Shown here: piece after piece, positions 1 through 40,421 of the stretch | Position numbering within the stretch: the first letter of the stretch is position 1 | How the letters are laid out: each line of letters begins with the position of its first letter | From: a virus | Lineage: Duplodnaviria; Caudoviricetes | Length of the DNA stretch: 40,421 bases | IMG/VR virus record: IMGVR_UViG_3300010376_000069 | Location: 1-40,421 of that record | Reading direction: 5' to 3' (one strand) | Made by a program: the position numbers and the translations under genes | The notes under the pieces: model-generated | What the model saw: only the letters and a program-made list of their open reading frames with translations | The model's database searches: none | Told to the model about the DNA's origin: nothing

Positions 1-28
1 CAACCAGAGAGCACAGCAGCGGTCATAA

Positions 29-1797
29 ATGTCCATCCAGTTCCAGTCCCCCAGCTATCGAGCGGCATCTTCGGATCTGACCATCCAGATCAGCCCGCTC
101 GGGCTGGTGGAGCTTGCCGACGAAGAGTTTGAGGTACACGGCCCCAGGCTCAACCGGTACGCGATGAACTGGGCCTTCTATTTGGGGTACCACTGGGCGC
201 AGCGCCCGGATCTGGGTGATCCCCAACTGACGTTCAACTACGTCCGCGCTCTGTCGGATTTCATCACCAACTTCGTTTTTGGTAAGGGTGTCGGCTTCCG
301 GTCACCCGACGCCACAGCCGCCATCGTGCCCACCCGGTTGCAGAGGATCTGGGAGAAGGACAACAAGAAGGACTCCCTGCTGTGGGAGATGGGGGCCATG
401 GGGAGCGTCACTGGCGATTGTTTCGTCAAGGTGGCGTACGAGGAGCCATGGGTTGACCCGTCCGGGATGCCGCACCCCGGACGGGTCCGGATCCTCCCCC
501 TCAACAGTGCGTTCTGCTTCCCGGAGTGGCACCCCCATGATCGCAAGCGATTGATTCGCTTCAAGCTGAAGTACCGATTTTGGGGCACCACGATGGAGGG
601 AACCCGCCAAGTTTTCACATACACCGAACTGCTCACAGAGGAGCGTGTCGAGGAGTATGTGAACGACGAGTTGATCGACGCCAGGGAGAACCCCCTGGGT
701 GAGATCCCCATCGTGCATATCTCCAACCTGCCGATCCCGTCGTCGCCCTGGGGCATGCCCGACGTACAAGACCTGACGGTGCTCAACCGGCAGTACAACG
801 AGACGGCTACAGACATCGCTGACATCGTCAACTACCACGCTGCGCCGGTCACAGTGGTGATCGGGGCGCGGGCCTCCAACCTGGAGCGAGGTACCCACCA
901 GACCTGGAGCATCCCTAACAAGGAAGCCAAGGTGGAGAACCTGCTCTTCGACCCTCGCGGCATCGAGCAAGCCATCAAGCTCCTCGATGTCCTGAAGCGT
1001 GCCATGCACGAAATGACGGGCGTACCGGTGACCGCCCTGGGCGAAGAGCAGGCCATCTCCAATACGTCGGGCGTAGCCCTGGCGATTCAGTACCAGCCGC
1101 TGATGAACCGCTTCCACCTGAAGGAGACCCAGTACGGGGAGGGCATCAGCGAGATCAATCGGCTGGCGCTCAAGACGCTGTTCATGAAGGAGCCGGAGAC
1201 CCTCACCTATAACGACACCTGGGATCCGCCCCTGCGGGAAGACCAGCTTCCGATGCTGGACCCGATGGACCCGGTGACCTACGAGAACGTCTGCAAGTTC
1301 CAGCCCCCGCTACCGGTCGACCAACTGGTGCTTCTTAACGAGCTACAAGTGAAGATGGCCCTGGGCCTGGAGTCCAAGCGCGGTGCCCTTCAGGAGTTGG
1401 GTGAGGAGTTCCCCGACGAGAAGCTCCAGGAGTTGTTCAAGGAGCTACTGGACGACACAGAGCAGCAAGCTGCCTCGATCTACTCCGCGCTCAGGTCGCC
1501 AGCTTTACCGCCAACCAGACCGGCATGGTCTCGCCGGAGGGACCGCAGCCGATTCCACCCCCACCACAGAACGGCAATGGCAACGGCAAGAACGGCAAGT
1601 CGAACGGTGGTGTCAAGTCGGCGGGTGGCTCGGGCGTGTCGAGCGCGCCAGGTGCGGTACCAAAGATCGGTGCTCTCCCCGGCATTGACTTGACCAACAG
1701 TCAGGATGTCAAGAAGATGTTCGACCGGGTGGTGGCCCTGGCCCATGGCACCGTCATACCGCAGCGACGTGTCCCAGAGGAAGACGAGCGTCCATGA
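29..1797 (+). CDS. Portal protein (about 589 aa after correcting a -1 frameshift near 1474)
   Basis: Portal-like motifs (GDCFVKV, ENPLGEIPIVHI, HEMTGVP, SGVALAIQYQPL). The ORF turns to out-of-frame-looking sequence after EQQAA; the -1 frame continues LDLLRAQVASF...IPQRRVPEEDERP to a stop at 1797 overlapping the next ATG. Confidence 0.9.
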
Positions 1798-2744
1798 CGT
1801 CGCCGGAGGTCGTCAACGACACCCAGTTCGGCCCCATGAAGCCGTACTACCCGCACCGGGGTAGCCCGGAGAAGCGCGCCCAGCCCACCCAGGGCAAGCT
1901 GTTCCAGGAAGGCCCGCCCCAAACCGCAGCCCGTTACCCCAGGGGCTATACGCCGGAGCGTATGGCTGAGGTGCGGAAGGCCACCAACCCGATCATTGAC
2001 CCTGGCGGTGCAGCGCTTCGTGGTCGGAGCGCCGTCAGCTTCAGCCTGACCGGCTCCCGCCTCGACAGTCCCTACAGCGTGCCCCATGGCAGGCGTCTGG
2101 CTCAGGAGGCCATAGCCCGGTCGGACGTGCCCATGGAGCACCTCAAGGGCCTCACGTCCATCAAACTCCAGTCAGGACTACGGGGCACCGGGTTCGGCCT
2201 TGAGGATCGCCTGGGTAGCTACACCCCGGCGACACAGAGGATCGACATCGAGCCGATGCGCGGAGACCTCAGTTCTAAGCGGGGCCTAATCACGAGCAAG
2301 GAGCAGCTACGCAAGAACCGGGGCATGACCCGCGCCCAGGCCCAACCGATGTACGACACGGCGCTCATCCATGAGATCGGCCACCATGCTGACTTCACTC
2401 GCCGGAGGATCGCTGGCTCGCAGGAACGGACCAGGCGGTTCTTCGCGTCTCCGACCGGGGTCGGGAAGGCAGAGGGTGCGGCTGACCGGTACATGCTGGA
2501 GCGCTTTCGCACTGACCCGCGCACCAAGGGCTTCTCGCCGGAGACCCAGACCTATGGGGCTATGGGCCTGCTCTACCGGGGCTACCCCAAAGACCTTGCC
2601 CAAAGGGGCAAGGCTGCGGCTCAGCAGGCATCGACCGCAGAGGAGCAGCGCACCCGAACCAATCTCAATCGCAAGGCAGCGGCGTCCGCGACCCGCAAGG
2701 CCCTGACCCGATACAGGCAGCAACAGAAGAGAAGGAGAACATGA
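1794..2744 (+). CDS. Basic zincin-like metallopeptidase-motif protein between portal and scaffold
   Basis: LGSYTP..RIDI strand, TALIHEIGHHADF (HExxH), downstream AEGAADRY; ATGA overlaps at both ends. Confidence 0.7.
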   Translation: MTSPEVVNDTQFGPMKPYYPHRGSPEKRAQPTQGKLFQEGPPQTAARYPRGYTPERMAEVRKATNPIIDPGGAALRGRSAVSFSLTGSRLDSPYSVPHGRRLAQEAIARSDVPMEHLKGLTSIKLQSGLRGTGFGLEDRLGSYTPATQRIDIEPMRGDLSSKRGLITSKEQLRKNRGMTRAQAQPMYDTALIHEIGHHADFTRRRIAGSQERTRRFFASPTGVGKAEGAADRYMLERFRTDPRTKGFSPETQTYGAMGLLYRGYPKDLAQRGKAAAQQASTAEEQRTRTNLNRKAAASATRKALTRYRQQQKRRRT

Positions 2745-3550
2745 CCGTCACCGACCCAGATCCCAACGCAGCACCTCCTGAAGGCGAACCAGCACCGCCT
2801 GACCCCAACAGCATCACCGTCCCGGTCACTGAGCCGCCCGCCCCACCCACCAGTGGCAATCGGAACCAGCGCTCAGGCGGGGAGCCGCCCCAGGTATTTA
2901 CCCAGGAGGACGTGGAGCGGATCCGCACCGAAGAGCGCAACCGTGTGACCGCAGAGCAGAACCGTGCGGACGAGCTAGAAAATCAACTGGCCCAGTTCCG
3001 CAAGGCCGAAGAGGACCGGCAGGCTGCTGAGGCCAAGACCCAGCGGGACGCAGCCAGGGCGGCGAAGAAAAAAGAAGAAGAGGACATGGAGCTTCGTGCC
3101 CTCATGGAGCGCCGCGACCAGGAATGGGAGCAGCGGATCGCGGAGGAGCGCCAGGAGAGGGAAAAAGCCTTTGCCATGCTGGAACAAGAGCGCAGGCACG
3201 CCTCTCTTCAGACGTACCTGGCGCAGCGGATGGCGGAAGCTGGCGAAAATATCGTCCCTGTTCTGCGAGATCTTGTGTCTGGAAACTCAGAGCAGGAGAT
3301 TGATGCTTCCATCGCTCTGCTCGTAGAAAAATCCGAACACATGAGGAATGACAGCGTTCAGGCCATGCGGAATATCCAGGCTGGACGGCCCATGGTCGGG
3401 GTCACCGCGCCTCCAGTCGGTCCCATGGAAACCAGTAGTACAACGCGCACGTATACAGCAGATGAACTCAAGGCACTAACCCCCGAAGAGTACGCTGCTG
3501 AACGAGACAACTTGCTGCGTGCTGCGTCACAAAGCCGCAGAGGTCAGTAG
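2741..3550 (+). CDS. Capsid scaffolding protein
   Basis: Pro-rich N-terminus, FTQEDVERIR, long E/R/Q coiled coil, C-terminal TADELKALTPEEYAAER; directly upstream of capsid gene; SD AAGGAG. Confidence 0.85.
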   Translation: MTVTDPDPNAAPPEGEPAPPDPNSITVPVTEPPAPPTSGNRNQRSGGEPPQVFTQEDVERIRTEERNRVTAEQNRADELENQLAQFRKAEEDRQAAEAKTQRDAARAAKKKEEEDMELRALMERRDQEWEQRIAEERQEREKAFAMLEQERRHASLQTYLAQRMAEAGENIVPVLRDLVSGNSEQEIDASIALLVEKSEHMRNDSVQAMRNIQAGRPMVGVTAPPVGPMETSSTTRTYTADELKALTPEEYAAERDNLLRAASQSRRGQ

Positions 3551-3580
3551 AGGTAGTACCCGAAAATAGGAGGTTGGCTA

Positions 3581-4573
3581 GTGCCATCCAGCATCACAGG
3601 AACCCCGCTGCTGAGCGCATCGCCCACCGGCTATCCGGGCACGAACTCACAGCTTTCCCCGGCCATCCAGGTCATCTGGTCGAAAGAGATCCTCTTCCAG
3701 AGCATGCCTGTACTGCGTTTCGAGCAGTTTGCTGTCAAGAAGACGGAACTCGGTGTACAACCTGGCCTTCAAGTGAACTTCATGCGTTATAACAACCTGG
3801 GCGACGCCACCCAGCTTGTTGAAGGTGTTCGCATGCAGACCGCTGCGCTGACGGCGTCCCAGTACGCCATCACGGTGGCTGAGCAGGGCTACGCCGTGGC
3901 CGTGTCAGAACTGCTGCTCAACTCCTCCTTCGATGACGTCATGGCGTCGTCCAGCCGTCTCCTGGGCCGCAACATGGCGAAGTACCTGGACGGGTCAGCG
4001 CGCAACACGGTCATGCAGGCGTCCTCGCTCCTGTTCGGCTACCAGTTGCCCTCGCCCACGGCCACCAGGACGCCTCTGTCGCCGTATGACGCCGGTACTC
4101 CGGGTACCAACGACGCCAGCCTCACCGGCCAGTTCTACATGAGCGTCAACGTGACCAAGGACGCCGTGGAGACCCTGGCGACCAAGAACGTGCCGCGCAT
4201 CGGTGAGACCTACGTGGCCTTCATCGATCCCCACCAGTCACGGCGTCTGCGTGACAACCCTGAGTTCATCGAGGTCACGAAGTACGCCGCAGCGGGCAAC
4301 TTCATGATCGGTGAGATCGGGCGGCTCAACGACGTGGTCTACATCGAGACCACGCAGATCGTGCAGACCCAGCCGGGTGGCGCTGGCACGCCGGTCATCC
4401 ACTGCGCCATCTACCTGGGCGACAACGCCTTCGGTCATGCCATCGCCCTGCCGGTCGAGCTTCGGGACGGTGGCGTCCTGGACTTCGGACGCGAGCACGC
4501 GTTGTGCTGGTACGCGATCTGGGGATTCGGTCTCATAACGGACCAAGCGGTCGTTCTCGCCCATACCAACTGA
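3581..4573 (+). CDS. Major capsid protein (N4 gp56-like family)
   Basis: 330 aa; WSKEILFQSMPVLRFEQFA, EQGYAVAVSELL, FIDPHQSRRL, GEIGRLNDVVYIET, DFGREHALCWY; SD AGGAGG; strong codon bias. Confidence 0.93.
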   Translation: MPSSITGTPLLSASPTGYPGTNSQLSPAIQVIWSKEILFQSMPVLRFEQFAVKKTELGVQPGLQVNFMRYNNLGDATQLVEGVRMQTAALTASQYAITVAEQGYAVAVSELLLNSSFDDVMASSSRLLGRNMAKYLDGSARNTVMQASSLLFGYQLPSPTATRTPLSPYDAGTPGTNDASLTGQFYMSVNVTKDAVETLATKNVPRIGETYVAFIDPHQSRRLRDNPEFIEVTKYAAAGNFMIGEIGRLNDVVYIETTQIVQTQPGGAGTPVIHCAIYLGDNAFGHAIALPVELRDGGVLDFGREHALCWYAIWGFGLITDQAVVLAHTN

Positions 4574-4582
4574 AAGAGGACA

Positions 4583-5110
4583 ATGCCCGCACGTCAACGC
4601 GGTGACTTCACCGGGTCCGAACGTCAGCGACTGGCTGAGGAGAAGGCCAAAGAGTTAGCCGACCGCCAGAAGGAAATCGGTCTGGTCAACCAGATCGACA
4701 TTGTCGAGGAACAGGAAGGCATCTGGGATCCGGAGACAGGTCAAATGGTCGACCTGCCACCAGATGCCCAGGAGCGCATTGAGGCACTCAGTGAGCCGGT
4801 CACGGTGGACGAGGATCCCATCCTCGATCCCACCGTGATCATGCCTGGATATGACCCAATGAAGGATCTCCAGGAGATGCAGACCCAGCAGCAAGAGAGG
4901 CCCGCCCCTTCCAACAGCATGGAGGTGCAAGACCTGGGTCCGGAGCCGATGACTGTCGAGTCTGAGTGGCGGGTTATCCGGGTCAACACCGACATCGAAG
5001 ACATGACTTTCGGTATCGGTAACCAACTGACCTTCCTGCGTGGTCGCCGCTATCGGGTGCCCAGGGATCTCTACAACTGGCTGGAGTCGAGGGGCGTTGT
5101 CTACCACTGA
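4583..5110 (+). CDS. Putative head-associated protein
   Basis: SD GAGGA; follows capsid gene; C-terminal IRVNTDIEDMTFG...YRVPRDLYNWLESRG small domain. Confidence 0.7.
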   Translation: MPARQRGDFTGSERQRLAEEKAKELADRQKEIGLVNQIDIVEEQEGIWDPETGQMVDLPPDAQERIEALSEPVTVDEDPILDPTVIMPGYDPMKDLQEMQTQQQERPAPSNSMEVQDLGPEPMTVESEWRVIRVNTDIEDMTFGIGNQLTFLRGRRYRVPRDLYNWLESRGVVYH

Positions 5111-5435
5111 GGAGCCGGTCTACGTCGTCCGCAAGTGCGACAAGTGCGGTGCAGAGGACTCTGAGCCGCACCATGTCCAGTACGTCGCCCTGAGCCACCC
5201 GGTGACGGGTCAGGGTACGGACTTGTCCGTTAGCAAGCACGTCCAGTGCTGTGCCGAAGACGGCTGTGAGATCTGCTCCGCTGACGTCGAGCGCGCCGCC
5301 CAGGAAGGGGCTGATCCTTCCCGGTTACGGGAGTTCCTCCAGAACCGCCCTGCCGACCACCAGGACTTGCTCCAGGAGAAGTTCGGAGTGGCAACCGCCC
5401 AGGAGGAGAGTGATGGCGAACCTCGTTCAGACTGA
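5097..5435 (+). CDS. Small Cys/His-rich hypothetical protein (possible Zn binding)
   Basis: CDKC..HH..H..CC..C..C; TTG start at 5097 chosen by overlap and purine-rich upstream sequence. Confidence 0.6.
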   Translation: MSTTEEPVYVVRKCDKCGAEDSEPHHVQYVALSHPVTGQGTDLSVSKHVQCCAEDGCEICSADVERAAQEGADPSRLREFLQNRPADHQDLLQEKFGVATAQEESDGEPRSD

Positions 5436-5823
5436 GGCCAACAACATCCTGGCGGCTAGTTCTGGTCAGGCTGCGTATGTCCCTGTAGTGCCACCGGTCC
5501 TGGTGGCGTTGGTGACCGCACTGGGCACGGCCTTGGCCCCCGGTACGGAGGTAGCGAATGCAGGCGGTAGTACCTACGCCCGCCAGCAGATCACCTTCGC
5601 CGCTCCAGCCGGTGGGTCGATCTCTTCCAGCAACGCTCTGACGTATGCCAACATGCCAGCCTGCACGGTGGTGGGTGTGGACGAGTACGACTCCACGCCT
5701 GGTACGTCCAATCCGCCTGGGCCGCTACGGCGTTGGTTCGGGGCGCTATCGACCACGAAGTCAATGAACGCAGGAGACACCTTCTCGATCAGTATCGGGA
5801 GCTATAGCAAAGCGCTGAGCTAG
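5413..5823 (+). CDS. Small beta-rich virion structural protein
   Basis: ATG 5413 after AGGAGGAG; TEVANAGGSTYARQQITF...WFGAL...KSMNAGDTF pattern typical of small phage structural proteins. Confidence 0.7.
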   Translation: MANLVQTEANNILAASSGQAAYVPVVPPVLVALVTALGTALAPGTEVANAGGSTYARQQITFAAPAGGSISSSNALTYANMPACTVVGVDEYDSTPGTSNPPGPLRRWFGALSTTKSMNAGDTFSISIGSYSKALS

Positions 5824-6014
5824 TGGCTGCTGTCAGTGGGGACGTGACCATGACAGCGGAGTCGTCCATGGTCATCGCTGGCATGGTGCGCCCTACCGCT
5901 CCTCCACTGGTTGACCAGATCGCGGCCCTGGCCGGTCAGGATCCGGCCCTGATGGGAGCGTCCGGTTACGGCGACGACGTCTTCACCACACGTCTGTGGG
6001 GGGACACCAGTTAG
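5823..6014 (+). CDS. Hypothetical protein (63 aa)
   Basis: Start overlaps the previous stop; stop overlaps the convergent stop of 6011..6664. Confidence 0.55.
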   Translation: MAAVSGDVTMTAESSMVIAGMVRPTAPPLVDQIAALAGQDPALMGASGYGDDVFTTRLWGDTS

Positions 6015-6664
6015 CTTTGTACGCAGGCCCAGAGGTTGAAGGTCTGGTTCTTGCTCTTGATCGAGACGGCCTCAGCGCTGTAGCCACTCGGACAAGTCAT
6101 TCCGGCTGGCCCTTGCGGTCCTGGCGGTCCCTGCTGTCCTTGAGGGCCTCGTATTCCTCGCGCTCCCGTCGAGCCTGTTGCGCCTTGCTCTCCCTGCGGG
6201 CCTGTAGCACCGACAGGCCCAGGAGGGCCAACAGGACCGGTGGCTCCAGTCGCGCCAGTTGCACCCTGTTCACCCTTCGCTCCTGTTGCACCTACTCCTC
6301 CAGTCGCTCCTGTGCCACCAGTTGCGCCAGTTGCGCCAGTTGCTCCCGCAGCCCCTGTAGCGCCGCTATTTGATGATCCAGACCCAGCACTATTCGACCC
6401 AGCAGGGCCAGTACTTCCTGTAGCTCCGGTTGCACCTGTGTCCCCCTTCGGTCCCTCTGGGCCTTGTGCTCCTGTGGCCCCCGGTTTTCCCTGAGGCCCA
6501 GGTGGGCCGGTTTTGCCTGGTGGGCCTGTGATCACGCTGGCTGGTGCAGTGGCTTGGTCATAGCCCAGGAGGACGCCGCAGGTAAGTAGGAACAGGCCAG
6601 CGATGATGAACGCGGCCCAGGCACTATGGAAGATCTTCTCCGCTACGTCCGTGATCCTGCCCAT
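6011..6664 (-). CDS. Membrane-anchored collagen-like protein in lysis cassette
   Basis: N-terminal TM helix (AWAAFIIAGLFLLTCGVLLG), long Gly-X-Y tract, C-terminal CPSGY...WAC. Confidence 0.8.
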   Translation of the reverse strand: MGRITDVAEKIFHSAWAAFIIAGLFLLTCGVLLGYDQATAPASVITGPPGKTGPPGPQGKPGATGAQGPEGPKGDTGATGATGSTGPAGSNSAGSGSSNSGATGAAGATGATGATGGTGATGGVGATGAKGEQGATGATGATGPVGPPGPVGATGPQGEQGATGSTGARGIRGPQGQQGPPGPQGPAGMTCPSGYSAEAVSIKSKNQTFNLWACVQS

Positions 6665-6899
6665 TGGGTGGGTCGATGCCGTGCTGCGCCAGCAACACGT
6701 TCAGTTGGTGGTTCCGCCGCTCGGCCTCGATGCGCTCCCTTCTCTCGTCGTCCAGCATCCCAGTGACATCTTTGAGTTCCGCCTCCGCAGCCTTGCGCTC
6801 TTTGCTTCGTAGCGCCCTGATGGCAAGTAGGACGCCGCCGACTGCGCTGATAGCTCCTACGACTCCGGTGATGGTTGCAAGGATGTCAATGAGATCCAC
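6624..6899 (-). CDS. Holin-like single-TM protein with coiled coil
   Basis: Hydrophobic N-terminus followed by charged coiled coil; directly downstream of endolysin. Confidence 0.6.
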   Translation of the reverse strand: MDLIDILATITGVVGAISAVGGVLLAIRALRSKERKAAEAELKDVTGMLDDERRERIEAERRNHQLNVLLAQHGIDPPNGQDHGRSGEDLP

Positions 6900-6903
6900 A
6901 TCG

Positions 6904-7740
6904 TCAGGTCACGGGCGATTCCCAGGTGGCCCGCCAGGTGTTTGGCCCGACTAGGCCGTCTACTCCCAAGCCCTTCTCAGCTTGGAACTGGCGACAGATA
7001 CCGTAACTCTGATCCCCATACTGACCGTCGACTCCGATTGACCATCCCCTGTTCCGCATCTGTTGCTGCCAGGTGCGTACGTTCGTTGTATCCACGCCAC
7101 CGTAGAAGCCGGAATGACAATGTGGATCGGGGTCCGGTCGACCCAGGTAGTGGTCGGAGGGGTAGGGGAACGGGGGGGCCTTCCCGGCTGGCTGGGAAGG
7201 GGGAGTTGGTTGGCTCGGAGGTGTGCCTGGCTGTCCTCCTGCCATTGCGATGACCTCGTCCATGGGGAACGCGGGGCCGCAGTCGACGTGACCCCCTCCC
7301 CAGGAACCAAGGTCGATGTGCTGGCAGACACCGCGTCCGTTGGACTGGGCCTGCTGGGCGTTGAGTCGGACGATGGGGATTCCGAAGGCGGCAGCCTCCT
7401 CTGCGATCCAGGCGGCGCAGTTGGAGAGCATGTTGGGGTGCCTGTGCCATTCGGCGTTGTCCCAAGCGGCAAAGGCACAGAGTTCCGCCGCCACGGCCAC
7501 CGGATTGGCGTTGGCCTGTGTCCATGCCTTGTTGCCCCGTGAGACGTACTCGCCCACCGTGTTAGCTGTGTCGTCAATACCGACATGGGAGCTAACCCCA
7601 CTCGATGGATTCGAGAAATATGAACCCAAGCTGGTGTAAGTCCGCGCTCCTTCGGCGGTGTGCAGCACTATGAGCCTGACTCCTGCCCCTCCCCTCGATG
7701 AGTAGTTGGGGCTGGGGATCCAGACTCGATGCAGGGCCAC
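6904..7740 (-). CDS. Endolysin: N-acetylmuramoyl-L-alanine amidase (Amidase_2-like) plus peptidoglycan-binding domain
   Basis: SPNYSSR, LIVLHTAEG, SSHVGID, AWTQ, ELC, HIDL..HVDCG; C-terminal VRTWQ..VDGQYG..FQAEKGLGVDGLVGPNTW. Confidence 0.92.
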   Translation of the reverse strand: MALHRVWIPSPNYSSRGGAGVRLIVLHTAEGARTYTSLGSYFSNPSSGVSSHVGIDDTANTVGEYVSRGNKAWTQANANPVAVAAELCAFAAWDNAEWHRHPNMLSNCAAWIAEEAAAFGIPIVRLNAQQAQSNGRGVCQHIDLGSWGGGHVDCGPAFPMDEVIAMAGGQPGTPPSQPTPPSQPAGKAPPFPYPSDHYLGRPDPDPHCHSGFYGGVDTTNVRTWQQQMRNRGWSIGVDGQYGDQSYGICRQFQAEKGLGVDGLVGPNTWRATWESPVT

Positions 7741-7943
7741 TATTCCTCGTCGTCAGGCGTGCTGTCCCCATGCGCCTGCTCCGATTCCGGCTCGGGGGCT
7801 GGTGTGACCTCAGTGCGCTCGCCGTGTTCGACGTGAGTGCCCTCTTCGGTGGTCAGTTCGGTGGACGTCTCGTGCTCGATACCCGGAGGTTCGATTGGCT
7901 CGCCAGTGGTGGGGTTGACACCAGGGTCATCGGTGGTGGACAT
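7740..7943 (-). CDS. Small acidic hypothetical protein
   Basis: SD AAGGAG; stop overlaps endolysin start. Confidence 0.6.
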   Translation of the reverse strand: MSTTDDPGVNPTTGEPIEPPGIEHETSTELTTEEGTHVEHGERTEVTPAPEPESEQAHGDSTPDDEE

Positions 7944-7956
7944 GGGATTGCTCCTT

Positions 7957-8736
7957 CTATTGGGTCATCCAACTGACGGTGTCTAGGAAAAGCTGCCCGG
8001 TGGTGTTGAGGGCAGGGAACCGCAAGTAAATCTTGCCATCCGCGTCTATGTCGACCCGGTACACCCGCGCTGGGGTGACGTCCTCGACAACGAATACGGT
8101 CGCGGTCTGGGTGGGTGTAGTGCCCAGGGGACATGTGGCGATCACCGACATGTCAGGGGGATTGCCGTTCGGGAAGTAAATCTCGCCCCGGAGTTGGACA
8201 CGTCCCCATGGGTCGACCAGATAGTCAAGGTTGGAGCTATGCACTGGTGCCCAGGGAGAGACCAGAGTCAGCAACGGCTGCCACAGCGGAGGCACCGGGG
8301 TAGTACCGGCAGGGCCGGTCGCTCCCACCGGTCCCTGCGCCCCAGTAGGCCCTACTGCACCCTGACCTCCCTGGGGTCCGGTCGGTCCTGTTGGCCCCGC
8401 AGGGCCTTGAGGACCGGCTGACATATTGAGGACTTGCCAGGCTGTTCCGTTCCACCAGTAGACGACGTAGGTCGTGGTGCCGATGAGCCAGACCATGCCC
8501 TGCTGCTCGGCTGTAGGGGCCGCAGGCAGGTAGCTGGTGTCAGGCCCGGTACCGCCGATGGTGAAGCCGCCTGGAGGCCCCAGGGGACCAGCGGGACCAG
8601 TCGGTCCTGGCGGTCCAGGTGGTCCCTGTATGCCCCCTGCGCCTTGAGGCCCTGGCGCACCTGGGGGACCAGGGAGACCCGGTGTCAGGATCTCAACGAT
8701 GTCTGGGGTCAGGGCATCGATGGTGACGTCACTCAT
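7957..8736 (-). CDS. Collagen-repeat fibre/decoration protein with C-terminal beta domain
   Basis: Two Gly-X-Y tracts split by a YWWNGTAW module; C-terminal GRVQLRG...[12 protein letters not shown]...LFLDTVSW. Confidence 0.8.
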
Positions 8737-9202
8737 AGCTGCCTCGCTGTCCGATGGTCAGGGCCAGGTTGACCGATGGGGCCAGGGGCCGGGAGATGTT
8801 CGGGTCCACGTTGAAGAAGCCGCGCAAGGCCCGCACATTGACCCCGCCACTGAAGACCTGGCGAGCGGCCTGGGCGTACTGCACGAACAGGTCGTAGGTG
8901 TAGGCCCGCCCGATGCCCCAGAATCCGACCGCCTGGACCGCCCCTGGATAGTTGCCCTGGGAGAAGTACTGGAGGCTGTCAGCGCTGCTGATCTTCAGAT
9001 GGATGGTGGCACCGTCAGCATCGATCAGGCACCGCCCGCTATCGGCGTCGAGGCGCATCACCAGGACGAAGTTGGTGTTGCGGATCTCCATGACGGCGTC
9101 ATCGAGCGCCACCAGGAGACCGGTCTGGGAGTCACGCAGGCGAACGTCCTTCTGCCAGTCGCCCCCAGAGTCGAGGAAGAAGTCGTACTGTCCTAGAGGC
9201 AT
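8729..9202 (-). CDS. Ig-like structural/adaptor protein (BppU-N/LtfC-like, tentative)
   Basis: ATG 9202 next to the upstream stop; GGDW..VRLRD..G..VAL..AVMEIR...YTYDL...LRGFF. Confidence 0.6.
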
Positions 9203-9203
9203 C

Positions 9204-9710
9204 TCACCACACCAGTGTCTGCACGAAGAAGTCTTGTTGCTGCATGTCGTTGACGACCTCCTCAGCTTTGACCTGTTCACCTAGTGCAGAGACAGTGAGA
9301 TAAGTGCCGTGAACAAAGCCCTGCTTCTCGTACTTCGTCACGCGGTACACCACGTTGTCGTAGGAAAAGCGGTCCCGGAAATGGTTGGCCGTGAAGAGCG
9401 GATTTATCCGGAAGCGATCCATGGCAGCGGTCACCTGGAAGCAGACGCTGGCCGTTGACAGGACGTAGAAGCCCTCGTCGGTGTCGATGGGGTCGTCCTG
9501 GCGGAAGTCGAGGAACATCACGGGCAGGACAACAGGGGGGTACCAGGCCCGACTCGGACCTTCGTCATAGACGTTGTGCTTGGAGGATCCCATGGCGTCG
9601 TATTCGGCCCACAGGACCGACTCGCCCCAGTACCGCTGGTAGTTCTGCATGACCTCGTTCATGCGGAGCATCTGATCCTTCTGGTACCAGGCGGGGGTGT
9701 AGAGGGGCAT
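9204..9710 (-). CDS. Putative head closure/stopper protein
   Basis: 168 aa; GESVLW..D, VYDEG, DRFSYDNVVYRV beta-barrel pattern; near the adaptor gene. Confidence 0.6.
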   Translation of the reverse strand: MPLYTPAWYQKDQMLRMNEVMQNYQRYWGESVLWAEYDAMGSSKHNVYDEGPSRAWYPPVVLPVMFLDFRQDDPIDTDEGFYVLSTASVCFQVTAAMDRFRINPLFTANHFRDRFSYDNVVYRVTKYEKQGFVHGTYLTVSALGEQVKAEEVVNDMQQQDFFVQTLVW

Positions 9711-10213
9711 TATTTTCTCTTCCTTGGCCGGGTGCCTTTGTGAATCAACCGCATGGCCTCTGGGGGAACACCGCTCTCGGCGTAGTGGAAGCCGTAGTAG
9801 TTCTCGGTGTCGGACGGGTCAGGCTCAGTGCGGATCTGGTTGGTGTCGATAGCCCAGACGTCATGCACACCTTGCTGCTGGCGAGCGAACAGTCCAGCAG
9901 CGGGGCGGCTCGGATTGACCTCACCGTACGGCCCCAGATAGGCCCCTTCTGGAGCAGTTGCCCTGGTCTCGACACCTCTGGCTGAGCCACGTAGGGGATC
10001 CTTGGACAGCAGACCCTGTCGCTGGATCGAAGCCCGGTTGCGCGCAGGCGAGTGGTGATACAGGTACTTCCCGATGGTGCTGCCACCCTCAGGCTGCGGG
10101 TAGTTCGGGTTGGGGCGCGGTCCCGGCTGGGGGTAGTCCTTCTTGGTGGGGATGGACTTGATGTCGAATAGTCGCCCAGAGAACTGCTCACCGTTCAGGG
10201 CACTGTGGCTCAT
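9710..10213 (-). CDS. ADP-ribosyltransferase-fold protein (Tpt1/KptA-like signature)
   Basis: YLYHHSPARNRASIQRQGL, GAYLG, VWAIDT, GVPPEAMRLI. Confidence 0.65.
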   Translation of the reverse strand: MSHSALNGEQFSGRLFDIKSIPTKKDYPQPGPRPNPNYPQPEGGSTIGKYLYHHSPARNRASIQRQGLLSKDPLRGSARGVETRATAPEGAYLGPYGEVNPSRPAAGLFARQQQGVHDVWAIDTNQIRTEPDPSDTENYYGFHYAESGVPPEAMRLIHKGTRPRKRK

Positions 10214-11335
10214 CTACCACCACCCGACCCATCCCGTGTTGATGGTGGTGTAGGCCCAGTAGTACCCGGTCCCCGTCTTGGGGTCGATGTCGCGGGTCGG
10301 ATCGATGTTGAGGCTGGGCTGGAGGGCCACGATGCGATGGTTCTCGTAGTCGATGAGATCCTGGGGCTGGTACTGGCGCTCTGGATTCCAGGTGCCCTGG
10401 TACGTGTACATCTTCTGGGTCACGTCGATCTCGGGCATCTCGCGCTGCGGCCAGGTGATGTCGTCGTACTCCTTCGACCGGTAGATGGGCACGAGCCGCT
10501 TGGTGGTCCGAGAGACACGTCGCAGTCGGCTCTGTGTAATCCGGTAGAGGCCCACGCCCAGGGCTGACGACAGATTCAGGTACTGCTGGTTCAGCCGGTC
10601 GATCATCTGGGTGATCTGATTGAAGGTCTGGCTGATCGGGATCGTCACGCCGTCCGGGGTATGGACGTCGTGCTGCTGGGCCACGCCCACCGCGATGTCC
10701 CACAGGGCCATGACGGTGACCAGGATCGAGATGGGGTACTCCTCGACCTCCTGGATCATCATGGGGGCCGGGGTGCCGTAGGCGATGGGCTGACCGCCTG
10801 TGCCCAACTGGGGAGGCCCAGGAGGGGGCGGGTACCCCATGTCGATCTGGCCTTCCCAGTTCTTGTCCATCCCGTAGGTGTGCTGGATGTAGGCCGTCCG
10901 CACATACAGGTCAAGCTCGGGGGGCAGCAGGTCGCGGTAATAGGTGCCCTGGGCCACCATGAGCATGCCCGTCGCCGGGGCCTCCCGGAAGGTCAGGATC
11001 CCACCGTGGTCGTCCAGGAGGAACTGCTGATCCACCGCGCAGGCGGTAGTACCCCCTTCGGTCGTGTCCGTGAGCACTACCTGGAGGGCATCGCGCTGGA
11101 TGTTCTCGACGGGAAGCTCAAAGCGCCACGCCACGCCGGAGCAGGTCTGCCGACAGATGAAGGGCCGGGGCAGATCCCGCAGCCGGAGTCGAGCCATCTG
11201 TGCGATGCGCTGAGTCGAAGATGGGTTGACCGGTGGGTATAGCTGCCCCTGGTCCGAGTCGGGGTACTGCCCCGGCGTACCAGCGGTGATGTCATAGGGG
11301 TTCGGTAGCCCGGAGACCGGACCAGTCAGTGACAC
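10214..11335 (-). CDS. Putative head-to-tail adaptor/neck protein
   Basis: RLRLRDLPRPF, VEEYPISIL, DVHTPDGVTIPISQ, LRRVSRTTKRLVPIY; short C-terminal YQGTWNPERQY module. Confidence 0.65.
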   Translation of the reverse strand: MSLTGPVSGLPNPYDITAGTPGQYPDSDQGQLYPPVNPSSTQRIAQMARLRLRDLPRPFICRQTCSGVAWRFELPVENIQRDALQVVLTDTTEGGTTACAVDQQFLLDDHGGILTFREAPATGMLMVAQGTYYRDLLPPELDLYVRTAYIQHTYGMDKNWEGQIDMGYPPPPGPPQLGTGGQPIAYGTPAPMMIQEVEEYPISILVTVMALWDIAVGVAQQHDVHTPDGVTIPISQTFNQITQMIDRLNQQYLNLSSALGVGLYRITQSRLRRVSRTTKRLVPIYRSKEYDDITWPQREMPEIDVTQKMYTYQGTWNPERQYQPQDLIDYENHRIVALQPSLNIDPTRDIDPKTGTGYYWAYTTINTGWVGWW

Positions 11336-11342
11336 AGCACCA

Positions 11343-11348
11343 AGGCTA
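11343..11348 (-). promoter_or_regulatory. Putative -10 element (TAGCCT) of a leaderless transcript for the inverted block
   Basis: TANNNT 7 nt upstream of GTG 11335; no SD. Confidence 0.45.
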
Positions 11349-11460
11349 CGTCCGGGTGGTCAGGGGGGACGCGACACCCCGACCTAGCATTGTCACCAAC
11401 CGGCCCGCCAACGCCGGGGTCAGCAGTTTCGCCAAAAAATGCCCAGCCGACAGGGGAAAA

Positions 11461-11886
11461 ATGCCTTCTCCTTTATTCAACTGCGTCAAACCAGGAGACG
11501 TAGCCAAGCTGGGCAGAATGGCGGATCAGTTCAAGAGGATGTCCAGAGAGCGGACGGTCAGGGGCGCTGCGGCCAAGGCTGGTGGCACTCTCCGCAACAC
11601 CATGCAAAGCCTGGTGCAAGGCGACCCCAGCCTGAAGGAGTACCAGGACGTTGCTGCTGCCTTTCATGTCTGGCATGACCAGAAGAACGTCAACGTCGGC
11701 CTTCCGCCTGGACACTCGATGATGGGTCAGGCCGAGAAGATGCACCAGAGCTATCAGGTGAGCGATGTGGCGATGGATCTGGCGAAGCAGTCGGGTGAGG
11801 TTGAAGCTCAGTTCATCAAGGAGTTGCAGGATCGCTCGCGGGCCTGGTACCAGAAGTTCCTGGGCATGAGGGGGCCGCTCGGATGA
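11461..11886 (+). CDS. Hypothetical virion morphogenesis protein
   Basis: ATG 11461 after GGGGAAAA; ATGA overlap with the next gene. Confidence 0.65.
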   Translation: MPSPLFNCVKPGDVAKLGRMADQFKRMSRERTVRGAAAKAGGTLRNTMQSLVQGDPSLKEYQDVAAAFHVWHDQKNVNVGLPPGHSMMGQAEKMHQSYQVSDVAMDLAKQSGEVEAQFIKELQDRSRAWYQKFLGMRGPLG

Positions 11887-12611
11887 CGATGGTCAACCCG
11901 CCCACTGACGTAGTACCCAACCCCCCCTTCCTGGGGCTGTACACAGAGGAGGACATGGGTCTAAAGACGCTCCTCCAGGGCGTCACGGTCACCGACCTCA
12001 ATGCCAAGGATCCTGACGCCCCCCGCCCGGTACCGGTGTGGTTCCACAACCCGGAGAGAGAAGAGCGCCGGATCACCTACCCCAACATCGTGATCAACAT
12101 CACGGGGGAGCGGGTGGCTCATGAGCGCGAGCACCGTGGATATGTCCCCATCGGGTACCGCTACCTCCAGAACATCCCGCTGCCGGAGCCGAACCCCTCG
12201 ATCTGGTGGCCCACCCCGCTGGACTTCGACTACACGGTGACGGCGTCTGCCCGGATCAACCAGCACATCAGCCAGATCAGCGGCACCCTGGCGATGGGGC
12301 GACTGCATCCGCGCTTCGCTCAGATGGATTGCCCAGGTGGCACGGTGCGCCGGATCACCATCATGGGAGTCAGTCGCACCAACAGCATGGAGGCTGACAA
12401 GCGGCTCTTCCGGCAGATCTATCAGGTCCGCATCTCGACTGAGGTGGAGGATCCCGTCACCCTGCTCACCACGAGGGTGCGTCGCCTCGCCCTCACCATC
12501 ACCGACATGCAAGGCAACACCCTGCGGAGTCCGAGATACACCAGCACCATAAACCCTGGCGGTGAGCCAGCCCCCGAAACACCCGGCCAGTACCAATCAG
12601 TGGAGGAATAG
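11883..12611 (+). CDS. Tail completion/terminator-like protein
   Basis: Directly upstream of sheath; VPVWFHNPERE..TYPNIVI, PTPLDFDYTV. Confidence 0.7.
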   Translation: MTMVNPPTDVVPNPPFLGLYTEEDMGLKTLLQGVTVTDLNAKDPDAPRPVPVWFHNPEREERRITYPNIVINITGERVAHEREHRGYVPIGYRYLQNIPLPEPNPSIWWPTPLDFDYTVTASARINQHISQISGTLAMGRLHPRFAQMDCPGGTVRRITIMGVSRTNSMEADKRLFRQIYQVRISTEVEDPVTLLTTRVRRLALTITDMQGNTLRSPRYTSTINPGGEPAPETPGQYQSVEE

Positions 12612-12614
12612 CCC

Positions 12615-14393
12615 ATGCCCACCTTGACCAGGCCAGGGGTCTACGTCGATGAGTCGTCGTTCCCCACCTACGTTGGTGCCACGCCGGGTACGGCGGCGGC
12701 GTGCTTCGTAGGCCCATGTCCCCGTGGCCCCCTGACGCCCACCCGTGTGAACTCCTGGAAGGAGTTCACGCAGTCGTATGGGGGCTTTGAGAACGTCTAC
12801 CCGCCCAGCAATCTGCACCTGGCGGTCTACTGCTACTTCTCGGCGGGTGGCTCCAGTGCGGTGATCATCCGGGCCATCCGGCTCGACGCGTCAGGCCCGG
12901 TCCTGGCCTCTACGACCTTCAATGACCAGGCCACCACGTCGGTGCCCACTCTCCAGGTTGAAGCGGCCAACCCAGGGGCATGGGGCAACAATCTGTGGGT
13001 CAACATCCAGGCCGGTAACGTTCTGAACTCGTTGCTGGAGCCGATCACGTTCCATATCCAGGTGATGTACCAGGGCAGCGGACCAGGCAATGTGGTGGAG
13101 ACCTTCAAGGATCTCTCGATGACGCCGGGGTCGACCAACCAGGGTCAAAACAACTACGCCATCCCCTTCGTCAACAACCCCTATACCGGATCGAAGTTCA
13201 TCCAGTTGGTGGACTTGAACGCCGGGAGCAATGTGCCCCGGACGATCACCGATGGTGTGACCACGATCAACACCCCCAACTTCACGTCGGCCACCGCCAA
13301 CTTCGTTGAGTCCGACGAGGGGGGCACGATTGTGGGGGCCGGGATCCCTCCTGGTACGACGATCAGTGACGTGACCAGTGCGACGGCCATCGTCTTGTCT
13401 CAGAACGCGACGGCTACTGCAACGGCTGTGCATTGCACCATCACGCCTGCCGCCTGGATCAACAACCCGGCGACCACCGCAGCCCCGGTCAACCTGACCG
13501 GAGGTAGCGATGGCTCGCCCATCACCTTCCAGGATCAGTTCGCTGCCCTCCAGCTACTGGATCAGATGCCGGATCAGCCTTTCGTGATCAATATGCCGGG
13601 GTACACCAACGGCTCAGACATCTCCAGCGTGGTGGGTTACGCGGAGCAGCGTGGCAATGGCTTCGTGGTCATCGACTGCCCGCCTGGCATGAGTCCCAGT
13701 GGCATGGTGACCTACGCCCAGGGCATGTCAGCCAGCGCCCAGGCTGCCATCTACTACCCCCAGGTACAGATCTCCGATCCGTACTACTCCACTCCTGGGG
13801 TGACCAGGATGGTGCCGCCTGGAGGCTTCGTCGTCGGGAAGTACATCGACACCGACACCAAGAGAGGGGTGCAGAAGGCCCCAGCGGGTCTGGGGGCCTC
13901 GCTGCTCGGGGCCTATGGTCTGGAGAGCACGTTGACTAATGCGGATCAGGGCAACCTGACCCAGGCCAATGTCAACTGCTTGATCTCAGTGCCAGGGTCC
14001 GGGGTGGTGATCTGGGGTGCTCGCACCCTGTCGCCCTACCTCGTGACGCGGTACGTCTCGGTGGAGCGGTCGTTGATCTACATCTCCACTCAGTTGGTGG
14101 CGCTCTCCAAGTTCGCGGTGTTTGAGCCGAACGACTGGGTGCTGTGGAACTCGATCACCTCGATCCTCAGCCAGTTCTTGAACCAGTTCTGGCAGAGCGG
14201 TGGCCTCCAGGGCACCAATGCTCAGGAGGCGTACTACGTCACCTGTGACGACACCGTCAACACCCCTGCCACCATCCAACAGGGCATCGTCAACGTCGAG
14301 GTCGGTGTGGCTCTTCAGTACCCCGCCGAGTTCGTCGTCATCGCTATCGGTCAGTGGGCTGGCGGTCAGAGCGTCAGCGTCGCGACCATCTGA
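12615..14393 (+). CDS. Tail sheath protein
   Basis: RPGVYVDE, FVG..PRGP, NPGAWGN, YYP, KAPAG, WGARTL, YVSVER, FAVFEPND, PAEFV. Confidence 0.96.
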   Translation: MPTLTRPGVYVDESSFPTYVGATPGTAAACFVGPCPRGPLTPTRVNSWKEFTQSYGGFENVYPPSNLHLAVYCYFSAGGSSAVIIRAIRLDASGPVLASTTFNDQATTSVPTLQVEAANPGAWGNNLWVNIQAGNVLNSLLEPITFHIQVMYQGSGPGNVVETFKDLSMTPGSTNQGQNNYAIPFVNNPYTGSKFIQLVDLNAGSNVPRTITDGVTTINTPNFTSATANFVESDEGGTIVGAGIPPGTTISDVTSATAIVLSQNATATATAVHCTITPAAWINNPATTAAPVNLTGGSDGSPITFQDQFAALQLLDQMPDQPFVINMPGYTNGSDISSVVGYAEQRGNGFVVIDCPPGMSPSGMVTYAQGMSASAQAAIYYPQVQISDPYYSTPGVTRMVPPGGFVVGKYIDTDTKRGVQKAPAGLGASLLGAYGLESTLTNADQGNLTQANVNCLISVPGSGVVIWGARTLSPYLVTRYVSVERSLIYISTQLVALSKFAVFEPNDWVLWNSITSILSQFLNQFWQSGGLQGTNAQEAYYVTCDDTVNTPATIQQGIVNVEVGVALQYPAEFVVIAIGQWAGGQSVSVATI

Positions 14394-14402
14394 GGAGGAA
14401 CC

Positions 14403-15020
14403 ATGCCCAACCGACCACTGAACTCTGATCCCCTCCGGAACTTCAAGTTCCACGTCACGATCACCTCACCGAACTCCACCGCCGTGCCCGCCAGTATCAA
14501 CAAGATGGGCTTCATGGCGGTGTCTGGTCTCTCGGTCAACAACGAGGTCATCCCGTACCGTGAAGGCGGCGACAACACCACCACGAGGAAGATGCCAGGC
14601 CAGTCGGACTTTGGCCCTCTGACCCTGACTCGTGGCTTCATGGCGGTGCCGGTAGGTGTCAGTGCGGGCGGCTCCAGTGAGATCTACGACTGGTTCCAGA
14701 TGATCTTCGCGGTCAGCGGTTCTGGTGGAGGCACTAACCCTGGGGGCTTGGACTTCAGGACCGGTGTCACCATCGACATCCTGGATCATCCGATCACCAA
14801 GGGTTCCAAGGCAGCCGGTCAGCCCTGGGGGAACTCCCCTCCCATCAAGGCTCGCTTTGCGGTGTACAACGCCTGGCCGATGGGTTACAGCTTCAGTGAC
14901 CTTGAGGCCGGTGGCAATGCCGTCTTCATCGAGAACCTGACCCTGGCCCATGAGGGCTTCGGCATCGTGACCGCCACCATGAATCCAGGGGACTATGTCG
15001 GTGGGTCCAAGATGCCATGA
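14403..15020 (+). CDS. Tail tube protein (T4 gp19-like)
   Basis: DPLRNFKF, YREGG...KMPGQ, LTLTRG, NAWP, SDLEAG, IENLTLAHEG. Confidence 0.95.
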   Translation: MPNRPLNSDPLRNFKFHVTITSPNSTAVPASINKMGFMAVSGLSVNNEVIPYREGGDNTTTRKMPGQSDFGPLTLTRGFMAVPVGVSAGGSSEIYDWFQMIFAVSGSGGGTNPGGLDFRTGVTIDILDHPITKGSKAAGQPWGNSPPIKARFAVYNAWPMGYSFSDLEAGGNAVFIENLTLAHEGFGIVTATMNPGDYVGGSKMP

Positions 15021-15850
15021 GCGATCCTCTGGCTGAGTTCACCGGGACAGTCGTTGACCCCCGGATAAATCCGGAAGCGGCCAACGAACTAGCCGACCGA
15101 CTGACCCGGTCTGATGTGCCACTCATGCCACCCCTCCCGGCAGACACGGTGATGCTTCCAGGGGGTTACCTGGATGAGGATGGACTACTCCACACTGAGG
15201 CGCGCATCCGCGAGATCAATGGGTCCGATGAAGAGGCCATGGCTCGTGAGCTTCGCAGCCCGACGATGAACATCCCGAAGGTGGTGGATCTCATCGTCAA
15301 GCGGTGTGTGCTCTCAGTGGGAGAGCTTGAGTCGACACCCAAGCTGCTCGCTCAGATGCTGACGGGAGATCGGGCCGCTCTCATGCTGGCGATCCGTATC
15401 CTCACCTTCGGTACGGAGTGGGAAGTGCCTGACTTCCCGTGCCGGATCTGTAGTCAGACCTTTGGCACCATCGTGGAGTTGGACACCACCATCGAGATCC
15501 GCAAGATGAAGAACCCCAAGGTGCAGGACATCGAGGTGGAGCTACGCAACGGCCACCTTGCTCTGGTGCATCTGCTGACCGGGGCCGTCCAGCTTGAGAT
15601 GGTGGGTGACGGCAACAGGACCGGCCCAGAGGAAGCCACTATTGCTATCGACCGTTCGATCCGGTCCATCGATGGCAATCCGGTAACGGGTCATGTCGCT
15701 CAGAAGATGAGCATGGCTGACCGCCGCAAAATCATCCAGGCCATGTCCGATCAACAACCCGGCCCGCGCCTGGAGGAGGTGATGGTCACATGCTCCGAAT
15801 GCGGGCGGGAGGCCGACTACCAGATCAGTCTGGTCGATCTCTTTCGTTAA
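15017..15850 (+). CDS. Tail assembly chaperone / baseplate hub assembly protein
   Basis: Between tube and tape measure; IREING.DEE, GDR..L.L.IR..TFG, two CxxC motifs, ends DLFR. Confidence 0.8.
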   Translation: MSDPLAEFTGTVVDPRINPEAANELADRLTRSDVPLMPPLPADTVMLPGGYLDEDGLLHTEARIREINGSDEEAMARELRSPTMNIPKVVDLIVKRCVLSVGELESTPKLLAQMLTGDRAALMLAIRILTFGTEWEVPDFPCRICSQTFGTIVELDTTIEIRKMKNPKVQDIEVELRNGHLALVHLLTGAVQLEMVGDGNRTGPEEATIAIDRSIRSIDGNPVTGHVAQKMSMADRRKIIQAMSDQQPGPRLEEVMVTCSECGREADYQISLVDLFR

Positions 15851-15989
15851 CGAACTCACCCACCTCGACCTGTTGTACCTCCAGTACCGGAGAATCGCTG
15901 AGCGGTTCCCAGGTTGGAGTCTGTCCGAGATTAAGGCCATGGGATACCCGGAGCGGATGCACTGGGTCCAAGTCGTCCTGGAGAAATAA
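15843..15989 (+). CDS. Second chaperone segment, probably expressed by +1 frameshift from 15017
   Basis: Open +1 frame FVNELTHLDLLYLQYRRIAERFPGWSLSEIKAMGYPERMHWVQVVLEK; stop abuts tape measure GTG 15990; no SD-linked start. Confidence 0.75.
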   Translation, partial: FVNELTHLDLLYLQYRRIAERFPGWSLSEIKAMGYPERMHWVQVVLEK

Positions 15990-18950
15990 GTGGCTGACGG
16001 CTACGGCGTAGGGCTGTTCGACAGCACCGGCCCTGAGAACTTCGCCAAGTCCATTGGCAAGATCACGTCGGCCCTGACCGGGGTCCAGAGTGCCTTCAGT
16101 AGCTTTGGTTCTACAGCGAGGACAAGCATTGGTGGTCTCACGCAGCTTGTCGATAGCTTGACCAAGAGCCTTTCCGGCTTGCAGACGCAAATCCAACAGG
16201 TGCAGTCCGCAGTAGGTGGAATGGGTGGAGGCGGGGGTGGAGGCGGGGGTGGAGGGCCTTCTACTCCAAGCGGTGCTGGGAGCGGCGGGGTTGGAGCGCG
16301 GGGACTGGTCATCGCAGGCAAGAACTGGGTTTCGCCCTCTGGAGGTGGCCCTGGTGGTTACGACCAGGGGCCAACCGGTGGTGCTCAAGGTGGGCGTCCG
16401 ATGGATCCGGGCACTGCCGGGGCTATCAATGATCAGTTGAAGGATGTCTGGACGCGGATGCCGGAACAGACTCCGAAGCCCCAGACGCAGCAGTCGATGA
16501 CCAATGCGCCGAATGGTGGCGGTGGTGGCGGGATGCTCCAGCGCGCCGCCCAGTCGCTCCCGGCTGCTGCCTTCGGCGCAGCGGTGAACACCATGCAGCC
16601 GGGGGGCTGGGGGGCCAGCATGGTCTCAGCAGCGGTCCAGGGCCAGTGGATCGGGGCCAATATCGGAGCGGCTTACGGGGCCACGGGTGCTCAGCAGCGC
16701 TCCATGTACGTCATCCCTGGCGGCACCTACGCCCAGAGCGCGGCTGACTACGCCCAGTCCAACCAGTACATGCAGATGTACATGGGGGCCAACCCCTTCC
16801 AGAACCCGAACACCATCGCTGGGCAGAACGCTGCCGCCTTCAACCGTGGTGCTCAGCAACTCATGACGCTGAACCCCACCATGACCCGGCAGCAGGCCAT
16901 GGTGGCCCAGAACCAGATGCAGCAGCCGGGAGTGCTCAACGCTGGCCTCATGTTCGGCTTGAACTTCAAGCCTGGCGGCAAGGCCATGGACTCCCAGACC
17001 CAGATGGACATGATCTTCAACAAGCTGTTCGCAGGCTTCCCCGGTGGGAGACCGTCAGGTGATCAGTTTGCGTCGTACATGGCTCCTGGTGGCCCAGGAG
17101 AGAACAACCTGGCTGCCCTGGGCATCACGCCTGGGTCTGACATGTACGCCAGCTTCATGACCTACGCCCAGGCCAAGATCGGCCTGTCTGCTCAGGGCAA
17201 GGCCATGCCCTCCAACATCGGCACGAAGGCTGGAGCCAAGGCCATGGGTGGTGTCGGCAACACAGCGGCCTACGCCCAGCTACAGGCTCAATCAGCCAAG
17301 TCACGCATGGAGTCTCAGGCTGAGCCGGGTCTGGCGTCAGCAGCCAAGAATCTGAACGATGCTGCTGCTGCTCTGTTCAAGGCCGTGACCCCGTTGTCTG
17401 CCCTGGCTGGTGGTGGGATCGGCAAACTCTTCGGTGGACAGGGCCTGCTGGGCGGGGTCATGAACATGATCCCAGGCGGTGGCATCGCTCAGTCTCTGAT
17501 CGGTGGCACTATCGGCAAGATCCCTGGTGTCGGCGGGATCATCAAGAGCATCTTCCAGCAGGGTGGACTTGTCCCAGGATCCGGCCCGCAGTTGGCTGTC
17601 GTCCACGGCGGTGAGTACGTCCTCACCAAGGACGACGTCGACAAGATGCAGGGCAAGAAGGGCGGTCACGGTGGTGGGAACGGTGCCGGTCTCCTGGCTG
17701 CTGGTGCTGGTGGCGGTGGTGGTCAGGGTGGTAACCAGACCATCGGTCAGTTGCTCGCGGCCAAGCCCAGCGATGCGGCTGTCACTAACACCGTGCTCGG
17801 CCAGTTACTGAATCCCCTTCCTGGTGGGTCAGCCATAGCGCAGATGTTCAAGCCGGGTGCTCAGCAGGGTGCAGGCAAGACGGCTGCTCCTGCCCAGGCT
17901 GGCGGTAAGGGAAATGCTGGTGTAACTGCTGTCGGGGGCCTTGACCGCGTGATGTCAAGTCTGGGTATCCAACCTGGCACTCCGGCAGCCGCCAATCTCA
18001 CCGCCCTCTTGGGTGGAACTCTGGCTGGGGGAGGGGCAGGGACAGGAGGTGCTGCGAGCACCACCAACACCGGGACCGCCGCTAATGCTGCAACGACCAG
18101 TCCCTGGAACTACAAGTCGGCGGGCTTGGGGCCGATGGATCTGTCAGGGATGTTCGCACCCACAAGCCAAACCTCAGACGGTAGTGGTAGTGGATCTGGT
18201 GGCTCAGGTGGCACTGGTGCTGGTGCGCCCACCAATCTGAGCGGGAGCGGCAACGTCCAGCAGGCGTACAACTACTTCCTTGGTAAGGGCCTGAAGGACT
18301 ACCAGGCGGCAGGCATCCTGGGCAATCTCGCCCAAGAGTCCGGGGTTGATCCAACACGGGCACAGGCGGGTGGGCCTGGGCGAGGCATCGCTCAGTGGGG
18401 TACCGGGCCTGGTTCAGGTCAACGCTGGGATGCGCTGACGGCCTGGGCCAAGGGTCAGAACCGTGATCCGATGAGCCTGTCCACTCAGCTTGACTACATG
18501 TGGAACGTCGAGTTGGCCGGTGCTTACGCGGGTGTGCTGGCACAACTGAAGGGGACGGCGAATGTCACCGACGCCACCACGGTCTTTGAGCAGGGCTATG
18601 AGGCTGCGGGCACGCCCGCCATGGCGAACCGCATCAGCTATGCCCAGAAGGTTCTGGCGTCCAAGGGGGCCAGTTACGCCCGTGGCACCCAGAACATCGC
18701 CCGTAGTCAGTTGGCTCTGCTGCACCGTGGTGAGGCGGTGGTCTCTGCTGCTGACAACTACTCGTCCAACCCCTATAACAAGGGCGGGGCACAGGGGAAC
18801 GCCAGTGTGGTGCATCTCAACTTCAAGTCAGGCTCCATCGTGCTACAAGTGCCACCCGGCTCCTCCCAGCAGGACATGGACGGCATCGCCAAGCAGTTTG
18901 TCGCCGCGATCTCCAAGCCCCAGTTGCTGGCATCGGTGAGGTCGAAATAA
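15990..18950 (+). CDS. Tape measure protein with C-terminal phage tail lysozyme domain
   Basis: 986 aa, G/A/Q-rich; AAGILGNLAQES, GRGIAQW, RWDAL, QLDYMW.EL, FEQGYE, R..YA. Confidence 0.9.
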   Translation: MADGYGVGLFDSTGPENFAKSIGKITSALTGVQSAFSSFGSTARTSIGGLTQLVDSLTKSLSGLQTQIQQVQSAVGGMGGGGGGGGGGGPSTPSGAGSGGVGARGLVIAGKNWVSPSGGGPGGYDQGPTGGAQGGRPMDPGTAGAINDQLKDVWTRMPEQTPKPQTQQSMTNAPNGGGGGGMLQRAAQSLPAAAFGAAVNTMQPGGWGASMVSAAVQGQWIGANIGAAYGATGAQQRSMYVIPGGTYAQSAADYAQSNQYMQMYMGANPFQNPNTIAGQNAAAFNRGAQQLMTLNPTMTRQQAMVAQNQMQQPGVLNAGLMFGLNFKPGGKAMDSQTQMDMIFNKLFAGFPGGRPSGDQFASYMAPGGPGENNLAALGITPGSDMYASFMTYAQAKIGLSAQGKAMPSNIGTKAGAKAMGGVGNTAAYAQLQAQSAKSRMESQAEPGLASAAKNLNDAAAALFKAVTPLSALAGGGIGKLFGGQGLLGGVMNMIPGGGIAQSLIGGTIGKIPGVGGIIKSIFQQGGLVPGSGPQLAVVHGGEYVLTKDDVDKMQGKKGGHGGGNGAGLLAAGAGGGGGQGGNQTIGQLLAAKPSDAAVTNTVLGQLLNPLPGGSAIAQMFKPGAQQGAGKTAAPAQAGGKGNAGVTAVGGLDRVMSSLGIQPGTPAAANLTALLGGTLAGGGAGTGGAASTTNTGTAANAATTSPWNYKSAGLGPMDLSGMFAPTSQTSDGSGSGSGGSGGTGAGAPTNLSGSGNVQQAYNYFLGKGLKDYQAAGILGNLAQESGVDPTRAQAGGPGRGIAQWGTGPGSGQRWDALTAWAKGQNRDPMSLSTQLDYMWNVELAGAYAGVLAQLKGTANVTDATTVFEQGYEAAGTPAMANRISYAQKVLASKGASYARGTQNIARSQLALLHRGEAVVSAADNYSSNPYNKGGAQGNASVVHLNFKSGSIVLQVPPGSSQQDMDGIAKQFVAAISKPQLLASVRSK

Positions 18951-20339
18951 ATGCCCCGCCTGAATCCGCCCGACGTTCCAGGTAGCCCTTACGCCCAGAA
19001 CCAGGCCCCGGTCCAGAATCCTTCTGGTGTCCAGGCAGCCAATGTAGCGAAAACCCTGATGAATATTCCGGGTGTTGGTCCCTGCCCTTATTACTGGGGC
19101 GGCAATATGCCCCCGCCTCAGGGACCGGGTCTTGACTGCTCCGGTCTCATGATCTACTGCTACAACACCGGTCCTGGTGCGCCTGGTCTTGCTCTCGGTG
19201 GGCGCACAGTGGCAGATTTCTGGAACAGCGGGTACAACACCATCATTGTTGACCAACAGGTCGACAACATCGCAACGTCGGCGGATCTGCAAAAGAAACT
19301 CATGGTCGGAGATCTGATCGTCTTCGGCCCCCCTGGTATCAGTGGCTCCCAGGGACACGTCTGCATGTACGTCGGGGGTGGGCAGGTCATAGAGGAGACC
19401 GGCCCGAATGGAGCGCCGATAGTTCAGCAGGCCCTATACGCACCTGGAGGAGCGAGTTCTTCGGATCCTTTCCTGGGAGTCCTACGTCCTAGTGGTGGGC
19501 CTGGGGCTGCCGGTACTGGTGGTGACTCGGGTCAGGGATCTGGTAATGCCCAGAGCACGACAGGAGCGGTCTGGCAGCAGGAGGCGGCTGCTCAGCAGGC
19601 CATCATCAACACGTTCCCTGATCCACGGGACAACCTTCCGTTCTCCAAGTACTTCCAGACGATGCACATGCAACCAGGCAACAAGCTGGTGCGCGGCGGG
19701 ATCATTGACCTGACCACCAAGAGGTTCCGCTGCTACTTCATGATGAACCCACAGCAGATCTCGATGGGTTCCAACATCGATACCACGAACCTCACCTCGC
19801 CGCTGCAACAAGACCCTACGGTCCTACAGAACGGCAGCTACTGGGTCACCAACCAGACTGTCAGCTTCACCGTCTATTTCAACCGCATGTACGAGGTGTG
19901 GCAGGGCAACGTGCCCGGTCCTTCCGACATCGGCTGCCGCTGGGACATCCGTGCCCTGGAACGTCTGATAGGCATCTTTGACGCCCAGGCCAAGGCGTCG
20001 GTCGGTGTCGGTAACTACGGGGCCGGTGGGTATCCGCCCATGACTTACCCGCTCCAGGTGGTCTTCGGCGGGGCGAACTCCTACCAGTTCCAGGGCGTGA
20101 TCTCACAGTTCGACTACGTCTACACCCTCTTTGACAGGAACATGATCCCTATCGAGGCGTATGCCGACATCGGGATCATGCGGATCTATCAGCCCGACAT
20201 GTCCAGTCCGGATCTTGTCAACAGCCTTCCGATGACAGCAGCGACGGCGGGACAGTACCTGTCGAGTACCCAGGGTGCCACTGGGCCTCGTAGCGCTGCC
20301 ACCCAGCAGTTCAATCTGAAGAAGGGCACCGGTTCGTAA
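18951..20339 (+). CDS. NlpC/P60 peptidase fused to tube-initiator/baseplate domain
   Basis: PYYWGG, GLDCSGL, GDLIVF, GHVCMYVGGG; C-terminal FMMNPQQI, FTVYFNR, FQGVISQFDYVYTLFDRNMIP. Confidence 0.85.
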   Translation: MPRLNPPDVPGSPYAQNQAPVQNPSGVQAANVAKTLMNIPGVGPCPYYWGGNMPPPQGPGLDCSGLMIYCYNTGPGAPGLALGGRTVADFWNSGYNTIIVDQQVDNIATSADLQKKLMVGDLIVFGPPGISGSQGHVCMYVGGGQVIEETGPNGAPIVQQALYAPGGASSSDPFLGVLRPSGGPGAAGTGGDSGQGSGNAQSTTGAVWQQEAAAQQAIINTFPDPRDNLPFSKYFQTMHMQPGNKLVRGGIIDLTTKRFRCYFMMNPQQISMGSNIDTTNLTSPLQQDPTVLQNGSYWVTNQTVSFTVYFNRMYEVWQGNVPGPSDIGCRWDIRALERLIGIFDAQAKASVGVGNYGAGGYPPMTYPLQVVFGGANSYQFQGVISQFDYVYTLFDRNMIPIEAYADIGIMRIYQPDMSSPDLVNSLPMTAATAGQYLSSTQGATGPRSAATQQFNLKKGTGS

Positions 20340-20620
20340 TGGGGTTCAACACCTTCTCGCGCTACTTTGGTCAGCCGGTAGTGATGGTGCCCACTGACAC
20401 CGCAGGCGACATGACCAAGACGGTGTTCGGCCCTCCCCCGACCGGCCCAGTGAACTTCGCTTACTACACCGTGGTGGCTGGTGACCGCTTCGACACCATC
20501 TCCTTCAAGGTCTACGGGGATCCCGGCTTCTGGTGGAAGATCGCCAATGCCAATCCGGAGATCTTCTATCCCGACTACCTCGTGACCGGGGCCATCATCA
20601 GGATCCCGACGTCGTCATGA
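20339..20620 (+). CDS. LysM-like baseplate (tail X-like) protein
   Basis: YTVVAGDRFDTISFKVYGDPGFWWKIANANP...GAIIRIP. Confidence 0.88.
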   Translation: MGFNTFSRYFGQPVVMVPTDTAGDMTKTVFGPPPTGPVNFAYYTVVAGDRFDTISFKVYGDPGFWWKIANANPEIFYPDYLVTGAIIRIPTSS

Positions 20621-21807
20621 CCGTCAGTGCCATTGCCAACACGATCTTTGACCCTGGTGGTCTCAGGGCCAGGAAGCAGGTCAACACCGTGAAGGTGATG
20701 ATGACTGAGGGGATGCATGACACCGCCATCATCAGACTTCGCGGTGAGCGCACTGACCTGCCGGAGCTACAGCCTGGCACCCCGGTGCAGATGCAATACG
20801 GGTGGAATCCCTCTGACACCGACTGGTTCTACGGATATGTCGACCATGTGGAGACCTGCTACCACCGCTCCCTCCCAGATCAGTCCTCCTTTGAGGATGT
20901 GGTCTGCATGGGAACGAGCTACGCCTTGAAGGATCCCTTCACCGGGGCCTGGAGCCAGGTGCAGGCATCGACTCTGGCCCAGCTTGTGGCGAGTACATAC
21001 TTCCTGGGGTCAGTGATCGAGAACGACGACTACTTCTGGCCTCAACTGTCCAATCCTGGGATTTCGGCCTGGCAGTTCCTCATCCAGCTTGCCAACAAGA
21101 ACGGCTACACCCTGGCCGTCAACAAGACACTGCTGCGCTTCATGTCGGTCGACGTGGCTGTGCGCGCCTATGGCCCGAACATGCCGGTGTTCAAGACACG
21201 CAACACCGCCCCCAGTGTGGCCTTCCAGGGCATCAGCGAGTTCCACGCCGTGACTGGTGAGTCCTTCACCACCCCCGGTGCTACTAGCGCTGTTCGCACT
21301 GTCTCAGGCATGGACGTGCATAGCGGCACCATCGTTGGAGCCATCAACGATGGCAACGAGACCACCATCTTGGGGAGCACATCGGTCTACCCCTTCTTCA
21401 GTCAACAGGTCTCGGATCAAGTGGTTATCAGCCAGGGCACGGCCCAGAACACCCTGGCTGGTCTGGCCGAAGCCAACCGGTTCAACTATCAGGCCACCGC
21501 CACGCTCGTTGGAAAGACATCGGTCCACCAGGGCACGCCCATCGTGCTCAACGGGATCGACTCGGTCAACGACGGGGTGTGGTGGGTGCAGGAAGTGATT
21601 CACAAGATTTCGACGGTGGGTTACTCCATGGACGTGACCCTGGGCCGCGACTCCAAGGGTGACAGTGGCATGCGCCCGATCAATGGCACGGCGGTGGGCT
21701 TCGCTCCGAGTAACCCACTGGCCTACACCGTCGTCAATGCTCCCCCGACCAAGCTCGTCAACAATCGCTGGCGCGCCTCTCATCAGTTCAATGTCAACGT
21801 CAGTTAA
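20617..21807 (+). CDS. Baseplate hub protein (gp27/VgrG-N-like)
   Basis: ATG 20617 (ATGA overlap); [42 protein letters not shown]. Confidence 0.82.
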
Positions 21808-23518
21808 CCCCCAGCACCAGACCGTAACGCTCTTCCCTGGCGTCTACCCGGCCAAGGTCTACGCCAACAACGACCCGCTCGTTCAGAAGCGGATCCAGAT
21901 GTACATCCCCCAGATCTTCGGCCTCATCCCGGTCAAGATCTGGGCACCTCCGATCTCCATGCCCCCAGCGGTACCGGCAGTCGGCACTGTGGTCTGGTGC
22001 ATCTTCCATGGTGGTGACCCGTCCCATCCCACGTATCTCCCGCCGACGACCGGTGGTGGTGCCCAAGGCCCGCAGGGACCGCCAGGTGTTCAGGGTCCAC
22101 CAGGACTCCAGGGACCACCGGGAGCGACAGGAGCTACGGGTGCGACTGGGAACCAGGGTCCGATAGGCCCCACAGGCCCCTCAGGAGGCCCTCCTGGGCC
22201 TACAGGAGCCACTGGGAACACTGGAGCGGCAGGACCGACCGGCCCCCAGGGAATACAGGGCATCGCTGGCCCTACTGGTGCTCAGGGAGCGACAGGGGCG
22301 ACGGGAGCAACAGGGGCGACGGGTGCCTTCGGTGGACCGACCGGCCCCACTGGTCCGATGGGACCGCCAGGGCTGACCTACATCCAGCGGATCAGCGGCC
22401 CGGTGCTGGGGACCACCTACACCATCGCTCACAACCTGAACACGTCTGTGCCTCTCGTGCAGCTATGGGACGCGGTGACAGGTCAGATGATCCAGGGTGA
22501 GGTCACTATCCTTGACGCCAATGATGTCCAGGTGTCCTTCACCGCGACGCCCCCTCATGACGTCAACGTGGTGGTCACTGGCGGGGCTTCTGGTTTGCCC
22601 GGACCCACCGGCCCAGCCGGTCCCACCGGGCCTCAGGGTATAGCTGGTCCCACCGGGCCGACTGGTCCCACCGGGCTGACTGGGCCGACAGGTGCTGCCT
22701 CGACAATCCCTGGCCCCACCGGCCCCACTGGCCCGACTGGTGCCCAGGGATCAAGCGTCAAGATTCTTGGCACCGTCCCCAATGCCGCCAGTCTTCCTCC
22801 GGTCACTACACCAGGGCTGAATGCTGGCGACGGCTACATCACTGCTGACACCGGGCACCTGTGGGTCTTCAGCCCTACCCCGACGCCGCAGTGGACTGAT
22901 GTTGGTCAGATCACTGGCCCCACTGGGCCGACCGGCCCTGCTGGAGCTACGGGAGCAGCCGGTGTCACAGGTTCGACTGGTCCCATTGGACCTACTGGAC
23001 CCACTGGCGCTACCGGTGCCGCAGGTATCTCCAACATCCCCGGACCTACTGGGCCGACCGGCCCTCCGGGTATCGCTTACCACCAGTTGTTGACCAACCC
23101 AACAGTGGCGGGATCGCCCTACACCATCACTCACAATCTGAACTCGCTCTATCCCCTGGTGCAGCTATGGGATGCCACCAACGGCCAGATGCTCGCGGCC
23201 GAGATAGCGATAGTGGACAACAACGACGTGACGGTCTCGTTCACGGCCACGCCCCCGCACAGTGTCAACGTGGTGGTGGGTGCAGGAGTGGGGGCCGGAG
23301 GAGCAACAGGAGCAGCACAGACCTTGGCCTACCAATACACACAAGCCAATGCAGCCACTGTCTGGACGATCACTCACAACCTTTCCTTCATGCCCAACGT
23401 CACCGTGGTCGACTCGACGGGGCGCGAGATCTGGCCGGGAGACGTCCAGTATCCCAACGCCACCACCGTGCAACTGACCTTCTCCGCTGCCGTAGGCGGC
23501 TTCGCGTATCTGAGTTAG
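21791..23518 (+). CDS. Spike/gp5 OB-fold fused to collagen tracts and three THNL beta modules
   Basis: GVYPAKV..NNDP...[28 protein letters not shown] followed by GPT/GAT-rich Gly-X-Y. Confidence 0.82.
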
Positions 23519-23527
23519 GAGACTGCC

Positions 23528-24952
23528 ATGCCCGCCTTCTACGGAGCCGTCGACCTAGTCCAGAACGAGCTTCGCAATGCCATCATGCAGAACCTGGGGT
23601 CAGCCCCAGCGACGCCCCTCAAGGGGCAGATCTATTTCAACTCGTCGTCCAACACCCTCTTCTGGTACAACGGCACCGCCTGGGTGAGTGCAGCGGGGGC
23701 AGCGGCATCGGCCACGGTCACCACCCTGGCAATCGGAGGCGCAGCGGCAGCCGGTTCAGCGGGCACCTTCAGCCAGGGCGACCACTCCCATGGGATGCCA
23801 GGCTTCGGAGCGACGGTCACTACCGAGACTGCCTTCGGTCAAGCGAGTGCCGTCGGTAGCGCTGCCACAGTCGCTCACTCCGACCATACTCACGGCACTC
23901 CAGCGGCTCCTGCGGTTCCTCCCAACCCAGCCACCACGGTCACCACCCAGGCGGTCGGTGACGCCCCGACAGTCGGCACACTGGTCACGTTCGCTCGTGA
24001 GGATCATAAGCACGGGCGTGAGGCTTTCGCCGCCACCGTCACTGCTGCGACTTCGTTCGGTCTGGCGAGCGCCATTGGTTCAGCCCTCACTCTTGCCCAC
24101 GCTGACCATACGCATGGTACGCCGGTCCTACCCACGCTGGACGCCATACCTGCACCCGTGGCGAATGTCTCCATGAATGGTCTGAAGATCACCAGCTTGG
24201 CTGACCCCACTCTGGCTTCGGACGCAGCCACCAAGAACTACGTGGACGGTGCCCTTCAGGGCCTGTCCTGGAAGGCCCCTTGTCGCGTTGGTACGACGGC
24301 CAACATCACCCTGTCGGGCACGCAGACCATCGATGGCGTGGCGGTGGTAGCTGGTGACCGGGTGCTGGTCAAGAACCAGACCACAGCCTCTGGCAACGGT
24401 ATCTATGTGGTGGCTGCTGCCGCCTGGGCCAGATCAGCGGACTCCACCACGGGTGCCCAGATCGAGAACGAGGCCACCTACATAGACCAGGGCACCACTC
24501 TGGCGGGCACGGGATGGACATGTACCACCCAGATGCCCATCACCCCTGGCACCACCTCGCTGACTTACGTCCAGTTCTCCGGGGCAGGCACCTACAGCGC
24601 TGGCAACGGTCTCACTCTGACTGGCAATGTCTTCGCGGTCGGTGCTGGCACCGGCATTCTCTCGACACCGGGCCAGGTGGCCGTGGACACCACGGTGATC
24701 GCCACGGTGGCATCGGTCAATACTGCCGTGGCTGGCATGGTCAAGAAGTACGCCGGAGCGCTCAATGGCTCAGCCTCACCGGAGACCATCACCCACAACC
24801 TGAACACCCAGGACATCACGGTCATGGTTCACAACAGCGCATCGCCCTTCCAGTTCATCCAGGTGGACTGGGCCGCGCTGACGGTCAACACCGTACAGAT
24901 CACCTACAACCCCGCTCTGGGGACCGGATGGAGAGTGGTGGTGATGGGCTAG
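23528..24952 (+). CDS. Fibre/decoration protein with four DHxHG repeats
   Basis: GQIYFNS, DHSHG/DHTHG/DHKHG/DHTHG, DAATKNYVD, WKAPCRVGTTANITLSGTQTIDG..GDRVLVKNQ..NGIY, terminal THNL module. Confidence 0.8.
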   Translation: MPAFYGAVDLVQNELRNAIMQNLGSAPATPLKGQIYFNSSSNTLFWYNGTAWVSAAGAAASATVTTLAIGGAAAAGSAGTFSQGDHSHGMPGFGATVTTETAFGQASAVGSAATVAHSDHTHGTPAAPAVPPNPATTVTTQAVGDAPTVGTLVTFAREDHKHGREAFAATVTAATSFGLASAIGSALTLAHADHTHGTPVLPTLDAIPAPVANVSMNGLKITSLADPTLASDAATKNYVDGALQGLSWKAPCRVGTTANITLSGTQTIDGVAVVAGDRVLVKNQTTASGNGIYVVAAAAWARSADSTTGAQIENEATYIDQGTTLAGTGWTCTTQMPITPGTTSLTYVQFSGAGTYSAGNGLTLTGNVFAVGAGTGILSTPGQVAVDTTVIATVASVNTAVAGMVKKYAGALNGSASPETITHNLNTQDITVMVHNSASPFQFIQVDWAALTVNTVQITYNPALGTGWRVVVMG

Positions 24953-25980
24953 TGCCTCGTAGCTATGGGATCACCAACGCGGCCCCCTGGGCCAGCGCCC
25001 CGGCAGTTGGTGCTGCGGGGGACATGTACTACAACACCGCCAGCAAGACCTTCTGGATCTCGGACGGCACCCAGTGGAACCAGATCCAAGGCTCGGGTGG
25101 AGGCGGTGGCCCTGCCTATGCGGACGTGTCAGCGACCGCCCCTAACCCCAATGCCCCGGTCATCACGCCTCCTGAGGGCCTGATCTGGATCGACACCAGC
25201 ACCAACCCAAGTTGGGCGGCTTACACCATCACTGGTCCCACCGGGCCAGCCGGGGTGACCGGCCCGACCGGCGCAGCAGGGGCAGCCGGTTCGACCTTTC
25301 AGGTCATCACGATCTCTGCTACCACCACCCTGCCCAGTGCGGTCAACACCGAGTATGTCGTCAAGTGCATCGGCACGCTGTCGGTAAACCTGCCCCCGGC
25401 ACCGGGCAATCTGAGCATGTACACCATCGTGAATGCCAGCACGGGTGCAGTGACGCTGGTTCCTAACGGTGGTGACGTCATCAACGGCTTCGCCTCAGGC
25501 TGGGTGCTCCAGTCCCAGTACGACAGCATCACCATCATTTCTGATGGAGCCAACTGGATGGTGCTGGACTTAAACTTCCAGCCCACCTACATCGGTCTGC
25601 CCACTGCGGCAGGTACGACCAGTGGGACAACGTCATACACCATTGGTACGGCCACCATACCTAATGCTCCATACGGTCGGGTGATTCGTGTTGATGTGCT
25701 TTTATCAGGTGGACCGTTCTCAGTAGCAACCGACGTATTCCAGCTTACTTTTTCGACCACTTGGAACGTCGCCCAGAACCTGCCAGGAGGTTGGAAGATC
25801 GCACGGTTTGCAACCAATACACCGGTCACATTTTCCAGCCAGTACTTCTATCCCGCCAATACTGGATCCGACACCGCCACTTGGTCGGTTGTGCGTTACT
25901 CCGGAACAGGAACGCTGAATATACCCACAGGTGACGGTAGGTTTTACTACTGCAACCTCGACATACAACCGGTGATCTGA
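24952..25980 (+). CDS. Tail fibre / receptor-binding protein
   Basis: GTG 24952 overlapping the previous stop; GDMYYNT, short collagen, VNLPPA..SDGANW domain, lower-GC tip. Confidence 0.75.
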   Translation: MPRSYGITNAAPWASAPAVGAAGDMYYNTASKTFWISDGTQWNQIQGSGGGGGPAYADVSATAPNPNAPVITPPEGLIWIDTSTNPSWAAYTITGPTGPAGVTGPTGAAGAAGSTFQVITISATTTLPSAVNTEYVVKCIGTLSVNLPPAPGNLSMYTIVNASTGAVTLVPNGGDVINGFASGWVLQSQYDSITIISDGANWMVLDLNFQPTYIGLPTAAGTTSGTTSYTIGTATIPNAPYGRVIRVDVLLSGGPFSVATDVFQLTFSTTWNVAQNLPGGWKIARFATNTPVTFSSQYFYPANTGSDTATWSVVRYSGTGTLNIPTGDGRFYYCNLDIQPVI

Positions 25981-27194
25981 TGCCAGTCCTCCGCTACTAC
26001 GACACCACCCAGGCTGGCTACATTGCCTTGCCGGGACTGCCTGGACCCATCGGCCCGACCGGTCCCACCGGTCCTGGGGTCATGTACCCAATCTCGGCCT
26101 ACGTCACCCTGACCGCTCCAACGGTGGCCTCGTCGCCCTACACGGTGACGCACAACCTCAACACCACCACTCCCATCGTGGAGATCTGGGACACCGTCAC
26201 CAACAACTTGGTGACCGCCCAGGTTCACGTCGTGGATGCCAACCACGTACAGGTCAGCGTGTCGGAGAACATGCCGAACAACGTCAACGTGGTGGTGATG
26301 GGTGCGCCGTCCTCCCCGGCCCCAGTCGCTCCCGGTGACATCGTCACCAAGAGCTACCTCAACAGCGTCATGTACAACCTGGCGGTCTATCAGACGCTGA
26401 GCGCTCCCACGGTGGCCTCCTCGCCTTACACCGTCACCCACAACCTCAACACCACAACGCCCTTCGTGCAGATCTGGGACGCGGTGACTGGCAACTTGGT
26501 GGAGGCCCAGGTACACGTCCTCGACGCCAACCATGTGCAGATCAGTGTCGCCACCAACATGCCCAACAACGTGAACGTGGTGGTCATGGGAGTGGGCCAG
26601 GCCCCGGCTCCCAACGTCGCCAGTGACTGGGTCAACAAGGCATACGTGGACGCCCGCACCCCCAACCTTCCGCCCCCTATCAACTCCGGCTCGGGAATCC
26701 AGTCCTTCACCGATGTCCTTGGTGATGTATGGATAGCGGCGAACGGGGTCTACAACGGGAACTGGAAACGGGCGCGGGATGTGTTGTGCTCTCGTGTCTA
26801 CCGTGCTGCTGGATTCAGTGCCTGGCCTACCACCCAAGCCGTTTATGGTTGGGACACAGTTAGCTTTGACCCTTATTCGTTCTACACGATGGGTGGGTCT
26901 ACCTGGACGATCCCTGTAACTGGTAGGTACCGAATCTATGCACAGGCCCCTGGTATCGCGACTGCGGTTGGTCAACAGGGAACCCTCTATCTCTACAACG
27001 GTGCGACCGTTATTTGCGAAGGTTGGTCCGCTGCGGGAAGCACCACGAACTGGACATTGGCCTCGCTACTAGACGAAGAACTGTTGACTGCTGGTTCGCA
27101 ACTTCTCATTAAGTTCGCCGCTGCGGCCGCGTGGACTGCTGCGGTTGGGAACTGGGCTGCCTTCTGCGTATTTGAATACATGGGAACGGGGTGA
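25980..27194 (+). CDS. Tail fibre / receptor-binding protein with duplicated THNL module and C1q-like tip
   Basis: Short collagen, two near-identical ~65 aa modules, WTIPVTGRYRI jelly-roll-like tip. Confidence 0.75.
   Translation: MPVLRYYDTTQAGYIALPGLPGPIGPTGPTGPGVMYPISAYVTLTAPTVASSPYTVTHNLNTTTPIVEIWDTVTNNLVTAQVHVVDANHVQVSVSENMPNNVNVVVMGAPSSPAPVAPGDIVTKSYLNSVMYNLAVYQTLSAPTVASSPYTVTHNLNTTTPFVQIWDAVTGNLVEAQVHVLDANHVQISVATNMPNNVNVVVMGVGQAPAPNVASDWVNKAYVDARTPNLPPPINSGSGIQSFTDVLGDVWIAANGVYNGNWKRARDVLCSRVYRAAGFSAWPTTQAVYGWDTVSFDPYSFYTMGGSTWTIPVTGRYRIYAQAPGIATAVGQQGTLYLYNGATVICEGWSAAGSTTNWTLASLLDEELLTAGSQLLIKFAAAAAWTAAVGNWAAFCVFEYMGTG
26110..26591 (+). repeat. Intragenic duplication (about 26110-26303 and 26398-26591)
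   Basis: APTVASSPYTVTHNLNTTTP...MPNNVNVVVMG encoded twice with clear nucleotide similarity. Confidence 0.85.
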
Positions 27195-27197
27195 CGT

Positions 27198-27875
27198 ATG
27201 AGCATTGTCCACTTTGAGTTACCCGACACCGACCGGGGCACACTGGGGGCAGCGGTCGACCTCAACACGGTCAACTACCCAGGCAACTACTACTGCGCTG
27301 GCTCTGGCAGCAACCCCAACAGTCCGCCCTTGCCGACAGGACCGTTCATTCTGGAGGTGCAGTCAGTAGGGAGCTACGCCTATGTCCAGCAGCGGGCTAC
27401 CTGCATCGCTCAGCCCACGTCCTTCGCGGTCAGAGAGTACAGCGCTACTGCTTGGTCAGCTTGGCAGTACAGTACGCCTTCAGGGGCGATCATCCAGCGG
27501 AAGATAGGCCAGAGGAGCGTGACCGCCAGTGTTACTGGTGTCGTAACGAATCAGGTCTGGTTTAACTACGGCCTCACCAAGCAGCGTAGCGATTCCGTTA
27601 TGACTGTCGAGGCAGTCTCATCGTTCTATGTGTCCGTGGCCCCAGACACCGTGACTTATAACGTGGGGTACCAGTCCGGTGTCTACACCACACTTGGTCT
27701 GTTCACCATGAACAACGCTAACGAACACCACTCATGGGGTGGGATGTGCAATATTGGTGGGTCCGGAGCCGTTGGTTCCGTCACTATCACCTTTGCACTC
27801 TCTAAGACGGGCAGTGGGGTCTGGTACTTCAGCGGTGACTATATGTCTTGGGCAGTCAGCGAGGTGATGCCATGA
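27198..27875 (+). CDS. Fibre protein with knob-like N-terminal domain
   Basis: DLNTVNYPGNYYC..PNSP..FILEV..YVQQRA..WSAW pattern resembling phage/pyocin fibre knobs. Confidence 0.7.
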   Translation: MSIVHFELPDTDRGTLGAAVDLNTVNYPGNYYCAGSGSNPNSPPLPTGPFILEVQSVGSYAYVQQRATCIAQPTSFAVREYSATAWSAWQYSTPSGAIIQRKIGQRSVTASVTGVVTNQVWFNYGLTKQRSDSVMTVEAVSSFYVSVAPDTVTYNVGYQSGVYTTLGLFTMNNANEHHSWGGMCNIGGSGAVGSVTITFALSKTGSGVWYFSGDYMSWAVSEVMP

Positions 27876-28441
27876 CCCTCATCAACTACACCGACCCTGT
27901 CCCCATCCCTGCCCCTCTCACCAGTGGGTCGGGTATCCAGACCTACACCGATCCGACCGGTGAGTTGTGGGTGGCAGCTAACGGTGTGAATGGGGGGGTA
28001 TACAGGCGGGCGAGGGACGTAATGCACGCTAAGTGGTATCGGAATGCTGGCTATAACACCGCCACGGCTCTACAGGCATTCAACTGGGATGCGATGGTAA
28101 GTGATCCGTACTCACTATTCCAAGGGTCGGGTAGCAGTTATATCAACCTCCCCTTCGCCGCTTGGTGGCGTATCTGTATGCATATCTCAGTGGCTGCAAC
28201 CGCAGTAGGACAGATTGTGACTGCCAGTCTGATAGCCCCCACCGTTGGAGGAAACCTTGCCTATGCGACAGCACACGCTGGAGCGGCTGGCAACGTAAGC
28301 CCCACAGCCGACACCGTTTTTATTACTTCGGCTGCTGCACAGATCCAAACCCAATATGCAGGTTCGGTTGTTCTTGCCGGGTATATGGCTCAAGGAGGCG
28401 CAGGTAACTTCTGCACGGTCGACTTCGTTGGTACTGGATAG
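27872..28441 (+). CDS. Stand-alone receptor-binding tip, paralog of the C-terminal half of 25980..27194
   Basis: ATG 27872 after GAGGTG; shared SGSGIQ..TD..G..W.AANGV..G...RARDV segment and FC....GTG end. Confidence 0.78.
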   Translation: MTLINYTDPVPIPAPLTSGSGIQTYTDPTGELWVAANGVNGGVYRRARDVMHAKWYRNAGYNTATALQAFNWDAMVSDPYSLFQGSGSSYINLPFAAWWRICMHISVAATAVGQIVTASLIAPTVGGNLAYATAHAGAAGNVSPTADTVFITSAAAQIQTQYAGSVVLAGYMAQGGAGNFCTVDFVGTG

Positions 28442-28450
28442 GCTTTTATT

Positions 28451-28792
28451 GTGATCGACGGCCCGCGCCCTGTGCGCTTGCAAAATAGTGGGGACATCTA
28501 CCGGGAACTCGGCCCCAACTATTCCAGCCAGGAGCTACTGACCACGGCTGCCCTGCGGACGGCACTGATCCCTGGTGATGAGATCGTGGCTGAAGTGCGT
28601 CCCCCCATCGCCACCCTGGGCGACAGCTTCCCGCCCCGGTACGGCTACATGGACTACCAGGAGCGCCAGCCCTCCATCACCCAGGTGCTCGACGTCGACC
28701 GCAGCTACCCCAACCAGCGGTGGGACTTGTCCGGGGGGGTCGCTGGCTGGCAGGGCGCAGCGCGTAACGTAGGCGTGGAGGACGTCTGGTAG
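28451..28792 (+). CDS. Hypothetical protein (113 aa)
   Basis: Phage-typical codon bias, collinear with neighbours. Confidence 0.65.
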   Translation: MIDGPRPVRLQNSGDIYRELGPNYSSQELLTTAALRTALIPGDEIVAEVRPPIATLGDSFPPRYGYMDYQERQPSITQVLDVDRSYPNQRWDLSGGVAGWQGAARNVGVEDVW

Positions 28793-28805
28793 GAGGTGAT
28801 TTTTC

Positions 28806-29294
28806 GTGGCTCGTGGTGTACCCACTGACATCGGACCCATCGGCAGCTTGGCTCCCCCAGCCGCTAATCCGCACGGGCGGATCGTCGGACTCATCCCGGC
28901 CCTCAAGACCCTTGGTGTCGTCGGCACGGTCGGTGGTGCCCTGGCGGGGGCAACCATCGCCAGGCATGGGGCCAAGGACTACAACGACGAGGAGACCTTC
29001 GACATCAAGGGTCAGGCGGGCGGCAGGCTTGTCCAGATGGGTGGTTCCAGGCCCTGGAGGCCTGCTCAGGCGGCATCTCATGCCACCCATGGTGACGAGG
29101 ATCCCTTCGCCAGTCCGGAGGAGGAAAGGGCGGCGTTTGAGCACGCCAGGAAGATGGGCAAGGCAAACCGCTCCTTCTATCACGAGATCATAGGCACCCC
29201 GAAGCATCGGCCCATCAAGGAGGATCCGTTCGGCCTGGGTGTGCCGTCCCACAAGCCCATGGATACCTCCGACCTGAGAAACTGGACGCCCTAG
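28806..29294 (+). CDS. Hypothetical protein with Gly/Ala-rich hydrophobic segment
   Basis: SD AGGAGGTG; LGVVGTVGGALAGATIA. Confidence 0.65.
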   Translation: MARGVPTDIGPIGSLAPPAANPHGRIVGLIPALKTLGVVGTVGGALAGATIARHGAKDYNDEETFDIKGQAGGRLVQMGGSRPWRPAQAASHATHGDEDPFASPEEERAAFEHARKMGKANRSFYHEIIGTPKHRPIKEDPFGLGVPSHKPMDTSDLRNWTP

Positions 29295-29302
29295 GAGGGC
29301 AC

Positions 29303-29551
29303 ATGGCTGAGACCAAAGACCGCAGCATGAACGCAGAGCTACTCGCTGGCATGGTGGACGGCACCTACAAGCGGGTCATCCGCGACCGCAGCAACTACCC
29401 CGATCCTGACCGGCGACTCCAGCGCGCCGACAAGCTGGCTTTGTGCCATGAGGGTGGCAGTGGCTTCGGGGTGGCTGAGCTACCGGAGAAGCGCACGCCG
29501 GATGGTCGCTTCACTTATGACCAGGGCTTCATCCCCCCTGTGACGGGGTAA
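29303..29551 (+). CDS. Hypothetical protein (82 aa)
   Basis: SD AGGAGG; stop overlaps next start. Confidence 0.7.
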   Translation: MAETKDRSMNAELLAGMVDGTYKRVIRDRSNYPDPDRRLQRADKLALCHEGGSGFGVAELPEKRTPDGRFTYDQGFIPPVTG

Positions 29552-30075
29552 TGCCTCGCCTCCTGGTCTGCCGGGAGTGCAAGACCATCGAGCAACTCCC
29601 GCTCTATGACGGCCCGCCTCAGCTTGAGGCCCAGGATCCCCTCCTGGACAATCTCGTGCGTCGGCATGTCCAGGCCCATGGTGACATCACTCCGGACAGC
29701 GCGGCCCTCCTGGTGGCCTCTGAGGATCCCTGCAACTGTGTCAAGTGCCGGGGCCGCAGTGGCAGTTTCTGGGACGCCCACCGCAACGAGGTGCTGGGTG
29801 GCCTCAAGGAGCGCTGGACCGGCTTCCACCCGGAGTACTACGCCACCAAGGATACCTACGCAGAGGACGCCCTGCGCTGCTACCGGATCCACCGGGAGCC
29901 GAAAGGCACCGACTGCATTGACTACCGCGACGACAGCCGCAAGCTCTCGGGCAGGAACTGGCCCAAGGATAAGTCGGTCTACCTGTGCGACTTCTGCCCG
30001 GTGAAGGTCTCGGTCGACACCGCCATCCGCTGGGCGGCTGGGATGTACAAGAAGGAGCCTGGCGAGGTTGACTGA
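29551..30075 (+). CDS. Cys/His-rich probable Zn-binding protein
   Basis: CREC, H..AH, CNCVKC, C...H..P...C, CDFC. Confidence 0.72.
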   Translation: MPRLLVCRECKTIEQLPLYDGPPQLEAQDPLLDNLVRRHVQAHGDITPDSAALLVASEDPCNCVKCRGRSGSFWDAHRNEVLGGLKERWTGFHPEYYATKDTYAEDALRCYRIHREPKGTDCIDYRDDSRKLSGRNWPKDKSVYLCDFCPVKVSVDTAIRWAAGMYKKEPGEVD

Positions 30076-30364
30076 AATGAACGGTTCAGACCCAGTCCCC
30101 CAGGAAACGCCGCCCCAGGAGGTGGTCACCCTCTTCCTGATCGTGGTCGACCCGGACGGTTCTTCCAGGGCGGTCCTGAACACCGAAGAGCGGTTCATGG
30201 CGCAGCGGATCGCTACCCCTAAGGATGTGTACCCGGCGCTCGCCAACGTCCTGGCTGATTTCCAGGGCCTCAAGACTGCTGAGGCCATGTTCAGCTTCCA
30301 GATGCAGATGGCCCGCTCCTCCCAGGAGGCCAGCCAGGCTGCCGGTCAGTCGGAGGAGACATGA
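30068..30364 (+). CDS. Hypothetical protein (98 aa)
   Basis: TTG start after GAGG; overlaps both neighbours. Confidence 0.65.
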   Translation: MTEMNGSDPVPQETPPQEVVTLFLIVVDPDGSSRAVLNTEERFMAQRIATPKDVYPALANVLADFQGLKTAEAMFSFQMQMARSSQEASQAAGQSEET

Positions 30365-31263
30365 GCTACGACAGCATGTTCAAGCTCGGCAATGACCCCG
30401 ACTTCCAGGGTCGTGTCAGGGTTTGCGCCTACCAGGAGTGCCAGGCCACTCTGGATGACTTCGATCACCCTGACTGGTCGAACCTGGCCTATGACACCCT
30501 GCGGGGCGCGGACCACGTCATGGAGGCGTGGATCCGTATGGTGGCGAGGTTCCCTGGTGTCGCGGATGCTGCCGGTGATCCACCGGACCAGAGCCAGGTA
30601 CCTGATGACGCCATTCAGGCGGCAGTTGTGGAGAGCTATCCCATCGTTGCCAGTATGTGGTACAACCCGAACGGCACAGTCTGGAGTGGCCTGTTCAATC
30701 CTGACCTGCCCCCAACGACGGCTCTGCCTCCTGAGCAACCAGGAGAACCTGTCATCCCTGTGATCGCTGAGGTGGTTCCCACCAGTGGGCCAGGTGGCAC
30801 CGTGATCGAGGTTCGGGGCATGACCCTAGCCAGCGCCACCATTGTCAACATCGGGGCGGACTTGACCGACCTCACGGTCACCGATGCCACCATCATCGGC
30901 ACCCTCCCCGATGGTGTCGACCCAGGCGTCTATCCCGTCCTGGTCAGTTTTGTAGATGGCACCGTCACCGAAGGCCCGGACTTTGAAGTCACTGAGTCTG
31001 CGCCTCCCTCTTCTCCGGAGGTCACCAGCTTCACCCCGAACAGCGGAGGTCAGGGCACCACGGTCGTCATCTTGGGGACTCTCTTGAGCGGTACCACCAA
31101 CGTCAATATCGGTAAGGACTTGACCAACCTCACCGTCAACAGTGACACCCAGGTGACCGCCACCCTGCCCTCCTACACACCCCCCCAGAAGGGTGATCTC
31201 CCGGTTGTGGTCACTGTCGATGGGGCCAACTACACCGCTCCCAATACGTTCAGGGTCACATAG
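30361..31263 (+). CDS. Protein with two C-terminal IPT/TIG (Ig-like) domains
   Basis: PVIAEVVPTSGPGGTVIEVRG and PEVTSFTPNSGGQGTTVVILGT; SD GGAG. Confidence 0.8.
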   Translation: MSYDSMFKLGNDPDFQGRVRVCAYQECQATLDDFDHPDWSNLAYDTLRGADHVMEAWIRMVARFPGVADAAGDPPDQSQVPDDAIQAAVVESYPIVASMWYNPNGTVWSGLFNPDLPPTTALPPEQPGEPVIPVIAEVVPTSGPGGTVIEVRGMTLASATIVNIGADLTDLTVTDATIIGTLPDGVDPGVYPVLVSFVDGTVTEGPDFEVTESAPPSSPEVTSFTPNSGGQGTTVVILGTLLSGTTNVNIGKDLTNLTVNSDTQVTATLPSYTPPQKGDLPVVVTVDGANYTAPNTFRVT

Positions 31264-31421
31264 TTCGCCCCTGGCTCGGGCCTCCAACATGGCCTCGCAG
31301 TACTTGCCCAGTAGACCTGCCTCATAGAGACGCTTGAAAACCTCCACCTTCCAGGTAACCGGGTCTGAGCGGTTGGGTCTCACAAGCGTCTCCAGAGGCC
31401 CCTAGAGGCCCCTGTGACCGA

Positions 31422-31622
31422 CTACAGCCGCATCTGGGCTGTCCAGCCTTCAAAGTACTGGTAGGCGTCTTCCAGGGGTACAGGGTCAGCGTGCTCATGG
31501 CCGCAAGCCCAGTCCCCCCAAGGATCGCGGTAGCAGGGGGGACCGGACTCGTCATGCACGAGGAACGTGCGCCCAGAGCGAGGGAGGTTCTGGGAGGTGA
31601 TGATGCCCTTCTGAGTCGCCAT
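31422..31622 (-). CDS. Hypothetical protein (66 aa)
   Basis: ATG 31622 overlaps the upstream TGA; MATQKG...CGHEH...YFEGWTAQMRL. Confidence 0.55.
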   Translation of the reverse strand: MATQKGIITSQNLPRSGRTFLVHDESGPPCYRDPWGDWACGHEHADPVPLEDAYQYFEGWTAQMRL

Positions 31623-32269
31623 CAGGTGATGATGACGCCCCCGGTCAGGGTGCCGGTGCCAGCAGGGGCAGTGACCACCACGTTGGCGGGGGACATGGCC
31701 GTCGTCAGGGTGGTTGTGGTGGTGACGGTGATCAAGCTCGGGCTGACCACGGTGAAGCCAGGTTGCGCTACGCCACCAATGCTGACAGCGGTGGCTCCAG
31801 TGAAGTCGGCCCCCTGGATCTGGACAGCAGTGGCGACACCGTGAGTGAGGATGCTCGGCTGGCACGACTGCACCACCACCGGGTTGGTGACGATGCCGGT
31901 GATGGCCGTGACGGCATTGCCAGCGTTGGTCTGGGCCGTCTGCTGGCGGGTCTTCTCAGCGGCCAGGGAGATGTTGGCAGCCGCTTCACGGGCGTTGATG
32001 GAGGCATCAGGTCGGACCACTGAGGCTGTCGCCACACCCTGGAGGGCCTGGGCTGGCCCCTGAGCCGGGGCACCGGGGCCGGGGCTGTAGGGAGGAGGCT
32101 GCGGACCCTGGGACTCGTCACCCCAGAGAGGCAGGTAGGACGGCGACTGGGACCACAGGGTGGTGCTCACGTTCCAGGCCGGGACGGCGGCAGCGGCAGC
32201 CTGGTTGGCCGGAAGCTCCAGGGTGTTGAGGATGTAGGGGTTTGCCAGGGGGTTGTAGGGCGTTGCCAT
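31622..32269 (-). CDS. Protein with C-terminal IPT/TIG domain
   Basis: PVVVQSCQPS..VQIQGADFTGATAVSIGG..FTVVSPSLITV..VVVTAPAGT. Confidence 0.75.
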   Translation of the reverse strand: MATPYNPLANPYILNTLELPANQAAAAAVPAWNVSTTLWSQSPSYLPLWGDESQGPQPPPYSPGPGAPAQGPAQALQGVATASVVRPDASINAREAAANISLAAEKTRQQTAQTNAGNAVTAITGIVTNPVVVQSCQPSILTHGVATAVQIQGADFTGATAVSIGGVAQPGFTVVSPSLITVTTTTTLTTAMSPANVVVTAPAGTGTLTGGVIIT

Positions 32270-32850
32270 CAGGCGTTGGCCTCCTCTTTCTCAGCTTCCG
32301 ATTCGACCTCGCCGCCCTCTTCCCGCTCGGCTAACTGGCCCACGGTGAGGTACCGCGTCTCCATGTCCTCTGGCTCTGGCTCCTCAAGCTCGACGGCAGG
32401 AGGATGGGCCAACTGCTCCAGGCTCAGCGGAGACTCCAGGAGGCTCCCCCCAGTGAGGCGAGGATCCTCTGGATGGCCGTACAACTCGATCTCGTTGTTG
32501 GCTGCCGCCAGGCGGTCATCCTCTGGCACCAAGGACTCGTCCACCAGGACGCCCTGGGCGATGAACTGCTGGGCTGCTCCGGTCCTGGCCGGTAGCTCCC
32601 AGGGGCTGAAGACGGTGGGCGGGTAGTAGGCATCCATCGGAGGCGGTGGCTCGTCTAGTTCGCCTTCCCTGGCTTCTACCTGGCCCTCGCTCTCAGTCTG
32701 AGGCTCGTCGCCAGCGGCGAGGTCGACCAGAGTGGACGTATGGGCGTGAGGGGAGTACTCCACGCCGCGCTCATCCAGTAGGGCCTTGAGATCCTCGCGG
32801 TCCATCGCTTCCAGGTCTTCACGGGTGGGGGCAGCGTCAGTCATGCCCAT
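32269..32850 (-). CDS. Acidic protein with N-terminal HeH/LEM-like helical motif
   Basis: DLEAMDREDLKALLDERGVEY...TLVDL. Confidence 0.65.
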   Translation of the reverse strand: MGMTDAAPTREDLEAMDREDLKALLDERGVEYSPHAHTSTLVDLAAGDEPQTESEGQVEAREGELDEPPPPMDAYYPPTVFSPWELPARTGAAQQFIAQGVLVDESLVPEDDRLAAANNEIELYGHPEDPRLTGGSLLESPLSLEQLAHPPAVELEEPEPEDMETRYLTVGQLAEREEGGEVESEAEKEEANA

Positions 32851-32902
32851 AGTCTTGTCGACCGGCTCAGGGGGGCCTTGACCACCCGGCTACGATCCTG
32901 CT

Positions 32903-33100
32903 ATGGCATTCGCTGAGGTTCCGGAGATCGCCGCTGAGGCTGGGGCTGGAGGTGGTGAGGCTGGTGCTGGTGAGGGCATGACCCCGGACTTCAATGACCT
33001 GCCCGTGAAGAAGATCACGAGCGCCATCGGAGGGATGATCGGTACCGGTGGTGGTGACAAGGAGCGTGCAAATATCGGGCCGATAGGGAGCATGATCTAG
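32903..33100 (+). CDS. Small Gly/Ala-rich protein, probably leaderless
   Basis: TACGAT -10 at 32891-32896, 6 nt before ATG; followed by a hairpin. Confidence 0.6.
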   Translation: MAFAEVPEIAAEAGAGGGEAGAGEGMTPDFNDLPVKKITSAIGGMIGTGGGDKERANIGPIGSMI

Positions 33101-33127
33101 CCCGCATTTTCCCAGGCCAGGGACGCG

Positions 33128-33156
33128 AGAAGGCCCCCTTCTCCAGGGGGCCTTCT
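33128..33156. terminator. Probable bidirectional terminator hairpin
   Basis: AGAAGGCCCCCT-TCTCC-AGGGGGCCTTCT perfect 12-bp stem between convergent units; no long U tract. Confidence 0.75.
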
Positions 33157-33218
33157 GCATGGCTACAGAGCTACCACACTCTGACCGCAACAACCAACCG
33201 AGTGGAGGTTCCCGTGGT
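33128..33218 (-). ncRNA. Candidate small RNA (about 90 nt)
   Basis: Extended -10 TGCTACAGT (33234-33226) with no start codon behind it; ACCAC/GTGGT and ACTC/GAGT stems; ends in the terminator hairpin. Confidence 0.45.
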
Positions 33219-33236
33219 GGGCCTCACTGTAGCAGG

Positions 33237-33584
33237 TTACGACGCCTTTTTGCCGGAGCGCACCAGCACCCGGCTCTCCTGGGCCGTCTCTTCCTGCCCG
33301 TCTGAGTCCTTCTTGAACTCCTGGAGGCCCCGGCGAGCCAGGGTCTGCTGCACGTACTGGTAGGGCCAGTTGCCCAGGAGTCGGGAGATCTCCATGATCC
33401 CCTGGCCTCCCAGGAACAGTTCCACGATGGTCTCGTCGCGGATCTGGGACTCGTCCCACTTCGCCATGGGCGACTCGGAGCAGTCCTGGCTACACCAGAA
33501 CACGAACCGTCCTATGCGACGGCGCGCCCCCATGAAGGTGCCGCAGCAGCGGCAGTGCATCTCCAGTAGCTCTTCGTCAGCCAT
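33237..33584 (-). CDS. Zn-finger plus helix-turn-helix DNA-binding protein
   Basis: CRCCG...WCSQDC; IVELFLGGQGIMEISRLLG..YQYVQQTLARRG. Confidence 0.72.
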   Translation of the reverse strand: MADEELLEMHCRCCGTFMGARRRIGRFVFWCSQDCSESPMAKWDESQIRDETIVELFLGGQGIMEISRLLGNWPYQYVQQTLARRGLQEFKKDSDGQEETAQESRVLVRSGKKAS

Positions 33585-33718
33585 CAGTTCGGCCTCCCTC
33601 CGCTACGGGCGCACTTCACTGACGCTCCCTTGCGCGGGAAATGTCGGTACAGCTTGCCGGTCTTGGTCAGAGCGACACGCCTGCCGCAGTACGGACAGGT
33701 CGCTTTGGTCGAAGCCAT
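33584..33718 (-). CDS. 44-aa Zn-finger protein (absent from the ORF track)
   Basis: MASTKATCPYCGRRVALTKTGKLYRHFPRKGASVKCARSGGRPN; TGATG overlaps at both ends. Confidence 0.72.
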   Translation of the reverse strand: MASTKATCPYCGRRVALTKTGKLYRHFPRKGASVKCARSGGRPN

Positions 33719-34020
33719 CAGCCCACCTTCCTGAGAGCCGCGATGATGTCGTCGGTGTAGCTCTCGGGGAAGACGGCCCCGGACATGTTCTCTCCGTTGG
33801 GCAGCAGGTTGATGCCCACCCGGATGAGGTTCTCCCGGAGACCGGTCTTGATCCTGGTGATCCGCACCTCTCGGTTGTCAGCCAGGGTGACCCGGCTAAC
33901 GATCTCAGGGGCCAGGAGGCTCTCGGTCAACGGGGTGACGTTGGTCTTGGCCGGAGTCCTGCTGCGCGGAGTGGTTTTCTTGGTAGGGGTAGTCATTTTC
34001 CTGGGTCTACTTTCTGACAT
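33718..34020 (-). CDS. Hypothetical protein with basic N-terminal tail
   Basis: Collinear, overlapping neighbours. Confidence 0.65.
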   Translation of the reverse strand: MSESRPRKMTTPTKKTTPRSRTPAKTNVTPLTESLLAPEIVSRVTLADNREVRITRIKTGLRENLIRVGINLLPNGENMSGAVFPESYTDDIIAALRKVG

Positions 34021-35017
34021 GGAACACTCGGTCTTTCTCTATGAGGGGTAGGTGCTCAGGCCCCTTGATGCTTGCGGACACAGTGGTCTCACGGTAGTTG
34101 CCGTGCTTGTCGATCCACCGTCGCTTGTGCTCCCTGGAGCGCCAGCGGTGGGTCCAGAGCACAGTCTGGGGCACATGGTCGGGGTCAGTGTGCTGTGTGG
34201 GACGGTCGACGGGCCGTAGCTCTACGACAGTCACCTCTGATAGCGGGCTGTGCGCCCGCTTGAGCCGCTTCAGCATGGGCCTGTCGGCTGGCATGCGGAA
34301 GGGAATCTGCTCCTGGACGAACTCCCAGAGGGAGATCAGGAAGCCATAGAAACGGTTCTGGGAGACCGCGTAGCTGTCAGCGTTCTCCTGGTAGATCTGG
34401 GCTGCCTTGGGGTCACCGTGTAGCTCCACGAGGAAGCCGTTGTCGAAGTCCCTGGCAGCCAGGTTCTGGACCCGCTGGCCCCACAGGATGGGGTTGATGT
34501 GCTGGAGAGGTAGCTCGCACAGGGAGACAGTGTCCTGCTTGCCCCAGCGTTGGTAGAGATCCCGATTGATCTCATCCAGTTCGTCTCTAGCGTCGGTGAA
34601 CTGGGCAATGACCACGCCCTGAGGCTCTTCAGACCATAGGATGCCCTTGATGGACATGACCCGGCCCCTGGCATCGAGGATGTGGATGGGTCGCTCCAGG
34701 TAGATGAAGCCCCGCTCGCAGGGCAAGTCCTGGGGCAGCACCACCTCGTGCTCGTGGGCCTGGTAGGCGTCGGTGAAGTCCCACAGGCGGGCGATGATCT
34801 CCCGGCGCACATAGAAGGTCTCAGCGGTGTCGAGCCGGGATATGAGGTACTCATCGATCTTGGCCGGGTTGCCTGCCTTGTCCTTGATGATGGCGTAGTG
34901 ATCAACGATCTTCTGGAACTCCTCGATGAAGCCGTGCCGGTAGCTCGATGTCGACCACCAGCGGACGAGGTCGACCTGCTTCTCCAGGACATCGATGGGT
35001 CGGTAGACGGTGGTCAC
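34007..35017 (-). CDS. Hypothetical protein (336 aa) of a type seen in actinophages
   Basis: DLPCERGFIYL, VVELR, HRWRSREHKRRW, IKGPEHLPL. Confidence 0.75.
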   Translation of the reverse strand: MTTVYRPIDVLEKQVDLVRWWSTSSYRHGFIEEFQKIVDHYAIIKDKAGNPAKIDEYLISRLDTAETFYVRREIIARLWDFTDAYQAHEHEVVLPQDLPCERGFIYLERPIHILDARGRVMSIKGILWSEEPQGVVIAQFTDARDELDEINRDLYQRWGKQDTVSLCELPLQHINPILWGQRVQNLAARDFDNGFLVELHGDPKAAQIYQENADSYAVSQNRFYGFLISLWEFVQEQIPFRMPADRPMLKRLKRAHSPLSEVTVVELRPVDRPTQHTDPDHVPQTVLWTHRWRSREHKRRWIDKHGNYRETTVSASIKGPEHLPLIEKDRVFHVRK

Positions 35018-35478
35018 GGCCAGATCGCCTCAGGACTCCGCTCGATGCGGCGTAGTCGTTCCTTGTCGTAGGGCACCCAGACTGGCTGCCCAGTGTCCTC
35101 GATCTCCTCGATGACCCGGTAGTAGCGGTCGTACTTCGCCCGCCGCTTGCGCCGCCCCAGCCAGTACCAGAGAGCCAGGATGGGCAAGCAAAAGACGATG
35201 AATACCCAGTCGACCTCGATGAACAGCACGGAGGTACCGGCCCCCAAGAGGAAGCCGGTGTACCACCGCGACCAGAGGTCTTTCTGGTTCTCCATCAGGC
35301 CCATGCACCCGTAGGGGTCCATGTACCGGCCCAGCCGACGCTTGCCTCTGACCATGCGGTACGAGGGAGCCGGAGGATTCTCATCCCCACGTAGCTGCGC
35401 CCAGTAGTTCTGGGACTCCAGCAGGTAGGGGTAATACTTTGGGTGGCCCCCGTAGTTCTGTGGTAGTTCGATTGCCAT
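35014..35478 (-). CDS. Membrane protein (two TM segments), leaderless
   Basis: WYTGFLLGAGTSVLFI and WVFIVFCLPILALWYWL followed by RRKRR. Confidence 0.7.
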   Translation of the reverse strand: MAIELPQNYGGHPKYYPYLLESQNYWAQLRGDENPPAPSYRMVRGKRRLGRYMDPYGCMGLMENQKDLWSRWYTGFLLGAGTSVLFIEVDWVFIVFCLPILALWYWLGRRKRRAKYDRYYRVIEEIEDTGQPVWVPYDKERLRRIERSPEAIWP

Positions 35479-35484
35479 GGTCTC

Positions 35485-35493
35485 AGTATAGCA
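35485..35493 (-). promoter_or_regulatory. Extended -10 promoter TGCTATACT, leaderless
   Basis: TGnTANNNT 6 nt upstream of ATG 35478. Confidence 0.7.
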
Positions 35494-35522
35494 TGCGGCA
35501 TGGAGTTGTGAGCGTCACCATG

Positions 35523-35783
35523 TCACTCTTCGTCTTCGTCGTCCTCGTCAGGCTCCAGTTCGTCCCAGCCCTTGGCTGAGCCGATCTGATCGCCCACGTA
35601 GCTGACGTGTGACCGGAAGACGTTGATGGCCTTGTCGAGGGCCTCCTTCGCTTCGGTCACTGCGGTCATGGCATCCTCTTCGCTCACCGGCTTGCCGTCC
35701 GCATGGACGTAGTTCTCCATGAGGTAGCGGACCACCTGGCTGCGAGAGGTGGTGTCCTCGTCCCCGTAGTAGCGCTTGCTCAC
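35523..35783 (-). CDS. Hypothetical protein (86 aa) with acidic tail
   Basis: GTG 35783 in GTGA overlap. Confidence 0.62.
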   Translation of the reverse strand: MSKRYYGDEDTTSRSQVVRYLMENYVHADGKPVSEEDAMTAVTEAKEALDKAINVFRSHVSYVGDQIGSAKGWDELEPDEDDEDEE

Positions 35784-35971
35784 TCGTTCACCCCCTCTCC
35801 TGTCTTGACCTTCTTCCAATCGACCCCGAACGCCTCCAGGGCATTACGTAGCCTGGTGATGTAGGGCACGTAGACCTGGCAGGTAGGGTTCCTGGGATTG
35901 AGGGGAGGGTCACAGGCCACCTCGATGGCAGCCAGGAACACCTCGTACTCGGGGGTGCCCTCCTCGATCAT
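35780..35971 (-). CDS. Hypothetical protein (63 aa)
   Basis: ATGA and GTGA overlaps with neighbours. Confidence 0.6.
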   Translation of the reverse strand: MIEEGTPEYEVFLAAIEVACDPPLNPRNPTCQVYVPYITRLRNALEAFGVDWKKVKTGEGVNE

Positions 35972-37425
35972 GACCGGTAGTCGGACAGCTTGGCGGGGCA
36001 GGACCGTAGCTTGGCTCCGATGTCTGCGATGTCGCGGATGAATCCGTCAGTGAAGTGGTCGCCTTGAGTGTGATGGGTGAACTCGTGGATCACCAGGGCG
36101 TCCAGGGCCTCCTGGGTCACGGTCTTGGGGAAGTGCCGCCCGACGTTGCGGAAGTAGATGGTCATGGTGCGCCCGCCCCAGGAGGCAGAGGATCGCTTCT
36201 GCCCGGTGCTCGCCATCGAGTACTCGACGTCGGGAGCAAAGCCCAGGACGTGCTTGCCCAAGGCGTGGATGTAGTCCTCCACCTGGAACATCTCCGGAGT
36301 CCAGTCGGCCCGCCTGATGGGTGGGATGCCGTCCGGACTTGTCGGAACGTGGGTCTGGATGACCTGGCCCGCAGGCTTGAAGGTCTGTCGCTCACGCATG
36401 CGGTCCCACATGTCAGTGCTCAGTGTTCGACCGCCGATGACCTGACGACCCTGGTCGTAGGCCCGCTTGACTGCCTCTGGATTGGAGGGGTCCATGATGA
36501 CGGCGTTCTTGCCATAGATGCCCTCCATCACTGAGTCGAACGCCTCGTCGCTGGCGGTGGCGACCACGTCCTTCACCCAGGTGGACTTCTGGTCGACTGA
36601 GGTGAGGATGTCGAAGGTGGCGTTGAGAGTGACCTCTCGCAGCTTGCGGAGGTAGCTGGGCTTGACGTTGTCGCGGCTGGTGGACAACGGCACCTTCTGC
36701 CCGATGTTGACGTGGAACCGCCCGTCATGTTCGACAACGGGGATGCCCAACTCCAGGATCCAGGCGGGGCCGTGAGCCTCAAACAACTCAACGTCGGTCT
36801 GGCGTCTGGTCTCGTGCATCTGGCCCTCTGCGTCCCAGTAGACAGTGTCGAGGGTCTCCTTCACTGCCTTGACCGGAGCGGGCCGCTCGATGACCGTGTC
36901 ATTGAACTTGAAGGTGATGCCCTCCGGCACGATGATGGCCTGCACCAGGGTGACGAACTCGGCAGCCTCCTGCTTGTTCATCTTGTAGTGGGCCGTCAGT
37001 ACCGTGCCCATCGTGGTCTTCTGCGTGGACTCACTGCGACCCGCCTCACTGAAGTCGACGGTGCCAGTGGTGGACTGGATGGACAGAGCGGCGTACCTGC
37101 CGTCAGTGCAGAGGGCGACGATCTCCTTCTCCCCCTGGCCGTAGCGGCCACGAGCGGTGGGATCGCCGCGCCGTTCCGATGCAGCGAAGAGGGTGTACGC
37201 ATCCTTCAGGTTCTTGAAGCCGTCTGGATCGTTGTCCTTGACTGTAAGGGTGGCCCAGCCGTTCTCTTGCGAGAAGGTGACCAGCACCACCGTGGTTCCT
37301 TTGGGATCGAGCGCATTGGAGAGGGCTTCCATCATGACTCGGGGTTTCCCCTTTGCCTGCAAGGTTTCGCGGAAGCCCGCGATGTCAATCTCCAACACGG
37401 TTTGGGTATGGGTAGTTTTAGCCAT
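35968..37425 (-). CDS. GHKL (HATPase_c) ATPase with C-terminal zincin motif
   Basis: EALSNALD, VKDNDPDG, RGRYGQGEK, GT; C-terminal LVIHEFTHH...DHF; leaderless ATG 37425. Confidence 0.82.
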   Translation of the reverse strand: MAKTTHTQTVLEIDIAGFRETLQAKGKPRVMMEALSNALDPKGTTVVLVTFSQENGWATLTVKDNDPDGFKNLKDAYTLFAASERRGDPTARGRYGQGEKEIVALCTDGRYAALSIQSTTGTVDFSEAGRSESTQKTTMGTVLTAHYKMNKQEAAEFVTLVQAIIVPEGITFKFNDTVIERPAPVKAVKETLDTVYWDAEGQMHETRRQTDVELFEAHGPAWILELGIPVVEHDGRFHVNIGQKVPLSTSRDNVKPSYLRKLREVTLNATFDILTSVDQKSTWVKDVVATASDEAFDSVMEGIYGKNAVIMDPSNPEAVKRAYDQGRQVIGGRTLSTDMWDRMRERQTFKPAGQVIQTHVPTSPDGIPPIRRADWTPEMFQVEDYIHALGKHVLGFAPDVEYSMASTGQKRSSASWGGRTMTIYFRNVGRHFPKTVTQEALDALVIHEFTHHTQGDHFTDGFIRDIADIGAKLRSCPAKLSDYRS

Positions 37426-37431
37426 GTACAC

Positions 37432-37512
37432 AGTGTAGCACACCTCCACATGTAAGTGTTGTCACCCCCATGTGGAGAGGTGACCACACTTGTCTGCTCG
37501 CTGTGCTATGCT
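37432..37512. promoter_or_regulatory. Divergent leaderless extended -10 promoters flanking an inverted repeat
   Basis: TGCTACACT (-, 37440-37432) and TGCTATGCT (+, 37504-37512); AAGTGTTGTCACC/GGTGACCACACTT 12-of-13 inverted repeat at 37454-37491. Confidence 0.72.
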
Positions 37513-37519
37513 GTAGGCC

Positions 37520-37852
37520 ATGACCCAAGTCTCGCCTGAGGTTCACACCTACGAGGATGACTTCCCTAAGCATCTTGGCCCGCCTCCTGTTCCGAACTAC
37601 ACCGGGGGCAAGCTAGTCGAGGCCCGCCACCCCACCATGCTGGTGCAGCTAGATTCCGGGGCCTTCTGGGCACTGTGGGAACTGCTGGAGAAGGAAGCCA
37701 AGCATCGCTATCCAGCAGCCAAGGCCATCTCCGCGTACGGTGCGTACCTCAGGGCTGTCGAGGCATTCCGTAAGACCTACTGGTCGCACAACGTGCCGCC
37801 TGACCCTCAGGCCAAGCCAGTCCGCAAGCTAGTGAGGAAGCCGCGTAAGTGA
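37520..37852 (+). CDS. Hypothetical protein (110 aa), leaderless
   Basis: ATG 7 nt after the extended -10; GTGA overlap with the next gene. Confidence 0.7.
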   Translation: MTQVSPEVHTYEDDFPKHLGPPPVPNYTGGKLVEARHPTMLVQLDSGAFWALWELLEKEAKHRYPAAKAISAYGAYLRAVEAFRKTYWSHNVPPDPQAKPVRKLVRKPRK

Positions 37853-38136
37853 GTCACTTCTACGACATCGATCCCGAAGATGCTGAGTCGCCCTGGCTCC
37901 TCGATGAGTACATGGGCCTGCATCCTGGTGACCACGTCGTCTACCAGAACCCGGACTGGCAGCAGCCTGACGGTACCTACAAGACCGCAGGCATGGACCC
38001 TCCCCTGGTGATCACTGAGCTAGTCCAGCTTGGTGACGAGTTCGTCACCGCCATCATCAACAACGGGGAGTGGGAGGTCAACGCTGAGAACCTGGCCCTG
38101 GAAAAATCTGAGGGGACAGAGGAGGCTGAAGAGTAG
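37849..38136 (+). CDS. Small acidic protein, possible SH3-like barrel
   Basis: GLHPGDHVVY...LVITE...WEVNAENL. Confidence 0.65.
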   Translation: MSHFYDIDPEDAESPWLLDEYMGLHPGDHVVYQNPDWQQPDGTYKTAGMDPPLVITELVQLGDEFVTAIINNGEWEVNAENLALEKSEGTEEAEE

Positions 38137-38144
38137 TACCTTTT

Positions 38145-38298
38145 TTCTAGTGAGGTTCCCGGCAAGGGCATAAGCCCGGTCTCGTTGATCCGCTGGTGTG
38201 TGACTGCGGAGAGGGGTCGGTGCTCAATGGGAAGGAGTGGATGAAACCGGTGGAGGGTACCTAGGCCGGGAGTAAGGTAGCCGGGAGCTTCGCTAGAA
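38145..38298 (+). ncRNA. Candidate structured RNA (about 154 nt)
   Basis: Nested stems of 19, 8, 6 and 5 bp; five G-U pairs valid only on the + strand. Confidence 0.6.
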
Positions 38299-38414
38299 CC
38301 AGACTGAGGCAAACAAAACCACGGATGTACGCAGGGACGCCAGCCCTGCCAGGGCCTGGGAGGCTAACCGCCGTCGCACCAGTCCCTGGGCCTCAGTCTG
38401 GGTATAACCAGGAC

Positions 38415-38519
38415 ATGTCGCATCTGCAAGCAGGCATCCTGGTGGTGGAGGTGGGCATCATCGCCGTGGCCTATCTCCTGGGCATGTTCTGGAGGGGGCC
38501 TGGTCGCCCCGTTCCCTAA
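38415..38519 (+). CDS. 34-aa single-TM peptide
   Basis: MSHLQAGILVVEVGIIAVAYLLGMFWRGPGRPVP; stop overlaps the convergent stop. Confidence 0.55.
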   Translation: MSHLQAGILVVEVGIIAVAYLLGMFWRGPGRPVP

Positions 38520-38773
38520 CCAGGGATCACGTTCTCCAGCATCCCAAGACACGCCTCCAGGTGGAGACGTACCTCTCGTAGCTGGTCTAGCTGGGCCTCC
38601 CGGTCTGCACCGCTGTGCCGGTAGCTGCTGATGCGCTGGCCCATGGTCATGACCGCCACGTCGACCTCGTTGACGATCTCGGCCTCTGTGAGTGAGGCTG
38701 AGCGGTCCCTGGCCCTCTTCCAGAAGCCAGCATCCCGCCTTGACTGCCGCCAGAGCTTAAGAGCCGACGCCAC
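38516..38773 (-). CDS. Helical hypothetical protein (about 85 aa)
   Basis: GTG 38773 minimises overlap with the upstream gene. Confidence 0.6.
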   Translation of the reverse strand: MASALKLWRQSRRDAGFWKRARDRSASLTEAEIVNEVDVAVMTMGQRISSYRHSGADREAQLDQLREVRLHLEACLGMLENVIPG

Positions 38774-39590
38774 TGACCGTCTTGCCCACCCGGACCAGAC
38801 GAATACCGTTGGCCGCAGCAGCCTTCTTGATGTTCGTGATCGTTGCCCCGACATGCTCGACTTGCTTCAGGGCCTTCTTGGTCTTGGCTCGTTCTCGTTC
38901 TCGTGCCCGCCTGGCCCTGGCCCGTTCCGCTGCCCTCTGTTTGGCCTTGTCAGCCGCCCTGGCTTCCTTGCTCCCCGGAGGTAAGCCGTCCTTCCTGGGA
39001 CGCCCACGGGGCCGCATAGACCCCTCTGGGCGGCTTTTGGTGGCCCCAGGGGGCGGTATGGAAAATGCTGTCTTGGTGAAGGCATGTCGAGGGCCGAACT
39101 TTGTTCTGGCTCCGGGGCTGTTGTAGTCCACTGTGACCTTGGCTTCACCAGGAGCCGGGAGGACGTACTGGGCACGCGGCCCTCGTCGCACCACGATCTT
39201 GAACTCACTGTTCGCCAGGGCCAGGGCATCTTCGACATGCACCGGCAGGCCGTTGGTCGGCCCGGTGTTGAAGATCGAGTTGGCCCATGCCTCGACGTCC
39301 TCCTGGGTCCGGATCTCCTTCTTGAGGATGGCCCTGACCCGGATGTCCAGCTTCTCTAGCTGAGGGACGGTCTCAGGGAAGGCCAGGGTGAGGGCTACGA
39401 CATTCTGTCGGAGCTTGTCGACCCGCTCAGGGTCAGAGGAGTACTCCATGCCAGGCCAGATGGTGGCCGTGTTCTTGAACCAGATCCAAGACTCTCCATC
39501 GAAGATGGGGACATAGCCCATCCTCCCCATCTTGATGGTGCCGTTGAAGCCGGTGATTTTCTGCCAAGCCTCAGTTCCGTTCAAGTCCAT
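38757..39590 (-). CDS. Protein with AT-hook and basic C-terminal region (probable DNA binding)
   Basis: RPRGRPRKDG followed by K/R/A-rich helix; ATG 39590 after GGAG. Confidence 0.72.
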   Translation of the reverse strand: MDLNGTEAWQKITGFNGTIKMGRMGYVPIFDGESWIWFKNTATIWPGMEYSSDPERVDKLRQNVVALTLAFPETVPQLEKLDIRVRAILKKEIRTQEDVEAWANSIFNTGPTNGLPVHVEDALALANSEFKIVVRRGPRAQYVLPAPGEAKVTVDYNSPGARTKFGPRHAFTKTAFSIPPPGATKSRPEGSMRPRGRPRKDGLPPGSKEARAADKAKQRAAERARARRARERERAKTKKALKQVEHVGATITNIKKAAAANGIRLVRVGKTVSGVGS

Positions 39591-39930
39591 TCTCCAAGCG
39601 GTGTGACCTGGCAGCAACCTGCTGCCAGTCCTTCTCCAGGGGAGAGTCGCTCAGAATACGTGGTGGCTTTCCCCGGAGCCAGACGCCTACAGCATAAGCG
39701 CGTGATTTTTTGCGGAGCATGATACCTGCTCCACGTCTCCAGGGAGGAGTGATCTCGCGGGTGATCGCTAGGCCCACCGGCCATCGGCTCCGGCGCGGCT
39801 CGCCTCGCCAGGAGTACAGGATCCACCACGAAGAGGTGTTGTCAGGAACTGAGGAGGCGTCTGGGAGGCTGGGTAGTACCCACTTGTTTTCCTCCGGATC
39901 GTCGTAGGCGGGGTCTGGGTGTATCTCCAT
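39571..39930 (-). CDS. Trp-rich hypothetical protein (119 aa)
   Basis: Collinear ORF; TREITPPWRRGAGIML. Confidence 0.6.
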   Translation of the reverse strand: MEIHPDPAYDDPEENKWVLPSLPDASSVPDNTSSWWILYSWRGEPRRSRWPVGLAITREITPPWRRGAGIMLRKKSRAYAVGVWLRGKPPRILSDSPLEKDWQQVAARSHRLENGLERN

Positions 39931-40039
39931 GCAGGGCCTTGTCGTTCTCTTCTAGGGCTGAGTCAATCAGAGCTAAAAGATCGTCAATCCGCTGTTTGGT
40001 CCCAGCGGCCTTTTTCGACGGCTCGCACTTTTTTGGCAT
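39842..40039 (-). CDS. Hypothetical protein (65 aa)
   Basis: ATG 3 nt after the KTSC stop; overlaps the next gene by 89 nt. Confidence 0.45.
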   Translation of the reverse strand: MPKKCEPSKKAAGTKQRIDDLLALIDSALEENDKALHGDTPRPRLRRSGGKQVGTTQPPRRLLSS

Positions 40040-40042
40040 GGA

Positions 40043-40384
40043 CTACTCCCCGACAATGCTGCCCCATCCGCCTTGACCGTAGGGGTAACCGTTCAGCACG
40101 GCATTGATGTACTGCCCCGGAGAACTGACCCGCTTGAATCGGGTCCAGATGCCTGGGGACACTTCGTCGTAGTGCCAGGGGGTGCCGTCCCGGAAGATGA
40201 CCTCCAACCGTTGCAGCTTGTGGGAATATCGGGCCTGTAGGGTCCGGGGTCGGGGTGGGTTGATCGTGCGCGTAGGCCAGTAGTAGTCCCAGTCAGGACT
40301 GGGGCTGGGGCCGAATGGCCCCTGGAGGCCCTTCTGCTCGCCGTAGCCAGGCTCCCAGGGTCTGTCAGCAACGTCCTCTGCCAC
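40043..40384 (-). CDS. KTSC-domain protein
   Basis: ARYSHKLQRLEVIFRDG..WHYDEVSP.IW..F....SPGQYIN..L.GYPY; start may lie further upstream. Confidence 0.8.
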   Translation of the reverse strand: MAEDVADRPWEPGYGEQKGLQGPFGPSPSPDWDYYWPTRTINPPRPRTLQARYSHKLQRLEVIFRDGTPWHYDEVSPGIWTRFKRVSSPGQYINAVLNGYPYGQGGWGSIVGE

Positions 40385-40421
40385 CTCAGGCAGAGGGGAG
40401 TAGGGAACCTCTCCTCTCGCC

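What the first reader, a model, noticed from the sequence alone, without database searches (positions are those of the whole stretch)
38145..38298. Highly structured ~154-nt intergenic RNA that I cannot assign to a known family
Seen in sequence: TTCTAGTGAGGTTCCCGGC (38145-38163) pairs over all 19 positions with GCCGGGAGCTTCGCTAGAA (38280-38298). Inside, after an 11/9-nt purine-rich bubble, CCCGGTCT (38175-82) pairs with AGGCCGGG (38263-70), CGTTGA (38183-88) with TCAATG (38224-29), and TCCGC (38189-93) with GCGGA (38206-10). The five non-Watson-Crick positions in these stems are all G-U on the + strand, which favours selection on RNA structure over a DNA palindrome. The element holds seven GGA motifs and a 7-codon mini-ORF (MKPVEGT, ATG 38241) behind AAGGAG. 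It fills one of the largest gaps in a tightly packed genome. Inference: a phage ncRNA or regulatory leader, for example a 6S/Ms1-like polymerase decoy (stem-bubble-stem), a CsrA-type GGA sponge, or a toxin-mRNA leader.
Basis: partly seen in the sequence, partly recalled or inferred. Interest (0 to 1): 0.8.

Follow-up and report, generated by a model that had tools for sequence, protein, structure and literature searches.

The report
Swappable small RNA in actinophage slot
In a soil phage that likely infects Actinobacteria, a conserved promoter-like motif heads a slot that related phages fill with nothing, a tiny gene or one of several unrelated folded RNA-like elements, and this phage fills it with a predicted ~255-nt two-domain RNA of no catalogued family that would likely act as a decoy for a host protein.

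Summary
Just upstream lies a promoter-like motif kept in 21 of 21 related loci. Its offset to leaderless start codons in relatives puts the start at about 38146, the 5' edge of the stem. Relatives fill the same slot with nothing, small genes, or other structured elements, one of which shows covariation and a likely pseudoknot. This RNA was seen only in near-identical strains and one variant contig. In that variant 16 of 17 changes fall in the 56-nt apex while rod, bubble and second domain stay unchanged. It shows no covariation of its own, and there are no RNA data. It matches neither Rfam 6S nor Ms1; the CsrA-sponge, toxin-leader and antisense-ORF readings are weakened. Best reading: a stand-alone accessory phage small RNA (about 0.8) that likely binds a host protein through its rod and bubble (0.4); an RNA-polymerase decoy is the boldest surviving option (0.15).

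The parts
38103..38139 (+). Promoter-like motif heading the slot: A-tract and TGAG about 20-30 nt upstream of the invariant core GTAGTAC (38133-38139); overlaps the end of the upstream gene. Promoter role inferred.
   Evidence: Core present in 21 of 21 related loci and 18 of 18 rows aligned; 0.04 expected per kb; ATG/GTG 6-7 nt behind it in L006, L106, L114; same core before the major capsid RBS at window 3553 and in G003 and G005.
38145..38298 (+). Domain I of the predicted RNA: rod of 19-bp helix, 11/9 bubble, 8-bp helix, internal loop, 5-9-bp helix and a variable apex. Predicted start 38146-38147.
   Evidence: start inferred from the offset of leaderless start codons in relatives.
38145..38163 (+). 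5' arm of the closing helix (pairs with 38280-38298)
   Evidence: Pair probability about 1.0 for 17 of 19 pairs; the inner 12 pairs are unchanged in the variant contig, whose letters before 38152 differ.
38164..38174 (+). 5' strand of the purine-rich bubble (opposite 38271-38279)
   Evidence: no listed change in the variant.
38175..38182 (+). 5' arm of the inner 8-bp helix (pairs with 38263-38270)
   Evidence: Pair probability 0.9-0.96; outer six pairs unchanged in the variant.
38181..38236 (+). Variable apex: holds 16 of the 17 differences of the variant; no fixed fold supported
   Evidence: 10 substitutions and 6 indels listed here; clustering P about 1.4e-7.
38299..38401 (+).
   Evidence: lies on the same variant contig as domain I up to 38396 with at most one change; absent from L005/L105, which have the same downstream promoter and ORF start.
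38402..38408 (+). Second promoter-like motif of the same class (GTATAAC), 6 nt before ATG 38415
   Evidence: counterpart in L005/L105.
38415..38519 (+). Leaderless 34-codon hydrophobic ORF; a separate cargo, only its first six codons are shared with L005 and (five of six) L114
   Evidence: best 19-residue hydropathy 2.3.
37849..38136 (+). Upstream gene (95 aa, no Pfam); real gene whose shadow is the C-terminal half of the antisense ORF
   Evidence: 75-78% protein identity in 7 of 18 loci searched; no Pfam hit.
38516..38776 (-). Convergent conserved gene (ORF-B, about 85 aa, no Pfam) that bounds the slot
38241..38264 (+). 7-codon mini-ORF; present but unsupported as a functional feature
   Evidence: only 3 nt between AAGGAG and ATG; the A at 38236 of that motif is deleted in the variant, while the codons are unchanged.

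Best explanation
The stretch is likely a stand-alone accessory small RNA of about 255 nt (38146-38401), predicted to be made from a conserved promoter-like motif that heads a swappable slot in this group of phages, and it would act in trans as a decoy that binds a host protein through its rod and bubble. Shown: the motif, its conservation, the interchangeable cargo (nothing, small genes, three other structured elements), the predicted fold, and a variant that keeps rod, bubble and domain II while its apex changes. Inferred: that the motif is a promoter, likely active late because it also precedes the capsid gene; that transcription starts at the 5' edge of the closing helix, which would shield the 5' end; that the two domains form one RNA; and that it binds a protein rather than an mRNA. 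The protein is not identified. Host RNA polymerase (as for Ms1/6S) is the best single named candidate; a host defence or RNA-binding protein is about as likely. Odds: about 0.8 that it is a transcribed structured RNA, about 0.4 for the full decoy mechanism.
For: GTAGTAC next to ORF-B in 21 of 21 loci against 0.04 expected per kb. Leaderless ATG/GTG 6-7 nt behind the motif in L006, L106, L114 and behind its copies in the window, L005 and L107, which puts the start at 38146-47, the helix edge. All 7 loci that share the upstream gene (about 80% DNA identity) carry another structured element, type B, at this very spot, and contigs in runs X1 and X2 replace 38144-38521 with 96 other letters. Type B: 4 of 24 pairs change on both sides, 97.9% of cells pair, 4 of 500 shuffles reach the covariation score, slid controls 30-43% paired (4 sequences only). 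Type C folds with z -6.62 and repeats a C-UCAA-G-type loop motif five times, the look of a multivalent protein sponge. Variant contig in run X3: 16 of 17 differences in the apex, at most 1 in the other 189 nt. No pairing to the rest of the window above shuffles: best 12 Watson-Crick or 20 with G-U, against shuffled maxima of 11-15 and 15-21. Host group: capsid 69% identical to the Streptomyces phage BRock group; WhiB in relative G007.
Against: No covariation for this RNA itself: the kept parts do not vary and the changes in the apex break pairs (2 of 9 in the preferred inner helix) without compensation (read by hand). The variant is one contig of depth 4.6 and its clustered changes could be a recombined patch rather than selection. 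The outer 7 pairs of the 19-bp helix differ in the variant. Folding statistics alone are borderline. No + strand terminator-like site was found, so the 3' end is a guess. The motif is kept where the slot is empty (6 of 21 loci), so its main job may be something else, such as antisense transcription into ORF-B. It is missing before the capsid gene of G007 and GiJojo. Only 34% of the phage genome is held, so a partner gene or a pairing target may be unseen, and host mRNAs were not searched.
Confidence: 0.4

Rival explanations
1. Cis-acting structure: the folds are a 5' stabiliser, attenuator or insulator for the slot transcript, which runs on into the small ORF and antisense into ORF-B, or they stop the convergent ORF-B transcript; no separate trans function.
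For: No + strand terminator-like site; one weak - strand site at 38334-38319, at chance level. The motif is kept in empty slots, where it would read antisense into ORF-B. Domain II has a perfect 12-bp helix and folds equally well on both strands (-55.7 and -55.9).
Against: 6 of 21 loci need no structure here. The single-stranded bubble and linker letters are also unchanged in the variant. Type B keeps loop letters and a likely pseudoknot, more than a terminator needs.
Confidence: 0.2
2. Specific case of the best explanation: a functional analogue of Ms1/6S that mimics an open promoter and holds host RNA polymerase.
For: Long hairpin with a central bubble; bubble and adjacent helices are the kept part in the variant, as reported for Ms1 homologs (PMC4191392, passages); likely actinobacterial host.
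Against: No 6S or Ms1 model hit at E up to 10; bubble predicted to be partly paired; closest relatives swap it for elements with no such shape.
Confidence: 0.15
3. DNA-level element or neutral insert: a small inverted-repeat mobile piece or a single-stranded DNA hairpin, or partly chance folding in a G+C-rich gap.
For: The + strand is also favoured with DNA parameters; 2 of 30 controls reach a 19-bp helix; patchy presence.
Against: Single copy in the window; no tyrosine integrase or reverse transcriptase in 4 of 4 records; predicted start coincides with the helix edge; slot neighbours show RNA-type covariation with G-U. A serine recombinase exists in G007 but far from the slot.
Confidence: 0.12
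4. Leader or antitoxin of a type I toxin-antitoxin pair with the 34-codon hydrophobic ORF as toxin.
For: A small hydrophobic ORF follows on the same strand; other relatives carry small membrane ORFs in the slot.
Against: The ORF has its own promoter-like motif and is leaderless; its start occurs behind type B (L005) and with no RNA at all (L114); its sequence after codon 6 is not kept; no complementarity above shuffles to the rest of the window, which included most of the ORF.
Confidence: 0.06
5. CsrA/RsmA-type GGA sponge, or a ribosome-binding RNA using its purine-rich SD-like stretches and mini-ORF.
For: 7 GGA against 3.1 expected per 154 nt; 72% purines in 38209-38280; two GGA lie in predicted hairpin loops.
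Against: Only 3 of 7 are predicted unpaired; the variant loses 2, including the best loop-placed one, and weakens AAGGAG; AAGGAG lies 3 nt from the ATG. That CsrA is uncommon in Actinobacteria is recalled, not checked (one search gave listings only).
Confidence: 0.06
6. The antisense ORF 37977-38312 is the real gene and the fold is incidental.
For: 111 open codons; its C-terminal half is open in 6 of 7 relatives that match.
Against: That half is the shadow of the conserved + strand gene 37849-38136; the first 44 codons and the start have no match in relatives; L101 has a stop in that frame; the variant's six indels shift the frame by a net two letters.
Confidence: 0.01

Closest known systems
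Abundant small non-coding RNAs of actinobacteriophages (L5, D29, StarStuff: PMC5712189; Rhodococcus phage WC1: PMC10986025; passages read)
   Same: Gene-free, promoter-driven RNAs of unknown function in phages of Actinobacteria, in regions rich in substitutions and small indels.
   Different: Those are shown by RNA-seq and the L5-type RNA comes from an early promoter at the genome end; this one is predicted only, sits in an internal swappable slot behind a motif shared with the capsid gene, and had no significant match in 50,697 phage records.
Ms1 RNA and 6S RNA (PMC4191392, PMC9130861; passages read)
   Same: Long hairpin with a central bubble; bubble and adjacent helices are the kept part.
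   Different: No covariance-model match; rod of 154 nt against model lengths 187 (6S) and 304 (Ms1); phage location without Ms1 synteny; polymerase binding untested.
Phage pseudo-ToxI RNA mimics of PhiTE (PMC3475682; abstract read)
   Same: A phage non-coding RNA at a variable locus that works as a decoy of a host protein; a precedent for the inferred role, and closer in shape to slot types B (likely pseudoknot) and C (repeated motif).
   Different: This RNA has no tandem repeats and no Rfam ToxI hit; no matching host system is known.
Phage morons and promoter-led gene cassettes (recalled, no call)
   Same: A fixed promoter with exchangeable accessory cargo between conserved genes.
   Different: Here the cargo is a structured non-coding element in 11 of 21 loci, of three unrelated kinds besides this one.

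Membership tests
6S RNA (RF00013) | Match to the family covariance model | tested here: not met
   No hit at E up to 10; control genomes rang in 7 of 14.
6S RNA (RF00013) | Long hairpin with central single-stranded bubble mimicking an open promoter | tested here: inconclusive
   Stem-bubble-stem predicted, but 7 of 20 bubble positions are predicted mostly paired.
6S RNA (RF00013) | Binds RNA polymerase holoenzyme with the primary sigma factor | not testable with these tools
   Needs pull-down.
Ms1 RNA (RF02566) | Match to the family covariance model | tested here: not met
   No hit at E up to 10; no control genome passed the family cut-off, so there is no positive control.
Ms1 RNA (RF02566) | Chromosomal synteny with HAD hydrolase and oxidoreductase genes (PMC9130861) | tested here: not met
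   Flanks are phage genes without Pfam hits.
Ms1 RNA (RF02566) | Bubble and adjacent helices are the most conserved part (PMC4191392) | tested here: inconclusive
   True in the one variant contig; one sequence is too few.
Ms1 RNA (RF02566) | Bubble-dependent binding to RNA polymerase core | not testable with these tools
   Needs pull-down with a bubble deletion.
CsrB/RsmY/RsmZ-type sponges | Many GGA motifs exposed in hairpin loops and kept among homologs (feature recalled) | tested here: not met
   3 of 7 unpaired; 2 of 7 lost in the variant; no Rfam hit.
CsrB/RsmY/RsmZ-type sponges | Host encodes CsrA/RsmA | not tested
   Host species unknown.
Type I toxin-antitoxin locus | Conserved small hydrophobic toxin under a long structured leader with an antisense RNA (feature recalled) | tested here: not met
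   ORF leaderless with its own motif, not conserved beyond codon 6, found without this RNA.
Retron msr-msd | Reverse transcriptase beside an RNA closed by a1/a2 repeats (feature recalled) | tested here: not met
   No PF00078 in the window or 3 relatives, two of them near-complete; none next to the element.
Integron attC cassette | Tyrosine integrase in the element (feature recalled) | tested here: not met
   No PF00589 in 4 of 4 records; a host integrase was not tested.
SigB-family promoter of Streptomyces (for the upstream motif) | -10 hexamer with nearly invariant GGG and A at position 5, weak GNNT -35 (PMC8346170, passages) | tested here: inconclusive
   8 of 18 rows read GGGTAG, the window reads GAGTAG, and the invariant core GTAGTAC runs beyond the hexamer; sigma factor unknown.

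The most novel reading that the evidence does not exclude
These phages keep an RNA expression slot: one conserved late promoter into which unrelated structured RNAs are swapped as interchangeable counter-host tools (a rod-and-bubble RNA here, a pseudoknotted RNA and a repeated-hairpin sponge in relatives), and the RNA in this window is a phage-encoded open-promoter mimic that captures host RNA polymerase, a viral counterpart of Ms1/6S evolved independently.
Probability: 0.15. Interest if true: 0.85.

Novelty: new variant of a known kind. Interest (0 to 1): 0.52.

Why it matters
Phage small RNAs are known mostly as unexplained peaks in RNA-seq. Here a single locus holds at least four unrelated uncatalogued structured elements in exchange with small proteins and with an empty state, behind one motif. 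That natural swap series suggests RNA cargo is under the same turnover as accessory genes, and it gives ready controls: each RNA can be expressed in Streptomyces or Mycobacterium smegmatis and its protein partner pulled down. If the rod binds RNA polymerase it would show that a phage can use an open-promoter mimic against its host. No cultured phage carrying the element was found, which limits direct tests.

Tried and rejected
Rfam at E up to 10 on 37500-39000: two chance hits only; six related loci at E up to 1: one chance hit; G007 at gathering thresholds: none. BLAST against phage and plasmid collections: nothing significant for this RNA or type B. Exact-pattern scans of viral contigs for this RNA found only an identical copy plus unrelated matches (1 of 9; 1 of 3). 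Single-sequence covariance models of domains I and II found no homolog in 47 sources, 488 kb, nor domain I in 8 further records; BLAST of the element against 11 related records gave nothing better than E 0.08. The type B model does not hit the window, so the two are treated as unrelated. Genome-contig scan with ORF-B gave one 19-residue match, judged spurious, so no host prophage was found. No RNA holder was listed among sequencing runs; this says nothing on expression. No tRNA in the window or 3 relatives. No phage sigma factor and no RNA polymerase among 102 ORFs of G007 scanned with Pfam. Self-targeting guide idea: no match of the RNA to either strand of the rest of the window above shuffles. 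Kink-turn, hammerhead, HDV-like ribozyme, SRP, Y RNA and phi29 pRNA shapes were compared by eye from recalled features and set aside; Rfam found none. Literature: 9 searches gave no description of this element; the alignment archives of the survey of about ten thousand viral candidate RNAs (PMC10690425) could not be read, so it or type B may be among those candidates. Small shares in runs X5-X8 were laid and are short near-identical pieces; no habitat claim rests on them.

Full report
Context. The window is a 40,421-base virus record rated 34% complete. It encodes portal, capsid, sheath, tube and baseplate proteins. Its capsid is 69% identical to those of Streptomyces phage BRock and relatives, and the complete relative G007 encodes WhiB and a serine recombinase. 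The host is therefore likely an actinobacterium (inference). The best-covering runs are soil metagenomes, two of which may be the source.

Observation. The outer 19-bp helix, the 11/9 bubble, the 8-bp helix, five G-U pairs, seven GGA and the mini-ORF are in the sequence as described. The + strand folds at -73.3 kcal/mol (z -4.63), the - strand at -48.6 (z -3.88). These numbers are less exceptional than they look: 2 of 30 Markov controls give a helix of 19 or more and 2 of 262 other tiles reach the same z with few shuffles. The G-U bias also favours the + strand under DNA parameters, so it fixes the strand, not the molecule. A second folded domain, 38299-38401, begins at the next base (z -4.92); the two together fold with z -3.91.

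A promoter-led swappable slot. I fetched relatives through the flanking genes. Of the 25 metagenome loci, 2 are identical copies and 2 end before the slot; the other 21 were read. All 21 carry GTAGTAC close to the end of the convergent gene ORF-B, usually with an A-tract and TGAG 20-30 nt upstream, against 0.04 expected per kb. What follows differs: nothing in 6, a small ORF in 4, a 90-nt element (type B) in 7, a multi-hairpin element (type C) in 3, a short hairpin in 1. Many of these loci are near-identical, so they stand for roughly a dozen lineages. None has the window's element. Where a gene follows directly its start codon lies 6-7 nt behind the motif (L006, L106, L114; 10 nt in L070), and copies of the motif stand 6 nt before the small ORF in the window, L005 and L107. 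The same core precedes the capsid ribosome-binding site in the window, G003 and G005, but not in G007 or GiJojo. I read it as a promoter, likely late. If those genes are leaderless the start in the window falls at 38146-47, the 5' edge of the closing helix. The motif resembles SigB-family -10 boxes of Streptomyces (PMC8346170, passages) but does not fit them fully; no phage sigma factor or RNA polymerase was found.

The neighbours in the slot. All 7 loci that share the upstream gene carry type B where the window has its element. A fourth distinct type B sequence came from another viral contig, behind a related motif (L157). On 4 sequences, 4 of 24 named pairs change on both sides and 97.9% of cells pair; 4 of 500 shuffles reach the score, and slid controls pair 30-43%. 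The structure was chosen by eye from these sequences and they are related, so this is supportive, not proof; RNAalifold independently finds the two outer helices with 3 covarying pairs. An invariant 4-bp loop pairing suggests a pseudoknot. Type C folds with z -6.62 and repeats a CUCAAG-type loop five times. Neither matches Rfam, and the type B model does not hit the window.

Conservation of this element. Contigs identical to it occur in runs X4, X5, X7 and X8 as short pieces, and one 288-nt contig in run X3 (depth 4.6) is a variant covering 38152-38396. It has 11 substitutions and 6 indels; 10 substitutions and all 6 indels lie in 38181-38236 and one substitution is not shown. Sixteen of 17 in 56 of 245 nt has P about 1.4e-7 allowing for placement. 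Its loose 5' end keeps the promoter core but differs in the first letters of the helix. There is no compensatory pair. The pattern fits selection on rod, bubble and domain II with a free apex, but a recombined patch would look the same. No further homolog was found by BLAST, patterns or models.

How it likely works. Shown: motif, slot, cargo exchange, predicted fold, one variant. Inferred: the motif drives a + strand RNA of about 255 nt whose 5' end is sealed in a long helix, which would make it stable. It is dispensable (empty slots exist), exchangeable for unrelated structures, not tied to the next gene, and has no pairing target in the part of the genome held. That profile fits an accessory RNA that binds a host protein. 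Its kept part is a helix-bubble-helix, which is what is conserved and needed for polymerase binding in Ms1 (PMC4191392, passages); but it is not a member of 6S or Ms1 by model or synteny (PMC9130861, passages). A decoy against a defence protein has precedent in pseudo-ToxI of PhiTE (PMC3475682, abstract). The main rival is a cis role in stabilising or stopping transcripts at a convergent junction; the absence of a + strand terminator-like site and the survival of the motif in empty slots keep it alive.

Rejected readings. The antisense ORF is the shadow of a conserved + strand gene plus 44 unmatched codons. The CsrA, type I toxin-leader, retron and integron readings each fail a tested feature.

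Novelty. [quoted passage not shown] The listing for the BRock genome paper (PMC7453282, start of abstract) mentions no such RNA. Nine searches found no description of this element, but the alignment archives of PMC10690425 could not be read. Earlier notes of this scan report RNA-filled slots in other actinophages; they are unchecked leads, not support. Verdict: a likely real, uncatalogued accessory phage RNA, larger than first reported, in a slot that swaps unrelated RNAs; expression and function untested. Interest 0.52.

Noticed in passing
L098:795-883 (-), L105:2864-2952 (-), L110:2758-2847 (-), L157:701-790 (+): Type B element: about 90 nt, closing 7-bp helix around a likely H-type pseudoknot plus a 3' hairpin; covarying pairs; no Rfam match; 8 loci hit by its model. 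Better supported as an RNA family than the finding itself; worth its own search and a self-cleavage test.
   Followed up: partly
L108:310-460 (-); also L109, L113: Type C element: six hairpins, five with a repeated CUCAAG-type loop motif, z -6.62, no Rfam match; looks like a multivalent protein sponge or a repeat mimic. It folds about equally on both strands, so a DNA role is open.
   Followed up: partly
L102:2753-2806 (-), same phage as L009: Short hairpin element (z -3.1 on the slot strand, -0.6 on the other) behind the same motif.
   Followed up: no
window 3553-3560; G003 15672; G005 27484: GTAGTACC before the major capsid ribosome-binding site. The 8-mer is strongly biased to one strand in all four records (8:0, 9:2, 17:3, 15:1); part of this comes from Tyr-Tyr codons of opposite-strand genes. 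Four copies cluster at G005 91324-91418.
   Followed up: partly
window 37432-37512: Back-to-back extended -10 type motifs (TGTGCTA..T) before the divergent genes 37520 (+) and 35968-37449 (-), a second promoter class; similar motifs in L066, L067, L069.
   Followed up: no
window 40043-40384 (-) and 38757-39617 (-): A KTSC-domain gene and a DUF6424 gene with an AT-hook-like RPRGRPRK motif are conserved next to the slot; KTSC is recalled as a putative RNA-binding domain and could be a partner of slot RNAs.
   Followed up: no
L006, L011, L066, L067, L106; loose end at window 38417 in run X3: A conserved small membrane protein (about 65 aa) is another slot cargo; a contig in X3 suggests a strain in which it replaces the 34-codon ORF behind the second motif.
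   Followed up: no
window 38252-38271 and 38389-38402: The 3' parts of both domains resemble the empty-slot junctions of L003 and L099 (promoter core plus end of ORF-B), which may be traces of how cargo was inserted; seen by eye, not tested against chance.
   Followed up: no
window 31264-31621: The largest non-coding gap (358 nt) between convergent genes was not examined.
   Followed up: no
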